Source: Felixounavirus NRG857CP1
DNA length: 64,000 nucleotides
Reading direction: 5' to 3' (one strand)
Sequence record: OZ035806.1
Program-made: the position numbers and the translations under genes
The notes under the pieces: generated by a model
Database searches by the model: none
The model's input: the letters and a program-made list of their open reading frames with translations, nothing else
What the model was told of the DNA's origin: nothing
Part shown: positions 1 to 64,000 of the stretch, piece by piece
How the letters are laid out: each line of letters opens with the position of its first letter
How positions within the stretch are numbered: position 1 is the first letter of the stretch

Positions 1-117
1 TACATGATTGAGAAAGTGTTCTTTAAGCTTGCAAGATACCTTGCGAGTAAAACAGACACACCTATTGATGATGAGTTCGTAGATAACTTAGAAAAAGCTT
101 TTAAGGGGGAGAAATAA

Positions 118-489
118 ATGAAGTGGCTAGAGGAAGCTTTTAAAAATAATATTGGTGTAATTGTAGTTGGTATTTTTAGTGTTATTGGGATGTATACCAC
201 GATGCAAGTTTCAAGTGGTAAACAAGAAGTGTCTGTCACAACAAAGTTACAGCAGCTAGATAATTATTCCAAAAGTAACTATTCAGCTATTCGTGATTTA
301 CAGTCTGACATGAGACTGATTCAGCTAGGGATGGAGAACCAGAAAGTTCAGTTAGAGAATGTTAAGGGTGAAAACGCAAAACTTACCAAAACTCTTGATA
401 AATTCTCTGACAGTGTGAATAATCTGGCTCAATCAGTATCAGCCCTCCAAGCTATTACTGAGAAGAACACAAAGAATACTGAGAAATAA
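118..489 (+). CDS. hypothetical protein with N-terminal hydrophobic segment and coiled-coil-like region
   Basis: 123 aa ORF; GGGGGAG RBS-like motif upstream; hydrophobic stretch IGVIVVGIFSVIGMY; followed by hairpin terminator. Confidence 0.45.
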   Translation: MKWLEEAFKNNIGVIVVGIFSVIGMYTTMQVSSGKQEVSVTTKLQQLDNYSKSNYSAIRDLQSDMRLIQLGMENQKVQLENVKGENAKLTKTLDKFSDSVNNLAQSVSALQAITEKNTKNTEK

Positions 490-493
490 AATT

Positions 494-526
494 TTAAGGC
501 TCCTTTTGACGGGAGCCTTTTTTGTT
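494..526. terminator. intrinsic terminator-like hairpin between convergent genes
   Basis: AAGGCTCC..GGGAGCC inverted repeat followed by T-run. Confidence 0.55.
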
Positions 527-527
527 T

Positions 528-1427
528 TTACTTACCTACTGACAAAGGTGCTTCAATCTTTCCTGCATGTTTGTAGTTGTTGATGCCACCAATAAAGTCA
601 CTTGCAGTAAGATGTTTTAAGTCACTTAAGGTGTTAAGTTGTACACCAATCTCAAAAGTAGGTGCATGGAACTCTTCATTGTTCATCAGTTCATAAACCT
701 GCTTCATATGGTTCTGGTAAATCTGAGTGTCTCCAAAGACACCTATCAAGTATCGTGGAGTGTATCCAGTCATCTTACAAAGAACTTCTAAGATGAAGCC
801 ATAAGACGCAATATTAAACGGAAGTCCTAAAAATGTGTCTACAGAACGCTGATACCATTGCAAATCTACTTCACCTTCGTTGGTGATATAAATCTGAAAC
901 AGAACATGACAAGGTGCTAAAGCCATCGAGTTTGCTGCAATATCTGCTGCATTCCAAGCATTAACAAGCATGTAGCGGTCTGTGATATCACCTTTCATCT
1001 TTGTTACTAAGGTCTCTAACTGGTCTACAACACAACCATTATGACCTTCAAAGTTTCTCCACTGAACCCCGTAGATTCTCCCACCTGCATCTTCTAACCA
1101 ATCTTGTTCAGAAGAATAATTAGAGCTTAACCAGCGTTTAAAATCATCTGACCAGATAGTCCAACGCTCCCCATCATTTTCACCCCAAGTACGATAACGG
1201 AGTTCACCAAGTTTATTCTCACCATTCAGGAACCATAAAGCTTCCCCAATAACTTGCCGTGTAAACACCTGTTTAGATGTTAAGAGTGGAAAACCAGTAC
1301 GCATATCAAAACGAAACTGTGGTGGAGCAAATGCAGAGATAACATCTCCAGTTCGTGTAGTACGCAGTTCACCAACGGATAAAACATGGTTCAGGATATT
1401 TTTGTAACTTGAATCTGCTTGTGACAT
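528..1427 (-). CDS. thyA: thymidylate synthase
   Basis: 299 aa; ThyA-like sequence throughout (reading-based call, no alignment run); adjacent to DHFR as in T4-type td/frd pair. Confidence 0.9.
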   Translation of the reverse strand: MSQADSSYKNILNHVLSVGELRTTRTGDVISAFAPPQFRFDMRTGFPLLTSKQVFTRQVIGEALWFLNGENKLGELRYRTWGENDGERWTIWSDDFKRWLSSNYSSEQDWLEDAGGRIYGVQWRNFEGHNGCVVDQLETLVTKMKGDITDRYMLVNAWNAADIAANSMALAPCHVLFQIYITNEGEVDLQWYQRSVDTFLGLPFNIASYGFILEVLCKMTGYTPRYLIGVFGDTQIYQNHMKQVYELMNNEEFHAPTFEIGVQLNTLSDLKHLTASDFIGGINNYKHAGKIEAPLSVGK

Positions 1428-1428
1428 A

Positions 1429-1974
1429 TCAAAAGTGTCCTTTTACTTGTGGAACATAAATTTCAAAAGTTGCTTTACCATCCTCTGATGGTTTTGACTG
1501 TACCTTTGTAAATACACGGTTATCATACAGCTTCTCAAAGAAGTTTTCAAAAGGTAAATGTACAGTGACCTCTTCAGTAACTTTATGGAAAACAGTATGG
1601 AACACTACATCAGCATATGGTAAAGCATTGACAAGGACACCTGCACCACCAATTACAAAGACATCTTCATCAATAGAGCTATCAAGATACTTCAAAAATG
1701 CTCCAAATGACTCTTTACTGGCTTTAGCATACATTACATCATCTTTGCCAAAGTCTATGCCTAAGTATGGTACAGAATTTGTTAAGACGAGGTTTGCACG
1801 TTCTGGTAATGGTTTACTGCCCAGAGTCTTAAAAGTCTCGTTACCCATGACTACTAAGTTATTTTTAGTGAGTCTCTTAAACTCTTGCATATCCTGTTTA
1901 TGTCGAGGCCACGGCATACCAGTTGGAGTACCAAACTCCCCATTTTCACCACTTGCAAAGATTAATTTAATCAT
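1429..1974 (-). CDS. folA: dihydrofolate reductase
   Basis: 181 aa; DHFR-like N-terminus MIKLIFASGENGEFG..PWP and VMGNETFKTL region; 1-nt gap to thyA. Confidence 0.85.
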   Translation of the reverse strand: MIKLIFASGENGEFGTPTGMPWPRHKQDMQEFKRLTKNNLVVMGNETFKTLGSKPLPERANLVLTNSVPYLGIDFGKDDVMYAKASKESFGAFLKYLDSSIDEDVFVIGGAGVLVNALPYADVVFHTVFHKVTEEVTVHLPFENFFEKLYDNRVFTKVQSKPSEDGKATFEIYVPQVKGHF

Positions 1975-2231
1975 TTTGTAAATCCTTTCTTAATGAACCA
2001 GTTGATAACATTCTTCACAGCTTTATTGCTATGGTAGATTAAGTGTGGTGTAGGTTGGTATGAACCATAAGCCCAGAAAGCAATGATTTCATTACATCCT
2101 GTACACCTTGTACTCTCTTCAGCAATATGACCGTTGACTATTTCACTTACCTCACCTTGTAAGTCTGTACACCCACAATGTGGACATCGGATAGGTGTTC
2201 CATCAGACTCATAGCAGTGTTCAATTTTCAT
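1971..2231 (-). CDS. small zinc-ribbon protein
   Basis: 86 aa; CPHCGC...CTGC cysteine pairs; overlaps DHFR start by 4 nt (operon coupling). Confidence 0.4.
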   Translation of the reverse strand: MKIEHCYESDGTPIRCPHCGCTDLQGEVSEIVNGHIAEESTRCTGCNEIIAFWAYGSYQPTPHLIYHSNKAVKNVINWFIKKGFTK

Positions 2232-2747
2232 TTATTTAACCTCAAAAACTGGCTCAAGAACCAATATAAAGTCTACACAGTCATCTTCTTCATCCAGAAT
2301 ACCATCAAAGTTCTTAGGAACGAAGTCGAAGAGGCTCATAACAAAACAGTCAGAAGTGACCTTGATAGTTCCTCCCATGTTCTCTACAGTCAACACTGTA
2401 CGACTTTCTTTTACCTCCCTCAGAAGATTACCCACAAAGTCATCTAAGAAGTACTTCATCAGTGACTTAAAACCTTTAGGGTAATCTGTACCAGAGTATG
2501 TTTCAATCTGAGGAACAAGCTTAACATTTATACTAGTCTTTGTTAAGAATGTATTAGAGAACATACTATCAGGTAACTTACAAACAGTCTTTCCAGTACC
2601 TTCATGTTCAATCTCAACAAAACCAGCTTCATCGCCACATGTAACTATTTTAAAAGATGCTTCATTCTCATAATGTGAAGCCATAAACTTTTTAAGCATC
2701 TCTTTAAGGAAATCTGCATGAGCATCTTGTAAGTAGATATCAATCAT
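2232..2747 (-). CDS. hypothetical protein
   Basis: 171 aa ORF in minus-strand operon, tightly packed. Confidence 0.4.
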   Translation of the reverse strand: MIDIYLQDAHADFLKEMLKKFMASHYENEASFKIVTCGDEAGFVEIEHEGTGKTVCKLPDSMFSNTFLTKTSINVKLVPQIETYSGTDYPKGFKSLMKYFLDDFVGNLLREVKESRTVLTVENMGGTIKVTSDCFVMSLFDFVPKNFDGILDEEDDCVDFILVLEPVFEVK

Positions 2748-2760
2748 AGTTAATCACCTA

Positions 2761-3120
2761 TTATGGGAACAGACACTTAATGTCGTCGTTTTTGAAAACA
2801 AAACTCGTGTAGTTATGACCGTCAACATCCAGCCAAACAGCCTGAACATCTACACCATCAAGATTCTGGTAAAGCTCTTTGATGAAGTGGTCTTTCACAA
2901 TCTGACTGCTAGTTGTTTCCAGCTTAATGTTCGAGATTGCTGAACCTACAGCCATATAGCCCATGACACGTTTCTTCTCAGTATGCTTAATCTTACCATC
3001 TTTGTAAGCCATAATGAGATTGGAGAGAATCTTCACACCATAATACTTTTCAAGGTGAGTGGGTACGCCATAAAAACCTAATGCGAAGTTTTCAGAGTGG
3101 ATAATGTTTTCACGTTTCAT
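2761..3120 (-). CDS. hypothetical protein
   Basis: 119 aa ORF in minus-strand operon. Confidence 0.4.
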   Translation of the reverse strand: MKRENIIHSENFALGFYGVPTHLEKYYGVKILSNLIMAYKDGKIKHTEKKRVMGYMAVGSAISNIKLETTSSQIVKDHFIKELYQNLDGVDVQAVWLDVDGHNYTSFVFKNDDIKCLFP

Positions 3121-3121
3121 A

Positions 3122-3421
3122 TTAATCTGCCAACCTTAAATTAAAATTAACACCAAATTTTTCACATACTTCCAACATATACTCAAGGGAAACATTCCCA
3201 GTGAGGTGGATTATGTTGGATACACGAGCCTGAGAGATACCACAAATTTTAGCAACTTGCTCTTGAGAAAGACCTCTGGATTTAATCTCTCTCTTAAAAC
3301 GATGTGCAACGAAGTCTCTCATTTCGTCTACATCCATTGGACAAATATAACTCTCCATTTCAGCCTCTCTATCAGCCTCCCAATCATCTTGTGGGGCATA
3401 AGGGTCAAAAACCTCATTCAT
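3122..3421 (-). CDS. helix-turn-helix (XRE-like) DNA-binding protein
   Basis: C-terminal RGLSQEQVAKICGISQARVSNI HTH-like segment; start chosen at internal Met (MNEVF) to limit overlap; track ORF extends to 3451. Confidence 0.5.
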   Translation of the reverse strand: MNEVFDPYAPQDDWEADREAEMESYICPMDVDEMRDFVAHRFKREIKSRGLSQEQVAKICGISQARVSNIIHLTGNVSLEYMLEVCEKFGVNFNLRLAD

Positions 3422-3626
3422 CTTTCTTCTTCCGTTTGCGTGAAGTGTCAATCAATGAATCTATGTTTGTAGCTCTAACCTTTTCACGTTCATCGTTAAG
3501 ATAATCATCAAGAGCCTTTTCAATCTGTGAATCATCTTGACAGATAACTGTAAAGACTGTAAATCCGTCTTTATCGTCAATTATCTTACCATAACCGCTT
3601 CTGGGATGTAACTTTTTAAGAGCCAT
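3414..3626 (-). CDS. hypothetical small protein
   Basis: 70 aa ORF, basic C-terminus. Confidence 0.3.
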   Translation of the reverse strand: MALKKLHPRSGYGKIIDDKDGFTVFTVICQDDSQIEKALDDYLNDEREKVRATNIDSLIDTSRKRKKKDE

Positions 3627-3627
3627 A

Positions 3628-4011
3628 TCAAATACCTGTGCAGCTTCTGTTTTCTAAGAAATACTCCACACCATACATAGCTTTTTGCATCAAATCTTCT
3701 TTAAACTGGATACGATGGTTGAGCATAGCCTGTACATCAATATCATCATGGTGCTTCTCTTTAATGTTTGCAGATTGCAGGAAATACTCTGCAAGAACAC
3801 GATATTGGTAGTCAGTCACCTTATCAGTCATCTCTGTCAAAGACTCTTCAGAGATTGGTTTAAGTAGCTCACCTTTAGATAGAGCAACACCTTTTACAAT
3901 ATGGCAAGTGTCTTCTGGAACACCTGATAAGTCCACATTTGGAAGTTCTGTTGCATTGACTGGTAAATTTATTGCCATAACCATTGCAGCAGCTAATAAA
4001 ATCTTTTTCAT
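3628..4011 (-). CDS. secreted/periplasmic protein with signal peptide
   Basis: MKKILLAAAMVMAINLPVNA-TE signal peptide-like N-terminus. Confidence 0.5.
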   Translation of the reverse strand: MKKILLAAAMVMAINLPVNATELPNVDLSGVPEDTCHIVKGVALSKGELLKPISEESLTEMTDKVTDYQYRVLAEYFLQSANIKEKHHDDIDVQAMLNHRIQFKEDLMQKAMYGVEYFLENRSCTGI

Positions 4012-4129
4012 AATGACCTCAAAGTTATATTAAATTTTGTATTACATTGAGTATAAAAATAAGCTATAACACCTGACTTGTCAACAGATTTTATAGCTTA
4101 TTTGGCAGATTTTTTATAAGGCTACTGCC

Positions 4130-4430
4130 ATCCTTCCATACATTACCTAACCAAGCCGAACATCACACAACCAGACCGAGCCGCACCCCGCCTTATTAAA
4201 AGACCCTCTTTAAAGACCTTTTAAAAAGGTGAGTCTCATTTTAATGTAGCTGAGACTAACTACCCATACCGAACCTCACCGCACCATACTACACCTGACA
4301 CCACCTTACACCACCGCACCATACCTGACCGAGCTACACATCACTTAAAAACCCTTTTCAAAGACTCTTAAGTGATGCTGGTGAGTACCCGTTGGTTTAT
4401 GCTGCTCAGTATACTCACCAAATTTTCTAT
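4130..4430. repeat. two tandem diverged repeat units (CA-rich tract + AAAGACC box + hairpin) in a 400-bp intergenic region
   Basis: unit 1 hairpin GAGTCTC..GAGACT, unit 2 hairpin GGTGAGTA..TACTCACC; both preceded by CCGAAC..CACCGCACC tracts and TTAAAAGACCCTCTTTAAAGAC / TTAAAAACCCTTTTCAAAGAC. Confidence 0.5.
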
Positions 4431-4431
4431 G

Positions 4432-4620
4432 TCAACAACTTTCTAATAAAGTTTTATGAAGATTTTGCTTAACAACCCGCCTCACATGCCTGTGCTCTTT
4501 CTTAATAAAGAGTGACCTCTTCTTGATAGAGCGCCTATTCTTGTAAGTATTACTAGGATACTTATCATGAACCGGACAACAGCTACCCGGATTGGTAAAC
4601 TTGATAATCTCTCTTTTCAC
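4432..4620 (-). CDS. small basic protein (uncertain)
   Basis: 62 aa, Lys/Arg-rich; low complexity; may be non-coding. Confidence 0.25.
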   Translation of the reverse strand: MKREIIKFTNPGSCCPVHDKYPSNTYKNRRSIKKRSLFIKKEHRHVRRVVKQNLHKTLLESC

Positions 4621-5720
4621 TATTCATAATCCCTAATAACTAACCCGACAGGGAACTGTAAAGAACCCTTACGAGTCATCTTCTGAAACTGAACCGTTAA
4701 AGGCTTCCCGATAAACTCTTCAGGATGTTCAGCAAGATACTGTTTCTTCTCGTGTGTAGTCTTCCATGAGACATCTACAAAGACGTTAGGAAGAGTCTCT
4801 ACAACGAACTTGCCATGACCACGTTTATCGGTCTTTACACCAGTCACTTTAAACTCTTCAGTGTGCATCTTCTTATGCTTAATCAAGAAGTATGAACGGT
4901 GACAACACTCATAGAAGGAGTCTTCAGAGATTGAGCGGTACATTGCACCTTCAAACTTAGCTTCAACCCACTTATCATGAGCTTCATCAAACTCTTCCCA
5001 AGAATTTACACGGATAGTCTGTACAGGAACCACTCTACAGGTATCCCCAAGCTCAACAATAGGTGAGTTATCAATAACTTCACGACGCTCAGGCCAAGAT
5101 TTTGAATTGTCACAGATATCATACCAGTAGAATTTAAGAAGGTGACGGTCTGGATTGTCAGCATTCTTAATCATAGATACAATATCTTCTAAGTCCCAGC
5201 CATGAGCATAAATCTCTCCATCAAAGTCTTCAACTTGCGGATGTAATTTAAGCAACAAAAGTAAGTCTGGGATTAGTTCTGCTGGAACGTTGTAAACAGT
5301 ATTCTCACGAGAATAAGCTGTGAAACTGACTGAATCAGCATCTCTTGAAATTCTACAACGTACACCATCCAGTTTTGGTTGAGCATCAGCAGGGAACTTC
5401 AGATACTTTGCATGACTAACCTTTGCAGCATCATGAGCAAGCTGTACACCTACCTTCTCAGTATTCTGTGCAGACTCTTTTGTGTAAGCATAACCTTTAC
5501 GGTCAACTTGCTTTTTATACTTAGCAGCAACTTCAAAGAGAGCTTGCTGTTCAGCGTTACGCTCATTCTTTTTACCGATGTTTTTCGGTTCTGCTGTGTA
5601 CTCTTCAAACATCATCTTGCCATTTTCTTTACCATAGGTTGTAATAACTTTGTCACCTACAGCAACGCATGACCAGACGTTGAAAGAGCCATCTTTATTT
5701 TGTTTGTATAGGATTGTCAT
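4620..5720 (-). CDS. ATP-dependent DNA ligase
   Basis: KLDGVRC adenylation motif (KxDG); start placed at internal Met with GAGG RBS (track ORF extends to 5753). Confidence 0.8.
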   Translation of the reverse strand: MTILYKQNKDGSFNVWSCVAVGDKVITTYGKENGKMMFEEYTAEPKNIGKKNERNAEQQALFEVAAKYKKQVDRKGYAYTKESAQNTEKVGVQLAHDAAKVSHAKYLKFPADAQPKLDGVRCRISRDADSVSFTAYSRENTVYNVPAELIPDLLLLLKLHPQVEDFDGEIYAHGWDLEDIVSMIKNADNPDRHLLKFYWYDICDNSKSWPERREVIDNSPIVELGDTCRVVPVQTIRVNSWEEFDEAHDKWVEAKFEGAMYRSISEDSFYECCHRSYFLIKHKKMHTEEFKVTGVKTDKRGHGKFVVETLPNVFVDVSWKTTHEKKQYLAEHPEEFIGKPLTVQFQKMTRKGSLQFPVGLVIRDYE

Positions 5721-5722
5721 TT

Positions 5723-5914
5723 TTATTCCTCTGAGTGATACCAAGTATTGCAAGCATTACATGCGTAAAGCTCTAAGTCATTTTTATCTGGTTTATGAAA
5801 ACAGTTTGCTCCGCAGTGGCAACGAAATGGCTTTCCACCAACTGTCAGGACGAAGGACTGAATCTTTCCATCAGGAGTCCGTACAGCATTTTTATACTTA
5901 TCTTCTTTGTTCAT
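5723..5914 (-). CDS. small zinc-finger protein
   Basis: 63 aa; CHC..C and CNAC cysteine/histidine clusters. Confidence 0.35.
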   Translation of the reverse strand: MNKEDKYKNAVRTPDGKIQSFVLTVGGKPFRCHCGANCFHKPDKNDLELYACNACNTWYHSEE

Positions 5915-6216
5915 TTCCTCTTGCCACCAATTTCTACGTCAATAACTTGAACATCACCAGCAACATCAAACTTATGAATGATGCTTTCCACAGTGTAAGT
6001 CCAACCATCAATGCGAACCAACTCACCTTCTCGTGGGACGATTGGGTTACGTTGAGCTACCGTTGTAGTAGAGTGAACAACATCATAACAATAGATATAG
6101 TTTACTAGGACTTCCATCGTGAAACCCTCACTCAATAACCGTAGTGTGTGATTGACCATTTTTGCCATAGCTATAAGATGTTGTTGTTTGGGAGTTTGGA
6201 CATCTGACAACAACAA
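5911..6216 (-). CDS. hypothetical protein
   Basis: 101 aa ORF, 4-nt overlap with downstream gene. Confidence 0.35.
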   Translation of the reverse strand: MLLSDVQTPKQQHLIAMAKMVNHTLRLLSEGFTMEVLVNYIYCYDVVHSTTTVAQRNPIVPREGELVRIDGWTYTVESIIHKFDVAGDVQVIDVEIGGKRK

Positions 6217-6364
6217 TATCTCTGCTTATAGCATCACCATGTAACTTGTATACTCTGCAATCTTGCATCTCTGGTGGGAGGCTGTAAGAAGCATTTTTAT
6301 CTTCATAAGAAGGGTTGCAGCCAGATAGAAAAATAACACCAAGCGCAATTACTGATTTCCACAT
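6128..6364 (-). CDS. lipoprotein (possible superinfection-exclusion type)
   Basis: start at internal Met; signal MWKSVIALGVIFLSGC with lipobox LSGC. Confidence 0.5.
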   Translation of the reverse strand: MWKSVIALGVIFLSGCNPSYEDKNASYSLPPEMQDCRVYKLHGDAISRDIVVVRCPNSQTTTSYSYGKNGQSHTTVIE

Positions 6365-6551
6365 AATACACCCCTGTTTACTGTTCACGATGCTCTACTT
6401 CTCTGTATGTACGTCGATAATGAATGATAAGTGGTGCTAATTCATTGCTTTTAACATTTGAGCGTAACAGTTGCCAGTCAAAACCTTTACCAACTCTTCC
6501 ATATAAATTAAAAAACTTAACTTTGCGTTTCATTTTCGGTATCTCCAATAT

Positions 6552-6779
6552 TCAGAGGTTAATATTAATACGTTCGCCCTTAAGGACTCCAGTACGGTCC
6601 CTTGCAATCTTACCATCAACAATAAGGATATGCGCAGACCTTAAAGAGTCATTATTAAAACCTTTTACGAACTTACTAGGCATCACTACAATAAGCATCT
6701 CCTGAATCAACTCTGGAGTATAGCAGTTATCATGAAGTTGTTGGATAACGTCTGCAAGTGTCATTTTTGATGTCTCCAA
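6552..6779 (-). CDS. hypothetical protein
   Basis: 75 aa ORF. Confidence 0.3.
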   Translation of the reverse strand: METSKMTLADVIQQLHDNCYTPELIQEMLIVVMPSKFVKGFNNDSLRSAHILIVDGKIARDRTGVLKGERININL

Positions 6780-6970
6780 TACTCAATGTCAATAAGTTCT
6801 TGTGCAATGCTTTTCAGATTACCTTTCAAGAAAACCTTCTCAGAACCTGAAAGAGATGAATTGTCAATTAACCTGTTCATTCTCTCAAACAACTTCTGCT
6901 TACGGTTCTTGATAGTTTCCTTTGAAGCGCCTTTCATCATCGCTGCATGGGTTCTTCCACGATGGCTCAT
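6761..6970 (-). CDS. hypothetical basic protein
   Basis: 69 aa ORF. Confidence 0.3.
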   Translation of the reverse strand: MSHRGRTHAAMMKGASKETIKNRKQKLFERMNRLIDNSSLSGSEKVFLKGNLKSIAQELIDIEYWRHQK

Positions 6971-7021
6971 AAGTCCTCCTATACAAGATATTGTATAAGG
7001 TACTCTTCCCTGAGCACCTTG

Positions 7022-7573
7022 TCAACTTAGTTTTGCAAACTCTCCGTGGAGTTTAATAGCAGCTTCACAGTAAGCTTTATGGGCTTCTTCTGGTGTGTCA
7101 AACATACCAAGATGATAGTTTTTACCTTGTAAACGTATCATTGCTCGAAACCTTTTACTTATCTTCTGTACACCTTTTGGCAACCCAGATGGGGACTCTC
7201 TTGACCGATTGCAAGAGTTTTGTGAAGCTGTACAAACCCTTAAATTCAAGTACCTATTGTCCCAACCGTCCCCATTCTTATGGTCAACCTGTAAGGTTTT
7301 ATCAGGTAGATATCCATCCATATACAAGATAACTAAACGATTTGCTTGGTAACCCCTTCCATCAATCAGCAACTGAACTGACTTGTGTCCATCAGTATTT
7401 GTTCTGTAGTTTCCAGCCCTCTTACCTCCAAATCTAGAGTTAAAGTTTGCATTACCTTCTCTAAACTTCCAAGTAAAGACCCCTGTTTCGGGGTCGTAGT
7501 CCAATAGCTCCTTAAGACGAATTTCTGTAATCATTTCAACACCATCAATGCACTTCCAACCAGCTCTTACCAA
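7022..7573 (-). CDS. HNH homing endonuclease with AP2-like DNA-binding domain
   Basis: QVDHKNGDGWDNRYLNLRVCTASQN HNH core; paralog of 17113..17637 (shared ETGVFTW, YxDG, LRVCT motifs); overlaps polymerase 3' end. Confidence 0.8.
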   Translation of the reverse strand: MVRAGWKCIDGVEMITEIRLKELLDYDPETGVFTWKFREGNANFNSRFGGKRAGNYRTNTDGHKSVQLLIDGRGYQANRLVILYMDGYLPDKTLQVDHKNGDGWDNRYLNLRVCTASQNSCNRSRESPSGLPKGVQKISKRFRAMIRLQGKNYHLGMFDTPEEAHKAYCEAAIKLHGEFAKLS

Positions 7574-10244
7574 CCTTACCTGTGCCAGTTACAAGCGTCT
7601 CACTCTTCAAACCTAAATTCTTAGATGCCTGACCATACATCCAGTCAGTTATGGCTTTAACTTCTTGAGTCATACTTTCTGGGCACTCCCAACTGTTTTC
7701 ATCGTGGTATGCCAGCAAAAGCCTAGCACCAATTGCTGGTTTTCGTCCATTTAATTTTGTCAACCCTTCTTCACATGCTCTTCTACAAGCAAGGTTAATC
7801 GCCTCATTTTGAATCTGAGCCTCTGAACCCATGAGCAAATAATTCAATAACTTATGTGGAGATTTACACCACAACCAAGCTCCAGCAACCTTTACAAAAC
7901 CCCCTTTAGAGATTGCAGCAGTCTTACCAAACACCTCTTCAAGTGCCTTTTTAGTTGCTTTGTAGTCAGCTTCCAAGTCATCTAGCAGCTTCTTAATTTT
8001 AGGCAAACGAATAAAGTAAGTCTGTTTAGTCAGTGCTCCTTCCTGAGTAGTTGCAGCTTTAATCGTCTTAGCAAACTTCTCATCACCTGCACCGAACAGC
8101 AGTGCATAGATACCATTCTTAGCTTTCTTACGACCTTTGCTAATCTCATGAAGAAGATTCTCATCCTGAGTAGCTCGACAAGTCAAGATATCCTGCTCAT
8201 CATTCAAGCTAAAGTAAATACTGTTCAGTGTATGTGCATCAGTCCCTGAATAGACAACGTACAGGTCATTCTCAGAGTCATAGCGAAGGTACTTATCAAT
8301 TTCTGGGTTGAGATACTCATCAAAATGTTTGCAGTAATAGCGTCCATCTTCTTGACGAATGAACTCAATCTCTTCTTTACCTTGCGTTACCGCTTTGGTG
8401 AAGTCTTTGTCACCCATAAAGTTACAAAGAAGAACTAGCTGGGCTGAGTTCATGTCTACAGAGACAACGTTAGTCCCTTCCTCACAAATCCACACTGCCC
8501 TCATTGGTTCCCCATAGACAGCAGCACCAGACGGTACGTTTACAATACCATATTGTGTCATACGTCCAGTTGAAGTACCAAACACCATTGCACCAGCACT
8601 AAGGCGACCATCAGGACGAATCTGGTTCAACCAACCTTTTTCATCATCCTTTGAGTTCTCAATAGTTCTGCGTCTGTGCATCAAAGTGTAGTATTTCGCA
8701 ATCTTCTGTCCAAGCTCACCTTCAATCGTATCATAAGATGATTCAGTAAGTTTTGGTGAAGTACGGATTAAGCAAGGCTCAAGCAAATCTGTGTACTTCT
8801 TCACAGACCAGTTATGCTCAATATACTGTACACCTTCGTGCTCAACATAGCTCAAACCACACCGCTCAACCATTTCCTGCCACTTAGGATGTTTTGTAAT
8901 CATCTTTTTATTGTCTTTGAAACGACAAACTTTGACAGGGCGACCATCTGAGTCTTTCTTGTAGTTCCAGTCATCTGGAATCCAACCAACTGATTTCAAG
9001 TAGTCTTTAACAACTGCTACCTGAGTCATACGAGAAACTTCAAACTCAATTGGTGTATACGGTGCATCAATCAAACCTGTGTAGCGACTTGACTCAAGTT
9101 CAAAGTGGTTAACAACGTGACTGTTATAGTACTTCACAGTTTTGACTGTTTTTACTGGCTTCCAGTCTTTGCATTTCTTACCAATCTTTGCATTCAACTC
9201 ATTGCAAATTTCACGAGCATCCTTCATTGCTACAAAACCCTCCTTGTACTCTTCACCAGTTACAGAGTTGGTTGGTGTATAGCAATTCCTTTTTTCAATG
9301 TTAAAAATCTTTGTAGTTGGCTTACCAAATGGTTTGATTTCATAAGTCTGCATCTCACCATTACGTACCTGCTGACGATACTTTGTCTTAGGGTACTTGG
9401 TAATTCTTTTCAGTCCATCTGCATGACCAAATGCTTCAACATACTCATTCCAAGCTTTTGCAAACTCTTCTCCAGTGACTTTACCTTTGGTCTTAATAGT
9501 TGGAGGTAGATGTGGTTCAACCTCTGAAGCAAGCTCATTAGTCAACTTGTCAAGTTCCTTTACATGGAACTCCATAAGCTCCTTATCAGCTTTCCAACCA
9601 TTGATAGCTTGTTGACTCATCCAGAAAGATGTTTCTTTAGCTCGCATGTAAGTTTCATAAGTGTCTATACCACACTTCTTAAGCTTGAGATACTCGTTAT
9701 CAAGTGCCCGTTTAGTTTTGGCGTTAATACGGATATCTTCTACAACACGAGTGAAGATTTCTGCATTCCACACACCCCAATGTTCAATCTCTGGTTTACG
9801 AACACCAACACGAGCACCCCATGCAGCCAAACCATGAGCACCTTTATAGCCCTTTGGAGTTGGTCTATCCATCCACTGAACACGAGACTGGATAAGAGAA
9901 TCCTGAAAGAAATTACTCCACGGTTTACACTTTGGATTATCAAAGTTCCATAAATCAGGTGCAATGTGATTGAAAACCCACCAGTCATAACCGAGACCAT
10001 TGTGGATGCAAAGACGTTTTGCCTTTAACGCAAACTCAATACCTTCACGTAAGCCACCCTTGATGTACTTAGTGTACTTGTGACCGAGGATAGGCTCATC
10101 TGTAAAGACCCATACAGGTGGCTCTTCATCGTCAGATTTATAGTCTGCGAAAGCCATTACGTGCACTTTAGTGAACTCAAGGAGTAAACCATCAGTTTCT
10201 GTATCACCAACTAAATGTAAGTTTTTAAAATCTACGTTTTCCAT
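7545..10244 (-). CDS. DNA polymerase, family A (Pol I-like) with 3'-5' exonuclease domain
   Basis: exo motif VGDTETDG; candidate motif B KKAKNGIYALLFGAG; motif C YHDE; start placed at Met with GAGGGA RBS (track ORF to 10274). Confidence 0.9.
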   Translation of the reverse strand: MENVDFKNLHLVGDTETDGLLLEFTKVHVMAFADYKSDDEEPPVWVFTDEPILGHKYTKYIKGGLREGIEFALKAKRLCIHNGLGYDWWVFNHIAPDLWNFDNPKCKPWSNFFQDSLIQSRVQWMDRPTPKGYKGAHGLAAWGARVGVRKPEIEHWGVWNAEIFTRVVEDIRINAKTKRALDNEYLKLKKCGIDTYETYMRAKETSFWMSQQAINGWKADKELMEFHVKELDKLTNELASEVEPHLPPTIKTKGKVTGEEFAKAWNEYVEAFGHADGLKRITKYPKTKYRQQVRNGEMQTYEIKPFGKPTTKIFNIEKRNCYTPTNSVTGEEYKEGFVAMKDAREICNELNAKIGKKCKDWKPVKTVKTVKYYNSHVVNHFELESSRYTGLIDAPYTPIEFEVSRMTQVAVVKDYLKSVGWIPDDWNYKKDSDGRPVKVCRFKDNKKMITKHPKWQEMVERCGLSYVEHEGVQYIEHNWSVKKYTDLLEPCLIRTSPKLTESSYDTIEGELGQKIAKYYTLMHRRRTIENSKDDEKGWLNQIRPDGRLSAGAMVFGTSTGRMTQYGIVNVPSGAAVYGEPMRAVWICEEGTNVVSVDMNSAQLVLLCNFMGDKDFTKAVTQGKEEIEFIRQEDGRYYCKHFDEYLNPEIDKYLRYDSENDLYVVYSGTDAHTLNSIYFSLNDEQDILTCRATQDENLLHEISKGRKKAKNGIYALLFGAGDEKFAKTIKAATTQEGALTKQTYFIRLPKIKKLLDDLEADYKATKKALEEVFGKTAAISKGGFVKVAGAWLWCKSPHKLLNYLLMGSEAQIQNEAINLACRRACEEGLTKLNGRKPAIGARLLLAYHDENSWECPESMTQEVKAITDWMYGQASKNLGLKSETLVTGTGKVGKSWLEVH

Positions 10245-10274
10245 TTTTACTCCCTCTAAAATCATTAACCTCAT

Positions 10275-10501
10275 ACATTACTGCAAAAAATTATAAAAAG
10301 CAAGTTGACAATGCACTTGACAAGGTGTTAATCTTTGCGAAGTGGGTTTTTACTTAAAAGGTTACTTAACAGTTTAACTATACAGATACTTTAAAACTCT
10401 TAAAAGATTATTTAATAGCTTTTAAAAAGCTTTAAAGTATAACGTATAGAATACGTTAAGATAAAAGATTAAAACTTAATAGTTACTTAAAAGAGGCTTA
10501 C
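10275..10501. promoter_or_regulatory. divergent promoter region between minus- and plus-strand gene blocks
   Basis: TTGACA...TTGACAAGGTG -35-like boxes with downstream TTAATCT; AT-rich; strand switch here. Confidence 0.5.
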
Positions 10502-10924
10502 ATGCAGAAAATGTTTGTTCACCCAGACATAGCTGACTTTGTGAGAGCTTTGCAGAAGTTGGAAGAACTTGACATTGCTGCTCAACGGGAATATGCTCAC
10601 CATCACAGGAGAATGGTTGATATACAACATGAAATAGAGTTGTCTGAAAACTATGAAGATGACTTAAAATGCTCTGTATTTGAGCATATGAAAGATGTTG
10701 CTACAGCGAGGCGTAAAGCTAAAGACACAGTTGCTTTACTAGATTCTCTTAAAAAGAGGTTGCAAAGTGGCACAGACCTGTGTAATCTAGCGTCACTGAT
10801 TAACGATGTTGAAACTTCTTGGGATAGGCACTATTATCCACGTTCTGAAAAGACACTTGACTTTTCTTCATCCGAAAACTTAAAATGTTCTAGAAAGAAA
10901 CTTAACCAACTGAGAGAGAAATAA
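10502..10924 (+). CDS. hypothetical protein
   Basis: 140 aa ORF, first gene of plus-strand block. Confidence 0.4.
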   Translation: MQKMFVHPDIADFVRALQKLEELDIAAQREYAHHHRRMVDIQHEIELSENYEDDLKCSVFEHMKDVATARRKAKDTVALLDSLKKRLQSGTDLCNLASLINDVETSWDRHYYPRSEKTLDFSSSENLKCSRKKLNQLREK

Positions 10925-10925
10925 T

Positions 10926-11726
10926 ATGAATATCGATGTAGAAAAGATGCTTGAAGAGAAAGGTGTTGATGAAGCATTCTTAATCAATGCCGTAGAAAGC
11001 ATGGCTATGATTCTTCGTGGTAATAACTACACAGAACAGTTTATGCCTGCAAGCTATAACTTGCCTGAAGACAAGTCTGATAACAGTGCTTTTGCAGAAC
11101 AGGTCAACATGATGCTTTGCGACAAAACACTTGCTTTAGCATCTATCGTTGTAGGTGTTGATGCTCTTGCAGAGTTCATTTTTTATGAGATGCAGAAAAA
11201 TGACTATATTGCCATGACCACTGAAGAAAAAGACTTGCTACTACTCGCAGGTAATGATGAACTAATTGACCTGTTAATTTCATCAACTAGTGCTGTTATG
11301 GCTGCTCTTGAGAAGCGCATGGAAGAGAAACTTTCACGATATGAAAAACTTGATTGGGGCGTAGAAGAATTAAACCCACGAATCAAAGAGATTATACAGC
11401 AAACTAAAGAGTCTTTGGAAGAAGCTGTTGAAAATGACTCTGTAGCTGATATAGAACCACTTCAGGTGAAAGTTGCGCTGATGATTCCAGCTATCTCCAC
11501 GATGATGAATATCGTTGCACTAATCCAACTTTCACAGATGATGGGTGTGAGTATTGAGTTCATTGAAGAGATGACTGGTGGCGTCAGTATGCAAGCAATC
11601 AATGATGTTTTGGTGAACATTGGTGCTTCCATCATTGAAGAGAAACTACGCATTAACTTCGGTGATGATTTTGTGAAGCAACTCTCAGCTATGGCTGAAA
11701 AAGAGTCTGCTGAGCAACTGAACTAA
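10926..11726 (+). CDS. hypothetical acidic protein
   Basis: 266 aa ORF; 1-nt spacing from upstream gene. Confidence 0.4.
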   Translation: MNIDVEKMLEEKGVDEAFLINAVESMAMILRGNNYTEQFMPASYNLPEDKSDNSAFAEQVNMMLCDKTLALASIVVGVDALAEFIFYEMQKNDYIAMTTEEKDLLLLAGNDELIDLLISSTSAVMAALEKRMEEKLSRYEKLDWGVEELNPRIKEIIQQTKESLEEAVENDSVADIEPLQVKVALMIPAISTMMNIVALIQLSQMMGVSIEFIEEMTGGVSMQAINDVLVNIGASIIEEKLRINFGDDFVKQLSAMAEKESAEQLN

Positions 11727-11740
11727 GTCTTTATAAATCT

Positions 11741-11768
11741 TACAAGCCTCCTTAGTTGGGGGCTTTTT
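11741..11768 (+). terminator. terminator-like hairpin
   Basis: AAGCCTCC..GGGGGCTTTTT. Confidence 0.4.
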
Positions 11769-11787
11769 AGTAATTAATGGAGATAAA

Positions 11788-12531
11788 ATGAGTAATATTA
11801 TAGCATTTACTGGAAAGGCGCGTTCTGGAAAAGACACCTCATGTTCTATTGTGAAGAACATCTTAGAGGATGAGCACGGCTACAATGTTGCAGTAATGGC
11901 CTTTGCAGACAACCTTAAACTATCTGCATCAAAGATATTTGACTTGACTTGGAATGACCTGTACGGTGAAACTAAAGAGACTCCGCAGGTATTTGACTTA
12001 TCATATCATGAACTGATGTTTAAAGTTACGGAAGCTATGGAGTTCACCTTCAGGGATGAACGTTACCATATGGACTTCAAGCTTATGTCAGAGTTAACCG
12101 GACGATTAATCATGGAGCTTAAGAAGGTTGCTAAACCGACTCTATTGACACGTCTGGGGTTTAGTAAAAAGTATAAATTCTCATCAAGACAAATTCAACA
12201 GATTTGGGGTACTGAAGTTGTCCGTAAAGTAATGGGCGACAAGTTCTGGTCTAAAGACCTTGAAAAAAGAATGGTTAGATTCCATGAAATGTGCTCACTT
12301 AGAAATCAATATGGTTTTGTCTTAATCAGTGATTTAAGATTTGACTCTGAAGCTGAATGGCTGAGTAGATTTGCACACCAAACTATTGAAGTAAAAAGAG
12401 ACAATGTGGACAAAGTTTCATCACATGTTTCAGAAAATGGAATTTCTACAAAATATGAGCGTGACATTATTCATAATAATGGTACTCTTGCAGACCTTGA
12501 GAACAAGCTAAGAGCCATCATTAAAGTTTAA
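11788..12531 (+). CDS. deoxynucleoside monophosphate kinase (T4 gp1-like)
   Basis: P-loop FTGKARSGKDT at N-terminus resembling T4 dNMP kinase. Confidence 0.65.
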   Translation: MSNIIAFTGKARSGKDTSCSIVKNILEDEHGYNVAVMAFADNLKLSASKIFDLTWNDLYGETKETPQVFDLSYHELMFKVTEAMEFTFRDERYHMDFKLMSELTGRLIMELKKVAKPTLLTRLGFSKKYKFSSRQIQQIWGTEVVRKVMGDKFWSKDLEKRMVRFHEMCSLRNQYGFVLISDLRFDSEAEWLSRFAHQTIEVKRDNVDKVSSHVSENGISTKYERDIIHNNGTLADLENKLRAIIKV

Positions 12532-12539
12532 AAGAGATA

Positions 12540-12740
12540 ATGAAGATGAGAGTAAAAGACAATTTTAAAGTTATTGACCACCGTTTAGTGGAACTCTCAT
12601 CTCTTTCCAATGAGGTAATGATTGAACGTCTTAAGAGAGTTGAATCACGAAGGAAAGAGATTGCAGATGAAATTCATGAACTGGACAAGATTGAAAATGG
12701 ATTGAAGGCAGAACTACAACGAAGAGGTGCTAATGTCTAA
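12540..12740 (+). CDS. small coiled-coil protein
   Basis: 66 aa ORF. Confidence 0.35.
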   Translation: MKMRVKDNFKVIDHRLVELSSLSNEVMIERLKRVESRRKEIADEIHELDKIENGLKAELQRRGANV

Positions 12741-14718
12741 AGGTCGTAAATTGAAAGAGGCTGGTCAGTTTGTTGGTCATTGCGCATGTCCACGTTGTGG
12801 TTCATCAGATGCTGGTTCAATCTATCACCATGACGATGATTCTTATTCAATGACTTGCTTTAGTTGTAACAAAGGTTTCCCAGAGTGGGATTTTGATAAA
12901 GGACAAATCGTGAGCACTTATTCTACTGGTTCAGACAATAAAAACCGTACTTTCCGTGGAATGGATTTAGACGATGTGAAAGAAAACCTTGAAGCAATGG
13001 ACTTAAAGGACAGGAAGATTCCTGCAAAAGTTCTTGAGCGTTTGGGTATCAAGGTTGACATTGACAGTGACGGTGAAATTGACGCACATTTCTACCCAAC
13101 TTACAAACGTAATGAAGATGGTAAGCTAGAACATGTTGGCTACCGTGTTCGTCACCGTTATCCCGAAGACCATCCAAAAGAACACCTACGTGGTAAGCTA
13201 AAAGATTTCTCAGGTGGTGTTGGAGACATTAAAGGTGAACTGGCAATGTTCGGTTCATGGATTGCTCCAGAAGGTGGTAACCGTCTATTCATCTGGGAAG
13301 GTGAGATGGAATGTGCGACAGCAATCTATATGACTTCTCTTGCGATTAAGGACAAGTCTCGTCGTAAGAATTACTGTCACGTATCTGTCCCATCAGGTGC
13401 AAACATTAAGTCTATCAAAGACAACTATCAGTACATCACATCATTTGATGAGATTTACTTGTGCTTTGATAACGATGAAGCAGGTGCTAAAGCTACCAAA
13501 GAGGCTGCTGGTATCCTACCTATTGAGAAGGTTCGTTTATTCCAGTATCCAGAGGGTGTAAAAGACCTTAACGAATGGTGGACAAAGTTCTATAAAGAGA
13601 AAGATACAGTTCTTGAAGGGTTTAAGCAGCGTATATACAATGCACCCCGTTACTGTCCTGCTGGTATCAAGAACTTCGCAGATGGTTTTGAGGCAATGAA
13701 GAATCGTGGTCAGATTCCATTGATTCCTTTCCCAGAATCATTCGGAGATTTGAACAGACTGACTTATGGTGGTTATGGACTAGGTGAGATTACAACTCTG
13801 GCAGCACCATCTTCAGTAGGTAAGTCAGCTTACACTCGTGAGATGATTTATTCAGCTTGGAAGGAAACCGATTACAATATTGGTGTAATTCCTGTAGAAG
13901 ATACCTACGAAGAGTTGATGGAGATGCTCTGTGCAATCCACCTGAGTAAGCAGATTTCCGAGATTCCTTATGACGAACGTGATTGGGATGAATTAAAGGA
14001 AGCACACGCAGAACTATCTAAAGGTCGTCGTATCCATATCGTTGACCATCAAGGGGCAATTGACCAAGATAACCTGCTGGAGTTTGTTGACTATCTTGTT
14101 AATAGTTTAGACTGTAAGATTATTATTCTTGACCCTATTACGTTGGCTCTGTCACGTTCTGATACGGATGAAGAGGAAGTATTGTCTGAACTATTGCGTC
14201 GTTGCAAACGCTACCAGTATGCACAGGTAAACGTCTGTCACGTTCGTAAGAGTGCAGGTGGTCAGAAGGCTAACTCTGAAGGTGGGGATATCTCTGAAGA
14301 GGATATTAAAGGCTCTGGTGCGTATTTCCAGATTTCTATGAACAACATTCTGTTAATGCGTAACAAGGTTGACCCAGACCCTGTTAAGAAAAACTTGACA
14401 AAAATCAAGCTAACTAAATGTCGCCGTCACGGTAAGTCAACGGGTATTGCTGGTCATACTTGGTACAATCCAGATACAGGACGCCTCATCAAAGCATCTG
14501 GTTGCGGAGTTGACATTGATGGTGCAGCAGAAAATATTCGCCAACAGTTTGGTATTGGTGAAGCTGAAGACCATTACGATGACTCTTTACCACATTATGA
14601 GGATGAAGTGTTTGACCGTGAGACTGGTGAAGTTTATACTGAAGAGCATCGTCAAAGCTCAACGATTCCACCTGTATTAAGTGAGGATGCAGATGACTGC
14701 CCATTCGAAACTGAGTGA
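12727..14718 (+). CDS. bifunctional DNA primase/helicase (T7 gp4-like)
   Basis: N-terminal zinc ribbon CPRCGS..CFSCNKG; TOPRIM-like EGEMEC..FDNDEAG; DnaB-type Walker A APSSVGKS. Confidence 0.85.
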   Translation: MLMSKGRKLKEAGQFVGHCACPRCGSSDAGSIYHHDDDSYSMTCFSCNKGFPEWDFDKGQIVSTYSTGSDNKNRTFRGMDLDDVKENLEAMDLKDRKIPAKVLERLGIKVDIDSDGEIDAHFYPTYKRNEDGKLEHVGYRVRHRYPEDHPKEHLRGKLKDFSGGVGDIKGELAMFGSWIAPEGGNRLFIWEGEMECATAIYMTSLAIKDKSRRKNYCHVSVPSGANIKSIKDNYQYITSFDEIYLCFDNDEAGAKATKEAAGILPIEKVRLFQYPEGVKDLNEWWTKFYKEKDTVLEGFKQRIYNAPRYCPAGIKNFADGFEAMKNRGQIPLIPFPESFGDLNRLTYGGYGLGEITTLAAPSSVGKSAYTREMIYSAWKETDYNIGVIPVEDTYEELMEMLCAIHLSKQISEIPYDERDWDELKEAHAELSKGRRIHIVDHQGAIDQDNLLEFVDYLVNSLDCKIIILDPITLALSRSDTDEEEVLSELLRRCKRYQYAQVNVCHVRKSAGGQKANSEGGDISEEDIKGSGAYFQISMNNILLMRNKVDPDPVKKNLTKIKLTKCRRHGKSTGIAGHTWYNPDTGRLIKASGCGVDIDGAAENIRQQFGIGEAEDHYDDSLPHYEDEVFDRETGEVYTEEHRQSSTIPPVLSEDADDCPFETE

Positions 14719-14970
14719 TAGTTATAAAAGAGAGGGGTTCACACCCTTCTTTGAAGAAAAAAGTTTAAATAAATTTCAGGAAGAGTGTTTGACAAAGATT
14801 GATAGGTTCTATAGAATGCTCCTTATGAAATGCGATGGGGAAGTTGAGATAAAAGAAGATTTCCACCAAAGCATGATTACAGTCATCATTGCGCTACCTC
14901 AGCATAATATTAGCTGGCTGTTTATAATTAAAGAAAATGTGTTTGAATATCAAGTATATCGGAGAATATC

Positions 14971-15120
14971 ATGAAACACTCTAAAGCATTTGAAAAAGTT
15001 TTTGGGGATTCCTTAAAAGCCACTGCTGGAAAACCAGCAAAATACTATGAAGAGAAACGTGTAAGAACTGGAAAAACTGCACGTAAAGCAGCTTCTAAAG
15101 ATAAGCACAACTTCCAGTAA
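14971..15120 (+). CDS. small basic protein (50 aa, below track cutoff)
   Basis: ATG preceded by GGAGAA RBS; not in ORF track because under 60 aa. Confidence 0.35.
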   Translation: MKHSKAFEKVFGDSLKATAGKPAKYYEEKRVRTGKTARKAASKDKHNFQ

Positions 15121-15192
15121 TTAGTATTTGACAATAGAGTATCAACAAATTAGAATTGGTACTCTTCATAAATTGAGATAGAGGTTTAAATA

Positions 15193-16050
15193 ATGTCTAA
15201 AGTTGTTAAAATGAAAGCTCCGGTAGAGAAGTACAACGGTACTGAACGTCAAACTCTGCGTTACCTGCTGAAAGATGTCTGGTTTTATTACCTGAACACT
15301 TCACCACGTCCGGGAAAAGGTAAGTCTATTGATAAGAAATTCCCAGGAAAAGATTGTAACTACAGTGTGTCAATTCTGGCAGAAGATGGTAACAAGCTGT
15401 TTAAAGAGTTTACTAAGTCTAAGAAAAACCCAGAAGGTTGGGATAAAGTTACTACTGAAGCAGTTGATGCAGATGACTTCGAAGAGAAGTTTGGTTGTAA
15501 ACCACCTTTTGAAGCAGACACTTACTACATCTTGAAAGTAAGTCGTGCAGCAGCTTATAAAGATGGTGCTGTATGGACAGCTAAACAGTCATTCCCTGTA
15601 ATGCTGATTGAAGAAGTAAATGGTAAGCGTGTAGCTGTTAAGCAGCCGATGAAGAAAATCAAAGCTCAAGCATCTGATAAACATGAAGATGACAAGAACT
15701 ATGATGTAATCCATCCAGATATTGCAGTTGGTAACGGTTCTTTTGGTAGTGTGATTCTTTCTACTCACTTCTACACTTTTGAGAACAATGTTCTGACAAA
15801 ACCTATTCAGGAACAGTTTATCATTGATACTCTTGTACCTTACACTGGTGGTAACGGTGCTAATGGCGAGCCTGAACTGGATGAAGATGAACTGGCTATG
15901 CTTGGTCTTGATGGTGTTGAAGATAACGGTGAAATCACTGAAGAAGACGCAACAGACCATAAACCTTCGAATGCTTCTGATGATGGTGATGATGAAGATT
16001 TACCAGACCCAGATGACGAAGAAGATGAAGACTTCGATACAGAAGACTAA
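15193..16050 (+). CDS. single-stranded DNA-binding protein (T7 gp2.5-like)
   Basis: 285 aa with highly acidic C-terminal tail DDGDDEDLPDPDDEEDEDFDTED; located between helicase and exonuclease. Confidence 0.6.
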   Translation: MSKVVKMKAPVEKYNGTERQTLRYLLKDVWFYYLNTSPRPGKGKSIDKKFPGKDCNYSVSILAEDGNKLFKEFTKSKKNPEGWDKVTTEAVDADDFEEKFGCKPPFEADTYYILKVSRAAAYKDGAVWTAKQSFPVMLIEEVNGKRVAVKQPMKKIKAQASDKHEDDKNYDVIHPDIAVGNGSFGSVILSTHFYTFENNVLTKPIQEQFIIDTLVPYTGGNGANGEPELDEDELAMLGLDGVEDNGEITEEDATDHKPSNASDDGDDEDLPDPDDEEDEDFDTED

Positions 16051-16112
16051 TCTCTAAAAGTTACTTTAAAGCCCCATACTAAGTACAGGGCTTTTTCATA
16101 TGGAGAGCCATA

Positions 16113-17159
16113 ATGGAGAAGTACACATTAACAAAACTTCCCGATTCAGTTACACATGTTTTTATTGACTCTGACAGTATTGCCTATAAAGGTGCTTGTG
16201 TAGTTGAGAAAGCAAAATATAAATATGTCAATAAACTCACAGCAGAAGAATCTGAACCATTTGATAATGCGAAAGATGCTGCAAGATGGTTAGCAGACCA
16301 GAGAATCCTTGTGGAAGAACTTGGCCTGACATTTGATGAAGATGAATGGGAAAGACAGACTTGGAAAGAAGCTAAGAGTGAAAAAGAAGCTATCATGGCT
16401 ACTCAACAGGTTCTTCAGGAATGGCTTAAGGTTGTTGGTAAAGAGAGAACTTGGGTAGGTTACTTAACAGAGAAAGGTGTGCATAAACATAAAGACATTA
16501 AAGGTCTTGAGCACCAATATCAAGGTAACCGTAAAGATGCTGTCACACCAACACACTTAGTTGCTTGTCGTGAATATCTTCTGTCAAGACCAGAGTTCAA
16601 ACTCTTAAGGGGAGGCTTCGAAGCCGATTCAATCGTAATTGCTAAAGCTGAAAAGATGGGTAAGAAAGCTGCTCTTATGAGTATTGACAAAGACCTTCGA
16701 CAAGCTGAAGGGACTTATTGTATTGATATGACTTATGAAAAATCACCACTAATTTTTATCGCTGATAATAATGTTGGTAATATCTGGGATTGCCCTATCA
16801 AATCAAAACCAAAAGCTGCAAAAACAGTTGGTGTAGGTTTTAAATTCTTGTGTTATCAGGCTGTTGCTGGAGATAATGCAGACAACTACTTCGGCCTAAA
16901 AGGTGCTGGTAAAGTAGCTGTGATGAATGCTTTAGAGGGTAAAGAGACCTACAAAGAGTGTCTTGACGCTATCTATGAACTTTATGCTAAAAAAGACTCT
17001 TATACCTATGTGTCATGGGATGGACAGACCGTTACAAAGACGCCGTTAGAGTTAATGGAACAGCATTTCTTCCTAGCTTATCAAGAGCGAAATAAATCAG
17101 ATATTTTTTCATTTGAAAAGTATGGTTGGACTCCAAATGTTGACTCAGCAGATACTTAA
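16113..17159 (+). CDS. 5'-3' exonuclease (T7 gp6-like)
   Basis: motifs VFIDSDSIAY, SIDKDL and AVAGDNADNYFGLKGAG parallel T7 gp6 DGDW, SCDKDF, GDITDGYSGIAG. Confidence 0.6.
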   Translation: MEKYTLTKLPDSVTHVFIDSDSIAYKGACVVEKAKYKYVNKLTAEESEPFDNAKDAARWLADQRILVEELGLTFDEDEWERQTWKEAKSEKEAIMATQQVLQEWLKVVGKERTWVGYLTEKGVHKHKDIKGLEHQYQGNRKDAVTPTHLVACREYLLSRPEFKLLRGGFEADSIVIAKAEKMGKKAALMSIDKDLRQAEGTYCIDMTYEKSPLIFIADNNVGNIWDCPIKSKPKAAKTVGVGFKFLCYQAVAGDNADNYFGLKGAGKVAVMNALEGKETYKECLDAIYELYAKKDSYTYVSWDGQTVTKTPLELMEQHFFLAYQERNKSDIFSFEKYGWTPNVDSADT

Positions 17160-17637
17160 AGAATATCTACACTATGACCCCGAAACAGGGGTCTTTACGT
17201 GGATAAAGAAATCAGCTAAAAGAACAGTTATAGGTTCCATTGCAGGTACACCACATAAGCGAGGTTATATTAGGATAAAAATTAAAAGAAAACCCTATAT
17301 GGCTCATGATTTAGCAATCCTGTACACAGACGGTTTCCTACCTAACAGAGTAGACCATCGAAATGGTATTACTAATGATAATCGGAGATTAAATCTAAGG
17401 GTTTGCACACAAGCTGAAAACTCTTGGAATAGAAGAACACACTCCAACAACACATCTGGAGTTAAGGGTGTATCTTTCTATAAGGCTAACCAAAAATGGA
17501 AGGCCAGAGTTATGACACACGGAGTATCTCACTTTCTGGGGTATTTTGACAGTATTGAAGATGCCAAAGATGCAGTCACAAAGAAAAGAGAAGAACTACA
17601 TAAAGAGTTTTCAAATCACGGAGAAGCTTATGAATGA
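17113..17637 (+). CDS. HNH homing endonuclease with AP2-like domain
   Basis: RVDHRNGITNDNRRLNLRVCTQAEN; paralog of 7022..7573; overlaps exonuclease 3' end. Confidence 0.75.
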   Translation: MKSMVGLQMLTQQILKEYLHYDPETGVFTWIKKSAKRTVIGSIAGTPHKRGYIRIKIKRKPYMAHDLAILYTDGFLPNRVDHRNGITNDNRRLNLRVCTQAENSWNRRTHSNNTSGVKGVSFYKANQKWKARVMTHGVSHFLGYFDSIEDAKDAVTKKREELHKEFSNHGEAYE

Positions 17638-18131
17638 AGATTAAAGGATTTGGCAATTGCCCTACCTACGGTCATTGGGTATCTTTATGTGGGGAAGTTG
17701 ACCCCACTAAACATTTTGGCTTTGTCTATTTAGTGCACTGTAAGAAGACTGGACAATATTATATCGGAAAGAAACAGTTTAACAGTGTGACCAAAAGAAA
17801 AGTTGCTGGGAAGACTCGGAAGAAGATAGTCACTAAGGAAAGTGATTGGATGACTTATGAGACTTCTTCTGAGTATATTAAAAAAGATATTGAGAGTTTT
17901 GGAAAAGAATTTTTTGACTTTTACATTATTCAGACCTACTACACAAAAGGTGGCCTAGTCTATGGTGAAGCAAACCTTCAACATAAATTCGATGTAATGA
18001 CAAAAAGGATTGACTCTAAGCTCAGACTCTTCTACAATGCCAATATTGCAGCAATTAAGTTTATCACTAAAGAAACTTATGAAGATGCTGAAAAAAGAAT
18101 CCATAAGGTAATGAAAGCAAATTGTGCTTGA
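17634..18131 (+). CDS. GIY-YIG-like nuclease (possible homing endonuclease)
   Basis: FVYLVHCKKTGQYYIGKK resembles the GIY..YIG motif. Confidence 0.4.
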   Translation: MKIKGFGNCPTYGHWVSLCGEVDPTKHFGFVYLVHCKKTGQYYIGKKQFNSVTKRKVAGKTRKKIVTKESDWMTYETSSEYIKKDIESFGKEFFDFYIIQTYYTKGGLVYGEANLQHKFDVMTKRIDSKLRLFYNANIAAIKFITKETYEDAEKRIHKVMKANCA

Positions 18132-18137
18132 TAACTA

Positions 18138-18401
18138 TTGAGAGAGAATAAAATGTTTAACAAAAGTAAAGCTGTGAGTCATGTAGCAAAAGTTGACAGC
18201 AAGATTGAAGAACTTGAGCGCATCCTTGCAAATGCTAGAGAGTCAATAATTAAAGAAGTTGAAGCTGTTGAGTCTCAAATGCAGCACCTAATGCTTAAAC
18301 GTCAAGAGCTACGTGAACATCTAGAATATATTGAAACACGAGAGCTAAAGGTTAACAAATATTTTAAGGAGTCCGAATGTTTAACTCAAGAGAATCAGTA
18401 A
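18138..18401 (+). CDS. hypothetical coiled-coil protein
   Basis: 87 aa ORF with AGAGAATAAA RBS region. Confidence 0.35.
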   Translation: MRENKMFNKSKAVSHVAKVDSKIEELERILANARESIIKEVEAVESQMQHLMLKRQELREHLEYIETRELKVNKYFKESECLTQENQ

Positions 18402-19132
18402 AAAACTGGAACCTTCGTTGTGGAAACACTCAAAAGCAACCTTACAGTGATGAGTATTGGGAATCTTTAAAATCTCAATCTCTGTGTATGCTTGAAGAAG
18501 CAAAAGAGCTTGTAAAAGCAATTGAAGAGAAAGACCCCATTGAGACACTGGATGCTCAGGCAGATTTGCAATATGTTCTTGACGGTTTGATTTATCTGTC
18601 ACAACATGACCATAACGGTGCTATGAAAGCTGTTTGCCATAATAATGACCTGAAGTACACAGATAACTATGAAGAAGCTTTAAAACGTCTTGCAGACATT
18701 GAAAAGCGTACTGGTCAAGAGTGTATTATCAGAATGTCAGTAGTTGATGGTAAAGAGTGGTATGCTATTGTTCGTGCAGCCGATGGGAAGATTATGAAGC
18801 AATCAAATCTCCCTAAAGTACAGCTTGGTGAATACATTGTAGAACTTGAAAGCCAAGAACTTTTTGTGGTAGTATCTGAGACATGCGTTATTTGCAAAGG
18901 TATTGTAGGTAGCTTAAAGGATTTGGGTGTAGATGGTTTTGTAGAAGTTAATCCAATTACCTCTAAAGCAGATAAAGACTTCTGTAAAGAGAACGGACTA
19001 TGGATTGCAGATATTGTCTACTATGATGGTGAGCAGTTCCATGTAACCTCATACCCGAAACTGAATTATGATGCTAATAACCTGAAGTGCTGGTTAAAAG
19101 GGGTTGGTTATAATGGATTCACAGAACATTAA
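18377..19132 (+). CDS. hypothetical protein
   Basis: 251 aa ORF. Confidence 0.4.
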   Translation: MFNSRESVKNWNLRCGNTQKQPYSDEYWESLKSQSLCMLEEAKELVKAIEEKDPIETLDAQADLQYVLDGLIYLSQHDHNGAMKAVCHNNDLKYTDNYEEALKRLADIEKRTGQECIIRMSVVDGKEWYAIVRAADGKIMKQSNLPKVQLGEYIVELESQELFVVVSETCVICKGIVGSLKDLGVDGFVEVNPITSKADKDFCKENGLWIADIVYYDGEQFHVTSYPKLNYDANNLKCWLKGVGYNGFTEH

Positions 19133-19436
19133 TAAAGAGGGTGTGGCTCAGAAGAGCCACTTCTCAAACTACAATATTTCTATGACGGTGTTTATGAATG
19201 ACCCGTTACTAGAAAAATATGGTGAGACTCCAGATACACTTCTGGACAATGAACAAGTTTTAAAAGCAGTCCTGTACAAATACGGTATTGATATTGAGAA
19301 AGAGTATTCTTTTGAAATCTGCCAACACAGAAACACTTTTGGTAAAGTTGTGATGGCTCCACTCTTTATGGGCGTAGAAAGGACTGACTATGGCTGGTTG
19401 TATCTGAAAAGAAACTTGGAGAAATACCGTGTCTAA
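19104..19436 (+). CDS. hypothetical protein
   Basis: 110 aa ORF. Confidence 0.35.
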   Translation: MVIMDSQNINKEGVAQKSHFSNYNISMTVFMNDPLLEKYGETPDTLLDNEQVLKAVLYKYGIDIEKEYSFEICQHRNTFGKVVMAPLFMGVERTDYGWLYLKRNLEKYRV

Positions 19437-19764
19437 AGCAAAAAAGCTATCTTATGATGACATTATCTCAGGTGCTAAGTTAGGTGTTGATAGTATCGGA
19501 CAAGATGTTAAGCACGGAGACACAGTCATGTACTGTGATGACCGAAGAGGTAGAAGTGCAATCTTGTTTGGAAGAATTGTTTGCAAGATGAGAGGTAATT
19601 ACGTTGTTGCAGACATGGATGTGAACGTTACACAAAAACTTGAAACAATTATGGATGCTAGCGCACCATCATGGTTCCTAAATTGTATGCACACCTCGTC
19701 AGTCACAAAAGTAAGTGATAAGTTTTACGATATGTGGCAGAATGAGCAAATTTTCAAGATTTAA
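19429..19764 (+). CDS. hypothetical protein
   Basis: 111 aa ORF. Confidence 0.35.
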   Translation: MSKAKKLSYDDIISGAKLGVDSIGQDVKHGDTVMYCDDRRGRSAILFGRIVCKMRGNYVVADMDVNVTQKLETIMDASAPSWFLNCMHTSSVTKVSDKFYDMWQNEQIFKI

Positions 19765-19767
19765 ACT

Positions 19768-19793
19768 ATGGAGCCTCTTCGGAGGCTCTTTTC
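19768..19793 (+). terminator. intrinsic terminator
   Basis: GGAGCCTC-TTCG-GAGGCTC followed by TTTT. Confidence 0.6.
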
Positions 19794-19810
19794 ATCTGTA
19801 GGATTCAAAA

Positions 19811-22045
19811 ATGATTAAGACAATTAAAAAATCAAACGGTACAGTAGTAAGCTTTGACCCAGAAAGACTGAATAAGTGGGCATCATGGGCAGATAAACGT
19901 GGGATTATCTGGTCAGAAGTCACTATGGAAGCCATGAAACGTGTCTATGAGGGTTGCACTACAAAAGAGATGCACCAAGCCATGATTGATGTTTGTGTTG
20001 ATAAACAAACTCAAGAGTACTCAGATATGGCTGGACGACTGCTTTTGGGTATTATCTACAAAGAAGCCTTTGGAGGCTTTACTAAGGTTCCTACGCTGGT
20101 TACCTTCGTTAAAAATATGGAGAGAGCAGGACTTTGGGAGAAGATGGATTATTCACAGGAAGAGCTTGAATACCTGCAAGGTTACATCGTACACTCAAAA
20201 GATATCTCTTACGGTTATGCAGTCTTGAAACAGTTCAGAGACAAGTATGGTATCCGTGATATTAAAACAGGAAGACTTTTTGAGTCACCACAATTTATGT
20301 TTATGGGTATGGCTATGAAAGCCTTTGAGAAGCAACCAAAGCACCGTAGACTGCAAGATGTTATCAAGCTGTACACTTACCTATCTGACCTGAAGATTAA
20401 TGCTCCTACGCCTTATTTAAATGGTTTAAGAGCTACTAAATCAGGTTATGCGTCATGCTGTTTGATTAAGGCGAATGATACTGCTGAATCTCTAGGTATT
20501 GCTGCAAAGGTTGCCTATGACATGACCACAAAGCAAGCTGGTATTGGGATGCTGATGGAGACTCGCACTATTGGTGATGGCATCCGTCAAAATACTATTG
20601 AACACATGGGTAAGCTGCCTTATTATAAGCTTGTACGTTCATCTGTAGAGGCAAACAAACAGAAGAGTCGTGGTGGTTCAGCTAATAACTTCTACACTGC
20701 TCTAGACCCGCAGATTGAAGATTTACTGCGTTTGAAGCACCCTACAACGGTTCCTTCTAAACGTATTAATGAGATGGACTACTCATTCGGCACAAACGAT
20801 TATTTCTGGCAGTGTGTTCAGTATGATACAGATTGGTTGCTATTCTCTTACAAAGATGCACCAAAACTCTATGACATGTTCTACACAGCATCTGCTGATG
20901 AGTTTGCTATGGCAGTTGGTCACGCAGTACATTCAGGAGTTAAGCACAGACGAGTAAAGGCTCGTGAAATTGCTAAGCTGTTTATTCAACAGCGTTATGC
21001 TACAGGTCGTGTGTATCCATTCTTCACTAACAATGCAAACACGCATACACCATTTAAAGAGTCATTGAAGATGTCAAATCTTTGTATGGAAATTGTGTTG
21101 CCAGTGTATGGTTTTGAGAAAGAGACAGACCTTTACAGAGATGATGCTGTGAAAGAGGATGGTGAGGTGGCTCTTTGCTTCCTAGCTAGTTTGGTTGCAG
21201 GGAGAATTTCAGAAGATGAATACGCTGACGTTGCTTATTATGCTCTTGCAATGGTTGACTCCGTTATTGACCTTATGGATTATCCGTATCCGTCGATGCG
21301 TAACCATGTTCAGAAGCGTCGTTCTGTTGGGATTGGCCTTACAAATGTGGCTCATTACCTTGCGAAGAACTACGTGAACTACTCTTCACGAGCAGGTAAA
21401 ACGAAGCTTCATGAGCTTGCTGAAATGCACTCTTACTATCTGCATGAAGCCTCTCTGAGACTTGCTAAAGAGCGTGGTGTTCCAGAGTACATGAAGTTCA
21501 CTAAGTATCCTGAAGGCTGGGTTCCTCCAAAGACAGCTAACAAGAAGATTGATGAAAAGCATGATGCAAAACTAAGATATGATTGGGATGACTTAGCACA
21601 ACGTATCAAAGAGAATGGTGGAATCCGAAACTCTGTATTAGAAGCTTACATGCCTAATGAGAGTTCTTCACTAGCAACTAATACGACAAATGGCTTGTAC
21701 CCAATTCGTGACTTTATTTTAACTAAAAAATCTGCAACTGGTAACGTACTGTTTATTGTTCCAGATTATGAAGAGTTGAAGTATGTTTATGAAATTGCTT
21801 GGGATATTGACACCTTTGATATGATTGATTGTTATGCAATTGTTCAAAAGTTCACTGGTCAAGCTATTTCTTCAGACTTCTATGTTGACTATGCAAAGTC
21901 TAAGAAGGTATCATTGGCTCAAGCTTTGAAGTACATGATTTATGCCAACTCAGTTGGTATGAAAACCATGTACTACCTTAACAGTCGCATTGGTGTAGGT
22001 AAATCTGCACTGCAAGATGCTTATTGCGAGGGTTGTGGTGTTTAG
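19811..22045 (+). CDS. nrdA: ribonucleotide reductase class I large subunit
   Basis: 744 aa; catalytic-site motif SNLCMEI; C-terminal CEGCG cysteine pair. Confidence 0.9.
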   Translation: MIKTIKKSNGTVVSFDPERLNKWASWADKRGIIWSEVTMEAMKRVYEGCTTKEMHQAMIDVCVDKQTQEYSDMAGRLLLGIIYKEAFGGFTKVPTLVTFVKNMERAGLWEKMDYSQEELEYLQGYIVHSKDISYGYAVLKQFRDKYGIRDIKTGRLFESPQFMFMGMAMKAFEKQPKHRRLQDVIKLYTYLSDLKINAPTPYLNGLRATKSGYASCCLIKANDTAESLGIAAKVAYDMTTKQAGIGMLMETRTIGDGIRQNTIEHMGKLPYYKLVRSSVEANKQKSRGGSANNFYTALDPQIEDLLRLKHPTTVPSKRINEMDYSFGTNDYFWQCVQYDTDWLLFSYKDAPKLYDMFYTASADEFAMAVGHAVHSGVKHRRVKAREIAKLFIQQRYATGRVYPFFTNNANTHTPFKESLKMSNLCMEIVLPVYGFEKETDLYRDDAVKEDGEVALCFLASLVAGRISEDEYADVAYYALAMVDSVIDLMDYPYPSMRNHVQKRRSVGIGLTNVAHYLAKNYVNYSSRAGKTKLHELAEMHSYYLHEASLRLAKERGVPEYMKFTKYPEGWVPPKTANKKIDEKHDAKLRYDWDDLAQRIKENGGIRNSVLEAYMPNESSSLATNTTNGLYPIRDFILTKKSATGNVLFIVPDYEELKYVYEIAWDIDTFDMIDCYAIVQKFTGQAISSDFYVDYAKSKKVSLAQALKYMIYANSVGMKTMYYLNSRIGVGKSALQDAYCEGCGV

Positions 22046-22100
22046 TTTTAATAACTATGAGGGTCGTAAAAGACCCTCTAAAAATAACTTTGGAGAGACC

Positions 22101-22358
22101 ATGAAAGATTTAATAGAAAAACATGAGCGACCTATATACTTGCTCCACAAGCCTCGGAAAACGATGTACTATGTGAGTAGTACAGATATGATGATAAAAC
22201 AAAAGGATGACTCATGGGTTGCTGGTATCTCTTACATCTCCACAGTAGATGGTAAAATCTATGCAAGACCTTATGAGATGTTTAACAAAGAAAATTGGGA
22301 AGTTTTAGACAGAAAACAAGCCTCAGAAATGATAAAGAAAGGAGAAATCACACTATGA
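22101..22358 (+). CDS. hypothetical small protein between nrdA and nrdB
   Basis: start moved to internal Met after nrdA stop and a GAGGGTC hairpin; track ORF begins at 22017 inside nrdA. Confidence 0.35.
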   Translation: MKDLIEKHERPIYLLHKPRKTMYYVSSTDMMIKQKDDSWVAGISYISTVDGKIYARPYEMFNKENWEVLDRKQASEMIKKGEITL

Positions 22359-23428
22359 TTAACCAGCACCCAATCTTTTTAGGTGGTGAGAGAAAAACTT
22401 TTGACTCACTCAATAAGCACTACCCAAAAATCTTTGAACTTTATAAACAACAAAAAGCACAAGATTGGTCAGAAGATGAGTTCCCTTTTGAACAATCACG
22501 TCTTGATTTTGAGAGTGTCCCAGCATCAATGTCAGGTGTAATGCTTGAGATTCTTAAGTGGCAATGGGAAGCAGACACTCAAGTTGCTAAGAGCTTGGCA
22601 TTTGCCTTTGCACCCTTTATCTCTGACGACATCTATGCAACTGCAATTATGAAGCAGTCTGAGATTGAAAACCTACATGCTCTTACTTACTCAGAGATTG
22701 TAAGACAATGTATTAAAAACCCTGAAACAATCTTAGATGAGATTAACCAGAATGTTGCTGTGCAAGACCGATTAAAAACTGTGAATCGTGTTCTCGAAGA
22801 ATTGCTGGATGAGGGTATAAACTATCGACTGAGTTATGTCCGTGACTCACTTCTGGACAAAGACCCTTTACACTTCCATAAAGTGATTCTAAAAGGTCTA
22901 TTTGCAGTGACTGCACTGGAAGGTATTTCTTTTATGGCATCCTTTGCATGTACTTTTGCACTTGATGCTCAAGATAAATTTCAGGGTATTGCTCAAGCTG
23001 TCCAGAAAATTATGCTTGATGAAATCCTTCACACTAAAATTGATATTGAAGTTTTAAAAGAAACTTTAAGAGATGATGAGTGGCAGAAAGCTTTTCAACA
23101 GATTCTTCCAGAGATTAAAGTAATCTTAGATGAAGTAGTTGAAAGTGAAGAGAAATGGTCGTATTATATCTTCTCCGAAGGACGTGCTGTAGTTGGCTTA
23201 AATACAAAGCTTCTTCATGAGTGGGTTTACTATAATGCTGCACCACTGTATGATATGTTTGGCATTCCCAGAGATTTTGTAGCTCCTAAAGAACCACCTT
23301 TGAAGTACATGATTAAGAAGATGGAAATTGATAAAGAGCAGAATGCTAATCAGGAGCAACAGAACGGTGCGTACCTATTGAATACTGTTGTAGATGATTT
23401 GAATAGTGGATTTTTAGAGGTTCCTTAA
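22355..23428 (+). CDS. nrdB: ribonucleotide reductase class I small subunit
   Basis: R2-like; start at Met with AAGGAG RBS (track ORF begins 22295). Confidence 0.85.
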   Translation: MINQHPIFLGGERKTFDSLNKHYPKIFELYKQQKAQDWSEDEFPFEQSRLDFESVPASMSGVMLEILKWQWEADTQVAKSLAFAFAPFISDDIYATAIMKQSEIENLHALTYSEIVRQCIKNPETILDEINQNVAVQDRLKTVNRVLEELLDEGINYRLSYVRDSLLDKDPLHFHKVILKGLFAVTALEGISFMASFACTFALDAQDKFQGIAQAVQKIMLDEILHTKIDIEVLKETLRDDEWQKAFQQILPEIKVILDEVVESEEKWSYYIFSEGRAVVGLNTKLLHEWVYYNAAPLYDMFGIPRDFVAPKEPPLKYMIKKMEIDKEQNANQEQQNGAYLLNTVVDDLNSGFLEVP

Positions 23429-23670
23429 TGACTTATGTAATTTACTCCAAAACTGGATGCCCTCAGTGTGAGACTGCAAAGAATTTTGCAAAAGCTCGTG
23501 GTATTGACCATGTTGTGAGAATGTTAGGGCAGGATTATGAACTGTCAGACCTGATGGATATTGCACAGATGCCAGTTCGTCAGATGCCATTCATCATGAA
23601 GACTGATGGTCAAAATCTAAAACCTGTTGGGATGCTACAGAATTTTATGGCAGAGGTGAATAATGCTTAA
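23428..23670 (+). CDS. glutaredoxin / NrdH-like redoxin
   Basis: 80 aa with CPQC active-site motif near N-terminus. Confidence 0.65.
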   Translation: MTYVIYSKTGCPQCETAKNFAKARGIDHVVRMLGQDYELSDLMDIAQMPVRQMPFIMKTDGQNLKPVGMLQNFMAEVNNA

Positions 23671-23869
23671 ACGCCTTTGGGAAGGTTTGGTTGTTGATGC
23701 ACCAGCCATTGTGATTGGTATGCTTGTTGTTAACCTATTTACTGATTTTGAACAAGGTTCATTGTTTGGAGCCATGCTATTATGGGTTATCTTTGAAATA
23801 TTAGAGATACAGCTAGGCATCACTGAAAAACTAAGAGAAATCTTTGCGAAGTTTTCTAAAAAGATTTAA
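23663..23869 (+). CDS. small hydrophobic protein
   Basis: 68 aa ORF, predicted membrane segments. Confidence 0.3.
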   Translation: MLKRLWEGLVVDAPAIVIGMLVVNLFTDFEQGSLFGAMLLWVIFEILEIQLGITEKLREIFAKFSKKI

Positions 23870-23874
23870 AATGA

Positions 23875-23900
23875 AAGGGTCTCTTCGGAGACCTTTTTAG
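23875..23900 (+). terminator. intrinsic terminator
   Basis: AAGGGTCTC-TTCG-GAGACCTTTTT. Confidence 0.55.
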
Positions 23901-23917
23901 CATGTAAAGGGGCAATA

Positions 23918-26062
23918 ATGAACAAAGTACAGATTATTAAAAAGAATGGCTCACTTGAAGAACCTGATATCAAAAAAGTTTTAGCAGCAGTCACAAAATC
24001 AGCTAACAGAGTTGGTTATAAAGAGCTTCCACCAGATGTTACTCAAGCTCTTGAGTCAGCATTTATGAGGATTCTGGTAAAGTCCACTAAGCAGAATAAT
24101 TTGCTAATTTCGGTAAATGATATTCACAGTATTGTTGAGGGTGCTTTGGCAGAAGTCAATCACGAGATTTATGAGTCTTACTCAACATATAGAAATTACC
24201 GTAAAGAAGTTGCTCAAAATTGGGATGAACTCTACCAGAAGACTAAAGATACACTCTTCTTAGGTGACCGTGAAAATGCTAACTTTGACAGTAGTTTAAT
24301 TTCTACAAAAGGTTCAATTATTCGTGGTTATCTGACTAAAGAAATCTTTAAACAGTACCATTTAACACCAGAGGAACTGGAAGCCATTGAAAAAGGATTT
24401 ATCTATATCCATGATTTAAGAGACCTGATTTTTGGTGGTATCAACTGTTGCCTGTTTGACATTGGTAAAGTCCTGAAAGGTGGCTTTGAAATGTCTGGCA
24501 TCGAATATTGTGAACCAAAGTCTGTGCTGTCGGCCTTACAGGTTATTGGTGACGTAGTTCTTTCAGCAACTGCACAACAATTTGGTGGCTTTACTTTAGC
24601 AGAGATTGATAAGGTACTTGTACCGTATGCTAAGAAGTCTCTACGCTATCATGCTGAGAAAGCAGCATCTTATGGTATTCCTAAAGAACATTACCACAAT
24701 TATGTCATGGAGCAGCTACAGATTGAACTGACTCAAGGTTTCCAGTCACTTGAAATGAAACTAAACACTGTACCTTGTAGCCGTGGGGATTTTGCATTCA
24801 CAACTTTGACATTCGGGTTACTTGACTCAGATATGTCCAATGAAGATAACCGACTGCAATATATGATTGCAAGTACCCTCCTAGATGTTCGTATGAATGG
24901 TCAAGGTAAGAGCAAGAAACCTGTTGTATTCCCTAAACTGGTTTATATTTATGACCAGAAGAGACATGATGAAAATATCTGTCAAAGTCACCTGTACAGT
25001 AAAGCTATTGAGTGTTGCTCTAAAGCAATGTATCCAGACTTCTTAAGTGTATCTGGTCATGGTGCTGTAGCAGAGGCTTTTGAGCGTTCTGGCAAGGTTA
25101 TTTCGCCGATGGGTTGCCGAGCGTTCTTATCTCCGTATCTTAACGAGAATGGGGAAGAGTTCTACGTTGGTCGTGCTAACATTGGTGCTGTATCTTTGAA
25201 CTTACCAATGATTTACCAGTATTCTAAAGAGAATGGTTTAGATTTCTGGAAAGAGCTTGATAAGTACCTAGAGATGATTCGTAGTTTCCACAAGAAACGT
25301 TACGAAATGATTGCTAATATGCCAGCAAGTTCTAACCCTCTTGCATTTACACAAGGTGGTCTGTACAAAGGAACTAAGAAGCCTACTGACAAGGTTGGTT
25401 GGGATATTGTGAAGTCCTTCACAGCTTCTTTTGGTGTTACTGCGCTTGATGAGCTATCTGTTCTTGCTGAAGGTAAACGACTTCATGAAGTTGGAAGCTG
25501 TAGTTTTGCATACGATGTTCTGGCATACATCAACATGAAAACTGAAGAGTTTAAAAATGAAGATGGCTTCTTATATGCCGTCTATGGTACTCCAGCAGAA
25601 TCACTTTGCGGAACTCAGTTAAAACAGTTCAGAGATATGTTTGGCGTTATCAAAGGTGTTTCTGATAAGGAATACTTTACAAACAGTTTCCATATGAATG
25701 TTGCAGCAGACATCTCACCATTTAAGAAGCAGGACTTAGAAGAGCCATTCTTCCATATCTGTAGAGGTGGTAGAATCCAGTATGTCAGGGTAGCTAATCC
25801 AGAAAACTTAACAGCACTTAAAAGTTGTATTACCAGAGGGATGTTGAAAGGTTTCTATCAGGGGCTTAACTTTGACTTAGCAATCTGTGAACATTGTGGT
25901 AACAGACCAAAGGCTGATGTTGAAGAATGTGAGGTTTGTCATTCACACGATATCTCTGTGATTAACAGGGTGTGCGGGTACTTGTCATTCACAAAAATTA
26001 AAGGTCAGTCTCGAATGAATGACGCTAAGATGGCAGAAATTAAGGATAGGGTTTCTATGTAG
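23918..26062 (+). CDS. nrdD: anaerobic ribonucleoside-triphosphate reductase
   Basis: 714 aa; C-terminal zinc site CEHCG..CEVCH and glycyl-radical motif RVCGYLS. Confidence 0.9.
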   Translation: MNKVQIIKKNGSLEEPDIKKVLAAVTKSANRVGYKELPPDVTQALESAFMRILVKSTKQNNLLISVNDIHSIVEGALAEVNHEIYESYSTYRNYRKEVAQNWDELYQKTKDTLFLGDRENANFDSSLISTKGSIIRGYLTKEIFKQYHLTPEELEAIEKGFIYIHDLRDLIFGGINCCLFDIGKVLKGGFEMSGIEYCEPKSVLSALQVIGDVVLSATAQQFGGFTLAEIDKVLVPYAKKSLRYHAEKAASYGIPKEHYHNYVMEQLQIELTQGFQSLEMKLNTVPCSRGDFAFTTLTFGLLDSDMSNEDNRLQYMIASTLLDVRMNGQGKSKKPVVFPKLVYIYDQKRHDENICQSHLYSKAIECCSKAMYPDFLSVSGHGAVAEAFERSGKVISPMGCRAFLSPYLNENGEEFYVGRANIGAVSLNLPMIYQYSKENGLDFWKELDKYLEMIRSFHKKRYEMIANMPASSNPLAFTQGGLYKGTKKPTDKVGWDIVKSFTASFGVTALDELSVLAEGKRLHEVGSCSFAYDVLAYINMKTEEFKNEDGFLYAVYGTPAESLCGTQLKQFRDMFGVIKGVSDKEYFTNSFHMNVAADISPFKKQDLEEPFFHICRGGRIQYVRVANPENLTALKSCITRGMLKGFYQGLNFDLAICEHCGNRPKADVEECEVCHSHDISVINRVCGYLSFTKIKGQSRMNDAKMAEIKDRVSM

Positions 26063-26069
26063 AATACAA

Positions 26070-26633
26070 ATGAATTACGAACTAATATATAATGCAATTA
26101 TTAAAAAGGCACATTCTGAAAGGGGTGTGCCTCTCACATACTACAAATGTCAAGGTAAGGGTTATGAAAGACACCATATCATACCAGTATGTCTAGGTGG
26201 CGATAAAATTAGTGGAGATAACATTGCTTTACTTACACCTAGAGAGCATTATATAGCTCATAAATTACTGGTTAAGATGTATCCAAACAATCATAAGTTA
26301 TGGTTTGCATGGAGCAGGTTAGCTCATGATGGCCTAGATAGGAAAATATCATCCAGAGACTATGAAAAGGTAAGGGCTTTAAACTCGAAAGCTCTATCGA
26401 TTGTGAATAAAGGTAGGGTTTTCACTGAAGAGCATCGAAGACGATTAGGAGAAGCTCAAATAGGTAATACAAAGTCAAAAGGTTGTAAAAGGTCTATGGA
26501 AACAAGGAAGAAGATGTCAGAAGCCGGAAAAAAGCCAAAGAAAAAGAAAACTTGCCCGCATTGTGGCATGACTGGTGGTGCTGGTAACATGACTCGATAT
26601 CATTTTGACAATTGTAAGAAAAAAAAAAAATAA
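26070..26633 (+). CDS. HNH endonuclease inserted between nrdD and nrdG
   Basis: YERHHIIPVCLGGD...NIALLTPREHYIAHK HNH core; C-terminal CPHCG zinc finger; start at Met after nrdD stop. Confidence 0.6.
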   Translation: MNYELIYNAIIKKAHSERGVPLTYYKCQGKGYERHHIIPVCLGGDKISGDNIALLTPREHYIAHKLLVKMYPNNHKLWFAWSRLAHDGLDRKISSRDYEKVRALNSKALSIVNKGRVFTEEHRRRLGEAQIGNTKSKGCKRSMETRKKMSEAGKKPKKKKTCPHCGMTGGAGNMTRYHFDNCKKKKK

Positions 26634-26654
26634 CCTTATGTAAAACTTGACAAG

Positions 26655-27041
26655 GTGGTGTGGGTCTTGATAGGCTTACATCACCTTTTTATTTGGAGTT
26701 ACATTATGGACTTGTGGCTTTATGTAGCAGTTTGTGGGATTGTATGTCTGATAATCTTATTTATTCTTGGAATAATGCGATTTAGAGACATCATACAGTC
26801 AGATTTTTTGCCTGAGTTTGCCATGATGGTTGGAGTTATTGCACTTTGTGTCTTGGCGGTGTTCTATTCATACAAAACTGTGATATGGATGAAGTCAAAC
26901 AATTGTGTAAAAACTCATCAACATCGTGAGGTTACTTATTTTGTGAGTGTACTTAGTGGGAACACCACTGTACTTGTCCCACAAACTTCTGTAGAGTATC
27001 TTTACACATGTGATAATGGTAAAACTATATGGTGGAATTAA
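26655..27041 (+). CDS. hypothetical membrane protein
   Basis: 128 aa, multiple hydrophobic helices; start codon uncertain. Confidence 0.3.
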   Translation: MVWVLIGLHHLFIWSYIMDLWLYVAVCGIVCLIILFILGIMRFRDIIQSDFLPEFAMMVGVIALCVLAVFYSYKTVIWMKSNNCVKTHQHREVTYFVSVLSGNTTVLVPQTSVEYLYTCDNGKTIWWN

Positions 27042-27244
27042 CAATGGCAACACTCTTAAAGGTATTGACACCCACACTACACATAGTAATCTTCTTCTTT
27101 GGGGTTAGTGTTATGGTATGGGGTTTTTCAGACCCACAATGGAGTTTCTCATATCATGGTCAGATGGATTTATGGTCATGCTTCAAACCATTTTTAGGGT
27201 TAGTCATAGCATTCAGTGCATTACCAACTAAGGTGAAATTATGA
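27029..27244 (+). CDS. hypothetical small membrane protein
   Basis: 71 aa hydrophobic ORF. Confidence 0.3.
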   Translation: MVELTMATLLKVLTPTLHIVIFFFGVSVMVWGFSDPQWSFSYHGQMDLWSCFKPFLGLVIAFSALPTKVKL

Positions 27245-27636
27245 TTAAGTTGAGTCAAAAACAGTTAGAGTGGATTAAAGATTATGCCTCAGAGTGTGGC
27301 TCTTGTGAAAAGAATCACGTAAGATACTCAACATTCCACACGGTCTTCACATTGTATATCGGCGACAATGTTCTAAGTGATTCTGTAGAAGATGGTGTAG
27401 CATTGCCTAATGAATTGCTTGACAAATTAGCTGTAGTCACTGGAACTTGGTCTGAAGAAGATGGTCACGAACTATCTGATGATGTTGTCTTCTACAGTCT
27501 TGAAAACATCATGAATCCAGAGTACATTATGCTAATGACTTGCGCACAAGATTGTGTACCATTACAAAACTTCATTAAAGAGCACTGTGAAGAATTTATT
27601 ACTAAACAGGTTCCTTGTCAGGTGGTGTTTGAATGA
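27241..27636 (+). CDS. hypothetical cysteine-rich protein
   Basis: 131 aa ORF. Confidence 0.35.
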   Translation: MIKLSQKQLEWIKDYASECGSCEKNHVRYSTFHTVFTLYIGDNVLSDSVEDGVALPNELLDKLAVVTGTWSEEDGHELSDDVVFYSLENIMNPEYIMLMTCAQDCVPLQNFIKEHCEEFITKQVPCQVVFE

Positions 27637-27695
27637 GTAAAACAATTCGAAGAAAAGGTTTAAAGAACGTTTATATTTATTGGTGAGGTAACTAG

Positions 27696-28181
27696 ATGAA
27701 TTACATGGAGATTAGGCCATTTGACACAGCTAATGGTGAAGGGGTTCGTGTAAGCCTCTTCGTAGCTGGTTGTAAGCATCACTGCGAAGGCTGCTTTAAC
27801 AGGGAGTCTTGGAAGTTTAATGCTGGTAAAGAGTTTACTTATGCAAACCTCTACGGTATCATTAAGTTAATGGATGATGAGGCCATCAGTGGGTTGTCAA
27901 TACTCGGTGGAGAGCCTCTGGATGATAGAAATATTCAAGAGGTTACCAACATATGCAAGCGTATTAAAACTGTTTATCCAGAAAAGTCTATATGGCTTTG
28001 GACAGGTTTTCAGTTACATGAAAAAATTCACCTTGATGTGATGAAATATGTTGACGTGGTGATTGATGGTAAGTATGATTCATCTAAACCAACAGTTAAA
28101 CCGTATCGTGGTTCAGATAACCAAAACCTCTGGAGAAAAGAGTACGGATGGCAAGGTGATTGTCAGTGGAGAGCAGAGTGA
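27696..28181 (+). CDS. nrdG: anaerobic ribonucleotide reductase activating protein (radical SAM)
   Basis: CKHHCEGC radical-SAM CxxxCxxC motif near N-terminus. Confidence 0.85.
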   Translation: MNYMEIRPFDTANGEGVRVSLFVAGCKHHCEGCFNRESWKFNAGKEFTYANLYGIIKLMDDEAISGLSILGGEPLDDRNIQEVTNICKRIKTVYPEKSIWLWTGFQLHEKIHLDVMKYVDVVIDGKYDSSKPTVKPYRGSDNQNLWRKEYGWQGDCQWRAE

Positions 28182-28261
28182 TTATTCTGGCAAATGGACT
28201 AAGGTATAACTCCAATTGGTATCACTGAAGAAGAACTTCATAAGTTCTGTATTAAACTTTA

Positions 28262-28543
28262 ATGAGAGAGGCTAAAATGGGAATTTTAGGTAATATGAAA
28301 GCTGGCTTCTTGAAGGCACTGGCAAAAGCAGCAGCAATCATTTCTATGACTGGAAAGCAGGTTGGTGTAGATGCTTCAGCAGTTGCACAAGTTCTTACAA
28401 GCCAAATTGAACAGCAACCTTACATCTATGTAGGCCGTGGCAAAGGTGGTAAGAAACAAGCCCACCGTCCGTCTGGTGCAGCAGCTATTAAACGAGCAGC
28501 CAAGAAAGCTCGTAACCGTAAACGTAATAAGAAGGCTAAATAA
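28262..28543 (+). CDS. hypothetical protein with basic C-terminal tail
   Basis: 93 aa; KKARNRKRNKKAK tail. Confidence 0.35.
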   Translation: MREAKMGILGNMKAGFLKALAKAAAIISMTGKQVGVDASAVAQVLTSQIEQQPYIYVGRGKGGKKQAHRPSGAAAIKRAAKKARNRKRNKKAK

Positions 28544-28545
28544 TC

Positions 28546-28866
28546 ATGAGCAAAGTTTATAACACTCGCAAATTACAGATTTTCGTACTGTGCCAGTTTA
28601 TGGCTAAAGAATACAACTTCTACTATTGCGGCACAGGTTTTATTAGTGATGATGATGGCTCATACCTTCCATTCAAAGAAGCTGTGAAGCTCTTTAATGA
28701 AGAGGAAAGCTCTAAGAAAGATATTGAAAAGGTGAAACTGACCTACAGCAAGAAAGATAAGAAGATTATCTGCCTAGATAACTTTGTAAAAGTTACTGGA
28801 AAAGCAAAAGAGCTTATGGATGAGAGTGAGATTCCATTCACAAGCCTCTTGAAAGTAGCTCAGTAA
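28546..28866 (+). CDS. hypothetical protein
   Basis: 106 aa ORF. Confidence 0.35.
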   Translation: MSKVYNTRKLQIFVLCQFMAKEYNFYYCGTGFISDDDGSYLPFKEAVKLFNEEESSKKDIEKVKLTYSKKDKKIICLDNFVKVTGKAKELMDESEIPFTSLLKVAQ

Positions 28867-28875
28867 ACAGATACT

Positions 28876-28900
28876 ATAGGGGAACTGTAAAGGTTCCCTT
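28876..28900 (+). terminator. intrinsic terminator
   Basis: GGGAAC..GTTCCC + TTTTT. Confidence 0.5.
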
Positions 28901-28917
28901 TTTATTTTGGAGGTAAA

Positions 28918-29433
28918 ATGTATCTGTCAAACCTGAAACGTTCGGTTGCAATGTCAGTTCTAAGACTCAGCTTTGATGAGCGTCAAGAATTTATAGACTC
29001 CCACAAATATGACCCTTCAAATTCTAATCACATGGTTCTTTGGAATCGTGATAACTTCCGTGAAAGAGCACTTGTCCGTTATTACCCACACTACACAATA
29101 GATAACCTGTATGAATGGTGTGTTGTGAAGAACACCATTGCAACACTGAACAATCTTTGCAGGTATACGGGTAAGCAAACATTTACACTAGGCCACCACA
29201 AACCTGTTACAAAGGGTGGTGAGCATCACTGTGCAAACTGGTTTATCCAGACTAAACTTGATAACCAGAAGCAAGGAGATAACCTTCTAAGCACACCTAA
29301 GATGACCTATGAAGAGCAAGAGAAATATATCAAAAACAATATGCCAGATGTGCTTGACAACAACTATACAGATTTGGCAATATCTCTCCTGTTGAAGTTC
29401 GAGACAGTTTATAGGGCAACTTACAATGGCTAA
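28918..29433 (+). CDS. hypothetical protein
   Basis: 171 aa ORF. Confidence 0.4.
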   Translation: MYLSNLKRSVAMSVLRLSFDERQEFIDSHKYDPSNSNHMVLWNRDNFRERALVRYYPHYTIDNLYEWCVVKNTIATLNNLCRYTGKQTFTLGHHKPVTKGGEHHCANWFIQTKLDNQKQGDNLLSTPKMTYEEQEKYIKNNMPDVLDNNYTDLAISLLLKFETVYRATYNG

Positions 29434-29704
29434 AGAAAAGTGGGAGATTTTACCATTAGTCAGTGAAGGTGGTAATGGTTGTGAGATGTACATGATACGT
29501 GGTCATGTCCCAGAGCCAATTGCACTTGAGATGGTAAACAACTTTACAGATGGTTCTTACAAAGACTTAGGCGAACCAACTGTCAAGCAACAATGGGTTA
29601 AACCTGTACCAGACAGCACAGGTAACTGTAGTGTACTTTATCACGTTGTAGACCCTGCAAAATGCAAATCTGCAATGGCAGTAACAAACGTAACTTTTGA
29701 TTGA
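29426..29704 (+). CDS. hypothetical protein
   Basis: 92 aa ORF. Confidence 0.35.
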   Translation: MAKEKWEILPLVSEGGNGCEMYMIRGHVPEPIALEMVNNFTDGSYKDLGEPTVKQQWVKPVPDSTGNCSVLYHVVDPAKCKSAMAVTNVTFD

Positions 29705-29715
29705 GAGAGAAAACT

Positions 29716-30597
29716 ATGAAAACATCTATCCGTGTTACAGTTCATTCACCAACTAAAGGGACTCATGAAGAAGAGTTTAACATCATCCAATTTCCTTCTG
29801 GTGAGATTGGTGGACACTTTTCGCCAGAGTTTGTTGATTTCACTGCTTATGCAGCATCATCCATCAACAATGTGATTATGATTGTAAAAGGTTATGATAA
29901 GGACACATTGTTTGCTGTGGCACTTGCTAAAGAAGCAATTGATGATTTAATTCCTCATGATTATGCTTTAAAGACTGTCATCTTTTACTACTTACCAAAT
30001 GCACGATATGACCGTCACATGTTTAAAGGCGACGCAGCAGCTTTAAAGGTTTTTGCTAAACAGGTAAATGCAATGGGATTTGGTGCAGTCTGTGCAGTTG
30101 ACCCTCACAGTTACGTTCCAGATAACCTGTTTAACTGCTTCCAGAGTATTCCTCAAAAGGAGATTGCAGTCCACTATGCAAATGACCCACTGGTTGATTA
30201 CTTAGTAGCCCCAGATGCAGGTGCTGCTAAGAAGGTTGCAGAGACAGCTAAAGAGGTGGATAAACCATATATCACAATGTCTAAGGTGCGTAACCTTAAG
30301 ACTGGTGAAATTACTGGTATGCGAATCCTTGATGATGTTGATTTGACAGATAAAACCGTCATGATTCTGGATGATATCTGTGATGGTGGTCGAACCTTCA
30401 TAGAAGCAGCTAGACATCTTCGTGAAGCAGGTGCAAAACGTGTGGAACTCTATGTAACACATGGTATCTTCTCTAAAGATGTTGAAAACCTTCTTGACAA
30501 TGGCATTGACCACATCTACACTACAAACTCTTTAGGGGAAGCTAAAGACCGTGGCTTAACACATTATGGTCAAGTTACTGTAGCAAACCTTGATTAA
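29716..30597 (+). CDS. ribose-phosphate pyrophosphokinase (PRPP synthetase)-like enzyme; candidate ADPR-pyrophosphate synthetase of NARP1
   Basis: phosphoribosyltransferase-type motif VMILDDICDGGRTF; PRPP-synthetase-like length; start at Met with GAGAGA RBS. Confidence 0.75.
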   Translation: MKTSIRVTVHSPTKGTHEEEFNIIQFPSGEIGGHFSPEFVDFTAYAASSINNVIMIVKGYDKDTLFAVALAKEAIDDLIPHDYALKTVIFYYLPNARYDRHMFKGDAAALKVFAKQVNAMGFGAVCAVDPHSYVPDNLFNCFQSIPQKEIAVHYANDPLVDYLVAPDAGAAKKVAETAKEVDKPYITMSKVRNLKTGEITGMRILDDVDLTDKTVMILDDICDGGRTFIEAARHLREAGAKRVELYVTHGIFSKDVENLLDNGIDHIYTTNSLGEAKDRGLTHYGQVTVANLD

Positions 30598-30606
30598 AAC
30601 TTTATA

Positions 30607-30630
30607 GGGGCTTAAAAGCCCCATTTTGAG
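30607..30630 (+). terminator. hairpin between the two NAD-pathway genes
   Basis: GGGGCTT-AAA-AGCCCC. Confidence 0.4.
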
Positions 30631-30642
30631 AGAGATTAAAAG

Positions 30643-32424
30643 ATGACTAAATCACTTTATGCAGTACCAGCAGGTTTAAACGCAGATGCTTACAAATCTG
30701 GTCACATTTACCAGTATCCTAGTGCAACAGAATACTTGATGTTCAACCTGACACCACGTAGTGATAAATGGTTTAACAGCCCTTTAGCAATTGACGGTGT
30801 AGTGGCTTTTGGTATTCAACGTTTTGTTAAAGATTACTTGATAGACCACTGGAATGCCACTTTCTTTGAACGTGATAAAAAAGAAGCCATTGATGAAATC
30901 TTAGAAGTCATGAATGGTGTTCTGGGTAAAGATGCTATCGGTCGAGAGCATTGGGAAGCACTTCACGACTTAGGTTATCTACCAGTTGAAGTATACGCTG
31001 TAGAAGAAGGCACAGTTGTTCCAATGCGTGTCCCGATGATTGTCTTTCAGAACACTGTTTCAGGTTTTCATTGGGTAGCAGGTTATCTGGAAGATGCTTT
31101 CTCTGCTGAAATTTGGAAGGCTTGCACCATTGCAACTATTGCATTGCATTACAAACGCATCTGTAAGAAGTGGGCTGAACTTACTTGTGACAATGACTTA
31201 CATTTACCTTATCAGTGCCATGATTTTGCTATGCGTGGTATGTCCGGCTTTACTGATGACGCATTTAACGCTGTAGGCCACTTAACCAGCTTTAAAGGAA
31301 CTGATAGCTTCCCTGCTGTGTATACGGCTAAACGAATCTATGGACAGCCTTACCCAATCTCTGATATTGGTAGCTCTGTACCAGCCACTGAGCACTCTGT
31401 AATGTGTGCAAACATTGCTTGGGAAGGTGGTAATGAGTTGATTGAAGAAGAAAGACGCTTTAAAGGTGAGTTACAAACCTTCCGTCGCTTCTTAACAGAA
31501 ACTTACCCAACTGGTATTGCAAGTGTTGTTTCAGACACTTATAACTTCTGGAGAACTGTGTCAGAAATTTTACCAGCACTTCGTAAAGAAATTATGGAAC
31601 GTGATGGCAAACTGGTAATTCGTCCTGACTCTGGAGACCCTGTACATATTGTCACAGGTTATAAAGCAATCCACTTAGAATGTGCTAAGAAGGCTTATTA
31701 TGAACATCTTAGCAAGCTGGAAGCTAGTGATACAATGCTAAGCTCTGTCCTGAACATGAAGCTTGAAAACATCAACTATGGTATTGCTGGATGGCTACTG
31801 TCAGAAGGCTACGAAATGGTTGTTGACAGAGAAGACTTTGAAGTTGCTGATACAGTGATGTTGAAAAATGCTTATATGGTTGGTTCTGCAAACGTTGTAA
31901 CACGTCCTATAGCTGAGATTGATGGAGCTATTAAGACTCTGTATAACATCTTTGGAGGAACTATTAACTCTAAAGGTTTTAAGGTACTTGATGAGCACAT
32001 TGGCCTTATCTATGGCGACTCTATCACGTTGGAACGTGCAAACGAAATCCTGAAGCGTCTGTATGAAATGGGTTTTGCAAGCTCTAACGTAGTTTTTGGT
32101 GTAGGTTCTTACACTTATCAGTACATGACTCGTGACACCTTTGCATTTGCTGTTAAAGCAACTCTTGCAAGCATCGGTGGTAAAGAGATTATGCTTGCAA
32201 AAGACCCTAAAACAGATAGTGGTGTTAAGAAATCTGCCTTTGGTGGTGTAGCACCTATGTGGGATGGTGATAAGCTGAAAGCTGTAGATGGCTACGGATT
32301 CCAGAGTTTTGCAGATGTACTTGACCACCCAGCTTGTGCTTTACGTTTAGTCTTTAGTGACTCTGAGCAGTTTGGTTACACAACTCTTGGTGATATTCGA
32401 AATAATATTGACAAGCAGCTTTAA
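30643..32424 (+). CDS. nicotinamide phosphoribosyltransferase (NAMPT/NadV)-like enzyme; candidate NARP1 nicotinamide ADPR transferase
   Basis: 593 aa; NAMPT-like from the N-terminus onward (reading-based call, no alignment run). Confidence 0.8.
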   Translation: MTKSLYAVPAGLNADAYKSGHIYQYPSATEYLMFNLTPRSDKWFNSPLAIDGVVAFGIQRFVKDYLIDHWNATFFERDKKEAIDEILEVMNGVLGKDAIGREHWEALHDLGYLPVEVYAVEEGTVVPMRVPMIVFQNTVSGFHWVAGYLEDAFSAEIWKACTIATIALHYKRICKKWAELTCDNDLHLPYQCHDFAMRGMSGFTDDAFNAVGHLTSFKGTDSFPAVYTAKRIYGQPYPISDIGSSVPATEHSVMCANIAWEGGNELIEEERRFKGELQTFRRFLTETYPTGIASVVSDTYNFWRTVSEILPALRKEIMERDGKLVIRPDSGDPVHIVTGYKAIHLECAKKAYYEHLSKLEASDTMLSSVLNMKLENINYGIAGWLLSEGYEMVVDREDFEVADTVMLKNAYMVGSANVVTRPIAEIDGAIKTLYNIFGGTINSKGFKVLDEHIGLIYGDSITLERANEILKRLYEMGFASSNVVFGVGSYTYQYMTRDTFAFAVKATLASIGGKEIMLAKDPKTDSGVKKSAFGGVAPMWDGDKLKAVDGYGFQSFADVLDHPACALRLVFSDSEQFGYTTLGDIRNNIDKQL

Positions 32425-32437
32425 AAGTATATGATAA

Positions 32438-32462
32438 GAGGCTCCTACGGGAGCCTTTTTAA
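32438..32462 (+). terminator. intrinsic terminator
   Basis: AGGCTCC-TACG-GGAGCCTTTTT. Confidence 0.6.
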
Positions 32463-32477
32463 TTTCTGGAGAAAACT

Positions 32478-32813
32478 ATGAAAATCAAAGAGATGAACAT
32501 CAACATTGTCTTAGAAGAACGTTGGGAGAACATCAAGAAGCCTGAAGATGGTCATAAGTTCCTTAACAAAATCTTGGTAGCAGCTAAAGAAGAACTGACT
32601 GGCAAGGTCGCAGCAGCAATCACAATAAAGGTCTGCGTAAAAGGTCTTCCGCAACATCACCAATTTGCACTTGACGAGTTTAAAGAGAGCTTCTACAATC
32701 CAAACAAACAGATGCTTGAAAGTAACTTTGCAGTGTCTACAAGTATTGTCCATGACAGAAGCTTTATCCTTTACAAGAATATGAGAGGTGAGTCATGCAA
32801 GCATATTGGATAG
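32478..32813 (+). CDS. hypothetical protein
   Basis: 111 aa ORF. Confidence 0.35.
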   Translation: MKIKEMNINIVLEERWENIKKPEDGHKFLNKILVAAKEELTGKVAAAITIKVCVKGLPQHHQFALDEFKESFYNPNKQMLESNFAVSTSIVHDRSFILYKNMRGESCKHIG

Positions 32814-32971
32814 AAATTTTACTGTCACTTGGTAGTGTAGCAGTATTTGTTTACCTCCTTTGTAAGTACTTTGCAGAGCACAAAAAATGTGACTACTGTA
32901 ATGGAGAGGGGTACATAAGGGCAGGATGTTGCCCTATGTGTGGTGGTTCTGGTAAAATGTTTAATAAGTAA
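32795..32971 (+). CDS. small membrane-anchored zinc-ribbon protein (58 aa, below track cutoff)
   Basis: N-terminal TM helix then CDYCNGEG...CCPMCGGSG. Confidence 0.3.
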   Translation: MQAYWIEILLSLGSVAVFVYLLCKYFAEHKKCDYCNGEGYIRAGCCPMCGGSGKMFNK

Positions 32972-32999
32972 TTTAACAGTAAACTGAGAGGAAAGTATT

Positions 33000-35366
33000 A
33001 TGCGCATGGTAAACGACCACGCAGAAGTGATTAAGAGTTCAACTTCTTTAGAGACGTCTCAAGCACAGATTACAATGACACCTGAAATGTTCAGCCTTTT
33101 GAGTTCTGGTGTATATACCTTTAAAGAAAGGGCAGTGATTCGTGAACTGTCATGTAACGCAGTAGATGCTCAGAAAGAAGCTGGAAAAGAGAATATCCCG
33201 TTCCATGTGCATTTACCTACTCGTTTTGAGCCTTACTTTGAAGTCCGTGATTTTGGAACTGGATTGACTCATGATAAAGTTATGAGTTTGTACCTAAACT
33301 ACGGGGCTTCTACGAAGAATGACTCTAATGATTACATTGGTGCAATGGGTATCGGCTCAAAATCTCCATTTGCAATTGCTCAGTCATTCACAGTATCTAG
33401 CTATGTTGACGGTGTTGTTAATAAGTACTCAGTTTACCTTGAGAATGGTATCCCTCAAGTAACTAAGCTTACTACCAACCCAACAAAGGAACCTAATGGC
33501 TTAGCTGTACGTGTAGCAGTTGCTGACCATCGTATCTCAAAATTCTTTGAAGAAGCTGGTCACGTATACTCATACTTTGCTGTAAAACCAGAAAGCAATA
33601 TCGAGTATGACGATGTATTAGCAGATATGAACGTCATTGCCCGTGAAGAAGGTGTTTATGATGCCATGATTCATAAGCAAAGCTGGCGTTCTAGTAGTAA
33701 CAGGACAGAGTTTAATGTGGTGATGGGTAACATTGCATACCCTGTTAACATGGAAGCATTACTTGGTGATGATTTCTTCAAAGTCTTGCCAGAATTTTTC
33801 CGTAGGAGCGTAGACCTTGTAAACATCTACATGCCTATTGGTTCAGTTGCTATTGCAGCTTCTCGTGAAGCATTGCAGATGAATGACACGACAAAAAATG
33901 TTATCATTGAGGCTACTAAAAAGATAACTGAAGCAATTACAAAGGATGTTATCAAGAAAGTTAATAGCCAACCTACACTCATGGATGCTGCACAGGCTTA
34001 TGCTGAGTTACGTTTGAACTCACGAGAGATGTTTAATGCTGTGTGTACAAAGCTAGAGTGGGGAGGTGTTAAGCTTGATTCTCTGGAAGAAGAATTACTA
34101 AACATTCGTCGTGGAATTATCTACGCAGAGGACGGCTCAGTCATCTATGAACGTGACGGCAAAGGTAATATTAAGGTTGACAGTAAAGGAAACAACATTC
34201 CTAAAGTGGACTACCTATACAATCCAGTTGCTTATGTTAAGTTCAACTCTTTAGAGAGTAAGATTCGTGCAACAGCACTTTCCTACACTCAAGAGGCGAG
34301 CATGTTCAATATCTTTGGTGCAATGCGTAAAAGTCAAATTGAACAGTTTTTGTTCGTGATTAATGACCGTCGCAATAAAAACGGTACTGAGAAGACTGTA
34401 GGACGCAATCAAATCTTGCGTGGTGCATGTCGAGATTATGCCAGTGAGTCGAATCTGTTTCACAGATACAATGGTATTGTGTTTGTATTCTCGACTGAAA
34501 AAGAGTTAGATGATTTAATCAATCTACATAAACTTGATAAAAGCTTGTTAAAGATTGTGAAAATGTCTGATAAGGAGCACCATTACCAGCGCAAAGAAGC
34601 TGTAAGGGGTGTTGTAAAACTCTGGAAAGCTGTTCCAGCAGAAGGTGTAGCTTCCTATAAAGAGGTTTCAGAGGACTTTGATACAATTGAAGAACCTCAG
34701 CTTTACATTAAGGCAGTTGGTGACACAGTTGATGGCGAATGTTTTTGCTCATCTCCAGAAGATGTAGCCAAGTCAGTTGCTAATGTTACAGGGAAGACAG
34801 TCTATGTTTTCCGAAAAGCAAATTGGAAAAAGATACCAGAAGACTGGATTGAAGTAGATGAGAAACTCTTGAACGACAGCTTAACTGATGTTCATTGGAT
34901 TAATCATAACAGGTATATGACACGTATCTATATGAATGGTGTCCTTGACCTTACAAGCAGTTGGATTATTGCCAGAAACTTTACGTTCAATAACAGGAAG
35001 ATTTCTCGTGGCTATTGCTATTCACGGGATACAAACAAAACTATCTTCCTAGAAGGAAATGAAGATGCTGTAGAGGCAATGTTCGGTAAAATCCAATACG
35101 TTGCTGCACCATTTGCATACACTTATACTATTAGTGTATTGAAAACTTTGAAAGACTGTCTTGACAATGATACAAAGCTTTACAAGAAAATTAAGAAAGC
35201 TGGTGACCGTATGGTCATTAAGGTGACAAACTACCTTTCAAAAAGAAAACAAGAAAACTTCTTGCTTTCTCATTTAGATTGGAATAAAGTGTCACCCATC
35301 GAAGTGAGTAAGTTCTTAGGCTTTGATGTAAAATGTGTTCCAGAAGGGACTACAATTTATGATTAA
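33000..35366 (+). CDS. rIIA-like protein with GHKL-type ATPase domain
   Basis: N-box RELSCNAVDA, G1 box VRDFGTGL, G2 box GAMGIGSKSPF; size similar to T4 rIIA. Confidence 0.55.
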   Translation: MRMVNDHAEVIKSSTSLETSQAQITMTPEMFSLLSSGVYTFKERAVIRELSCNAVDAQKEAGKENIPFHVHLPTRFEPYFEVRDFGTGLTHDKVMSLYLNYGASTKNDSNDYIGAMGIGSKSPFAIAQSFTVSSYVDGVVNKYSVYLENGIPQVTKLTTNPTKEPNGLAVRVAVADHRISKFFEEAGHVYSYFAVKPESNIEYDDVLADMNVIAREEGVYDAMIHKQSWRSSSNRTEFNVVMGNIAYPVNMEALLGDDFFKVLPEFFRRSVDLVNIYMPIGSVAIAASREALQMNDTTKNVIIEATKKITEAITKDVIKKVNSQPTLMDAAQAYAELRLNSREMFNAVCTKLEWGGVKLDSLEEELLNIRRGIIYAEDGSVIYERDGKGNIKVDSKGNNIPKVDYLYNPVAYVKFNSLESKIRATALSYTQEASMFNIFGAMRKSQIEQFLFVINDRRNKNGTEKTVGRNQILRGACRDYASESNLFHRYNGIVFVFSTEKELDDLINLHKLDKSLLKIVKMSDKEHHYQRKEAVRGVVKLWKAVPAEGVASYKEVSEDFDTIEEPQLYIKAVGDTVDGECFCSSPEDVAKSVANVTGKTVYVFRKANWKKIPEDWIEVDEKLLNDSLTDVHWINHNRYMTRIYMNGVLDLTSSWIIARNFTFNNRKISRGYCYSRDTNKTIFLEGNEDAVEAMFGKIQYVAAPFAYTYTISVLKTLKDCLDNDTKLYKKIKKAGDRMVIKVTNYLSKRKQENFLLSHLDWNKVSPIEVSKFLGFDVKCVPEGTTIYD

Positions 35367-35372
35367 AGTGTT

Positions 35373-35398
35373 TGACAAGGGGCTTTGAAGCCCCTTAA
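35373..35398 (+). terminator. hairpin after rIIA-like gene
   Basis: GGGGCTT-TGA-AGCCCC; overlaps a TTTGACAAGGGG promoter-like box. Confidence 0.4.
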
Positions 35399-35445
35399 AA
35401 TAGCATCACAAAATGATTTATTAACTAACAAGAGAGAGTAATAAG

Positions 35446-36555
35446 ATGACTACTAAAACTAAAGCACAGATTGACGCAGAAATTTACAAACTGGTTAAAG
35501 AGGGCAAGCTGACTAAAACCGCTATTGCACAGAAATTTAACACCTCAACCCGTTCAGTCGGTCGTGCTGTAGAGCGTCATGAAGCAACCTTAAAAGGGAA
35601 TAAGAAGGTGACTTCTACACCAGCTACGAAGACTTTGAAGCAAGTTGCCAAGACCTTTAAAAAGAAAGCTGGCAAACCAGTTGAAAAGGTCGTTAAAGAT
35701 GCTGTACAGAAAGCTCCAGTAAATAAACTACATGAAGCTATGCAGAAAGATGACAAGATTGAGTACATGATTACTGGTGACTCTGTAATTATGACTTACG
35801 GTTCAGAATCTGAAATTGTTGAGTCTACTCATCCGAACTATCAAGAGATTGTAGTTCATGTTGTGAAAGGTGAGTTCAAGAAAGCTTTCGAACTGATGAA
35901 CATTCGTAAGTCTATCGAAAACTTCACTCAGGGTGCTATCACAATCAAAGGTGACAAGTTATTCTACGGTGCTGTTGAGATGCGTTCTACTCTGGTTGAC
36001 CGTATTCTTCACATGATGAAGACTGGAGATAAAGGTTTTGAACGCCTTGTAATGTTCTTTGAAAAACTGATGGAAAACCCATCTAAAGATTCCGTAGAAC
36101 AACTTTGGGGCTTCGTATCTCACCTTGATGTTGAAATTGATGAAGAAGGCTACATCATTGGTTGGAAGAAAGTCTCTACTCGTGAAGGCAAGCTGGTTGA
36201 CTCCCACACCTACAGAGTACCTAATGATTTGGGTAACATTGTAGAAATGCCACGTTGGATGGTTGATAATAACCGTAACGTGACTTGCTCTCAAGGTCTT
36301 CACGTTGGTGCTTGGGATTATGTTCGCTGCTTCTCAGGTGATACAATTCTTAAGGTTCGTGTTCATCCACGAGACGTTGTATCCGTACCAACTGATTACA
36401 ACGATATGAAGATGCGTTCATCACGTTATGAAGTTGCAGCAATCGTTGATAATCAACGTAAAGTACTGAAAGCATGGGATGGTAAGACTGAAGCTTTACA
36501 TGTCATCGTTGGTACTGCTGGTGAACTTATCTCTCAGCGTAAACGTGAAAGCTAA
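35446..36555 (+). CDS. possible rIIB-like partner protein
   Basis: 369 aa gene immediately downstream of rIIA-like gene; position-based guess only. Confidence 0.3.
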   Translation: MTTKTKAQIDAEIYKLVKEGKLTKTAIAQKFNTSTRSVGRAVERHEATLKGNKKVTSTPATKTLKQVAKTFKKKAGKPVEKVVKDAVQKAPVNKLHEAMQKDDKIEYMITGDSVIMTYGSESEIVESTHPNYQEIVVHVVKGEFKKAFELMNIRKSIENFTQGAITIKGDKLFYGAVEMRSTLVDRILHMMKTGDKGFERLVMFFEKLMENPSKDSVEQLWGFVSHLDVEIDEEGYIIGWKKVSTREGKLVDSHTYRVPNDLGNIVEMPRWMVDNNRNVTCSQGLHVGAWDYVRCFSGDTILKVRVHPRDVVSVPTDYNDMKMRSSRYEVAAIVDNQRKVLKAWDGKTEALHVIVGTAGELISQRKRES

Positions 36556-36567
36556 TAAGTAATTTCT

Positions 36568-36593
36568 TAAAAGGCTGCTTCGGCGGCCTTTTT
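36568..36593 (+). terminator. intrinsic terminator
   Basis: AAGGCTGC-TTCG-GCGGCCTTTTTT. Confidence 0.6.
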
Positions 36594-36655
36594 TATTTGT
36601 GTTTTGTGCAGAGTGCTGTATAATTGTTGTCACGATAAACTAAACAGGAGAACCA

Positions 36656-37204
36656 ATGAAGAAATTGATTCTAGGTTTGTGCTTAATGTTTACAGCACAC
36701 TTATCTTATGCAGTTGACTGCCCAGAGCTATCAATTAGCCAAAAAGTAAACATGTTAAAAGCTTACCAGTATGGTGAGAATAACATGGGTAAAGGTTGGG
36801 GTATAACTCTAGCTGCTATAGCCTTACAAGAGTCAGAGTTAGGTCTGAAGGTAGAGAATAAAAAGACACATGATTATGGTATTTTCCAGAATCACTTGAA
36901 GACTGTTGTAAAGCGTAACAAAATTAGCCCTAATGTGGCTAAAAAGAAACTCTTAAAAGATTTTGACTATGCTGCGAAGGAAACGCACAAAGAACTTGAG
37001 TTTTGGACAAAGGTGCATGGTCAGCCAAAGTCAAAGAGGACTTTACAAAAAGTTTTAGCATCATATAATGCTGGGTATTCGTACAGAATCCCTAAAGCTA
37101 AGAAGTATTCTCAAGATGTCTATAACAACATGAAAGTTATTGCTCAATGTGAATTTGCAACAAACATTTCTAAGGTAAATCATGAAAAAATTAAGAAAGT
37201 CTGA
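36656..37204 (+). CDS. secreted lytic transglycosylase-like (lysozyme-like fold) protein
   Basis: signal peptide MKKLILGLCLMFTAHLSYA; ALQESELGL...DYGIFQ resembles the SLT E-S...G-x-x-Q signature. Confidence 0.45.
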   Translation: MKKLILGLCLMFTAHLSYAVDCPELSISQKVNMLKAYQYGENNMGKGWGITLAAIALQESELGLKVENKKTHDYGIFQNHLKTVVKRNKISPNVAKKKLLKDFDYAAKETHKELEFWTKVHGQPKSKRTLQKVLASYNAGYSYRIPKAKKYSQDVYNNMKVIAQCEFATNISKVNHEKIKKV

Positions 37205-37877
37205 TGAAGTACTGTGTCATGCTTATGACTTACATCCTCATGAGTTAGGTCTTGATTCCTGTGTATGGACTCCAGAACAGTGTAGGGATTTTGAAGACAC
37301 CGCAAGAGAGGTTGTATGTTCACTCGAAGAGTTCCACACATCAGAGCCAATTGTTAATGTTGTAGATAAAGAGACTGGACAAGCTATAGGTGTAAGTCGT
37401 GATAGCTTAGTCATAGTCAATAAAGACCTTGTAGAAAAAGGGAATCTCATCTTAGCAGATATTGATGGTGTTCTTACAAATTTTAATCACGAAGATTGTT
37501 CAACGGAATTGACTGACGGTTCATTCTCGCAGTATACCAATCTTCTTGATTCTGTAAGAGCAAAGCCGACGTATGTTTTCAATATCATTGATGCAATTGC
37601 TAATCATGCTGCTGTTGGACTCTTGACAGCGAGAGGTGAATCTCAGAGAATACCTACTGAGATGTTTTTAAGGCACAACATAGAGCATGACTACATGCTT
37701 TTTATGCGTGGTTTTGGAACTAACTCTATAAGTGCAGAAAGTTTGAAAGTGAGGATGATTCAGTCTTGCATCCTGCCTTACTTTAATATAGTATGTTTTA
37801 TAGAAGACACAGAGAAGAATGTGCAGAAGGTGAACAGAATCCTTCCACACATTAAAACCATGTTAGTTAAACATTGA
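37182..37877 (+). CDS. putative HAD-superfamily hydrolase
   Basis: ILADIDGVLTNF resembles HAD motif I DxDG(T/V). Confidence 0.35.
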   Translation: MKKLRKSDEVLCHAYDLHPHELGLDSCVWTPEQCRDFEDTAREVVCSLEEFHTSEPIVNVVDKETGQAIGVSRDSLVIVNKDLVEKGNLILADIDGVLTNFNHEDCSTELTDGSFSQYTNLLDSVRAKPTYVFNIIDAIANHAAVGLLTARGESQRIPTEMFLRHNIEHDYMLFMRGFGTNSISAESLKVRMIQSCILPYFNIVCFIEDTEKNVQKVNRILPHIKTMLVKH

Positions 37878-37887
37878 GAGAAAACTT

Positions 37888-38352
37888 ATGAACAATATCA
37901 TTACGGTAGCACTGGACGATACGGTAAACAAATCTGCAATAGTTCGTAAAATGATTCAAGGTAACTTTGAAGGTAAAATTTTTCGTGCTGTTAATGTAAA
38001 AGCTGATGGCAGCATTCGTGAATATCGTGCATTATTGAATGTTAAAAAACACGTAAAAGGTGCTGGTTCAACTACTGCACACAAAGAAAACCTGATGACT
38101 ATCTATGATATGGGCAAGGCTTCAGAGTTAGGTGCTGAAGGTATCGTTAAAGAAGGTGCTCCGTATCGCTCTTTCAATCTGGAAACTACTCTTATGCTTT
38201 CCTTTACAAGTGGTTCTAAAACAATCACTTATCTCTTTACTGATGCTGCAACGGTATCTGCTATTAAGGATAGCACTGTCAAAGCTGGCGTAGTTGCTGC
38301 TGCAAAAGCTTCTTCGATGGCTGCGAATATCCTTGCTAAAGTCCTCGGTTAA
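37888..38352 (+). CDS. hypothetical protein
   Basis: 154 aa ORF. Confidence 0.4.
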   Translation: MNNIITVALDDTVNKSAIVRKMIQGNFEGKIFRAVNVKADGSIREYRALLNVKKHVKGAGSTTAHKENLMTIYDMGKASELGAEGIVKEGAPYRSFNLETTLMLSFTSGSKTITYLFTDAATVSAIKDSTVKAGVVAAAKASSMAANILAKVLG

Positions 38353-38363
38353 GGTTAAGATAC

Positions 38364-38388
38364 AGGCTCCTTCGGGAGCCTTTTTCAT
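38364..38388 (+). terminator. intrinsic terminator
   Basis: GGCTCC-TTCG-GGAGCCTTTTT. Confidence 0.6.
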
Positions 38389-38404
38389 TTTAGGAGATTG
38401 TTAA

Positions 38405-38752
38405 ATGACATTTAAAGAGTTCTGTCAAGCTACTTTCATAATTGTTTTCTTAGTTGGTGCAGGTGTCTGGGGAGGATACTCTTACAGAGACTATCAAGTT
38501 GCTGAAACTGAGCTAAATAATGAGAAACTAATAAGTGTTGCTAAAGATGCTTATCAGGAAGGTTTAGCCACACTCAGCACCAATTACAAAAATGATTTGA
38601 AAGATGTGCTTGCTAAGAATAAGCATACAAAAGAGGTACTAACATATGAAAAAACTAAGCCAGAGTTTTATAATGTTTGTGTTACTGATAACTATGTCAG
38701 GGTGTTCAACGAACAAAGTGAGCAGTACATTCAAAAACTCCCAAGTAAGTGA
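38405..38752 (+). CDS. possible inner-membrane spanin (i-spanin-like)
   Basis: N-terminal TM helix FIIVFLVGAGVWGGY followed by charged helical region; 3' end overlaps a lipoprotein ORF in another frame. Confidence 0.4.
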   Translation: MTFKEFCQATFIIVFLVGAGVWGGYSYRDYQVAETELNNEKLISVAKDAYQEGLATLSTNYKNDLKDVLAKNKHTKEVLTYEKTKPEFYNVCVTDNYVRVFNEQSEQYIQKLPSK

Positions 38753-38915
38753 GGGTGATAAGTACACCCAAGAAGAATCACGGTATATCATCAAAGGCAA
38801 CACAGGCAGCGATGTAGCAGCAGCCCTTGAGTTCTATCGTGACGGCTTTTACCAGTGCACAATCAAAGCTAACAACCTTATTGACATGATTTTATTAGGG
38901 AATAAGCAGCAATGA
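38646..38915 (+). CDS. possible outer-membrane lipoprotein spanin (o-spanin-like)
   Basis: lipoprotein-like signal MKKLSQSFIMFVLLITMSGC; overlapped-gene architecture with upstream ORF. Confidence 0.4.
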   Translation: MKKLSQSFIMFVLLITMSGCSTNKVSSTFKNSQVSEGDKYTQEESRYIIKGNTGSDVAAALEFYRDGFYQCTIKANNLIDMILLGNKQQ

Positions 38916-39181
38916 CAGAGAATCAAGATACTTTTTACGTAGAAGGGTACTTACTGTTACCACGACCAAAAGAGACTTATATGCGAATTGATTTCTCACC
39001 AACCATTATGGATAATGTGATGTGCCATATCTTTATGCAAGGTGTCACAGCACAGCTTAAACATGTTGGTAAAGAGTGCAAAATAAAGGTTGACACTCAT
39101 CCAGAAATCAAAGAGAATCACTACACATGGTTCTTACCAGATTCTAAAGAAATCTTAGCAGTTCTTAAAACGAGGAAGTAA
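38912..39181 (+). CDS. hypothetical protein
   Basis: 89 aa ORF. Confidence 0.35.
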   Translation: MTENQDTFYVEGYLLLPRPKETYMRIDFSPTIMDNVMCHIFMQGVTAQLKHVGKECKIKVDTHPEIKENHYTWFLPDSKEILAVLKTRK

Positions 39182-39183
39182 CT

Positions 39184-39510
39184 ATGCAGATTAATGGAAG
39201 AGACTTTGTAGCCGTTTACTATGAGAAAGGTAAAGAAGTTGGCGTAGCACAAGTATCTTATGGCAATGGTAAGTGGCTATATGGAACAATCGCAGTAGTA
39301 GGAACAAGAAGTGATACAAAAACCTTTAAAGATTGTGTTGACCTTCTTGAAGAATCCATCCAGAATCATTGGTGTCTGATATGGATGACTGATAACGAAG
39401 TGATGGAGCGTTTCAAAAAGATTGATATCAACATTGACAGTATTGAGCATGTTGATTTATATGAACTAACTGAGAAGGTAAACTATGAAAGTAATACTAG
39501 CCAGAGATAA
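39184..39510 (+). CDS. hypothetical protein
   Basis: 108 aa ORF. Confidence 0.35.
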   Translation: MQINGRDFVAVYYEKGKEVGVAQVSYGNGKWLYGTIAVVGTRSDTKTFKDCVDLLEESIQNHWCLIWMTDNEVMERFKKIDINIDSIEHVDLYELTEKVNYESNTSQR

Positions 39511-39712
39511 AAAGACACGAAAACTTATAAGGTCAGCAGTATTCATTGGACGAAATGAGGTCATCCCATTTACAGCAAATGATGTGATAGCTTACAGGAA
39601 GAACTTAGTATTCACTGACTGCTTACGTGGCTTCATCTCTGAACCATTGGAAGACTTTAAAAGTCGTTGTGGTAAAGGTATCATCATTCAAGAGGCAATT
39701 ATTCATGGCTGA
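39485..39712 (+). CDS. hypothetical protein
   Basis: 75 aa ORF. Confidence 0.3.
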   Translation: MKVILARDKKTRKLIRSAVFIGRNEVIPFTANDVIAYRKNLVFTDCLRGFISEPLEDFKSRCGKGIIIQEAIIHG

Positions 39713-39905
39713 CTTCTGTAAAGACTGTTCTATCGAAATGTTCGGACGTGATACAGGTGACTTAAAAGGTCTTATCACTGAAGATGATTTTAAAGCTGGT
39801 TATGCAATGCCAGTAATCTGTGAAGGTTGTGGGTGCATCTGGGTAGACCATGAGGGGCAACGTGTAAAACCTTCAGAAGATAAAGAATCTTGGGAGAGAT
39901 GCTAA
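39627..39905 (+). CDS. small zinc-finger protein
   Basis: CKDC...CEGCGC motifs. Confidence 0.3.
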   Translation: MASSLNHWKTLKVVVVKVSSFKRQLFMADFCKDCSIEMFGRDTGDLKGLITEDDFKAGYAMPVICEGCGCIWVDHEGQRVKPSEDKESWERC

Positions 39906-40691
39906 ATGGGTATTGTAAAAATCATCAATGGTGATATCTTTGCTGCATTTGATAAAGGTAAGTTTGACATCATTGGTCATGGTTGTAACTGCATGAACCT
40001 AATGGGCGCAGGTATCGCTGACAAGATTTCTAAACTTTACCCAAAAGCATATGAGACCGATACAGAAGTTTATCTCTATGCAGGTGGTATAGGTCACAAA
40101 CCCTGTGAGAATTTACTAGGTAATTTCTCTGTAGCACGCTTAAAACAAGGTCGTATAGCTAACCTTTACACTCAGCTTAAGACTGGTAAAGATGCCCGAT
40201 ACAGTGCTTTAGAGTCATCTTTGAAACAGCTTAACAGATACTGTGAAGTCAATCAGTTGAAGAAAGTTGGTTTACCTATGATTGGTGTAGGTATCGGTGG
40301 ACTTGACCCTCAAGCCGTCACAGTTATCATCAATCAGGTGATGAAGAGTGTAGATGTTTATCTATATGTCTATGAAGGAGAGATGTACCACAAGTTACTC
40401 TCAGGTTGGAAGAACTACTGTGAACCAGAATACTTTGCAGGTGTAGCAGTGTTCACAGATAACGCAGTTACCCTCTTCAGACGAAGAAAAGGTAAGATAC
40501 ATCAAAGTAACCCTCCGGTTGAAAAGATGTCTCTAAGTAACGCTCTAGTTACCCACCTGTCAAAGAGCAATCACAGAATTGCTGTAACATTTGGTAGTGA
40601 TGCAGAAGCTTATATCTATGCAAGAACTGATGAGGATATTGAGGCAATCTTCTCTTCACCAGAAGTTACCTTCTTAGACGCAAAGAACTAA
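39906..40691 (+). CDS. macro-domain (ADP-ribose binding/processing) protein
   Basis: N-terminal INGDIF...IIGHGCNCMNLMGAGIADKI resembles macro-domain Gly-rich ADP-ribose pocket. Confidence 0.5.
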   Translation: MGIVKIINGDIFAAFDKGKFDIIGHGCNCMNLMGAGIADKISKLYPKAYETDTEVYLYAGGIGHKPCENLLGNFSVARLKQGRIANLYTQLKTGKDARYSALESSLKQLNRYCEVNQLKKVGLPMIGVGIGGLDPQAVTVIINQVMKSVDVYLYVYEGEMYHKLLSGWKNYCEPEYFAGVAVFTDNAVTLFRRRKGKIHQSNPPVEKMSLSNALVTHLSKSNHRIAVTFGSDAEAYIYARTDEDIEAIFSSPEVTFLDAKN

Positions 40692-40739
40692 GAAACTCTG
40701 TAGGATATCCACAATAGCCTAAGCCTTTCTTATCTGGTA

Positions 40740-41010
40740 AATTTTTCAGGTAAGGAGGGCTTTTTCATTTCAGATTTGTGCAGGTAGATTTCTCTACAGA
40801 ACTCTATAGAGAAAATTTTGAACTCCAAAGAGAAAATTCATTTTCAAACTGTGCAGGTAATCTCCAAAGAGCTTTTTCATTTTCAAAACGTGCAGACCCC
40901 GCTCAGGTCGGGCAAGAAAAATCATTTTAGAATTGTGCAGGTAGGTTTTTATAGACAGCCAGCCCAACCCCTCTCCCCCTCTTACTCCCCCTCTCCCCAA
41001 AAGTCAAGAG
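40740..41010. repeat. iteron-like direct repeat cluster followed by C-rich tract
   Basis: four copies of TCATTTTCAAA-NN-TGTGCAGGTA at about 40761, 40836, 40874, 40918; then CCCCTCTCCCCCTCTTACTCCCCCTCTCCCC. Confidence 0.55.
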
Positions 41011-41119
41011 AAAAATTTGTAGCGGATTGAAAAATAATTCTTGATTTGCGTTCTGTTTTGTGGTAGTCGTGCGCACCCGTTTCATTACAGTTTTGCCAAA
41101 AATATTTTTAAAATTTTTA

Positions 41120-41211
41120 TTGACTCTTTGAACGTGGTTATCTAATATTTACATCAACGGGGAGGGAATGACCTTTCCCACTAAATAAAATCCTAAACTG
41201 GAGATTCAAAA
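41120..41211 (+). promoter_or_regulatory. class I early promoter-hairpin-RBS cassette
   Basis: TTGACT-17-TAATAT then CAACGGGGAGGGAATGACCTTTCCCACTAA hairpin and TAAACTGGAGATTCAAAAATG. Confidence 0.55.
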
Positions 41212-41400
41212 ATGGCATCAAGAAAAATTAAAGTTGGCGATGAGGTTAACATTAAGCACGAATACTCTTACAAAATGCTAACTATACGCTCTTATAAGGT
41301 TTATCAGGTGGAAGCTATCCACAAAGATAATACTTTTTCCTTAAAAGGGTATAGCGAACGTTTCCCTGCTGAACTCTTTGAGAAATGGAGCGCGAAATAA
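41212..41400 (+). CDS. small early-type protein
   Basis: 62 aa; preceded by class I cassette. Confidence 0.45.
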   Translation: MASRKIKVGDEVNIKHEYSYKMLTIRSYKVYQVEAIHKDNTFSLKGYSERFPAELFEKWSAK

Positions 41401-41606
41401 TGCTTTACAGTCGTGAATTGATGGTTACAACTAACGTTAACACAAAGGTAAAACGTTTTTACATGCAAATTTGTGGCGTATGGTCTAGAATATCAGAAGC
41501 TGACTATTGCAACTATGTAGAAACAGCTATAAACTCTAATTGCTACCTTACAAGAAATACTAAGAATTTTACAAGGCAAACAGCGATTTACTATTACGAT
41601 AAATAA
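41385..41606 (+). CDS. small hypothetical protein
   Basis: 73 aa; overlaps upstream gene; alternative Met at 41400. Confidence 0.35.
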   Translation: MEREIMLYSRELMVTTNVNTKVKRFYMQICGVWSRISEADYCNYVETAINSNCYLTRNTKNFTRQTAIYYYDK

Positions 41607-41696
41607 AAAGTACTTTACATGGGGCTTATAGTTCGATAAAGTAAGCCCCAGATAAAGAGCTTTACCAAATTAACCCTTAAACTAGGAGATTCAAAA
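41607..41696 (+). promoter_or_regulatory. class II promoter cassette with inverted repeat spanning the -10 region
   Basis: TTTACA-17-TAAAGT embedded in GGGGCTTA..TAAGCCCC, then AGATAAAGAGCTTTACC and TAAACTAGGAGATTCAAAAATG. Confidence 0.55.
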
Positions 41697-42077
41697 ATGG
41701 CATATCGTGCACCTAAATTCATCAACAAAGACAACTTTCGCAACGCACTGGAGAAGTCACTTGATGAAAATTTTAAAGGCAACATTATCGTTGTTCACGC
41801 ATTCAATTTTAAGTATGATGTAAACGGGAATAGAATCAACCATTACACGGCAACCATGTTAGATGGCACACTATCAAGTGAAAAAGCTGTACTGAATGCA
41901 CTTGCTGGACGTGGTAAAAACCTGATAAAATGCGATAAGAGACGTTATCAGGGTGGCGCATATGGTTATGATGATGCTATTTATCATCTTGAAAATATGG
42001 GCTATCAAGTAGAAAAAGCTGGAGCATCACAAATCATCGGCAGTGACGGCTATGTGACAATTTTCAAAATTAACTGA
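41697..42077 (+). CDS. small early-type protein
   Basis: 126 aa; preceded by class II cassette. Confidence 0.45.
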   Translation: MAYRAPKFINKDNFRNALEKSLDENFKGNIIVVHAFNFKYDVNGNRINHYTATMLDGTLSSEKAVLNALAGRGKNLIKCDKRRYQGGAYGYDDAIYHLENMGYQVEKAGASQIIGSDGYVTIFKIN

Positions 42078-42079
42078 TA

Positions 42080-42172
42080 AAGTACTTTACAAGGGGCTTA
42101 AAAGTTGGTATCTTAAGCCCCAGATAAAGAGCTTTACCACTAAATCAAGTCCTTAAACTAGGAGATTCAAAA
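42080..42172 (+). promoter_or_regulatory. class II promoter cassette
   Basis: TTTACA..GGGGCTTAAAAGTTGGTATCTTAAGCCCC..AGATAAAGAGCTTTACC..AGGAGATTCAAAAATG. Confidence 0.55.
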
Positions 42173-42685
42173 ATGAAAACTGTAGACGCTACCTTTGAAG
42201 TTGTAAAAGAAAAATTTTCCATCATTTACGAAGCTGTTAATTGCTACGAAGCAAGCCATAACCTTGATAATTGGGAATTTACAGATGACCATCAAGGCGG
42301 TGTGACTGTTAAAAATCCTAACTATCAGCATAATGCATTTAAATATGCAATCCCTTTGCATTACAGCCTTAAACAGCTTTCTAGTGACTATGCAAAACAA
42401 GGCCGGGAAAATCCATCAAAAGAGGCTTACGCAAGCTTACAGAAAGAACTAGAAAGAGATTTAGAGGCTTCAGAGTACAACCTTGCCGCGAAAGTTGTGG
42501 ATGCAAACGGTAACACGGTTTTAGAAAGTTTTTATCTTGGTTATGCTTTCGATTGGTGCTATCGTGACGGCGATGATTTAGAGGATAGACTAAAAGAAGA
42601 GGTGAACAATTCAGACGCAGAATCTGAAGTATTAGAACGTTTGGAATCACTAAAAGATTCAGTGATGAATATCTTTAAGAACTAA
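42173..42685 (+). CDS. early-type acidic protein
   Basis: 170 aa; preceded by class II cassette. Confidence 0.45.
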   Translation: MKTVDATFEVVKEKFSIIYEAVNCYEASHNLDNWEFTDDHQGGVTVKNPNYQHNAFKYAIPLHYSLKQLSSDYAKQGRENPSKEAYASLQKELERDLEASEYNLAAKVVDANGNTVLESFYLGYAFDWCYRDGDDLEDRLKEEVNNSDAESEVLERLESLKDSVMNIFKN

Positions 42686-42687
42686 AT

Positions 42688-42777
42688 AGATTTCTTTACA
42701 CGGGGTTATCAAGCTGGTAGGATAGCCCCAGATAAAGAGATTTATCAAATAAAGTCCTTAAACTAGGAGATTCTAAA
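42688..42777 (+). promoter_or_regulatory. class II promoter cassette (diverged copy)
   Basis: TTTACACGGGGTTATC..GGATAGCCCCAGATAAAGAGATTTATC..AGGAGATTCTAAAATG. Confidence 0.5.
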
Positions 42778-43074
42778 ATGAAATTATCAAATCAAGTGCG
42801 TGAAAATCTAAGCAAATTACTCAACAAAATTGATTTCATTGAAACATCAAGGAATAGTCATGATGTTATGGAATGGTTACACGGCAAAATAAAAGGCCGT
42901 CGTGTAGTGATTTGCTTATGGAACAGTTGCAGGGAGTATAAAAAACCTGTATTGCAAGTTAATATCTATGATGATACTTTTAAAAGTCCTGTAAAGTCTG
43001 AAAGTGATTTACTAGATTCTTATGAGATAACTGTAAATGGCAAAGTGTCACGTAAAGAGGAAGCACTATGTTAA
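42778..43074 (+). CDS. small early-type protein
   Basis: 98 aa; preceded by class II cassette. Confidence 0.45.
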   Translation: MKLSNQVRENLSKLLNKIDFIETSRNSHDVMEWLHGKIKGRRVVICLWNSCREYKKPVLQVNIYDDTFKSPVKSESDLLDSYEITVNGKVSRKEEALC

Positions 43075-43400
43075 TGATGGGTATCACTGCAATCATTGCT
43101 ATTATGGCGCTATATAAGGCGTACAGCGCCTACAATCTGGCAAGTAAGGCAATCACGCAACAGGTCAATAATAGCCTTGTAATGAGTTTTCTGGAGCGTT
43201 TAAGTGATGAACAAATAAAACGGTTAGAAATGAGCTTCAGATTTCAATCAAAAACTTATCAAATCAGCGACATTTTCAAAGATAATTTTCAGCTTGTCGA
43301 TGATTATAACTCTCTGATAAATGCTTTAAATATCAGCGACTTAAAAGACTATTACACTATAATTGTCCAAGAACTGAACAAACGAAAAAATTTCTCTTGA
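43068..43400 (+). CDS. small protein with N-terminal hydrophobic helix
   Basis: 110 aa; MLMMGITAIIAIMALY; overlaps upstream gene by 7 nt. Confidence 0.4.
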   Translation: MLMMGITAIIAIMALYKAYSAYNLASKAITQQVNNSLVMSFLERLSDEQIKRLEMSFRFQSKTYQISDIFKDNFQLVDDYNSLINALNISDLKDYYTIIVQELNKRKNFS

Positions 43401-43404
43401 TTTT

Positions 43405-43490
43405 AGTTTTAAAAACAAGTAAATTACTAATCAACGGGGAGGGAATGACCTTCCCCACTAAGTAAAGTCCTTAAACTAGGAGATTCAAAA
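43405..43490 (+). promoter_or_regulatory. class I promoter-hairpin-RBS cassette
   Basis: GTAAATTACTAATCAACGGGGAGGGAATGACCTTCCCCACTAAGTAAA..AGGAGATTCAAAAATG. Confidence 0.55.
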
Positions 43491-43763
43491 ATGTACACTA
43501 CTAACAACGGTCGCACCTTAAACGTAACCCTACGCCACTATGTGAACGGTGTAATGCACTTCGAGGATTTACAAGCTGAGCAACATATCTTAGATTGGCA
43601 AGTAGCAGGACTCCAAAAAACTGCTACGGGATACGGTAAAAAGATTCCAACCAGTTGGAAAGTACACTACGAAGGACGTTTGCGCAGAATTTATCAGGAT
43701 GTGCAAAGCAATAGCGCATCGAGTTACATTATAGTAAAAGGCAAAAAACTGCATTTAATGTAA
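43491..43763 (+). CDS. small early-type protein
   Basis: 90 aa; preceded by class I cassette. Confidence 0.45.
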   Translation: MYTTNNGRTLNVTLRHYVNGVMHFEDLQAEQHILDWQVAGLQKTATGYGKKIPTSWKVHYEGRLRRIYQDVQSNSASSYIIVKGKKLHLM

Positions 43764-43849
43764 AGTACTTTACATGGGGCTTGGAAGTTGATATCTTAAG
43801 CCCCAGATAAAGAGCTTTACCACTCAATCCTAAATTGGAGAACTTAAAA
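43764..43849 (+). promoter_or_regulatory. class II promoter cassette
   Basis: TTTACATGGGGCTTGGAAGTTGATATCTTAAGCCCCAGATAAAGAGCTTTACC. Confidence 0.55.
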
Positions 43850-44254
43850 ATGGCTATTAATAACCGTGAATTATCAATGTTAAAAGCACGTTTGACCGTT
43901 AATCGAATCAACATTATGACATCATCAGCGCCTGATGAGACATTGCACAACATTATCGGAAAGATTCAAAGCGTTATTTTAGACGTTGAAAACGTAAAAA
44001 GTTCATTGGCTGACGTTGCAGCAGGTATCACGCTAGACGGTGCGCAATATGAAATGTCCGACATGTTAGGCAAATCAAAGGTAATGAATAAAGAGCTTGA
44101 TTTAAAGATGTTCCGATTTGCTGTTAAAGTATGGCTATCCGTCGAGTATGACGCTAATTTTGCAATCGCTGATTTCTTTGCCACTTGGTTACAACGTAAT
44201 TTGACAAATCACGATTTTCGTGATGTCTGTGATGCAATTTATGCAGAACTCTAA
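43850..44254 (+). CDS. small early-type protein
   Basis: start set at Met after GGAGAACTTAAAA RBS (track ORF begins 43835). Confidence 0.45.
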   Translation: MAINNRELSMLKARLTVNRINIMTSSAPDETLHNIIGKIQSVILDVENVKSSLADVAAGITLDGAQYEMSDMLGKSKVMNKELDLKMFRFAVKVWLSVEYDANFAIADFFATWLQRNLTNHDFRDVCDAIYAEL

Positions 44255-44262
44255 AAAATTTT

Positions 44263-44355
44263 GTTGACACTGGTTTTTAGATAGATTAAATTACACATCA
44301 ACGGGGAGGGAATGACCTTCCCCACTAAATAAAGTCCTAAACTGGAGATTCTAAA
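44263..44355 (+). promoter_or_regulatory. class I promoter-hairpin-RBS cassette
   Basis: TTGACA-17-TAAATT, then CAACGGGGAGGGAATGACCTTCCCCACTAAATAAA..GGAGATTCTAAAATG. Confidence 0.6.
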
Positions 44356-44559
44356 ATGGCTATTATTAACGGTTTAACCATTGAAACTACACACATCAAA
44401 GATATCAAAGTTGGCGATATAGTCCTTTCCCACGGCGTAGAAAAAACTGTCACTGCAAAGGATATCAAAGAGGATTCTTTCATGGGTAGGACTCTTTTCG
44501 GTGATTCTTATTGCTTAGGTTACCTTGCAGTTTTAAAAGTTGTCAAAAATAACAAATAA
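44356..44559 (+). CDS. small early-type protein
   Basis: 67 aa; preceded by class I cassette. Confidence 0.45.
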   Translation: MAIINGLTIETTHIKDIKVGDIVLSHGVEKTVTAKDIKEDSFMGRTLFGDSYCLGYLAVLKVVKNNK

Positions 44560-44561
44560 AG

Positions 44562-44643
44562 TACTTTACAAGGGGCTTATAAGTCTGTAAAGTAAGCCCC
44601 AGATAAAGAGCTTTACACAATCCTTAAACTAGGAGATTAAAAA
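44562..44643 (+). promoter_or_regulatory. class II promoter cassette
   Basis: TTTACAAGGGGCTTATAAGTCTGTAAAGTAAGCCCCAGATAAAGAGCTTTAC..AGGAGATTAAAAAATG. Confidence 0.55.
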
Positions 44644-45186
44644 ATGAAATGCTATCACGGAACTACTCAAGAAAATTTCCTCAACCTGATTAATAACGGT
44701 GATAAACCATCAGGCGCATGGAATTGTTCGGATATGGACGGCAATTTTTACGTGTATCCAGAAAATAAAATCTATGGCGACGATGAGGAAGAAATAGCAT
44801 CAGAGGGCATTCAGCAAGCTCTAGGCAATGCCACTATCACCGCAGCTTTTCAGATGAAGACTCAAAATATTGTTATCTTAGAACTCGATATTCCAGAGGA
44901 TGAGCTAAATGATGATTATTCTTGTGATAATATGTCGAGTGTAGCAAGTTTTACAGAGTACTTTGATGTAAATTGGATTAAAAAGGTCTATACAACAGAG
45001 TTTAACGCTATGTATTCACCTTTTTGTCTTCCTTCATTGGATAACCCAAATTTAAACTATCTTGATGAGTCTCTGGAGCTTCTTGCTAAAAGTGTTCAAC
45101 AGTCGGACAGTATTCAGGTTTTTTGTGACATCATGGATACACTGACAGGAAACATTGCAGAAGAGGATTTAAAGAGCTTTTTCTAA
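44644..45186 (+). CDS. early-type acidic protein
   Basis: 180 aa; preceded by class II cassette; followed by hairpin AGCCCC..GGGGCT. Confidence 0.45.
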   Translation: MKCYHGTTQENFLNLINNGDKPSGAWNCSDMDGNFYVYPENKIYGDDEEEIASEGIQQALGNATITAAFQMKTQNIVILELDIPEDELNDDYSCDNMSSVASFTEYFDVNWIKKVYTTEFNAMYSPFCLPSLDNPNLNYLDESLELLAKSVQQSDSIQVFCDIMDTLTGNIAEEDLKSFF

Positions 45187-45212
45187 AAACCTATGCAATC
45201 ACCTTATAAACA

Positions 45213-45238
45213 CTAATCAGCCCCTTGTAGGGGCTTTT
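45213..45238 (+). terminator. terminator-like hairpin
   Basis: CAGCCCC-TTGTA-GGGGCTTTT. Confidence 0.45.
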
Positions 45239-45252
45239 AGAGGGCTTAAATC

Positions 45253-45486
45253 ATGCTTACAACCATTTACCTCATCCTTTCCATCTGTAATGGTCATTCA
45301 TGTGATTTTAAAGGGCTTGAAGAGTTTACAGGAAGTAAAGAAAATGCTATTCAAGTTTGCCAGATAGCAAGACAAGACTATCCCGCTAGTGATGATATAC
45401 AATGTTACTTTAAGACAGAAGATGAAGACGGTATCTATTTTGACAGCGTAGATGGTCAGTATGAAATTATCATTGAAAAAGACTAG
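45253..45486 (+). CDS. small protein with signal-like N-terminus
   Basis: 77 aa; MLTTIYLILSICNGHSC. Confidence 0.35.
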   Translation: MLTTIYLILSICNGHSCDFKGLEEFTGSKENAIQVCQIARQDYPASDDIQCYFKTEDEDGIYFDSVDGQYEIIIEKD

Positions 45487-45489
45487 ACA

Positions 45490-45577
45490 AGCCTGATAAA
45501 AATCTGTAAATTGTCAATCAACGGGGAGGGAATGACCTTCCCCACTAAGTACAATCCTTAAACTAGGAGATTCAAAA
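45490..45577 (+). promoter_or_regulatory. class I promoter-hairpin-RBS cassette
   Basis: GTAAATTGTCAATCAACGGGGAGGGAATGACCTTCCCCACTAAGTACAA..AGGAGATTCAAAAATG. Confidence 0.55.
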
Positions 45578-45919
45578 ATGGCTTATGTAACCGTAATTAC
45601 CGATAAAGAAAATTCATCTTGGTCAACTCAAGTAAGTGATAAGATGTCACCTATGCAGTGCCTAAAATACTTTGAACAGTGGAACAAAGGCGAGGACACA
45701 AGCCCCTTTCAAGTGATGCAGATTATCCATGTAGATAACGAAGGGAATAAAACGGTTTTAAATAGTGAGTACTACGCAAGCCGTTTTGAAACGAGAAGTA
45801 AAACAATGAAGCTTTTACGTGAATCCGGTTACTCCCATATCGCCGCGCTAATCTGGGATGACCTGCTAAAAAACCAACGTATCAGCTATGTAAAACCTGA
45901 AAAAATATTCATCAGTTAA
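45578..45919 (+). CDS. small early-type protein
   Basis: 113 aa; preceded by class I cassette. Confidence 0.45.
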   Translation: MAYVTVITDKENSSWSTQVSDKMSPMQCLKYFEQWNKGEDTSPFQVMQIIHVDNEGNKTVLNSEYYASRFETRSKTMKLLRESGYSHIAALIWDDLLKNQRISYVKPEKIFIS

Positions 45920-46059
45920 TCAATAACTTACAAAAAACTTTTAAAAAAAATGTTGACAATACCCCTTGACATTGGTAACTTTGTTCGAGGGGGTTTATCT
46001 AAAAGGGATTCACTTAAAAGATTCTTTATAGATAAGCTCAAAAAATTACTTGCAATCAG

Positions 46060-46142
46060 CTATCAAAACAAGTAAATTACTAATCAACGGGGAGGGAATG
46101 ACCTTCCCCACTAAGTAAAATCCTTAAACTAGGAGAGTCAAA
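46060..46142 (+). promoter_or_regulatory. class I promoter-hairpin-RBS cassette
   Basis: AAGTAAATTACTAATCAACGGGGAGGGAATGACCTTCCCCACTAAGTAAAA..AGGAGAGTCAAAATG. Confidence 0.55.
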
Positions 46143-46673
46143 ATGAACAAGTTTAAAGCTATCAACTTCATTCGTTCAAATGCTGTAATGTCTAAGCCTG
46201 TAAAAGATACATATGAATTTCGTTGTAATGGGGTACACTTTGCAACCATCACTAAGTCAGAAAACGGGGCTTATTATGTACATCGTCGTAATGTTGCAAC
46301 CGTTGTAGTCTCTCACTTTATGCAAGCTGTAGCGGAATTATTACCGTTATTCTTAGAGATTTACTTAGATGAGTGTAAAAACGTTCACAACCACGTTAAA
46401 AACCTTTTAAACGGTTATAAAATGGCTTATGAACGTTCTATCAAGTCACTAAACAAGTTTTACAATGCACCTGCAAATACTGTTTCAATGGCTTATGATG
46501 TAAACGGTGAGTTAGTTAGTCTCTTTAAAGTGGAAGAAATTAAACTGTATAATCTACGTCCTAGTGGTTACTCTAAGACTCTTGGTGAAGGTTTAACGTT
46601 CAATATCAAGAACTTAGAAAAAACTTTAAAAGATATTGAAAAAGATATTGACGAGACACTTAAAAGTCTGTAA
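46143..46673 (+). CDS. early-type protein
   Basis: 176 aa; preceded by class I cassette. Confidence 0.45.
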   Translation: MNKFKAINFIRSNAVMSKPVKDTYEFRCNGVHFATITKSENGAYYVHRRNVATVVVSHFMQAVAELLPLFLEIYLDECKNVHNHVKNLLNGYKMAYERSIKSLNKFYNAPANTVSMAYDVNGELVSLFKVEEIKLYNLRPSGYSKTLGEGLTFNIKNLEKTLKDIEKDIDETLKSL

Positions 46674-46741
46674 ATTGTCAATCAACGGGGAGGGAATGAC
46701 CTTCCCCACTAAATAAAACCCTTAAACTAGGAGATTCAAAA
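46655..46741 (+). promoter_or_regulatory. class I promoter-hairpin-RBS cassette
   Basis: GTAAATTGTCAATCAACGGGGAGGGAATGACCTTCCCCACTAAATAAAA..AGGAGATTCAAAAATG. Confidence 0.55.
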
Positions 46742-46990
46742 ATGGCAACTATCCGCGCTACTGTTAACGAGTTCGGTTTTTCTTCTCTGGATGTTAAATT
46801 TGACATTGCAGGCACTGATAACGCCTTTGAAATGGTGAAATGTCTTATCAGTCAGACCATCAAAGATTATAATCCTTCGGATGAGTTCTGGGAGGAAACA
46901 AAACAAGAAGTTCTCAAGGATGGTTATACTTATCACTATTGGGGAGAAAAAATCGTCTCCCTGTACTACAACAAACAAGATTATAACTAA
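46742..46990 (+). CDS. small early-type protein
   Basis: 82 aa; preceded by class I cassette; last gene of plus-strand block. Confidence 0.45.
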   Translation: MATIRATVNEFGFSSLDVKFDIAGTDNAFEMVKCLISQTIKDYNPSDEFWEETKQEVLKDGYTYHYWGEKIVSLYYNKQDYN

Positions 46991-47029
46991 TCGACGCAGC
47001 GGGGCTATTTAGCCCCAGATACCTGAACA

Positions 47030-47055
47030 GCCCCTTAAAATGGGGCTTTTTTACG
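47030..47055 (+). terminator. intrinsic terminator closing the plus-strand block
   Basis: CAGCCCC-TTAAAAT-GGGGCTTTTTT. Confidence 0.6.
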
Positions 47056-47059
47056 TCTA

Positions 47060-48660
47060 TGTAATAGCCTCTATTCAATCCTTTTCCTTTCCTTTCCAGA
47101 ATCTATCCCACTGATTCAATAGAATCTTATCAGACCTTAAAAGCAATAACTCTATAGTCTACTCTATAACCTCTTATCAAATCAACTTAAATAAAAGCCA
47201 ATAACCCCAGAAAGGGGATGGCCCATTTAAACGCTCTATAAAGCTCTATAACAGCCTTATCAACCTAACTTAAGGGATTGCATTAACTCACCCTTAAAAA
47301 CCCTTTATAAAGCTTCTCAGAGCCTTAAAAGAATCTTATAAGGGTGTAAGCTTTATCATCTCATTAGTATTCTTGTGAATAACTAAACAACCCCTTGATA
47401 GTCACTAAAAAGTATGTTATAGGGGGCTTTAAAGTTACTTTGAAGTAGCTTAAAAGTTACGTAAAAGAGGTTATAAAGTTACGTAAATGCTAGCCCCCTT
47501 AACATTTTCTTAACAATTTCTTAACAAACCCTACATAGTTATGCTTTTAAGGCACTTGTTAGCAACTTGTTAGCCCCTTGTTAAATCTCTGTTAAGACCA
47601 TGTAAAAGCCTTGTAAGAGTCTTTGACATAGCCTTTAAAGCTCCTGTAAAGCTCTATAAAGAGGTGTTTGTACAGTTGGGGGGTAAATACTAGGAAGAGG
47701 CTTAAAAGGGCTTACAAGGAGCTATAGAGAGCTTTTAAGAGGTATGTTTAGAGAATCACTAAGAAAGAGAGGGAACGATAAGAAAAGAGTAGTGACCATG
47801 TTAATAGCTTGTTAAAAAGATTAAACACTTGTTAAAAACTTGTTAATTATCTTAACAAAATAACTCTTAAAAATTAACTTGTTAGCTCTTGTTAGTCATC
47901 TGTTAAGATTCTGTAAAGCCCATGTATCAACTGTTAAGAAACTGTTAAGCCCTTGTTAGCTCTGTTAAGAATCTGTTAAGACCTTTGAAGAGTTGTTAAG
48001 AAGATGTTAGAACTGTTGAGAGATTGTTAATGATATTTTAAAATTTTGCAAAGTACTTGTAAGGGAGCTGTTAAGGGCTACCAAGCAGATATACATCTTC
48101 TACAGATATTTTTGAGTTCCTTCAAAGACCCTAAAAAAATGACTTGATATTCCTATTTTATAAAAATTTTAAAATTCTGAATAATTACCTATACAGTCTT
48201 TTAAAAATACAGGCATAAACAGGCTTATAAGATACCTTGTTAGTACCGTGTTAGACCTTGTGAGATAAGGTCTGTAAAGATATTCCTGTTAAGTTTGTTA
48301 AAACAGTCTATATAGAGGCTTAGTAATACCTAGTGAACACCTATAGAGGGTAACATAGCTGACATAATGGGTTACTGTTAAGTAACACAGATAACCTAGA
48401 GATTAAGAGGTGTATAGGGGGCTTCTAAGAGGGTATAGAGAGATGGTTAAGGTGATTGTATAGGCTGTTAAGAAGGCTTGTTAGAAGAGTGTTTAGAAGG
48501 GCTATACAGAGGGGCTATTAAGACCACTAGATAGTTACTAAGATACTATATAGTACTATATAACTATATATAGAGAGTAAGCTTAAGAAGGTTGTTAAGA
48601 AGGGTAGATATTTTATTCACATATGATGGTGACCCAGAGGTTGGGACAACCGATGAAATT
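47060..48660. repeat. 1.6-kb non-coding, repeat-dense region between convergent gene blocks
   Basis: no ORF of 60 aa or more; dozens of (C)TTGTTA(A/G)(G/C) boxes, densest about 47500..48020 with roughly 10-11 bp spacing; also CTCTATA and AAGTTAC repeat families. Confidence 0.6.
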
Positions 48661-48664
48661 TTAT

Positions 48665-48690
48665 AAAAATTAAAAAGCCCCCAATTAAGG
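48665..48690 (-). terminator. terminator-like hairpin for the minus-strand block
   Basis: minus-strand reading GCCTCC..GGGGGC followed by T-run. Confidence 0.35.
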
Positions 48691-48706
48691 AGGCTCTTAA
48701 GATATT

Positions 48707-49312
48707 TTAAATCAGTGTTTCCAGAACTGTCTTCAGTGATGACTTGGTTGTCTGATAAAAATGAGTAAATCCATTGTTGTTATCGAATACCTGCATCATG
48801 ATATCATCTCCCTTGATTGGGTACACTCGGATATCATAGTGGAATCCATTAAAGATAGCAGAGCCATTACAGAATGAACTAAAGTCATCAACTGAGATGT
48901 ACTCTTCGTGACCTGTGATTTTTATACAGACACCTTTACTCGGTCTCTTAGGGTTGATATCTTCCATGATAGACATGCTCTGTCCACCAAGAGATACCAT
49001 AGTGACCACTTTACGGTTCTTCTGTTTAAAGTACATCTTAACTTTCTGTAAAGTGTCTTCATAGAACGGATAAGACCTTTCTACAAAGATTCCTTCAAGT
49101 GGCTCTTTACCATTTTCAACTTCTCTGTTATGCCGTACTGCAAAGATAATTTGTTGGAACCAGTCAAGATTTTCTTCGGAGAGTGCTTCCCGAATATCAT
49201 TCCAGTCAAGGACTAGGTAGTTGCCTTCAACATCTTTTAAGTTATCTTTTTCCATATCTATCACACCATTATCGTAAAACTTGGTAGTCTGGTACTGCAA
49301 ACTTGTTGTCAT
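48707..49312 (-). CDS. hypothetical protein
   Basis: 201 aa ORF. Confidence 0.4.
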   Translation of the reverse strand: MTTSLQYQTTKFYDNGVIDMEKDNLKDVEGNYLVLDWNDIREALSEENLDWFQQIIFAVRHNREVENGKEPLEGIFVERSYPFYEDTLQKVKMYFKQKNRKVVTMVSLGGQSMSIMEDINPKRPSKGVCIKITGHEEYISVDDFSSFCNGSAIFNGFHYDIRVYPIKGDDIMMQVFDNNNGFTHFYQTTKSSLKTVLETLI

Positions 49313-49733
49313 TGTTTTTAATGAGGTCTTCTTCTGTTACTAAGAATGTAAGACCACACAAGTGTGTATAGCGGCTATCATACTCAAATATTTTAAGTAA
49401 GTATTTACCATCATGATAGACAGATTCTACTACACCTTTTGCAACAATCTTTCCGGTCTTGAAGTCTTTAAGACGGTATACATTACCAACTTTAGGGACT
49501 GTTTTCACTTCAGGTTCTTTTAGCTTCTCACCAACTTCTACATCACCTAGTAAGTGAGAACTTTCAAACGCTACATATTGCATATAAGCTTCTGAGCATT
49601 CCCAGATAAAACAATGTACAAGAACCTTAGCAGCATGTCTTGAACAGCTCAACTTATCACAAATCTCTTTGTACATCTCATCTTTAGTTGAGTTGTCAAG
49701 CATTGCTTTTTGGACTACTTCTTTAATTTTCAT
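49269..49733 (-). CDS. hypothetical protein
   Basis: 154 aa ORF. Confidence 0.4.
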   Translation of the reverse strand: MKIKEVVQKAMLDNSTKDEMYKEICDKLSCSRHAAKVLVHCFIWECSEAYMQYVAFESSHLLGDVEVGEKLKEPEVKTVPKVGNVYRLKDFKTGKIVAKGVVESVYHDGKYLLKIFEYDSRYTHLCGLTFLVTEEDLIKNNDNKFAVPDYQVLR

Positions 49734-49785
49734 TTCGCTACCTTCTAAGTTTCTACAAAGGGGCTATCAAGTAACCCCTAAGTTA

Positions 49786-50010
49786 TTACTCAGACTTTTC
49801 AGTCTTCTTATCGGATTTCTTACTAGTCTTCTTCTCAGCTTTCTGTTCAGGCTCCTTCTCAGAAGTTGCCTTAATAACCATATCAAGAAGCTCTGATAAG
49901 TCACTCTTCAGCAAAGTAACAGGCTGCTCGTTGTAGAAGTTTTTGTCAAGATAAACTTTGAACTCTTCTATAGAAGGAAATCCAAAAATTGGTACAGGTG
50001 TCTTAATCAT
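49786..50010 (-). CDS. small protein with lysine-rich C-terminal tail
   Basis: 74 aa; C-terminus EKEPEQKAEKKTSKKSDKKTEKSE. Confidence 0.35.
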   Translation of the reverse strand: MIKTPVPIFGFPSIEEFKVYLDKNFYNEQPVTLLKSDLSELLDMVIKATSEKEPEQKAEKKTSKKSDKKTEKSE

Positions 50011-50086
50011 TACTTAGTTTCTCCATAGGCATCTTTTAAGATTGCCTTGTTAATCATTTCAGCGATTGCAAAACGAACACATACAG

Positions 50087-50620
50087 CTATAATTGTAGGT
50101 TGCATTCTTTACTTACCTCTTCAAGTTTAACCTCAGAGTCCTTGAGTCGTTTCTTATGAACTCTGAATCTCATTAGTGCGATGATGATACCAACTAAAGG
50201 GACAGCATACAAGTACCAAACATCATATACCTTTGCAGTAATCTGTGTAATGGTTAAGTCTTGAGCTATGGAACTGATTGCTGATACGGCTAGTAATGTT
50301 GCTAGGAAAAATGCCAGTACCATGACAATACTTAAACAACCTCTGGCATGGTGTTCATGCTTAATGCACTTATTCTTTTCGTCAACAACCCTGTTGTAGT
50401 CGTTTGTAAAGTCTCTGTAGAAAGCTTTCAAGTATTCTTTATTGTAGCCTTCAAAGCAACCTGTACCGTACCAATAATCACCACCAAAATGTGCTATGAT
50501 ACCAGTATCTCCATTTGGTTTTGTTACTCTTAGGGAAGTATGATGGCGAGTATCCTGATAATCTATCTTGTATCTTTCTTCGTAAATCATTTTCCAACCC
50601 CTCTCAATCGTTTGTTCCAC
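50087..50620 (-). CDS. hypothetical membrane protein
   Basis: 177 aa; two hydrophobic helices in C-terminal half. Confidence 0.4.
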   Translation of the reverse strand: MEQTIERGWKMIYEERYKIDYQDTRHHTSLRVTKPNGDTGIIAHFGGDYWYGTGCFEGYNKEYLKAFYRDFTNDYNRVVDEKNKCIKHEHHARGCLSIVMVLAFFLATLLAVSAISSIAQDLTITQITAKVYDVWYLYAVPLVGIIIALMRFRVHKKRLKDSEVKLEEVSKECNLQL

Positions 50621-50820
50621 TCAAGGTCAACAAGTCTTTGCAGGACTTTCCCTCTAGGTGTTACACCTTTTAAGTCTGCATCGTAGCAACGGTAAAAGTC
50701 ACCTTCAGCGTGTTTACCATAGCATTTTCTGATATTCTGACTTCTACGGTATTGTTCTAATAGAGACAGTCTGTAGTAATCTTCAACTGTAGTTAGTTTT
50801 TTCATTCTTTCACCACGCAT
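50587..50820 (-). CDS. hypothetical small protein
   Basis: 77 aa ORF. Confidence 0.3.
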   Translation of the reverse strand: MRGERMKKLTTVEDYYRLSLLEQYRRSQNIRKCYGKHAEGDFYRCYDADLKGVTPRGKVLQRLVDLEWNKRLRGVGK

Positions 50821-50888
50821 CTTCTTAAGAAACTAAAAAGGGAACTACCTCTCGATAGCCCCCATCATAGTTAACATTGTATATTTGG

Positions 50889-51470
50889 TCAAGAGTATTT
50901 TTTAGGCAGTAATGCGCTTCTCTTGTTACTCTCTTCACTCAATAGTGCGATAAAATCGTCACCTTTGCCTTTCCACGGGCTGAATGAAGGGATATGTTCA
51001 CGAATAGCCTCAATAACCGTCTTAAGTGCTGTATTTTTCATCCACCAGTCAGAATCTGCTGATGCTACAACATAGTACCCGCCATCATCAGTAAGGATTG
51101 GCTCTGAGATACATGGTGAAATCAGAGTGGTGATGATTGAACCATTGTTCATATAGTATGTACGCTTCATAACCTTTTCAAGAAGCTTGTGAAGGTCACC
51201 AAACAGTGTTACAAGCTCTTTGTGGTCAATGTCTTTTTCGAGATTTGCTCGATACTTCAAAAGTGCAGCATCAACTTCTCTGTCATTAAACTTGAAGTAC
51301 TGAACTTCCTCAACAAGACAAACACTGATGTTGTTAACATTCATAGTCAACTTGCAAACTTTTGCAGGAGAATTGATATTTGGTTGAAAAAGTGCAATAC
51401 ACCCTTCAATGTTTCCAAAATGTTGTACTAATGTCACTTGTGGAGTGATACTCTGTTGCTCTTCGGACAT
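50889..51470 (-). CDS. hypothetical protein
   Basis: 193 aa ORF. Confidence 0.4.
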   Translation of the reverse strand: MSEEQQSITPQVTLVQHFGNIEGCIALFQPNINSPAKVCKLTMNVNNISVCLVEEVQYFKFNDREVDAALLKYRANLEKDIDHKELVTLFGDLHKLLEKVMKRTYYMNNGSIITTLISPCISEPILTDDGGYYVVASADSDWWMKNTALKTVIEAIREHIPSFSPWKGKGDDFIALLSEESNKRSALLPKKYS

Positions 51471-51814
51471 TACAGTTTCCTCATTAAATACTTTTTAAGT
51501 TGTGTGTTAGGTTTCTCAAAAACTTCTATAGAAGATATCTTAACAGATTCACCACGCATACCTGTGTGTTTGAATATATAGTACTCTAACATCCCTATAT
51601 ACTTTGCTGGTAAGTCATGCTTGACATACACCGTTACAGAGTCTTCAAACTCAACAACCTTTGTACCATCTTTGTAGTTAAACTCTTTAGGATGGTCGTA
51701 GTTGTCGATATCGTACATTAAAAAGAGTCTTTTCCGTTGCATGTCAAGCTTATTGGTTAAAGACTCTTTGATGTCTGAGAAGTTTTTGTACACTGTGACA
51801 TGGAGCTTACTCAT
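51470..51814 (-). CDS. hypothetical protein
   Basis: 114 aa ORF, 1-nt overlap with neighbour. Confidence 0.4.
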   Translation of the reverse strand: MSKLHVTVYKNFSDIKESLTNKLDMQRKRLFLMYDIDNYDHPKEFNYKDGTKVVEFEDSVTVYVKHDLPAKYIGMLEYYIFKHTGMRGESVKISSIEVFEKPNTQLKKYLMRKL

Positions 51815-52100
51815 CGTTAAACTCTCTGACGAAGAAATAGTTGACTTTGTTATTACCTACCATAAGGTCAAAGCAGGTGTTCTCAAAAGGTTTGTTGTAG
51901 GCATCATATGACGTGTACGTATCAGCTACTTGTTTGGTATTGAGCTTTTTACTTGATGGATTTAAGAGGCCACCGTATAGTTTCTTGATAGCCTCTTCTA
52001 CAACAGACCAGATAATTTCGTCAGTAATTTCTTCGTACAGGTCAAGTTCACGCTCTAGTGAGAAGTCACAAATTGGGAAAATAACCTGTACTTTACTCAT
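51807..52100 (-). CDS. hypothetical protein
   Basis: 97 aa ORF. Confidence 0.35.
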   Translation of the reverse strand: MSKVQVIFPICDFSLERELDLYEEITDEIIWSVVEEAIKKLYGGLLNPSSKKLNTKQVADTYTSYDAYNKPFENTCFDLMVGNNKVNYFFVREFNDE

Positions 52101-52504
52101 TAACGAATAACCTGTGTGACTTGAATTGCTTCAGTTACGGACAATTCACCTACTTTCTCTTCTTTGATAAAAGTGAAGGTGAGTTCAACAGGTTCTTCTT
52201 CTTCTTCTTCTTGCTCAACTGGAACACCATTAAGCTCATCAAAGATTGATTTGGTTGTCCAGTCTTCACCACCATCTGGGTAGTGGATTGCGTAGAGAGG
52301 GAACTCCCTGTCAAACCAACCAAATACAGGGCAGCCATCTTCATCATCTCGCATTCGATGAAGGGTGCTTCCAGACCCTGTAAAACGAAGGAATAAATCT
52401 CCGTTGCACTTGAATATTACTGCGTCGGCAAAACCAATGTCTTCTCGACCATCATGGCCAAACGTGTCTACCTTTACTTGAATATCTCTAACATCTTTAT
52501 TCAT
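52100..52504 (-). CDS. hypothetical protein with acidic EEEEEE linker
   Basis: 134 aa ORF. Confidence 0.4.
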   Translation of the reverse strand: MNKDVRDIQVKVDTFGHDGREDIGFADAVIFKCNGDLFLRFTGSGSTLHRMRDDEDGCPVFGWFDREFPLYAIHYPDGGEDWTTKSIFDELNGVPVEQEEEEEEPVELTFTFIKEEKVGELSVTEAIQVTQVIR

Positions 52505-52895
52505 AAAAACCTCTCTCTGCTTGTTCGATTTTCGCTTTTAGAACTTCACACCGTTCAATGTGATATCTGGCTTCATGCTCATGTGTCGCCAAAGTTCTTT
52601 CAAGAATGGTTTTATAGTAACCTGCAAGCTGCTCTCTTGTCAATGGGTTCTCTGAAATAATATCAAGGCCACTTTCACCTAGAGTATTAAATTGTCCATG
52701 CTCATTTACATGGTAAGTCTCAAATTTGAATAAACCGTTATTAGCAGCCTCAATAGGTGAGAGTTCAACCAACTCAACGGTGAACATTGTATGTACCCTA
52801 TCACCAACTGTAACAATGTTACTTCCAATGATGCGTACAAGCGAACCATTACGAGTGTACTTAAAAGTCCCAAAGTCACTAGCCCAAAGCTTCAT
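52497..52895 (-). CDS. hypothetical protein
   Basis: 132 aa ORF. Confidence 0.4.
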   Translation of the reverse strand: MKLWASDFGTFKYTRNGSLVRIIGSNIVTVGDRVHTMFTVELVELSPIEAANNGLFKFETYHVNEHGQFNTLGESGLDIISENPLTREQLAGYYKTILERTLATHEHEARYHIERCEVLKAKIEQAERGFYE

Positions 52896-52904
52896 AATTT
52901 TCTC

Positions 52905-52935
52905 CTTAGAAAATAAAAAAGGCTCCCGAAGGAGC
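52905..52935 (-). terminator. intrinsic terminator downstream of lysozyme gene (minus strand)
   Basis: plus-strand AAAAAAGGCTCCCGAAGGAGCC = minus-strand GGCTCCTTCGGGAGCCTTTTTT. Confidence 0.55.
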
Positions 52936-52946
52936 CTATGAAGATA

Positions 52947-53411
52947 TTACTTTGGGTATACACTGTCAAGATAAATGTCAGCTTCCATTCTACGTCTGTT
53001 TTTCAGACCGTTTGAAGTGACCTTCTTACCCTTAACTGTAACCTTGTTCCACCACTGCATAGCTTCTGCACAACCTACCTTATTACCAGCATTGTGTCGC
53101 TTGATAAATGTAGAATCCTGCATAGCTGTGATACCGATGTTGTATGTTTCACTTACAAGTGCATCGAACTCATTCTGAGAAGTTGGAACCTTGATAGCTT
53201 TATTCACTGCTGCAACGAACTTCTCAACATCTGCAAGAAGATACTGTTCAGCTTGTTCGGCAGTAATTTTCATACCCATCTTAACAGGTTTTCCGTCAAT
53301 ACGGATTGTACCATACCCGATTGTCGGGATTCCGGCAGAGTCTTCGTAAGCCTCTAACTTCAGACCTTCAAAGAACTTAATAGCTTCTAGACCTTTTCTT
53401 GAGAGTTGCAT
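52947..53411 (-). CDS. lysozyme (T4 e-type, GH24-like endolysin)
   Basis: FEGLKLEAYEDSAGIPTIGYGT Glu-Asp-Thr catalytic triad spacing typical of T4 lysozyme family. Confidence 0.85.
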   Translation of the reverse strand: MQLSRKGLEAIKFFEGLKLEAYEDSAGIPTIGYGTIRIDGKPVKMGMKITAEQAEQYLLADVEKFVAAVNKAIKVPTSQNEFDALVSETYNIGITAMQDSTFIKRHNAGNKVGCAEAMQWWNKVTVKGKKVTSNGLKNRRRMEADIYLDSVYPK

Positions 53412-54292
53412 TATGCCTCCCCTGCTGGGTTAACTGTAACCGTTGCTGCATTAGATGTTACAGAGCCACCTGCGCCAGTAACTACACAGGTGTAGCTTCC
53501 TGCATCAGCAGTGGTTGCACCTTCTTTGGTGTAAGTTGCAGCAGTTGCATCGAGGATGTCTTCCTCACCTTTCTTCCATTGGTAACCTGTCGCACCTGTT
53601 GCCACAACATTCAGCGTTAAGGTCTCACCTTCAGTGATTTCTTGATTGGTTGGCTGTTGAGTGATAACTGGTAAAGCTTTCACAGTAACGGTTGCAGGGC
53701 TAGAAGTGACAGAACCACCTGCACCTGTTACAACGCAAGTGTATGAACCAGCATCAGAAGGTGCTACAGACTGTTTTGTGTAGGTTGCAGATGTGGCGCT
53801 AGTGATATTCTCACCATCCTTTTTCCATTGATATCCAGTGGCATTAGTTGCAATAATGCTTAGGGTAAGTGTACCACCTTCATTTACTGTTTGATTGGTT
53901 GGTTGCTGAGTAATTGATGGTGGCTTGATAGCATCCTTCAACTTAGCATTCAACATTGAGAATGGTTTAACTCTTGCCAACCATTCACAATAAACTGTAT
54001 CAACGTCTTTACCATTGATAATTGCATATTGTAAGTCCATGAAGAAGTCAGAGGTTCTCATTTGAGCACCAATGCTGTAAAGCAACTCATCACTAAATGG
54101 AACTTTGTAGTCTGGTTTGTAGTCAAACTCATCGACTTCTGCAATATCAGCTTCAGGCCAATACGAACTGTAGGTAAGCGGTAAAATAGCCTCTTGATAT
54201 GTTCTAAAATCATATCTCTTACCAGCCTTTACGTTTGCAATGAAGCCCTTCACAAACTCTTTGAAGTCTGGGTAAGTCTTTGCTTTAATCAT
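53411..54292 (-). CDS. protein with two tandem Ig-like repeats fused to a conserved N-terminal domain
   Basis: two about 80 aa repeats ITQQPTNQ..GYQWKK..GSYTCVVTGAGGSVTS..ATVTV; N-terminal 120 aa paralogous to 54289..54660. Confidence 0.5.
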   Translation of the reverse strand: MIKAKTYPDFKEFVKGFIANVKAGKRYDFRTYQEAILPLTYSSYWPEADIAEVDEFDYKPDYKVPFSDELLYSIGAQMRTSDFFMDLQYAIINGKDVDTVYCEWLARVKPFSMLNAKLKDAIKPPSITQQPTNQTVNEGGTLTLSIIATNATGYQWKKDGENITSATSATYTKQSVAPSDAGSYTCVVTGAGGSVTSSPATVTVKALPVITQQPTNQEITEGETLTLNVVATGATGYQWKKGEEDILDATAATYTKEGATTADAGSYTCVVTGAGGSVTSNAATVTVNPAGEA

Positions 54293-54660
54293 TTCTTTTT
54301 AGCCTCTAAATGTGCGTTTAGTCTAAAATAACCTTTGTGATGCGGAGATACGTCACCAACAACAATACCTTTAACCTTATAACCTTTACCAATTACATAC
54401 TGGATATCCATAAGGAATCTTCCAAGACCAACAATATGGAACATTGGATATAATAGATTCTCAGAGTCTGGAATATTGATTTCGGGTTTGTAGGTTCGAT
54501 GTTCGATTGTTGGTGTAATATCTTCTTCAGGCCATTTGCTGAGTCTCCATGTCAAAGGTGTTGGGATAACATCATTAAGGCTGTACCTTTCACCATTTTG
54601 CACGGAATTGACATAGGATTGTAGGAAGCAATAAAAGTCTTTTGCACTCTTAGCTTCCAT
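54289..54660 (-). CDS. paralog of the N-terminal domain of the Ig-like protein
   Basis: shared pattern DF..F...V..V..G.RY...WPE.DI...LLY...FMD.QY.I..G with downstream gene. Confidence 0.4.
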   Translation of the reverse strand: MEAKSAKDFYCFLQSYVNSVQNGERYSLNDVIPTPLTWRLSKWPEEDITPTIEHRTYKPEINIPDSENLLYPMFHIVGLGRFLMDIQYVIGKGYKVKGIVVGDVSPHHKGYFRLNAHLEAKKK

Positions 54661-54707
54661 TAAATATCCTTATAAATAGTTAAAGGGGCATCAGCCCCTA
54701 TTCACAC

Positions 54708-55298
54708 TTAAGCTTTGGTCTTAAGTAGGTTCTTAAGTTTTTTAAGATTCATACTCTCATCAAACTTAAAACCAAATCCATTGACATAATCAATGAACTC
54801 GGATTTCTTACTGAGTGACAATGCGTAACTCATATCAAAGTTCTTACTTGTTTCTGCGTCTGGACTAGAGTTCACATCAAATGAAATTTCCGTAGGCTCT
54901 TGCTTACTTTTTCTCATATTATCAACCAACAAACATGTATAGTTTGCTGGATAGAAATTTACACTACCATCAACGTAGCTGTACTTATTATTATGGATAA
55001 GGTTGGAAAAGACCTTAAGGAATGTTTCTGAGTCGTGGCAAACAAGTTTGAATTGGCTGCTCTCTCCAAGCGCAACTAATGAGTACGGACTTTCACTATC
55101 AAAGTCATAATTTGGATTTGATGCCGTTACTGTTACACGCATCAAGTTATTAGCAATGGTCTTCTGTTTAAAAGAATTTTGAACATAGTGAAGACCTCTA
55201 TCACACTGATTGACTAGCTCTTTAAGTAGGTCATTTGCATATGGCGAATTAATTGATACAGAGCCATCACTATTGTAATTAAAACTTACTGTTAACAT
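54708..55298 (-). CDS. hypothetical protein
   Basis: 196 aa ORF. Confidence 0.4.
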   Translation of the reverse strand: MLTVSFNYNSDGSVSINSPYANDLLKELVNQCDRGLHYVQNSFKQKTIANNLMRVTVTASNPNYDFDSESPYSLVALGESSQFKLVCHDSETFLKVFSNLIHNNKYSYVDGSVNFYPANYTCLLVDNMRKSKQEPTEISFDVNSSPDAETSKNFDMSYALSLSKKSEFIDYVNGFGFKFDESMNLKKLKNLLKTKA

Positions 55299-55525
55299 TT
55301 TTCAGTTCTCCTGCGATTTATAATTTTGCTGCAATAGAGAAACGAAGTAAACTCACTGGAAGAAACCATTAAGTGTTGTTCACTAGATTGAGCCATTGCC
55401 CTGAAATACATTCCAGTCAAAGCATCATAGTGACTATTCTTTCCAATTGAGGTTATATAGCCATGACTCTTTGCAGTTTGATATAAATCTATAATATCTG
55501 CGATTTCTAATTGGGAACTACACAT
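55292..55525 (-). CDS. hypothetical small protein
   Basis: 77 aa ORF. Confidence 0.3.
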   Translation of the reverse strand: MCSSQLEIADIIDLYQTAKSHGYITSIGKNSHYDALTGMYFRAMAQSSEQHLMVSSSEFTSFLYCSKIINRRRTEKC

Positions 55526-55689
55526 AGATAATCCTCTTGTCTTCTGTAATTTTGAAAGAACAGGTACAGACCAATTTCAGAGGATGAATAGTAGAGTAAC
55601 TCTACCCTTTTTGATTCCTTACAGTGATTGGTATTTTTACCTTTCTTCGGGTTGTTTGATTTTCTCATTAAGTCTCCTTTGTAGAACAA
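55507..55689 (-). CDS. hypothetical small basic protein (uncertain)
   Basis: 60 aa ORF, first of minus block. Confidence 0.25.
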   Translation of the reverse strand: MFYKGDLMRKSNNPKKGKNTNHCKESKRVELLYYSSSEIGLYLFFQNYRRQEDYLCVVPN

Positions 55690-55917
55690 GGCAGACCTAC
55701 AGCTTTAAGTAAGATGGTACAGTAATCCATACAACAAGTCAAGAACTATTGCAAGTTAAAAAAGTTGTTGACAAAGTACTTGACAAGGTGTAGGCTTATA
55801 AATACTTAGAAGATAACTTAAAAGGTTCCTCTAAAAAGGCTATTTAAACAGATATCTTTCTGGATATCTATCTTTTATCTTAAAAGCCTTTTAAGAGGTC
55901 TTATAAGAGGCATACCA
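55690..55917. promoter_or_regulatory. divergent promoter region
   Basis: TTGACAAAGTACTTGACAAGGTGTAGGCTTATAAATACT -35/-10-like boxes; strand switch. Confidence 0.5.
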
Positions 55918-56289
55918 ATGAAAAACAGAACAAACAAAGGCCAGTTTAAAAAAGGCCAGTCTGGAAACCCATCTGGAAGACCAAAAGGCTCTCGTAACAA
56001 AAGCTCACTTGTAAAAGCTCAACTGACCATTGATAATTCTGCTGAGTTTGCTGCAAAGTTGTTTGAGGCGATTGTTACAAGGGACGCTGCTAAGCTTGCA
56101 GAGTTCGGTTTAAACACAGATGACGTAACCATCAAGAGCATGATTGAGGTCGGTAAAACTATCATGACTCACTCAGCAGGTGAGATGAAAGCAATTGCAG
56201 CAGATACTAAGAAAACCCCTGATAATGGTGGTCAGCCACAGACAGATAACAAACCAACGTTCTCTGCTGTAGCTACTCTCAAAAAATAA
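55918..56289 (+). CDS. hypothetical protein with basic N-terminus
   Basis: 123 aa; MKNRTNKGQFKKGQSGNPSGRPKGSRNKS. Confidence 0.4.
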   Translation: MKNRTNKGQFKKGQSGNPSGRPKGSRNKSSLVKAQLTIDNSAEFAAKLFEAIVTRDAAKLAEFGLNTDDVTIKSMIEVGKTIMTHSAGEMKAIAADTKKTPDNGGQPQTDNKPTFSAVATLKK

Positions 56290-56371
56290 TTTTAAAAGGT
56301 GTTGACAGACTCTACAAAGTTGCTCTAAAGTCTGTCACATCAAACAACAAAATGAGAGAAGAGAGTAAAAT

Positions 56372-57787
56372 ATGAGCGAGTTATTTAAACATGCGCACCT
56401 TCATGCAGGTCGAACTGAAAATGGTGCTGTAAACCATACTTCATCAATGTCTGCTCTGGTAGACTTCTACAAAGCCGCTGGCTCAAGCCGTAGCAATGTA
56501 GAAATCTTACCAGACCTGTTCTACAAAGCTTTGCGTGAGGATGTTGATGTTGCAGTTCGTATTTTACTGCATATGCGAGATGTACGAGAAGGCATGGGTG
56601 AGCGTAAAGCTTTCCGAACTGTTTTACTTCAAGCGATTGAAGATAAAGTTTTAGAACCTACACAGGTTCTTCGCATTATGGATAAGATTGCAGAACTTGG
56701 TCGTTTTGATGACTTCAAAATCTTCGTAGGTACTCGTTTCGAGACAGATGCCTTCAAACATTTAGAAGCAGCATTACTAGACCCTGCAACAGCAGGTTTA
56801 GCAGCTAAGTGGTTGCCACGAGTAAAACCACGCCACAAACAGTTTGTAAAACGTTTCTGTAAATTTGCAAACTTAAGCGAGAAGGAGTATCGCACACTGT
56901 TATCTGCACTGTCTGATACGGTTGAGCAAAAAATCTCTGCTAATGAGTTTGGTAAGATTGACTACAGCAAGATTCCTTCACTCGCTGCTGCACGTTACCA
57001 AAAACTCTTTAACCGTAAAGATGGAGAACGTTACAAAGCTTACATCGAATCACTCTCAAAGGGTGAGGCTAAGATTAACGCTGGTGCTGTTTACCCATAT
57101 GATGTGATTAAATCTATCAAGCATGGTAATGCAGATGTTGCTAATGAGCAGTGGAAAGCACTACCAAACTGGATGGCAGAAGGTGAGAACATCTTATGTA
57201 TGACTGATGTCTCAAGTTCAATGTCTTTGGTGAACTTTGGTTCAATTACTGCCCTTGATATTGGTGTATCACTTGCCTTGTATGTAGCAGAACGCAATAC
57301 AGGTTGCTTTAAAGATGAGTTAATGGTCTATTCAACAAACCCTCATTTCATTGAACTGAGTGGTGATTTACGAAACCGTCATCGTCAGGTAATGCGTCAT
57401 GTTGAATATGGTTCAACTAACTTACAAGCAGCTTTTGACCGTATTCTTGAAATAGGTAAGAGAAACAACTTGACTCAGAAAGATATGCCAAGTAAGCTTA
57501 TCATCTTCTCTGATATGGAGTTCAATCAGGTTGATGGTGCAAATGGTCGTACAAACTTTGAAGCAATTCAGAGTAAGTACAAAAAAGCTGGATACGAAAT
57601 GCCACAACTAGTATTCTGGTACTTAGCAAACCGTAATGGTACTTGCGAAGTATCTGTTAAGGATAATGGTGTAGCAATGGTATCAGGGTTCTCTCCAGCC
57701 ACTTTAAAAGCTCTGCTTGGTGGTGAGAAGTTTGACCCAATCAGCGTAATGCTCAAAGCAGTAATGATTGACCGTTACATCTGGTAA
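56372..57787 (+). CDS. vWA-like (MIDAS DxSxS) domain protein
   Basis: 471 aa; ILCMTDVSSSM resembles von Willebrand A MIDAS motif. Confidence 0.45.
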   Translation: MSELFKHAHLHAGRTENGAVNHTSSMSALVDFYKAAGSSRSNVEILPDLFYKALREDVDVAVRILLHMRDVREGMGERKAFRTVLLQAIEDKVLEPTQVLRIMDKIAELGRFDDFKIFVGTRFETDAFKHLEAALLDPATAGLAAKWLPRVKPRHKQFVKRFCKFANLSEKEYRTLLSALSDTVEQKISANEFGKIDYSKIPSLAAARYQKLFNRKDGERYKAYIESLSKGEAKINAGAVYPYDVIKSIKHGNADVANEQWKALPNWMAEGENILCMTDVSSSMSLVNFGSITALDIGVSLALYVAERNTGCFKDELMVYSTNPHFIELSGDLRNRHRQVMRHVEYGSTNLQAAFDRILEIGKRNNLTQKDMPSKLIIFSDMEFNQVDGANGRTNFEAIQSKYKKAGYEMPQLVFWYLANRNGTCEVSVKDNGVAMVSGFSPATLKALLGGEKFDPISVMLKAVMIDRYIW

Positions 57788-57952
57788 AAAGTTTTAAAAA
57801 GGGTATTGACAATGTGTTTAATACCCTTTAATATGTCCTACATAGAAACGAAATGAGAGCTTTTCTAAGATACTGAAAAATATTTTAAAAAAGTTCTTGA
57901 CAACCACTAAAAAATAATGTTAAAGTGGTTACATAGAGTTTGAAAAGTTTAT

Positions 57953-58029
57953 CTCTGTTTAGCTCAGCTTGGTAGAGCGTTCCGTTTGGGGCGGTAAGGC
58001 CGGAGGTTCAAGTCCTCCAACAGAGACCA
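57953..58029 (+). tRNA. tRNA-Pro (anticodon TGG)
   Basis: manual fold: acceptor CTCTGTT/AACAGAG, D-arm GCTCAGCTTGGTAGAGC, anticodon loop TTTGGGG, T-loop GGAGGTTCAAGTCCTCC, CCA encoded. Confidence 0.7.
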
Positions 58030-58036
58030 AATTAAT

Positions 58037-58114
58037 GTTCCAGTAGACAAAACGGTAAAGTCACCACTCTTTCAAAGTGGATATTTGAGGGTTCAAATCC
58101 CTTCTGGAACGCCA
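58037..58114 (+). tRNA. tRNA-Glu (anticodon TTC)
   Basis: acceptor GTTCCAG/CTGGAAC; anticodon arm CCACT-CTTTCAA-AGTGG; T-loop GAGGGTTCAAATCCCTT. Confidence 0.7.
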
Positions 58115-58121
58115 GTTTTGA

Positions 58122-58194
58122 CAGAAGACCAATTACAGCAAACTTAATCTTATTCATCTGAAGCTAAATCGGACAAAGAAGAGATTTGGTCTGG
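58122..58194 (+). repeat. inter-tRNA spacer element A (CAGAAGACC..GGTCTGG family)
   Basis: 5' box CAGAAGACCAATTACAGCAA, 3' box TTGGTCTGG; arms AGACCAA/TTGGTCT can pair. Confidence 0.5.
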
Positions 58195-58205
58195 TCATTA
58201 AGAAT

Positions 58206-58282
58206 TGCGGGTATAGAGAAAGGGCGTCTCACATGTCTCATTAGCATGGTATCGGCAGGTTCGACTCCTGCACCCGCCTCCA
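58206..58282 (+). tRNA. tRNA-Met or Ile2 (anticodon CAT)
   Basis: T8A9, D-stem GAGA/TCTC, anticodon arm CATGT-CTCATTA-GCATG, T-loop GCAGGTTCGACTCCTGC; acceptor base 1-72 ambiguous. Confidence 0.55.
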
Positions 58283-58288
58283 ATTTTG

Positions 58289-58348
58289 CAGAAGACCGTA
58301 TGCAGCAATAAACTACTTTTTGCGGATAAAAGAAAAAACACGGTCTGG
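58289..58348 (+). repeat. inter-tRNA spacer element B (CAGAAGACC..GGTCTGG family)
   Basis: CAGAAGACCGTATGCAGCAA...ACACGGTCTGG; arm pair GACCGT/ACGGTC covaries relative to element A. Confidence 0.5.
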
Positions 58349-58359
58349 CAATGTATTAA

Positions 58360-58436
58360 GGTTAGGAAGCACATAAGGTATGTGCGGTCGCCTGTTAAGC
58401 GAATGGCACAGGGTTCGAATCCCTGACTAACCGCCA
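58360..58436 (+). tRNA. tRNA-Asn (anticodon GTT)
   Basis: acceptor GGTTAGG/ACTAACC, anticodon loop CTGTTAA, T-loop CAGGGTTCGAATCCCTG, CCA encoded. Confidence 0.7.
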
Positions 58437-58445
58437 AATTTAAAT

Positions 58446-58533
58446 GTGTCGTTATCCCGTAGATGGTAGCGGTGGGGACTGTAAATCCCTTGTCATTGAG
58501 ACTCGGTAGGTTCGACTCCTACACGGCACACCA
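58446..58533 (+). tRNA. tRNA-Tyr (anticodon GTA), long variable arm
   Basis: anticodon arm GGGGA-CTGTAAA-TCCCT; long variable arm; T-loop GTAGGTTCGACTCCTAC; CCA encoded. Confidence 0.7.
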
Positions 58534-58539
58534 AATAAA

Positions 58540-58616
58540 GGTTATGTAGTTTAACTGGATAAAATACTCCCCTGTCACGGGAGATGATGTGAGTTCAAGT
58601 CTCATCGTAACCGCCA
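58540..58616 (+). tRNA. tRNA-Asp (anticodon GTC)
   Basis: acceptor GGTTATG/CGTAACC, anticodon arm CTCCC-CTGTCAC-GGGAG, T-loop GTGAGTTCAAGTCTCAT. Confidence 0.7.
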
Positions 58617-58677
58617 ATTTTGAGAGGGCTATTTAGCTCCTCCCTTAAAGAGTTCTTACGAGTATTCTTTAAAGGAG

Positions 58678-58754
58678 CAGAAGACCAATTACAGCAAGTA
58701 CGTATGATATTTTCAAGCCAATTTAATTTTGAAAAAATTTAAAACTTGGTCTGG
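58678..58754 (+). repeat. inter-tRNA spacer element C1 (CAGAAGACC..GGTCTGG family)
   Basis: CAGAAGACCAATTACAGCAAG...AAACTTGGTCTGG. Confidence 0.5.
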
Positions 58755-58767
58755 CTCAACAAATTTA

Positions 58768-58899
58768 CAGAAGACCGTTTACAGCAAAACTTAAACAATC
58801 TATTTCTCCGGTAAAGAAAAGGCGAAGGTTCGATTCCTTCACTCGGCAGATGTCGAGTTGGTGTAATGGTAGCACTTAAGATGATAAACAACGGTCTGG
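58768..58899 (+). repeat. inter-tRNA spacer element C2, containing tRNA-like fragments
   Basis: CAGAAGACCGTTTACAGCAAAAC...AACAACGGTCTGG; internal GAAGGTTCGATTCCTTC T-arm-like and GTCGAGTTGGTGTAATGGTAGCAC D-arm-like pieces in non-canonical order. Confidence 0.45.
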
Positions 58900-58900
58900 T

Positions 58901-59044
58901 AATTATCTTTGTAGATAAGTTATTAAGCTTACCTGTGAGTATGCGACCACAAAGGGTGAAAGGGTAAATTCTAGATTTAAACCCAACAAGGCACATCGCT
59001 ACAGACCTTAAGCAAGTCTGGGTAGCTTATCTACAAAGATAATT
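58901..59044. repeat. element bounded by a perfect 19-bp inverted repeat
   Basis: left AATTATCTTTGTAGATAAG, right CTTATCTACAAAGATAATT, about 106 bp between. Confidence 0.55.
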
Positions 59045-59048
59045 TAAT

Positions 59049-59124
59049 GGAAGTGTAGCAGAATGGTGATGCGGCAGACTTTTAATCTGACAGGCGATGG
59101 GTTCGAATCCCTCCACTTCTACCA
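59049..59124 (+). tRNA. tRNA-Lys (anticodon TTT)
   Basis: acceptor GGAAGTG/CACTTCT, anticodon loop CTTTTAA, T-loop TGGGTTCGAATCCC; paralogous to tRNA at 60758. Confidence 0.6.
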
Positions 59125-59128
59125 ATAT

Positions 59129-59205
59129 GGTTCAGTCGCAGATAAGGTAATGCAGGGGTCTCATAAGCCCTATGAATGTGGGTTCGATTCCCATCTGAAC
59201 CTCCA
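59129..59205 (+). tRNA. tRNA-Met (anticodon CAT), three G-C pairs in anticodon stem
   Basis: acceptor GGTTCAG/CTGAACC, anticodon arm GGGGT-CTCATAA-GCCCT, T-loop GTGGGTTCGATTCCCAT. Confidence 0.6.
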
Positions 59206-59207
59206 AT

Positions 59208-59282
59208 TGTGGGTTAGCATAAATGGTAATGCAAACGGCTGATAACCGTTAGAAGAGGGTTCGATACCCTCACCTACAACCA
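59208..59282 (+). tRNA. tRNA-Ile (anticodon GAT)
   Basis: D-arm GCATAAATGGTAATGC, anticodon arm AACGG-CTGATAA-CCGTT, T-loop GAGGGTTCGATACCCTC. Confidence 0.7.
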
Positions 59283-59296
59283 ATTTCAATAAAGTT

Positions 59297-59326
59297 GTTG
59301 ACATTAAGATGTGACCACTTTATAGT
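59297..59326 (+). promoter_or_regulatory. strong sigma70-like promoter inside tRNA cluster
   Basis: TTGACA-17 nt-TATAGT (GTTGTTGACATTAAGATGTGACCACTTTATAGTAACT). Confidence 0.55.
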
Positions 59327-59649
59327 AACTGAAAATGATTCAGCATATGTATAATTCAAACACCAATACATGAGTGTTAGACGTAACACAATGTGGGGAA
59401 ATTTGTTGTACATGTTCTGAATAGTTTTCGTTGCGTAGCGTCTATTTTGCAAATTTAAAATAAATGCAAACGACAATGTTTTTCTGGCAGTAGCTTGATA
59501 GGCTAAACACCAGTGAGGTCTTCCAATCCCTCATCAAAGAATTTGGCGTACTCGCCCACGGTATGATTAATAAGGTGGGCAACATTCTAAAGGGTATCCC
59601 TTATGGGGCTTGGCTTAAATGCAATGAGTACCCTTTAAAATGTTAATTA

Positions 59650-59731
59650 CGGGGCGTATCTCAGCGGTCTTCTAAACCGCCGTTAACCGAGTAAGTGGAG
59701 TATGCGGGTTCGAGTCCTGCCGCCTCGACCA
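59650..59731 (+). tRNA. atypical tRNA-like gene, possibly tRNA-Arg (TCT)
   Basis: canonical acceptor CGGGGCG/CGCCTCG, T-loop GCGGGTTCGAGTCCTGC, hairpin GCGGT-CTTCTAA-ACCGC; D region does not fold canonically. Confidence 0.4.
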
Positions 59732-59746
59732 ATTTTGGATGAAATC

Positions 59747-60094
59747 ATGAAAACTTGTATTAGGTGCAAACTTAGCAAGGATGAAAGTGATTTCTACATG
59801 AAAGATGGTAGGAGAACTCATTCATACTGTAAAAAGTGTGTTAATGAGCAAACCATAGAAAGACAAAGAGCACTTAAACTTTCAGCTATTGAGTACAAAG
59901 GTGGGGTTTGTCATGATTGTGGTAAAAGGTATCATCCAGCAGTGTATGACTTCCATCATTTGAATCCTTCAGATAAAGATTTTAACATTGGTCATAGAAA
60001 AAGTCTTAAGTTCTCTCAGGAGCTAAAGGACGAACTTGACAAATGTGTTTTGCTATGTTCAAATTGCCATAGGGTAAGACATGCAAAGTATTAG
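59747..60094 (+). CDS. HNH endonuclease embedded in tRNA cluster
   Basis: CIRC..CKKC zinc finger, HH..N..H core, CSNCH; start at ATG just after tRNA (track ORF begins 59702 inside the tRNA). Confidence 0.7.
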   Translation: MKTCIRCKLSKDESDFYMKDGRRTHSYCKKCVNEQTIERQRALKLSAIEYKGGVCHDCGKRYHPAVYDFHHLNPSDKDFNIGHRKSLKFSQELKDELDKCVLLCSNCHRVRHAKY

Positions 60095-60231
60095 TTAGCA
60101 GATTGCTTAGACGACCTTATCGGGTCTCCGTGTAAGGAGGTGGTCTGTATCTCATGTTTTCCAGAACATGTAAATAATCTGAGAAGGGGCTTTACAGTGT
60201 TGAGATAATACGGTAAGCTTCGAATTATAGT

Positions 60232-60314
60232 ATGGGACGATGTTAAGACTCTAAGGCATGAGCAACGGCCTCCAAAACCGTTTCAAAGGGGTTCAACTCC
60301 TCCGTCCCATGCCA
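60232..60314 (+). tRNA. tRNA-Trp (anticodon CCA), extended D region
   Basis: acceptor ATGGGAC/GTCCCAT, anticodon arm ACGGC-CTCCAAA-ACCGT, T-loop GGGGTTCAACTCCTCC; D region about 7 nt longer than usual. Confidence 0.45.
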
Positions 60315-60327
60315 AAGTCTTATTAGG

Positions 60328-60415
60328 GGTAGGTAGCGGCTAATGGCAGCCAAACAGTCTTGAAAACTGTTGCCACTGTAGAGATACGGTGAGGGTTCGA
60401 CTCCTTTACTTACCG
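60328..60415 (+). tRNA. tRNA-Ser (anticodon TGA), long variable arm
   Basis: anticodon arm ACAGT-CTTGAAA-ACTGT; about 20-nt variable arm; T-loop GAGGGTTCGACTCCTTT. Confidence 0.7.
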
Positions 60416-60572
60416 CCTAATAAGATTTAAAGCCAAGCTTCATTCGGATGTTGCTTTGGTATACCGCGTGTATTGTTGTACGCACTGATAAAGCACCTAG
60501 TAGGTGTCACGGAGAAGAGATAATATCAAGCTCTCCAAAGGTTCTAGTCACCGGATTAAACAAGACTATGCA

Positions 60573-60596
60573 AAGACCTTTTTAGGTCTTTTTAGA
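60573..60596 (+). terminator. terminator-like hairpin in tRNA cluster
   Basis: AAAGACC-TTTTTA-GGTCTTTTT. Confidence 0.4.
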
Positions 60597-60672
60597 GGGC
60601 TTCTAAGGTTATTACAGCTTGTTGTGGAACCTTGTTGCTTAGGTTCTTAGAAGTTCTCTAAAAAGATTTAAT

Positions 60673-60750
60673 GGGAGATTGACGGTAATTGGTAAACCTA
60701 CCATCCTTAGAAGTTGGTGTTTGAGGGTTCGAATCCCTTGTCTCCTACCA
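60673..60750 (+). tRNA. tRNA-Leu (anticodon TAG), short variable arm
   Basis: acceptor GGGAGAT/GTCTCCT, anticodon arm CCATC-CTTAGAA-GTTGG, T-loop GAGGGTTCGAATCCCTT, A73. Confidence 0.5.
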
Positions 60751-60757
60751 AATTAAT

Positions 60758-60833
60758 GCAGGTGTAGCAAAATGGTTATGCGGCTGACTCTTAATCAGTA
60801 AGACGATGGGTTCAATTCCCTCCACCTGTACCA
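60758..60833 (+). tRNA. tRNA-Lys (anticodon CTT)
   Basis: acceptor GCAGGTG/CACCTGT, anticodon arm GCTGA-CTCTTAA-TCAGT, T-loop TGGGTTCAATTCCC. Confidence 0.65.
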
Positions 60834-60839
60834 AAAAAT

Positions 60840-60915
60840 GGGGTCATAGTTTATATGGTTAAAATTCGAGTTTTGCAAACTTGGGAACTGAGTTCAATTC
60901 TCAGTGACTCCACCA
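60840..60915 (+). tRNA. tRNA-Ala (anticodon TGC)
   Basis: acceptor GGGGTCA/TGACTCC with G3-U70 pair (Ala identity element); anticodon arm CGAGT-TTTGCAA-ACTTG; T-loop CTGAGTTCAATTCTCAG. Confidence 0.75.
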
Positions 60916-60921
60916 ATTAGT

Positions 60922-60996
60922 GCATCCATAGTTTAAACGGGAAAATTACAGTCTTCCAAACTGAGGTTGAGGGTTCGATTCCCTCTGGATGCTCCA
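60922..60996 (+). tRNA. tRNA-Gly (anticodon TCC)
   Basis: acceptor GCATCCA/TGGATGC, anticodon arm ACAGT-CTTCCAA-ACTGA, T-loop GAGGGTTCGATTCCCTC. Confidence 0.75.
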
Positions 60997-61003
60997 AATT
61001 AAT

Positions 61004-61079
61004 GCTCCTATCGTATAATTGGCTATTACGGTTGCCTTGTAAGCAACTTATCAGGGTTCGAATCCTTGTGGGAGCACCA
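61004..61079 (+). tRNA. tRNA-Thr (anticodon TGT)
   Basis: acceptor GCTCCTA/TGGGAGC, anticodon arm GTTGC-CTTGTAA-GCAAC, T-loop CAGGGTTCGAATCCTTG. Confidence 0.75.
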
Positions 61080-61175
61080 ATTCAGAGGTCAAGTGAAAGA
61101 CCGCTTTGAGTCAACTGAAGACCGTAACAAATTCCACGGAGTTGAGTTAGCGGCACAACTTCAGACCTCTTTCAC

Positions 61176-61250
61176 ACTCGCTTAGTTTATATGGTAAAAC
61201 ACCACCCTTACAAGATGAAGAAAAAGGTTCAAGTCCTTTAGTGAGTACCA
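61176..61250 (+). tRNA. tRNA-Val (anticodon TAC), weak anticodon stem
   Basis: acceptor ACTCGCT/AGTGAGT, D-arm GTTT..AAAC, anticodon loop CTTACAA, T-loop AAAGGTTCAAGTCCTTT. Confidence 0.5.
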
Positions 61251-61251
61251 T

Positions 61252-61329
61252 GTTCCAGTATCCCAATTGGCAGAGGATGCAAGCTCAAACCTTGTATTAG
61301 TGACGGTTCGAATCCGTCTTGGAACACCA
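61252..61329 (+). tRNA. tRNA-Leu (anticodon CAA), short variable arm
   Basis: acceptor GTTCCAG/TTGGAAC, anticodon arm GCAAG-CTCAAAC-CTTGT, T-loop GACGGTTCGAATCCGTC, A73. Confidence 0.5.
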
Positions 61330-61334
61330 ATTTT

Positions 61335-61410
61335 GCAGGATTAGTTCAAATGGATAGAGCAACAGTCTACGAAACTGTTAATAGGGGTTCGAATCCCTTA
61401 TCCTGCGCCA
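61335..61410 (+). tRNA. tRNA-Arg (anticodon ACG)
   Basis: acceptor GCAGGAT/ATCCTGC, anticodon arm ACAGT-CTACGAA-ACTGT, T-loop GGGGTTCGAATCCC. Confidence 0.75.
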
Positions 61411-61428
61411 GATAAGCAAGAGGAATTT

Positions 61429-61671
61429 ATGCAAACATTAATCGTCGTTGAACATGAAAATCCCAATAGTATTGAGTTTGTAAGGGTTCCCACTATAGAT
61501 ACCCACATTTTCTTAAAAGTCGGATGGGAATGCGACCCAATAAAAGTAGAAAGATTTATTGGTCATTGCTTTTGTGGAAGACAACTTAAAAGTGTCAATT
61601 TTGAGACAATGTTACCAGAAAGCTCAGAAACAAGTAATAATGCTTACCTCCTTACGAGGGTTAGACAATGA
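61429..61671 (+). CDS. hypothetical small protein in tRNA cluster
   Basis: 80 aa ORF with AGGAAT RBS-like sequence. Confidence 0.35.
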   Translation: MQTLIVVEHENPNSIEFVRVPTIDTHIFLKVGWECDPIKVERFIGHCFCGRQLKSVNFETMLPESSETSNNAYLLTRVRQ

Positions 61672-62225
61672 GATACTTAAAATATGCTTCATGGATTTTC
61701 TTAGCTTTGCTAGAACCACTTGCAGCAATACTAGCAGTTATCTTAGCACCTTTCGTAGTTCCATTCTACAGTGAGAAGAAAGGACATCTACCTTTTGGAT
61801 TCAGATGGATGGAGACCTATGACAACCCAATTGATGGTGATGAAGGTCACGTTAAAAGATGGGCTAATATTAGATGGATTGGTAAACTAGGTGTCTACAT
61901 GCAAAGAGTTGGATGGCTCTGGAGAAACAAAGCTTATAACTTCTCTTACCATGTGTTAGGAAGAGATGTAAAAGATGTTACTAAGTGGAAAGGTAATATC
62001 AACGTAAGTTCTAACCCTGAAGATAATCAGACTGGTTATCTCCTAATGTGGAACAGGAATGCTTGGGGATTATTCGCTTTTATCCCATCAATTAAAATCT
62101 TTGGTAAACAATTTTACTGGAGAATTTATATTGGATGGAAACTAAAAAGCGTTGTCCCAGAAGAAAGAGCATTCTCAAGGGAAAGAGTTATGTTGGCATT
62201 CTTTATTCATCCACTAAGAAAGTAA
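61668..62225 (+). CDS. hypothetical membrane-associated protein in tRNA cluster
   Basis: 185 aa; N-terminal hydrophobic helices; Trp-rich. Confidence 0.4.
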   Translation: MRYLKYASWIFLALLEPLAAILAVILAPFVVPFYSEKKGHLPFGFRWMETYDNPIDGDEGHVKRWANIRWIGKLGVYMQRVGWLWRNKAYNFSYHVLGRDVKDVTKWKGNINVSSNPEDNQTGYLLMWNRNAWGLFAFIPSIKIFGKQFYWRIYIGWKLKSVVPEERAFSRERVMLAFFIHPLRK

Positions 62226-62233
62226 AGATTTAA

Positions 62234-62309
62234 AGGGGATTAGTTTACAAGGTTAAAACCTCGGTCTTTGAAATCGAAGAAGTTGGTTCAATTCCAACAT
62301 CCCCCGCCA
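62234..62309 (+). tRNA. tRNA-Gln (anticodon TTG)
   Basis: anticodon arm TCGGT-CTTTGAA-ATCGA, D-arm GTTT..AAAC, T-loop GTTGGTTCAATTCCAAC, CCA encoded. Confidence 0.65.
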
Positions 62310-62311
62310 AT

Positions 62312-62390
62312 GCTCCATTACTCCAATTGGCAGAGAGGCCAGACTTAAAATCTGTGTTATGTATCGGTTCGAATCCGATATGGAGTACCA
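62312..62390 (+). tRNA. tRNA-Leu (anticodon TAA), short variable arm
   Basis: acceptor GCTCCAT/ATGGAGT, anticodon loop CTTAAAA, T-loop ATCGGTTCGAATCCGAT, A73. Confidence 0.55.
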
Positions 62391-62395
62391 AATTT

Positions 62396-62471
62396 AGCGG
62401 TATAGCATAACTGGCAATGCAGCAGTCTCTGAAGCTGTCTTATTAAGGTTCAAATCCTTATGCCGCTGCCA
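62396..62471 (+). tRNA. tRNA-Gln (anticodon CTG)
   Basis: acceptor AGCGGTA/TGCCGCT, D-arm GCAT..ATGC, anticodon arm GCAGT-CTCTGAA-GCTGT, T-loop TAAGGTTCAAATCCTTA. Confidence 0.6.
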
Positions 62472-62502
62472 CTTCTAAGGATTCTTACGAGAGTCCTTAA
62501 AT

Positions 62503-62578
62503 GTGGCCTTATCATAAATGGTAATGACCCATGCTGTGAACATGGTCTATACGGGTTCAAATCCCGTAGGTCACCCCA
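62503..62578 (+). tRNA. tRNA-His (anticodon GTG)
   Basis: anticodon arm CCATG-CTGTGAA-CATGG, T-loop ACGGGTTCAAATCCCGT, discriminator C73. Confidence 0.7.
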
Positions 62579-62583
62579 ATTTA

Positions 62584-62658
62584 TAGTCCAAGTAGCTTAT
62601 ATGGTTAAAGCGCGTGTCTGAAAAACATGAGAAGAGGGTTCAAATCCCACTGGACTAC
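62584..62658 (+). tRNA. tRNA-Phe (anticodon GAA)
   Basis: acceptor TAGTCCA/TGGACTA, anticodon arm CGTGT-CTGAAAA-ACATG, T-loop GAGGGTTCAAATCCCAC; junction between acceptor and D-arm ambiguous. Confidence 0.6.
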
Positions 62659-62676
62659 CAATTTCAAAGGTGCTTA

Positions 62677-63411
62677 ATGAAAGAGATGACAGAACAAGGT
62701 AAGGAGATTTTTAATCTCTTAAAAACTGGTAAAGGGTTTTCTAACCCCCTTATTACTGGTGCAGCAGTTCTCGGTGGAACCGTAGCTGCCTCTACATCAC
62801 TTGTAAGCTCTATTAGCTCTGTATCAGACCCTACAGTAAAGGATAAGCTTGTTGCTGCTGGACTTACAACAGTCCTTCTAAACAGCTTTACAACAAGCCT
62901 TACAAGCACTACAGCAACTACTAAAACTCTGACAGACTATGGTCAAAAGTCTATTGATGAGTTTTCATCACGTATGCAGGTAGCAAAGGGGTATTCCAAT
63001 GTTATGGGTGCAGCAGGAGAACAAGTTGGTTGTACACCATTCAGTGGTATCATGGGTGTTGCTACAGAGTATGGTCAAAAAGCTATTGATATGATGAACA
63101 GTACACTAGATAGTGTTAATGGTGTGTTAAGTGACTTGCAAGATGCTATTGATAAGGGTCTTGATACTGTTTCTGATTTAGCTAATCAAGCTGTTAGTAA
63201 GATTAATGAAGGTATTTCAAAGATTACAGCTTATGCAGATGAAGTTGTGCAGATGATTGAAGAAGAAGCTGCCCTTATTGCAGAGTACCTTAAAACGAAT
63301 ATCAATGGGTTCTTAGCAGGCATCTTACCAGACTGGTTTGATGATGCCTGTAAAACTGGTGTAATTGACACTATTGCAACACCAGAAATGAAGAGCGCAT
63401 TACAGAAATAA
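62677..63411 (+). CDS. hypothetical Ser/Thr/Ala-rich protein
   Basis: start at ATG after tRNA-Phe (track ORF begins at GTG 62614 inside the tRNA). Confidence 0.4.
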   Translation: MKEMTEQGKEIFNLLKTGKGFSNPLITGAAVLGGTVAASTSLVSSISSVSDPTVKDKLVAAGLTTVLLNSFTTSLTSTTATTKTLTDYGQKSIDEFSSRMQVAKGYSNVMGAAGEQVGCTPFSGIMGVATEYGQKAIDMMNSTLDSVNGVLSDLQDAIDKGLDTVSDLANQAVSKINEGISKITAYADEVVQMIEEEAALIAEYLKTNINGFLAGILPDWFDDACKTGVIDTIATPEMKSALQK

Positions 63412-63412
63412 T

Positions 63413-63505
63413 GGAAGATTAACCCTAAAAGGTAAGGGAGCAGTTTGCTAAACTGCCAGTAGCTGAGAAATCGGTGTACCAGTTCAAGTCTGGTATCTTC
63501 CTCCA
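63413..63505 (+). tRNA. tRNA-Ser (anticodon GCT), long variable arm
   Basis: acceptor GGAAGAT/ATCTTCC, anticodon arm GCAGT-TTGCTAA-ACTGC, long variable arm, T-loop ACCAGTTCAAGTCTGGT. Confidence 0.7.
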
Positions 63506-63509
63506 ATTT

Positions 63510-63585
63510 GAATCCGTGACAGAAATGGCTATGTGCCTGTCTGCAAAACAGGTTTATAAGGGTTCGAGTCCCTTCGGATTCTCCA
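63510..63585 (+). tRNA. tRNA-Cys (anticodon GCA)
   Basis: acceptor GAATCCG/CGGATTC, anticodon arm CCTGT-CTGCAAA-ACAGG, T-loop AAGGGTTCGAGTCCCTT, U73. Confidence 0.7.
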
Positions 63586-63629
63586 ATTTATTTTACTCTC
63601 TCTCAATTAAAATAATAATAATGCCCTGC

Positions 63630-63690
63630 TATAAGTATTCTTCCTTTCGCTACCGAAGAGTATTTTTAGACAGGGCTTTTTTACAGAGTT
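63630..63690 (+). terminator. terminator-like hairpin after tRNA cluster
   Basis: GCCCTG...CAGGGC followed by TTTTTT. Confidence 0.4.
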
Positions 63691-63807
63691 ATACTTTATA
63701 AGAAGCCTTATACAGTATGTCTCTGACGTACATTGTGGTTTCTCCTTGACGGTCTCTGTACCGTCTTTTTTAAGGGGAAACATGATTAACTATTTGGAGA
63801 AAACATA

Positions 63808-64000
63808 ATGAGCGAGACCATTTATAAAGAACTTTATGAAGCTAATAAGAAGCTAGAATTTATGCAGAATACTATCATGGCAATTGCAGACAGATTGTCT
63901 GTAGCAACAGGTATTGATATTAAAGAAGCATCTATGGATGCACTTCTTGATGCTGTTGATGCAAAGTTCGAAGTTAAGAAAGAAGAGACTGCTACAGACT
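63808..64000 (+). CDS. hypothetical protein, 3'-truncated by window end
   Basis: ATG preceded by GGAGAAAAC RBS; ORF runs to the end of the window. Confidence 0.4.
   Translation, partial: MSETIYKELYEANKKLEFMQNTIMAIADRLSVATGIDIKEASMDALLDAVDAKFEVKKEETATD

What the first reader, a model, noticed from the sequence alone, without database searches (positions are those of the whole stretch)
58122..58899. Family of structured spacer elements between tRNA genes with covarying stems
At least four inter-tRNA spacers share a conserved 5' box CAGAAGACC-NN-TTACAGCAA and a 3' box NN-GGTCTGG, with 40-110 nt of variable sequence between. The paired arms covary (AGACCAA with TTGGTCT in some copies, GACCGT with ACGGTC in others), which supports a conserved stem in RNA or DNA. 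Candidate roles are processing signals for the polycistronic tRNA precursor, small stable RNAs, or miniature mobile insertions.
Basis: seen in the sequence. Interest (0 to 1): 0.65.

Follow-up and report, generated by a model that had tools for sequence, protein, structure and literature searches.

The report
Phage Y-RNA-like genes beside Ro60-like gene
The four repeated elements between the tRNA genes of this Felix O1-like phage are most likely small non-coding RNAs of the Y RNA type, partners of the Ro60-like protein encoded just upstream; the same RNA signature lies next to that protein family in very diverse phages and closely resembles the unexplained Class I RNAs of Dictyostelium.

Summary
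There are four copies of AGAAGACC-NN-(U/A)U(A/G)CAGCAA ... NN-GGUCUGG at 58119-58902 on the + strand, against 0.29 expected by chance. They sit at the same positions in Felixounavirus, Suspvirus and Mooglevirus.

The window is a Felixounavirus. The gene just upstream (56372-57787; Pfam DUF2828+DUF7788) folds like Ro60, and is 97.7% identical to Bas63 gp130, a reported anti-defence protein.

In 75 diverse viral loci that encode relatives of this protein, the motif (A/U)G(A/G)-N5-(U/A)-(A/U/C)-CAGCAA occurs 103 times on the gene strand and 8 times on the other strand. Of the 103, 75 have a perfect 7-bp partner downstream, and 58 of those lie within 500 nt of the gene.

Copy 4 carries a tRNA-like module in the permuted order of YrlA Y RNAs: T arm, 7-bp acceptor-like hairpin, D arm. 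Its acceptor helix covaries fully. Equivalent elements in other phages hit Rfam YrlA below threshold, and several encode N-CCA after the acceptor strand. Copies 1-3 are short, YrlB-like.

The family signature (terminal stem, UUACAGCAA, 3' CUG) is also that of Dictyostelium Class I RNAs.

Verdict: Y-RNA-like genes, a new variant of a known kind, inferred from sequence and genomic context only.

The parts
56372..57787 (+). Gene for the Ro60-like protein (471 aa), the proposed protein partner of the elements
   Evidence: The ORF is listed. Pfam finds DUF7788 (2e-43), DUF2828 (1e-29) and a weak VWA_2 match. The AlphaFold2 model has pLDDT 87.5. The top 11 Foldseek PDB matches are all Ro60/TROVE structures, with E 2e-8 to 2e-6 and TM 0.48-0.67. 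The protein is 97.7% identical to Bas63 gp130.
57806..57926 (+). Two sigma-70-like promoters (57806-57834 and 57897-57926) ahead of tRNA-Pro; likely start of the transcript that carries the tRNAs and the elements
   Evidence: Consensus scan: 10 of 12 matches each. No + strand terminator-like site was found before 59282. These are consensus matches only.
58119..58197 (+). Element copy 1, short (YrlB-like). Outer helix 58119-58122/58194-58197, AGA 58123-58125, inner helix 58126-58132/58186-58192, motif UUACAGCAA 58133-58141.
   Evidence: It fills the 91-nt Glu-Met spacer.
58286..58351 (+). Element copy 2, short. Outer helix 58286-58289/58348-58351, inner helix 58293-58299/58340-58346, motif AUGCAGCAA 58300-58308.
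   Evidence: The outer helix changes UUGC/GCAA to UUAC/GUAA between phages, a compensatory change. There is a weak Rfam Dicty_Class_I_RNA match of 18 bits at 58294-58347.
58675..58757 (+). Element copy 3, short. Outer helix 58675-58678/58754-58757, inner helix 58682-58688/58746-58752, motif UUACAGCAA 58689-58697.
58765..58902 (+). Element copy 4, long (YrlA-like). Outer helix 58765-58768/58899-58902, inner helix 58772-58778/58891-58897, motif UUACAGCAA 58779-58787.
58803..58819 (+). Copy 4: V hairpin (UUUCU-CCGGUAA-AGAAA). It looks like an anticodon arm, but its loop is not conserved between phages.
58824..58840 (+). Copy 4: T-arm mimic GAAGG-UUCGAUU-CCUUC
   Evidence: (tRNA model, 22 bits).
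58841..58858 (+). Copy 4: acceptor-like 7-bp hairpin ACUCGGC-AGAU-GUCGAGU. The predicted RNase P site is between 58851 and 58852.
   Evidence: The helix is 100% paired in 9 sequences, with three entirely different helix sequences and 3 pairs changed on both sides. Mordin encodes G-CCA after the 3' strand. The cleavage itself is an inference from M. smegmatis YrlA.
58859..58875 (+). Copy 4: U8-like UG followed by the D-arm mimic GUGU-AAUGGUA-GCAC
58901..59045 (+). Long structured segment next to copy 4: a 24-bp basal stem enclosing several hairpins, one of them CAGACC-UUAAGCAA-GUCUGG, which resembles the fused boxes. A possible degenerate fifth relative; membership is uncertain.
   Evidence: Folding gives -48.3 kcal/mol, z = -5.85, with 0 of 200 shuffles as stable. 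The segment is absent from some Felix-like phages (hits H134-H139). No Rfam match.

Best explanation
The four elements are genes for small non-coding RNAs of the Y RNA type. They are the RNA partners of the phage's own Ro60-like protein, which is encoded 335 nt upstream of the first copy on the same strand.

Anatomy (shown). Each RNA is closed by pairing of its two ends: a 7-bp inner helix AGACCNN/NNGGUCU, an AGA/G internal loop, and a 4-bp outer helix. Directly 3' of the 5' strand lies the conserved stretch (U/A)U(A/G)CAGCAA, which the minimum-free-energy folds leave unpaired in three of the four copies. Copies 1-3 carry only a small variable hairpin, like YrlB-type Y RNAs. Copy 4 carries a tRNA mimic in the permuted order V hairpin, T arm, 7-bp acceptor-like hairpin, D arm, which is the architecture of YrlA.

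Mechanism (inferred). The closing helix plus the motif is the protein-recognition module. The RNAs are transcribed with nine tRNAs from promoters at 57806 and 57897 and are set free when RNase P and the 3' trimming enzymes cut out the flanking tRNAs. Copy 4 is probably nicked by RNase P at the 5' side of the acceptor-like helix (58851/58852) and given a CCA end. The resulting particle would recruit or gate a host RNA-handling enzyme or a tRNA-binding factor during infection. In the near-identical phage Bas63, the protein is needed to overcome the ppl defence system.
For: (1) Protein. The upstream ORF folds as Ro60: the top 11 PDB matches are all Ro60/TROVE structures, including a phage Ro60. 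Other annotators already call the family 'Ro-like RNA binding protein'.

(2) Association, tested without using base pairing to pick sites. In 75 viral loci with 39-48% identical proteins, the sequence motif occurs 103 times on the gene strand and 8 times on the other. 75 of the 103 have a perfect 7-bp partner, against 0 of the 8. 58 of those 75 lie within 500 nt of the gene. A complement is found for 45-46% of 6-nt windows placed 3-4 nt upstream of CAGCAA, against 22-29% on the opposite strand and 24-36% at the other gene-strand offsets (31-36% at offsets 0, 1 and 5, next to the peak; 24-29% elsewhere).

(3) Breadth. The same elements flank the gene in phages of Mycobacterium, Listeria, Campylobacter and Klebsiella and Yersinia.

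(4) Co-absence. Kolesnikvirus SeKF_13 has the tRNA cluster, but no homologue at that position and no elements.

(5) Copy 4 has the same module order and spacing as elements in five other lineages. Four of these elements hit Rfam YrlA at 28.7-39.6 bits, with E from 2e-5 to 0.028. The acceptor-like helix covaries. ARAGORN calls a cloverleaf tRNA once the sequence is de-permuted by hand. N-CCA follows the acceptor 3' strand in 4 of 8 lineages.

(6) RNA level and strand. All helix substitutions in 15 genomes are compensatory or give G.U on the + strand.

(7) Literature. YrlA is encoded within 4 kb of Ro60 on the same strand. M. smegmatis YrlA is cut by RNase P and receives CCA. D. radiodurans Yrn2 is co-transcribed with a tRNA (PMC4201824). 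Bas63 gp130 was noted as Ro60-like, with unidentified Y RNAs suspected among the tRNA genes (10.1101/2024.10.10.617714). A Listeria phage of the same family has highly abundant unannotated RNAs upstream of its Rsr-like gene (PMC12282133).
Against: No expression, processing or binding data exist for this phage; everything here rests on sequence and genomic context. The window's copy 4 gives no Rfam YrlA match even at E <= 10 in a 156-nt search. The published bacterial Ro-binding motif GNCGAAN0-1G is absent, and only a loose resemblance (C-AGAAG) is present. The protein is not a Pfam TROVE member by sequence and has no sequence match to any PDB chain; its likeness to Ro60 is at the level of fold. 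31 of the 75 diverse loci showed no element within 1.5 kb under my strict pattern. Single-sequence fold stability is ordinary.
Confidence: 0.75

Rival explanations
1. The elements are processing signals for the polycistronic tRNA precursor: structured spacers that direct RNase P, RNase E or RNase III cleavage and have no life of their own.
For: They sit in tRNA spacers inside what looks like one transcription unit. The outer helix lies close to the neighbouring tRNA ends.
Against: Most spacers in the same cluster are 2-9 nt and need no such element. The signature tracks the Ro60-like gene, not tRNAs: it lies beside that gene in loci where Rfam finds no tRNA. It is missing from the Kolesnikvirus tRNA cluster, which lacks the gene at that position.
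Confidence: 0.07
2. The elements are cis-acting sites or decoys for some other factor, for example autoregulatory binding sites on the Ro60-like gene's own transcript, rather than independent RNAs.
For: In diverse phages the elements lie immediately upstream or downstream of the gene on the same strand. In Vibrio phage phi-pp2, a bare UUUACAGCAA sits in the gene's leader, about 18 nt before the start codon.
Against: In this window two promoter-like sites separate the gene from the elements. The copy number varies from 1 to 4, and the elements occur on either side of the gene. A tRNA-like module with an encoded CCA is hard to explain for a cis site.
Confidence: 0.08
3. Copy 4 is a circularly permuted gene for a working tRNA-Thr(GGU). 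It would be matured by joining the two ends through the box helix, as in the red alga Cyanidioschyzon merolae, and the other copies would be relics.
For: The 3' half precedes the 5' half. The de-permuted sequence is called tRNA-Thr(GGU) by ARAGORN in three phages. The acceptor helix covaries.
Against: The would-be anticodon loop is not conserved: CCGGUAA, the 6-nt CGGUAA, CUGGUAA, CUAUAAAA and AGGGUAU. The box helix is 14 and 24 nt away from the junction that would have to be joined, and it is not a bulge-helix-bulge motif (inspection). From general knowledge, no bacterial enzyme set for that pathway is known. Equivalent modules in other phages have no anticodon-like arm there.
Confidence: 0.03
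4. The elements are miniature mobile elements (MITE-like) with terminal inverted repeats that have spread within the tRNA cluster.
For: There are four copies with inverted-repeat ends and variable interiors.
Against: The positions are fixed and syntenic across three genera. There are no copies elsewhere in the window. G.U-tolerant, strand-specific substitutions indicate selection on an RNA.
Confidence: 0.02
5. The elements are small self-cleaving ribozymes of a new class.
For: About 20 conserved nucleotides surround a helix with an asymmetric internal loop, and one stem tolerates large insertions.
Against: There is no match to any ribozyme family in Rfam at E <= 10. Nothing suggests a cleavage site. 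The gene association points to a protein partner.
Confidence: 0.02

Closest known systems
Bacterial YrlA / YrlB Y RNAs (Rfam RF02553; Chen et al. 2014, PMC4201824)
   Same: Both are encoded near a Ro60-type gene, on the same strand, in several copies. Both are closed by a 5'/3' stem with a conserved motif on the 5' side. One member carries a tRNA mimic in the order V, T, acceptor-like stem-loop, D, and the other members are short hairpins. M. smegmatis YrlA likewise has a 7-bp acceptor stem and is cut by RNase P and given CCA.
   Different: The conserved motif is (U/A)U(A/G)CAGCAA, not GNCGAAN0-1G. The protein partner is a DUF2828/DUF7788 protein, not a Pfam TROVE protein. The window's copy 4 does not score against the Rfam model; relatives reach only 29-40 bits against a gathering score of 69. 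The genes are embedded in a tRNA operon.
Dictyostelid Class I RNAs (Rfam RF01414; Kjellin et al. 2021, PMC7919456)
   Same: Both have a short terminal stem conserved in structure but not in sequence, the motif (CC)UUACAGCAA directly after the 5' strand, a 5' G paired to the C of a 3' CUG(U), a variable remainder, and a length of about 55-70 nt. The Rfam model hits phage family members exactly at the elements (30.7 and 28.9 bits). A model built only from D. discoideum RNAs recovers 10 independently defined phage elements.
   Different: Class I RNAs are eukaryotic, have their own DUSE promoter, and are reported as unique to Dictyostelia. Their only proven direct binder is an RRM protein, Rnp1A. 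All scores are below the Rfam gathering score of 41.5; the window's own copies reach only 18 and 12.8 bits with the Rfam model and 11.8 and 8.2 bits with my D. discoideum-only model. Common descent versus convergence on one binding site is unresolved.
Thermus phage phiLo Ro60 with Yrl1/Yrl2 (PMC12135203)
   Same: A phage-encoded Ro60 homologue has Y-RNA-like genes next to it. The protein is among the best structural matches of the window protein (9kop, 9l5y). Binding to the RNAs and to host PNPase was shown in vitro.
   Different: Those RNAs were picked by a CGAA motif in a large internal bulge. There is no tRNA operon context and no UUACAGCAA motif is reported.
Permuted (two-piece) tmRNA and permuted tRNA genes
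   Same: The T arm and acceptor 3' strand are encoded upstream of the acceptor 5' strand. Maturation by cutting the linker would give a two-piece RNA held together by helices.
   Different: There is no tag reading frame and no bulge-helix-bulge motif, and no match to the tmRNA models at this site.

Membership tests
Y RNA, YrlA/YrlB type | Encoded within about 4 kb of a Ro60 orthologue, on the same strand | tested here: met
   The elements lie 335-980 nt downstream of the Ro60-like ORF, on the same strand. The association holds in 44 of 75 diverse loci.
Y RNA, YrlA/YrlB type | The partner protein is a Ro60 (TROVE ring plus vWA domain) | tested here: inconclusive
   At fold level the answer is yes: the top 11 PDB matches are Ro60/TROVE structures. 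At sequence level the answer is no: Pfam gives DUF2828/DUF7788, not TROVE, and there is no PDB sequence match.
Y RNA, YrlA/YrlB type | Stem formed by the 5' and 3' ends, with a conserved Ro-binding motif GNCGAAN0-1G on the 5' side | tested here: not met
   The stem is present and covaries. The motif is absent; UUACAGCAA, and C-AGAAG in this phage group, take its place.
Y RNA, YrlA/YrlB type | tRNA-like module in the order V, T arm, acceptor-like stem-loop, D arm (YrlA) | tested here: met
   Copy 4 parses exactly in this order. The acceptor helix covaries. The de-permuted sequence is called a tRNA. Copies 1-3 lack the module, as YrlB does.
Y RNA, YrlA/YrlB type | Reaches the Rfam RF02553 gathering score (69 bits) | tested here: not met
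   There is no hit for the window at E <= 10. Homologous elements in other phages score 28.7-39.6 bits, E 2e-5 to 0.028.
Y RNA, YrlA/YrlB type | Bound and stabilised by the Ro60 protein in vivo | not testable with these tools
   This needs immunoprecipitation or CLIP.
Dictyostelid Class I RNA (RF01414) | Short stem joining the 5' and 3' ends, conserved in structure but not in sequence | tested here: met
   There are 74 different stem sequences in the phage family.
Dictyostelid Class I RNA (RF01414) | 11-nt motif CCUUACAGCAA adjacent to the 5' strand of the stem | tested here: met
   The window has UUACAGCAA in three copies and AUGCAGCAA in one. Several phage relatives have the full CCUUACAGCAA.
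Dictyostelid Class I RNA (RF01414) | Invariant 5' G paired with the C of a 3'-terminal CUGU | tested here: met
   In alignment A3, G8 and C36 are invariant and are followed by an invariant G38. The window has AG...CUG. The real RNA ends are unknown.
Dictyostelid Class I RNA (RF01414) | Reaches the Rfam gathering score (41.5 bits) | tested here: not met
   The window scores 18 and 12.8 bits. The best phage relatives score 30.7 and 28.9 bits.
Dictyostelid Class I RNA (RF01414) | DUSE promoter about 60 nt upstream; dictyostelid host | tested here: not met
   This is a phage genome. The elements are inside a tRNA operon with sigma-70-like promoters.
Permuted tRNA gene (Cyanidioschyzon type) | Bulge-helix-bulge motif formed by leader and trailer at the junction to be ligated | tested here: not met
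   The closing helix is 7 bp with an AGA/G loop and lies 14 and 24 nt from the would-be junction.
Permuted tRNA gene (Cyanidioschyzon type) | Conserved, canonical anticodon loop | tested here: not met
   Five different loops occur among close relatives, with lengths of 6-8 nt.
Miniature inverted-repeat mobile element | Variable presence at unrelated sites, with target-site duplications | tested here: not met
   The same four sites are used in three genera, and there are no copies elsewhere in the 64 kb. I did not look for target-site duplications.

The most novel reading that the evidence does not exclude
The phage elements and the Class I RNAs of Dictyostelium are one ancient RNA family: the dedicated RNA partner of DUF2828-type Ro60-like proteins, defined by a terminal stem, (CC)UUACAGCAA and a 3' CUG. 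If so, Class I RNAs are the dictyostelid counterpart of Y RNAs. They have been abundant but functionally unexplained since 2004 and are reported as unique to Dictyostelia. This reading predicts that they bind a DUF2828 protein, possibly DDB_G0281243, the protein of unknown function pulled down with DdR-21. In phages, the same particle would act against host defence.
Probability: 0.4. Interest if true: 0.9.

Novelty: new variant of a known kind. Interest (0 to 1): 0.78.

Why it matters
Ro60-like (DUF2828) genes occur in at least 709 deposited phage genomes from hosts as far apart as Escherichia, Mycobacterium, Listeria and Campylobacter. One of them, Bas63 gp130, has been shown to counter a bacterial defence system.

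Two recent papers guessed that such phages must carry Y RNAs but could not point to them. This analysis supplies exact candidate genes, a searchable signature, and a predicted recognition motif and processing site, so the particle can now be reconstituted and mutated.

The family is not in Rfam. The elements are currently unannotated, or covered by spurious ORFs on the opposite strand.

The unexpected match to Dictyostelium Class I RNAs offers a concrete, testable lead on the function of those RNAs.

Tried and rejected
(1) A scan of viral contigs with AGAAGACCNNNNNCAGCAA was too loose. It gave 120 mostly single chance matches, and only three contigs were Felix-like.

(2) Model R1 was built from elements whose interiors I had cut out. 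It could not bridge the real 30-230 nt interiors and mis-paired the true copies, so it was dropped.

(3) By inspection I considered a kink-turn, a bulge-helix-bulge motif, loop A of the hairpin ribozyme, hammerhead, pistol, hatchet and twister ribozymes, and group II intron domain V (copy 2 reads AGACCGUAUGCAG...ACGGUCU). None fits the pairing pattern, and Rfam gave nothing at E <= 10.

(4) In copy 4, a helix UUAAG/CUUAA that would make an anticodon stem across the boxes is not conserved in SUSP2 or Mordin and was rejected.

(5) I first read the V hairpin as an anticodon arm with anticodon GGU. This was rejected because the loop varies.

(6) I could not establish whether Dictyostelium has a DUF2828 protein, or what DDB_G0281243 is. 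The afdb50 library was unavailable, Avesson et al. 2011 is not held, and the supplements of PMC7919456 contain neither the identifier nor the family's motifs.

(7) Vibrio phage phi-pp2 showed no complete element near its gene under my patterns.
Full report
**What the window is.** The region is 100% identical to Felixounavirus NRG857CP1 and 95-98% identical to about 200 Felix O1-like phages. ARAGORN finds 25 tRNA genes on the + strand from 57953 to 63585. The finding lies among the first nine.

**Checking the observation.** The 5' box matches four times in 64 kb, all on the + strand (58123, 58290, 58679, 58769), against 0.29 expected; 0 of 100 shuffles reach four. Each copy has the complementary 3' box.

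- The four elements occupy three spacers: Glu-Met (91 nt), Met-Asn (77 nt) and Asp-Lys (432 nt, two copies). The other spacers of this block are only 2-9 nt.
Outside the 7-bp helix AGACCNN/NNGGUCU there is an AGA/G internal loop and then a 4-bp outer helix whose sequence differs in every copy: UGAC/GUCA, UUGC/GCAA, GAGC/GCUC, UUAC/GUAA.
- Thermodynamic z-scores are ordinary, -1.3 to -1.6. The case rests on comparison.

**Conservation and strand.** The same four elements sit at the same positions in Felix O1, SUSP2 (Suspvirus), and Mordin, Mijalis, KPS64 and ESh22 (Mooglevirus), as well as in Bas63. Across 15 genomes every substitution in either helix is of one of two kinds:

- compensatory, as in copy 2, where UUGC/GCAA alternates with UUAC/GUAA;
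- a change that produces a G.U pair on the + strand (five separate variants).

None breaks a pair. G.U pairs would be A.C mismatches on the other strand, so selection acts on a + strand RNA.

**Copy 4 contains a permuted tRNA mimic.** Its interior reads: V hairpin, T arm (GAAGG-UUCGAUU-CCUUC), a 7-bp hairpin, UG, and a D arm (GUGU-AAUGGUA-GCAC).

- The 7-bp hairpin has three unrelated sequences in three lineages: ACUCGGC/GUCGAGU, ACACGUU/GGCGUGU and ACCCUUC/GAAGGGU. It is always paired, with three pairs changed on both sides. On the nine-sequence alignment, 97.6% of cells pair, against 41-51% when partners are slid, and 0 of 500 shuffles reach the observed covariation.
- In Mordin and Mijalis the 3' strand of this hairpin is followed by G-CCA.
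- If the 5' half is moved in front by hand, ARAGORN calls a cloverleaf tRNA.
- The would-be anticodon loop differs among close relatives and has 6-8 nt. It is therefore a structural arm, not a decoding one.

**The neighbouring gene.** The ORF at 56372-57787 ends 335 nt before copy 1.

- Pfam gives DUF7788 and DUF2828, with a weak vWA match. Sequence search of the PDB finds nothing.
- An AlphaFold2 model built from 40 homologues has pLDDT 87.5. Its 11 best PDB matches are all Ro60/TROVE structures from Xenopus, human, Deinococcus and Thermus phage phiLo, with E from 2e-8 to 2e-6 and TM-scores from 0.48 to 0.67. Isolated vWA domains follow, with E of 1.6e-3 and above.
- The protein is 97.7% identical to Bas63 gp130. 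The PhageMaP preprint reports that gp130 is Ro60-like and counters the ppl defence system. [quoted passage not shown]

**Fit to Y RNAs.** Chen et al. (PMC4201824) describe bacterial YrlA as encoded within 4 kb of Ro60 on the same strand. It is closed by a terminal stem and contains V, T, acceptor-like and D stem-loops in exactly that order. Shorter YrlB RNAs accompany it. M. smegmatis YrlA has a 7-bp acceptor stem, is cut by RNase P and receives CCA. D. radiodurans Yrn2 is co-transcribed with a tRNA. Copy 4 has this architecture, and copies 1-3 look like the short type.

**Does the association hold elsewhere?** The protein family occurs in 709 phage records, including Mycobacterium phages, where it is annotated 'Ro-like RNA binding protein'. 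I fetched 75 viral loci whose proteins are 39-48% identical to the window's. I then ran two tests that do not use pairing to choose sites.

- A 6-nt window placed 3-4 nt upstream of any CAGCAA on the gene strand has a downstream complement in 45-46% of 399 cases. The rate is 22-29% on the other strand. At other offsets on the gene strand it is 24-36%: 31-36% at offsets 0, 1 and 5, next to the peak, and 24-29% elsewhere.
- The sequence motif (A/U)G(A/G)-N5-(U/A)-(A/U/C)-CAGCAA occurs 103 times on the gene strand and 8 times on the other. 75 of the 103 have a perfect 7-bp partner within 270 nt, against 0 of the 8. 58 of those 75 lie within 500 nt of the gene, and 44 of the 75 loci have at least one element within 1.5 kb.

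The same elements flank the gene in several further phages:

- Mycobacterium phage MiniMac: three in tandem;
- Listeria phage VAfA18: three in tandem;
- Campylobacter phage CPX: two;
- Klebsiella phage FBKp34: three.

In Yersinia phage P778 they lie in tRNA spacers. In the Kolesnikvirus SeKF_13, the tRNA cluster has no Ro60-like gene in front of it and no elements. The family consensus is: A-G-R-N4 (5' strand), N-U-W-CAGCAA, a variable interior, N4-Y-C-U (3' strand), G.

**Link to the curated YrlA model.**

- Long elements in L177, L199 (two), MiniMac and FBKp34 parse into the same module order and spacing as copy 4.
- Four of them hit Rfam YrlA (RF02553) at 39.6, 38.9, 37.7 and 28.7 bits, with E from 2e-5 to 0.028. 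Three of these alignments span the full model. All are below the gathering score of 69.
- The window's copy 4 gives no YrlA hit.
- N-CCA follows the acceptor 3' strand in 4 of 8 lineages. By my own binomial estimate, at 1/64 per lineage this has a chance of about 4e-6. It argues that the loop is cut and a tRNA-like 3' end is made.
- Rfam at gathering thresholds finds only tRNA and tmRNA in ten diverse loci, so the family as such is not catalogued.

**Unexpected resemblance to Dictyostelium Class I RNAs.**

- Rfam hits. The only other Rfam family to touch the elements is Dicty_Class_I_RNA (RF01414). Copy 2 scores 18 bits and copy 4 scores 12.8 bits. Short elements in L162 and L139 score 30.7 and 28.9 bits, with full-length alignments that coincide with my coordinates. 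The gathering score is 41.5.
- Shared features. Kjellin et al. (PMC7919456) define Class I RNAs by a short terminal stem conserved in structure only, the 11-nt motif CCUUACAGCAA next to the 5' strand, and an invariant 5' G paired to the C of a 3' CUGU. They report the class as unique to Dictyostelia. The D. discoideum sequences, for example GUUGAC-CUUACAGCAA...GUCAAC-UG, share all three features with the phage family.
- Reciprocal test. A model built only from 27 D. discoideum RNAs and run on about 1 Mb of phage loci gave 14 hits at E <= 1. Eleven are on the gene strand, and ten fall on elements I had defined independently. The window's own copies are weak in that search, at 11.8 and 8.2 bits.
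- Open point. [quoted passage not shown] I could not determine whether that protein, or any dictyostelid protein, belongs to DUF2828.

**How it most likely works.**

- Shown: the anatomy, the + strand RNA-level constraint, the Ro60-like fold of the neighbouring protein, and the family-wide linkage of RNA and gene.
- Inferred, binding: the closing helix with UUACAGCAA is the protein-binding module.
- Inferred, release: two sigma-70-like promoters (57806-57834 and 57897-57926) precede tRNA-Pro, and no + strand terminator-like site appears before 59282. The RNAs would therefore be made with the tRNAs and released when these are excised.
- Inferred, copy 4: it would be nicked by RNase P at 58851/58852 and matured to a CCA end.
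- Inferred, function: by analogy with Ro60-Y RNA-PNPase complexes, the particle would engage a host RNA enzyme or tRNA-binding factor. This fits the anti-defence phenotype of gp130.
- Indirect support for expression: a Listeria phage of the same family has very abundant unannotated transcripts upstream of its Rsr-like gene, and that protein is found in virions.

**Verdict.** The best-supported reading is Y-RNA-like genes (confidence 0.75). This is a new variant of a known kind, with a distinct conserved motif and a DUF2828-type partner. No binding or expression evidence exists for this phage. The link to Class I RNAs rests on sub-threshold model scores and shared defining features, and is offered as a hypothesis.

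Noticed in passing
window 58901-59045 (+): A very stable structured segment (-48.3 kcal/mol, z = -5.85) with a 24-bp basal stem, next to copy 4. It contains the hairpin CAGACC-UUAAGCAA-GUCUGG, which looks like the two boxes fused. It is missing from some Felix-like phages (hits H134-H139 stop at query position 298). No Rfam match.
   Followed up: partly
window 59650-59733 and 60234-60308 (+): Two tRNA-like sequences that ARAGORN did not call. The first scores 31.7 bits with the Rfam tRNA model and is annotated tRNA-Arg(TCT) in relatives. The second has a CCA (Trp) anticodon-like loop and an odd D region, and only a weak tRNA-Sec model match (23 bits).
   Followed up: no
window 59749-60095 (+): A small ORF inside the tRNA cluster with Cys-rich and HNH-like motifs (CxxC ... 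HH ... CxxCH), probably a homing endonuclease. This reading comes from the sequence only.
   Followed up: no
window 59225-59498 (+): A weak Rfam match to permuted tmRNA (24.6 bits against a gathering score of 47; E 0.05), downstream of tRNA-Ile and overlapping a strong promoter-like site at 59298-59326.
   Followed up: no
window 11381-11420 (+): A mini-hairpin AAGAGAUU-AUACAGCAAACUAAA-AGUCUUUG that carries the family motif, inside a 266-aa ORF (10926-11726). It was the best hit of the discarded model R1 (22.8 bits, E 0.015). It may be chance.
   Followed up: partly
L211 927-1478 (Listeria phage vB_Liva_VAfA18): A ROOL RNA match (89.8 bits against a gathering score of 99.1; E 9e-17) between tRNA-Pro and the Ro60-like gene, and a gene annotated as 'tRNA splicing ligase' (RtcB-like) 1.2 kb downstream. 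This echoes the bacterial rsr-yrlBA-rtcBA arrangement.
   Followed up: no
L147 8605-9054: A full-length tmRNA gene (75.4 bits) and a tRNA cluster about 3 kb downstream of the Ro60-like gene in an uncultivated phage contig.
   Followed up: no
L125 about 5978-5987 (Vibrio phage phi-pp2): UUUACAGCAA lies in the leader of the Ro60-like gene, ending about 18 nt before the start codon, with no evident closing helix. This might be an autoregulatory site.
   Followed up: no
L214 2949-3223 (Bas63) and L121 5646-5876 (Felix O1): Deposited annotations place small hypothetical ORFs on the opposite strand (bas63_0137, bas63_0138, Felix O1 ORF94) over copy 4 and the long hairpin. These are probably spurious calls over non-coding RNA genes.
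   Followed up: partly
L165 5734-5833: One family member encloses what looks like an ordinary, non-permuted tRNA-like sequence (D arm, anticodon-like arm, T arm) inside the closing helix, instead of the permuted module.
   Followed up: no

What the first reader, a model, noticed from the sequence alone, without database searches (positions are those of the whole stretch)
58901..59044. Perfect 19-bp inverted repeat bracketing about 106 bp within the tRNA cluster
AATTATCTTTGTAGATAAG and its exact reverse complement flank a short non-coding segment between tRNA genes. A perfect inverted repeat of this length is unlikely by chance. It could form a long-stem structured RNA, or be the terminal inverted repeat of a miniature mobile element.
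Basis: seen in the sequence. Interest (0 to 1): 0.5.

Follow-up and report, generated by a model that had tools for sequence, protein, structure and literature searches.

The report
Conserved structured RNA before phage tRNA-Lys
The inverted repeat is the 24-base-pair closing stem of a conserved ~145-nt RNA, probably pseudoknotted, that Felix-O1-like phages encode immediately upstream of their lysine tRNA; it is not a mobile element, it lies beside a Ro60-like gene and tRNA-mimicking Y-like RNAs, and its function is still unknown.

Summary
AATTATCTTTGTAGATAAG (58901-58919) and its exact reverse complement (59026-59044) bracket 106 nt between tRNA-Asp and tRNA-Lys(UUU) in a Felixounavirus tRNA array. 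About 2e-4 such repeats are expected by chance in the window.

It is not a mobile element:
- One copy per genome, always at the same site.
- No target-site duplication and no empty site.
- No paired copy in 596 Gb of bacterial genomes or 5,426 E. coli genomes.

It is the closing helix P1 of a + strand structured RNA (24 bp in RNA, including U.G pairs).
- A long hairpin ends 2-4 nt before tRNA-Lys(UUU) in four lineages: Felix variant A, variant B (Felix/Susp/Mooglevirus), Pectobacterium Wc4/Arno and Yersinia P778.
- P1 is 23-27 bp in each, with largely or wholly different sequence.
- Compensatory changes occur in P1, in two inner hairpins and in a proposed pseudoknot (GCUUA/UAAGC versus GCUAA/UUAGC).
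- No Rfam family matches.

Function is inferred only. My best reading is a stable or processing RNA excised from the tRNA precursor by RNase P on the 3' side and RNase III in P1.

Context: the gene heading the array (56372-57787) is Ro60-like by fold. It is followed by four Y-RNA-like modules, one a YrlA-like tRNA mimic. The hairpin also occurs in a phage lacking that gene.

The parts
58901..58924 (+). P1 5' strand. The first 19 nt are the perfect repeat arm reported in the finding.
   Evidence: Pair counts give 24 pairs with 98.1% of cells paired and 4 pairs changed on both sides. Coordinates.
58927..58931 (+). GCUUA, the 5' strand of the proposed pseudoknot. It pairs with UAAGC in the H4 loop.
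   Evidence: the fourth pair is U-A in 11 variant-A copies and A-U in 15 variant-B copies. Wc4-1 has CUUGCUUA/UAAGCAAG. P778 has GCUAA/UUAGC.
58935..58950 (+). Small hairpin H1 (GUG-AGUAUGCGAC-CAC). This is the weakly supported, variable part of the interior.
   Evidence: MFE fold. Variant B has CAU...AUG at the equivalent place. Wc4-1 and P778 share GUG-UAACGUU-CAC. No formal count was made.
58962..58984 (+). Central hairpin H2: GGGU-AAAUU-CUA-GAUUU-AA-ACCC.
   Evidence: the outer pairs change G-C to A-U and U-A to C-G, and the inner pair changes A-U to U-A, between variants; the inner 4 pairs are 100% paired. H2 is present only in the Felix/Susp/Moogle lineages.
59002..59020 (+). Hairpin H4 (CAGAC-CUUAAGCAA-GUCUG). 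It abuts the P1 3' strand, and its loop carries the pseudoknot 3' strand UAAGC (59009-59013).
   Evidence: Searches show a G-C to A-U compensation. The stem is entirely different in Wc4-1 (CCAUC/GAUGG) and in P778 (AAAGUC/GACUUU), while the loop UWAGCAA is conserved.
59021..59044 (+). P1 3' strand. The last 19 nt are the perfect repeat arm.
59045..59124 (+). 4-nt spacer UAAU followed by tRNA-Lys(UUU). The RNase P site at 59048/59049 would define the 3' end of the hairpin RNA.
   Evidence: ARAGORN and Rfam. The hairpin-to-tRNA-Lys(UUU) distance is 2-4 nt in all four lineages. RNase P cleavage itself is inferred from general tRNA biology.

Best explanation
The repeat arms are the two strands of helix P1, the closing stem of a ~144-nt structured RNA domain.

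Shown:
- The domain lies on the + strand inside the phage tRNA array, 4 nt upstream of tRNA-Lys(UUU).
- It consists of a 23-27 bp stem, a 2-nt joint, a 5-nt segment (GCUWA), a variable multi-hairpin interior, and a terminal hairpin H4 stacked against the 3' strand of P1.
- The H4 loop (C-U-UWAGC-AA) can pair with the GCUWA segment to form a pseudoknot.
- The stem, H4, H2 and the loop pairing are maintained by compensatory changes across Ounavirinae-type phages.
- The interior evolves fastest.

Inferred:
- The domain is transcribed as part of the polycistronic precursor that starts at a promoter-like site near 57897-57926.
- RNase P cleavage at the 5' end of tRNA-Lys creates its 3' end.
- The two-turn A/U-rich double helix is cut by host RNase III. 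That would separate the upstream tRNA-mimic RNA from the tRNA-Lys block and leave a compact, nuclease-resistant small RNA.
- Its conserved core (top of P1, pseudoknot, H4 loop) would be the functional surface.

The one invariant association is with tRNA-Lys(UUU). I therefore favour a role tied to production or protection of that tRNA over a role that needs the phage Ro60-like protein. The molecular function itself remains untested.
For: The structure is real and on the RNA strand:
- MFE is -48.3 kcal/mol with z = -5.4 to -5.7 against shuffles.
- On 20 distinct copies, 98.6% of cells are paired against 29-46% for structures slid by 1-3 columns. Five pairs change on both sides, and 0 of 500 shuffles reach the covariation score.
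- A custom tally on 26 unique copies adds the pseudoknot pair (U-A to A-U) and three H2 pairs.
- Invariant U.G pairs in P1 would be A.C mismatches on the - strand.

Lineage evidence:
- Variants A and B occupy the same site in spacers of about 425-433 nt.
- Pectobacterium phage Wc4-1 has arms at 3192-3218 and 3334-3360, ending 2 nt before tRNA-Lys(UUU). Arno18 and Arno162 conserve P1, CUUGCUUA and H4 while the interior varies.
- Yersinia phage P778 has arms at 8495-8515 and 8636-8656, ending 4 nt before tRNA-Lys(UUU), with GCUAA and CCUUAGCAA.
- P1 length is 23-27 bp in all of them.

Other support:
- A shorter paralogue with a 26-bp stem, whose four mismatches are all + strand G.U pairs, ends 1 nt before tRNA-Leu(UAG). 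It folds to -40.2 kcal/mol on the + strand against -27.1 on the - strand, and it covaries in Suspvirus.
- Phage ESCO49 keeps the hairpin with tRNA-Lys although it has lost most of the upstream module.
- Promoter-like sites lie at 57897-57926 and 59298-59326, and no terminator-like site lies at the hairpin.
- That about 20 bp of dsRNA is the E. coli RNase III substrate size is established knowledge; I did not read the review listed (PMC3867540).
Against: - There are no expression or processing data. RNase III cleavage and the stability of the product are pure inference.
- Most sequence diversity is split between two clades (A and B), so the number of independent compensatory events is small.
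- The Wc4-1 and P778 versions are linked by synteny and shared motifs, not by a statistical model. Covariance model R1 did not reach the Wc4/Arno loci; P778 was never searched.
- The pseudoknot competes with local alternatives. In variant B and in P778, GCUAA can also pair with a nearby UUAGC/UUAGU. In Wc4-1 the MFE uses CUUGCUUA/UAAGCAAG as an extension of P1.
- The hairpin is dispensable for plaque formation in at least one isolate, SP116.
- It is absent from Kolesnikvirus and from Klebsiella phage FBKp34, although both encode tRNA-Lys(UUU).
Confidence: 0.6

Rival explanations
1. The hairpin is a Y RNA of the long-hairpin type (like YrlB or Yrn2). It would be bound by the phage-encoded Ro60-like protein together with the adjacent YrlA-like tRNA mimic, and would tether or gate that protein.
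For: - The 471-aa ORF at 56372-57787 heads the array on the same strand. Its AlphaFold model (pLDDT 87, pTM 0.87) matches only Ro60/TROVE proteins over its full length: the top 11 PDB hits have E 6e-8 to 9e-7 and TM up to 0.66, and include Rsr and Thermus phage Ro60.
- Homologues in mycobacteriophages are annotated 'Ro-like RNA binding protein'.
- The hairpin starts 1.1 kb downstream of that gene and directly follows a V/T/AS/D tRNA mimic arranged as in YrlA.
- The H4 stem and loop (ACAGACC-UUAAGCAA-GGUCUG) resemble the GAAG...UUACAGCAA frames that track the Ro60-like gene.
Against: - The complete Wc4-1 genome has no Ro60-like gene (best tblastn E = 0.2), yet it keeps the hairpin with P1, H4 and the loop conserved against Arno18/162.
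- The hairpin has no GNCGAAN0-1G or CGAA motif and no bulged helix.
- The H4 stem sequence is not conserved outside the Felix group.
- FBKp34 has the Ro60-like gene and the frames but no such hairpin before tRNA-Lys.
- No Rfam Y-RNA match was found, even at E up to 10.
Confidence: 0.22
2. The hairpin is an anti-defence RNA linked to tRNA-Lys(UUU). It would act as a decoy or inhibitor of host nucleases that attack tRNA-Lys, or as a device that boosts or times delivery of the phage tRNA-Lys.
For: - The only invariant neighbour in four lineages is tRNA-Lys(UUU), at 2-4 nt.
- Host tRNA-Lys is degraded by the PARIS effector AriB, and a phage tRNA-Lys neutralises that defence (PMC11464382).
- The interior of the RNA evolves fastest while the core is fixed. 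This is compatible with an arms race.
Against: - The evidence is purely circumstantial.
- The apparent similarity of H4 to the anticodon stem-loop of the phage tRNA-Lys is confined to the Felix group and fails in Wc4-1 and P778.
- Kolesnikvirus and FBKp34 carry tRNA-Lys(UUU) without the hairpin.
Confidence: 0.1
3. The arms are the terminal inverted repeats of a miniature inverted-repeat transposable element inserted in the tRNA array.
For: Perfect 19-bp terminal repeats bracket a short non-coding segment.
Against: - There is no other copy of either arm in the 64-kb window, even with 3 mismatches.
- The flanks are ...GGT | AATTATC...GATAATT | TAAT..., with no direct duplication.
- Every related phage has a hairpin at the same site and none has an empty site.
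- The arms differ between lineages but stay complementary.
- In 596 Gb of genomes there are 21 single-arm chance hits, none paired and none enterobacterial.
- There is no match in 5,426 E. coli genomes.
Confidence: 0.02
4. The repeat is a DNA-level signal, such as a cruciform, a replication or packaging site, or a homing-endonuclease target, or it encodes a small peptide.
For: - The perfect palindromic arms could extrude as a cruciform.
- An HNH endonuclease ORF lies 650 nt downstream.
- A 33-aa ORF (58866-58967) overlaps the 5' arm.
Against: - In variant B, Wc4-1, P778 and hairpin 2 the stems contain G.U positions that pair only in + strand RNA and would be mismatches in DNA.
- The loop-to-5'-segment covariation has no DNA rationale.
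- The 33-aa ORF starts inside the D-arm of the tRNA mimic. It is frame-shifted by a 2-nt deletion in SUSP2, by 4 nt in Mijalis/Sf15.
Confidence: 0.04

Closest known systems
Bacterial long-hairpin Y RNAs (S. Typhimurium and M. smegmatis YrlB, D. radiodurans Yrn2) encoded beside YrlA and Ro60/Rsr (PMC4201824)
   Same: It is a small RNA whose 5' and 3' ends form a long stem. It is encoded about 1 kb downstream of a Ro60-like gene on the same strand, directly after a YrlA-like tRNA mimic, and probably comes from one precursor.
   Different: It has no GNCGAAN0-1G or CGAA motif and no bulged helix. Its interior is a multi-hairpin junction with a pseudoknot rather than a small pyrimidine-rich loop. 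It is also present in a phage (Wc4-1) without any Ro60-like gene. Binding has not been tested.
Stable RNAs C and D (species 1 and 2) in the phage T4 tRNA gene region (from my own knowledge, not checked here)
   Same: They are non-tRNA small RNAs of about 120-140 nt embedded in a phage tRNA operon, released by the tRNA-processing machinery, with function unknown.
   Different: I made no sequence or structure comparison. T4 is unrelated to Ounavirinae, and I know of no 24-bp closing stem or pseudoknot reported for those RNAs.
RNase III processing stems (the stalks flanking 16S/23S rRNA, and phage T7 early-mRNA hairpins); established knowledge; the review listed (PMC3867540) was not read
   Same: Two distant complementary segments form 20 bp or more of dsRNA around an RNA that is to be excised from a polycistronic precursor. 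The A/U-rich stem is two helical turns long.
   Different: Cleavage has not been shown. The conserved loop, pseudoknot and H4 would be unnecessary for a mere cleavage site.
Phage Ro60 with Y-RNA-like RNAs (mycobacteriophages, CcrColossus, Bacillus phage G; Thermus phage phiLo Yrl1/Yrl2, PMC12135203)
   Same: A phage-encoded Ro60-fold protein has small structured RNAs encoded next to it.
   Different: Here the protein belongs to the DUF2828/DUF7788 family rather than Pfam TROVE, and it heads a 25-tRNA array. The neighbouring RNAs carry a GAAG...UACAGCAA signature instead of CGAA. The hairpin of the finding lacks both motifs.

Membership tests
Miniature inverted-repeat transposable element | Multiple dispersed copies sharing the terminal repeats | tested here: not met
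   Each arm occurs once in the window. Related phages have one copy each at one site. There are no paired copies in 596 Gb of genomes and no match in E. coli genomes.
Miniature inverted-repeat transposable element | Target-site duplication, and insertion polymorphism with empty sites | tested here: not met
   The flanks GGT/TAAT are not duplicated. All relatives have an occupied site. The only loss is a T-loop to T-loop deletion that also removes part of tRNA-Lys.
Y RNA (Ro60 ligand) | Encoded near a Ro60 gene on the same strand (within about 4 kb in bacteria) | tested here: inconclusive
   Met in the window: the Ro60-like ORF is at 56372-57787 and the hairpin 1.1 kb downstream. Also met in P778. 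Not met in Wc4-1, which has the hairpin but no Ro60-like gene.
Y RNA (Ro60 ligand) | 5' and 3' ends paired into a long stem | tested here: met
   P1 is 23-27 bp in all lineages.
Y RNA (Ro60 ligand) | Ro60-binding motif (GGUCCGA bulged helix, GNCGAAN0-1G, or CGAA) | tested here: not met
   No such motif occurs in 58901-59044 or in variant B, Wc4-1 or P778. Motif definitions are from PMC4201824 and PMC12135203.
Y RNA (Ro60 ligand) | Physical binding by Ro60/Rsr | not testable with these tools
   Requires RIP or EMSA with the protein encoded at 56372-57787.
RNase III substrate | About two helical turns (20 bp or more) of dsRNA | tested here: met
   There are 24 consecutive pairs in the window and 23-27 in the other lineages.
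RNase III substrate | Site-specific cleavage that depends on rnc | not testable with these tools
   Needs RNA end mapping in rnc+ and rnc- hosts.
Any curated Rfam family (ribozymes, riboswitches, tRNA-like RNAs, Y RNA, 6S and others) | Covariance-model match | tested here: not met
   No hit overlaps 58901-59044 at E up to 1 over 57500-64000, or at E up to 10 over 58617-59048.
Intrinsic terminator | G+C-rich stem followed by a U tract | tested here: not met
   The scan reports none at this site. The stem base is A/U-rich and is followed by UAAU and then a tRNA.

The most novel reading that the evidence does not exclude
The hairpin is one component of a previously undescribed RNA-protein module at the head of phage tRNA arrays. 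The module would comprise a DUF2828/DUF7788 protein with a Ro60 fold, several Y-RNA-like 'frames' carrying a GAAG...UACAGCAA signature (one enclosing a circularly permuted tRNA mimic), and this pseudoknotted long hairpin fused to tRNA-Lys(UUU). In this reading the hairpin RNA protects, times or substitutes for tRNA-Lys during attack by host tRNA-Lys nucleases such as PARIS or PrrC. It would work either alone or as a ligand of the Ro60-like protein or of host Rsr.
Probability: 0.15. Interest if true: 0.8.

Novelty: new member of a known kind. Interest (0 to 1): 0.55.

Why it matters
Felix-O1-like phages are widely used typing and therapy phages, yet the non-tRNA parts of their tRNA arrays are unannotated or mis-annotated as 'hypothetical protein' or 'tRNA-Thr'.

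This work defines a new candidate structured-RNA family by comparative evidence: a long stem, a pseudoknot and a conserved UWAGCAA loop. The family is always fused to tRNA-Lys(UUU), a tRNA at the centre of phage-host conflict.

It also places that RNA beside a Ro60-fold protein and Y-RNA-like tRNA mimics in coliphages and Salmonella phages. Ro60 and Y RNA biology could be studied genetically in these systems with simple deletions.

If the hairpin turns out to be only a processing stem, the result is still useful for annotation and for engineering tRNA arrays.

Tried and rejected
- **Rfam.** Scans at permissive thresholds found nothing at the hairpin.
- **Covariance model R1.** It recovered only close copies and their reverse strands. 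It did not reach the Wc4/Arno loci, and it gave only weak hairpin-like noise elsewhere. It therefore gives no statistical proof of homology.
- **Split or permuted tRNA gene, or group I intron.** I considered this because a T-arm, acceptor strands and a D-arm lie just upstream. That module is self-contained: its closed acceptor-like stem covaries. The hairpin is separable from it in ESCO49.
- **Kissing interaction between the H4 loop (UAAGCAA) and the hairpin-2 loop (UUGCUUA).** In Suspvirus (variant B) the loops are UUAGCAA and UUGCUUU, so the change is not compensated. I dropped the idea.
- **H4 as a mimic of the tRNA-Lys anticodon stem-loop.** This holds only in the Felix group and fails in Wc4-1 and P778.
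- **Small ORF 58866-58967.** It is not conserved in frame.
- **Terminator.** No match.
- **Literature.** I found nothing on non-tRNA RNAs of Felix-like tRNA arrays. The supplementary phage list of Chen et al. 2014 is not held, so I cannot exclude that the upstream YrlA-like RNA was already listed there.
- **Kolesnikvirus (M7, phi63_307, PMBT37) and Otagovirus Bobbio loci.** They show no hairpin before tRNA-Lys.
- **Profile search of PDB sequences with the Ro60-like family.** It gave only non-significant Ro60 hits (E = 0.47 and 1.2). The fold search was needed.

Full report
**1. Observation.**
The window is a Felixounavirus (Felix-O1-like myovirus). It is 100% identical to OZ035796 over the region, with hundreds of relatives at 97-100%. 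ARAGORN finds 25 tRNA genes on the + strand between 57953 and 63585.

The reported repeat is exact. AATTATCTTTGTAGATAAG lies at 58901-58919 and its reverse complement at 59026-59044. They sit in the 432-nt spacer between tRNA-Asp (58540-58616) and tRNA-Lys(UUU) (59049-59124). The arms extend to 22 nt with one DNA mismatch. As RNA they extend to 24 consecutive pairs, because the added positions are U.G, U-A, A-U, U.G and U.G.

From base composition, about 2.4e-4 such repeats are expected in the window, and this is the only one.

**2. Not a mobile element.**
- Neither arm recurs in the 64-kb window, even with three mismatches.
- The flanks carry no duplication.
- In every related phage examined the tRNA-Asp to tRNA-Lys spacer has about the same length (424-433 nt), and a hairpin occupies the same place.
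- A scan of 596 Gb of bacterial and archaeal genomes for the arm returned 21 isolated single matches. None was paired and none was in enterobacteria.
- The 144-nt element has no match in 5,426 complete E. coli genomes.
- The only natural loss I found (Salmonella phage SP116) fuses the T-loop of the upstream tRNA-like module to the T-loop of tRNA-Lys. It removes the hairpin and the 5' part of tRNA-Lys by homologous recombination. It is not an excision.

**3. A conserved RNA structure on the tRNA strand.**
The element folds with z = -5.4 to -5.7 relative to shuffles.

Two sequence variants occupy the site. Variant A is found in most Felixounavirus, including the window. Variant B is found in some Felixounavirus, Suspvirus and Mooglevirus.

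On 20 distinct copies, the nested helices I specified (P1, the inner part of H2, and H4) are paired in 98.6% of cells. Structures slid by 1-3 columns give 29-46%. Five pairs change on both sides, and no shuffle of 500 reaches the observed covariation score.

A register-corrected tally on 26 unique copies shows these changes:
- P1 pair 4: U-A, U.G and C-G.
- P1 pair 12: U-A and C-G.
- P1 pair 19: G-C and C-G.
- P1 pair 24: U.G and G-C.
- H4 pair 3: G-C and A-U.
- H2: three changed pairs.

Several positions are invariant U.G or switch between A-U and G.U. These pair only in + strand RNA. The diversity is dominated by two clades, so the independent events are few. I treat this as good but not overwhelming support.

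**4. Pseudoknot.**
Two nucleotides after the 5' strand of P1 lies GCUUA (58927-58931). It is complementary to UAAGC in the 9-nt loop of H4 (59009-59013).

In all 15 variant-B copies the pair of segments reads GCUAA and UUAGC, a compensated U-A to A-U change. The same two states recur in more distant phages: CUUGCUUA/UAAGCAAG in Pectobacterium phage Wc4-1, and GCUAA/UUAGC in Yersinia phage P778.

Local alternative pairings exist in variant B, in P778 and in the Wc4-1 MFE. The pseudoknot is therefore the best-supported reading, not a proven one.

**5. Distant lineages.**
Anchoring on synteny rather than sequence, I found long hairpins ending 2-4 nt before tRNA-Lys(UUU) in two further groups.
- Wc4-1 (L036): arms at 3192-3218 and 3334-3360, with 115 nt between them. 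Arno18 and Arno162 are 92% identical to it.
- P778 (L048): arms at 8495-8515 and 8636-8656.

Their P1 sequences are mostly unrelated to the window's but are 23-27 bp long. Their H4 stems are completely different (CCAUC/GAUGG and AAAGUC/GACUUU), while the loop CUUAAGCAA or CCUUAGCAA and its position against the 3' strand of P1 are kept. Within the Pectobacterium clade the interior varies while P1, the CUUGCUUA segment and H4 are constant.

Covariance model R1, built from variants A and B, has an effective sequence number of 1.5 and did not detect the Wc4/Arno copies; P778 was never searched. Their homology therefore rests on position, architecture and the shared 10-11-nt motif.

The hairpin is absent in Kolesnikvirus, where tRNA-Phe abuts tRNA-Lys. 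It is also absent in Klebsiella phage FBKp34.

**6. A paralogue.**
A second long hairpin lies at 60582-60671. Its stem is 26 bp, and its four 'mismatches' are all G.U on the + strand. It folds to -40.2 kcal/mol on the + strand against -27.1 on the - strand. It ends 1 nt before tRNA-Leu(UAG).

It shares with the first hairpin the stem-base sequence (UCUUUNUAGA / UCUANAAAGAU), the 3' tail UUUAAU before the tRNA, and AAG(G)UUAUUA(C)AGCUU after the 5' arm. It is conserved in Suspvirus with a covarying inner stem.

In P778 and Wc4-1, tRNA-Leu(UAG) directly follows tRNA-Lys(UUU). The Felix arrangement therefore looks like a duplication of 'hairpin + tRNA block'.

**7. Mechanism (inferred).**
Promoter-like sites lie at 57897-57926, just before the first tRNA, and at 59298-59326, after tRNA-Ile. 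Nothing terminator-like lies at the hairpin. The hairpin is therefore internal to a polycistronic tRNA precursor.

RNase P cleavage at 59048/59049 must create its 3' end. This follows from general tRNA biology.

A two-turn, A/U-rich perfect helix is the canonical E. coli RNase III substrate. The maintenance of 23 bp or more in every lineage, far more than is needed to close a junction, suggests recognition of P1 as dsRNA. I therefore propose RNase III cleavage in P1. That would release a compact pseudoknotted RNA and separate the upstream tRNA mimic from the tRNA-Lys block.

What the released RNA does is unknown. Its constant partner is tRNA-Lys(UUU), the tRNA degraded by the PARIS effector and rescued by a phage tRNA-Lys (PMC11464382). 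This makes a tRNA-Lys-linked role attractive but unproven.

**8. Context found on the way.**
*The Ro60-like gene.* The ORF at 56372-57787 (+), immediately upstream of the array, matches Pfam DUF2828 and DUF7788 plus a weak vWA, and PHROG 850 'RNA-binding protein'. Its AlphaFold model (pLDDT 87.2, pTM 0.87) matches full-length Ro60/TROVE structures only: Xenopus and human Ro60, D. radiodurans Rsr and Thermus phage phiLo Ro60, at E 6e-8 to 9e-7. All lower hits are isolated vWA domains. The family occurs in 709 phage records and is called 'Ro-like RNA binding protein' in mycobacteriophages.

*The framed RNAs.* Downstream lie four modules framed by (A/G)CAGAAGACC-NNUUACAGCAA ... YGGUCUGG, at 58121-58196, 58288-58350, 58677-58756 and 58767-58901.

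*The tRNA mimic.* The fourth module encloses these elements:
- an anticodon-like arm (58803-58819);
- a T-arm (58824-58840);
- a closed 7-bp acceptor-like hairpin (58841-58858);
- a D-arm (58861-75).

This is the V/T/AS/D order of YrlA (PMC4201824). Its closed stem covaries: ACUCGGC/GUCGAGU, ACACGUU/GGCGUGU and ACCCUUC/GAAGGGU.

*The same signature elsewhere.* Four copies of GAAG...UACAGCAA and a T/AS/D mimic follow the Ro60-like gene of the unrelated Klebsiella phage FBKp34. P778 has one such frame. The Ro-less arrays of Wc4-1 and M7 have none.

*Conclusion from context.* The frames therefore track the Ro60-like gene. The long hairpin does not, because Wc4-1 has the hairpin but no Ro60-like gene anywhere in its 92-kb genome. 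This is why I rank the 'Y RNA' reading of the hairpin second, despite the suggestive parallel with the YrlA plus long-hairpin YrlB pairs of bacteria.

**9. Comparison with known families.**
No Rfam family matches. The closest analogues are:
- long-hairpin Y RNAs, which share the context and general shape but not the motif or the strict co-occurrence;
- RNase III processing stems, which share the geometry only;
- from my own knowledge, the stable RNAs C and D of the T4 tRNA region, which share the genomic niche.

I file the element as a new member of the class of structured small RNAs embedded in phage tRNA operons.

**10. Verdict.**
- The structured-RNA reading is supported, at about 0.9 for 'conserved + strand RNA structure'.
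- The mobile-element reading is rejected.
- The composite mechanism (processed stable RNA, with P1 as an RNase III handle and a tRNA-Lys-linked role) has confidence 0.6.
- The Y-RNA ligand reading has about 0.2.
- Interest is 0.55. The element is a well-supported new RNA family, and its setting (a Ro60-fold protein, tRNA mimics, tRNA-Lys) makes several open questions directly testable.

Noticed in passing
window 56372-57787 (+): A 471-aa ORF heads the tRNA array. It matches Pfam DUF2828 and DUF7788 plus a weak vWA. Its AlphaFold model (pLDDT 87) matches only Ro60/TROVE proteins over its full length (E 6e-8 to 9e-7). Homologues occur in 709 phage records, and in Klebsiella phage FBKp34 and Yersinia phage P778 the gene again sits at the head of a tRNA array.
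   Followed up: yes
window 58767-58901 (+): A circularly permuted tRNA mimic lies inside an AGACCG/CGGUCU stem, in the YrlA order V/T/AS/D. It has an anticodon-like arm (58803-58819), a T-arm (58824-58840), a closed 7-bp acceptor-like hairpin (58841-58858) and a D-arm (58861-58875). The closed stem covaries in Suspvirus and Mooglevirus. Some GenBank records call a 'tRNA-Thr' here.
   Followed up: partly
window 58121-58196, 58288-58350, 58677-58756, 58767-58901 (+): Four modules are framed by (A/G)CAGAAGACC-NNUUACAGCAA ... YGGUCUGG. The signature GAAG...UACAGCAA recurs four times after the Ro60-like gene of the unrelated Klebsiella phage FBKp34 (L073 10441-10920) and once in P778. It is absent from the Ro-less arrays of Wc4-1 and M7. 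These are candidate Y RNAs with a new binding motif.
   Followed up: partly
window 60582-60671 (+): A second long RNA hairpin ends 1 nt before tRNA-Leu(UAG). It has 26 bp, including 4 G.U pairs on the + strand only, and appears paralogous to the hairpin of the finding. It is conserved in Suspvirus with a covarying inner stem. A small AGACC/GGUCU hairpin followed by a U-run (about 60570-60600) overlaps its 5' arm as an alternative fold.
   Followed up: partly
window 59650-60094 (+): A weak tRNA-like hit (59650-59728, 31.7 bits, not called by ARAGORN) overlaps the start of a 130-aa HNH endonuclease-like ORF (59702-60094). This looks like a homing endonuclease inserted in or next to a degraded tRNA gene.
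   Followed up: no
L044 (Salmonella phage SP116) and L007 (Escherichia phage ESCO49): These are natural deletions. SP116 fuses the T-loop of the tRNA mimic to the T-loop of tRNA-Lys, losing the hairpin and an intact tRNA-Lys. ESCO49 lacks tRNA-Asp and most of the upstream modules but keeps the hairpin and tRNA-Lys.
   Followed up: partly
L036 3072-3190 (Pectobacterium phage Wc4-1): An unannotated tRNA-like element sits just upstream of the Wc4-1 hairpin. It has a 7-bp acceptor stem (GCCUGUU/GACAGGC), a T-arm (UGUGG-UUCGACU-CCGCA) and a long insert in place of the D/anticodon region.
   Followed up: no
L048 6647-6838 and 8128, 8368 (Yersinia phage P778): Another long hairpin (27-nt arms) lies between the Ro60-like gene and the first tRNA. 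Several T-arm motifs outside called tRNAs sit in the spacer before the tRNA-Lys hairpin.
   Followed up: no
phage records GU169904 (Staphylococcus phage SA1), MG065664 (Campylobacter phage A132): These records, attributed to unrelated hosts, contain this Felix-like region at 94-98% identity. They probably reflect contamination or mis-assembly in the deposited sequences.
   Followed up: no
window 57897-57926 and 59298-59326 (+): The best sigma-70-like promoter matches lie just before the first tRNA (10/12, with an extended -10 TG) and just after tRNA-Ile (11/12). This suggests at least two transcription units in the array.
   Followed up: no
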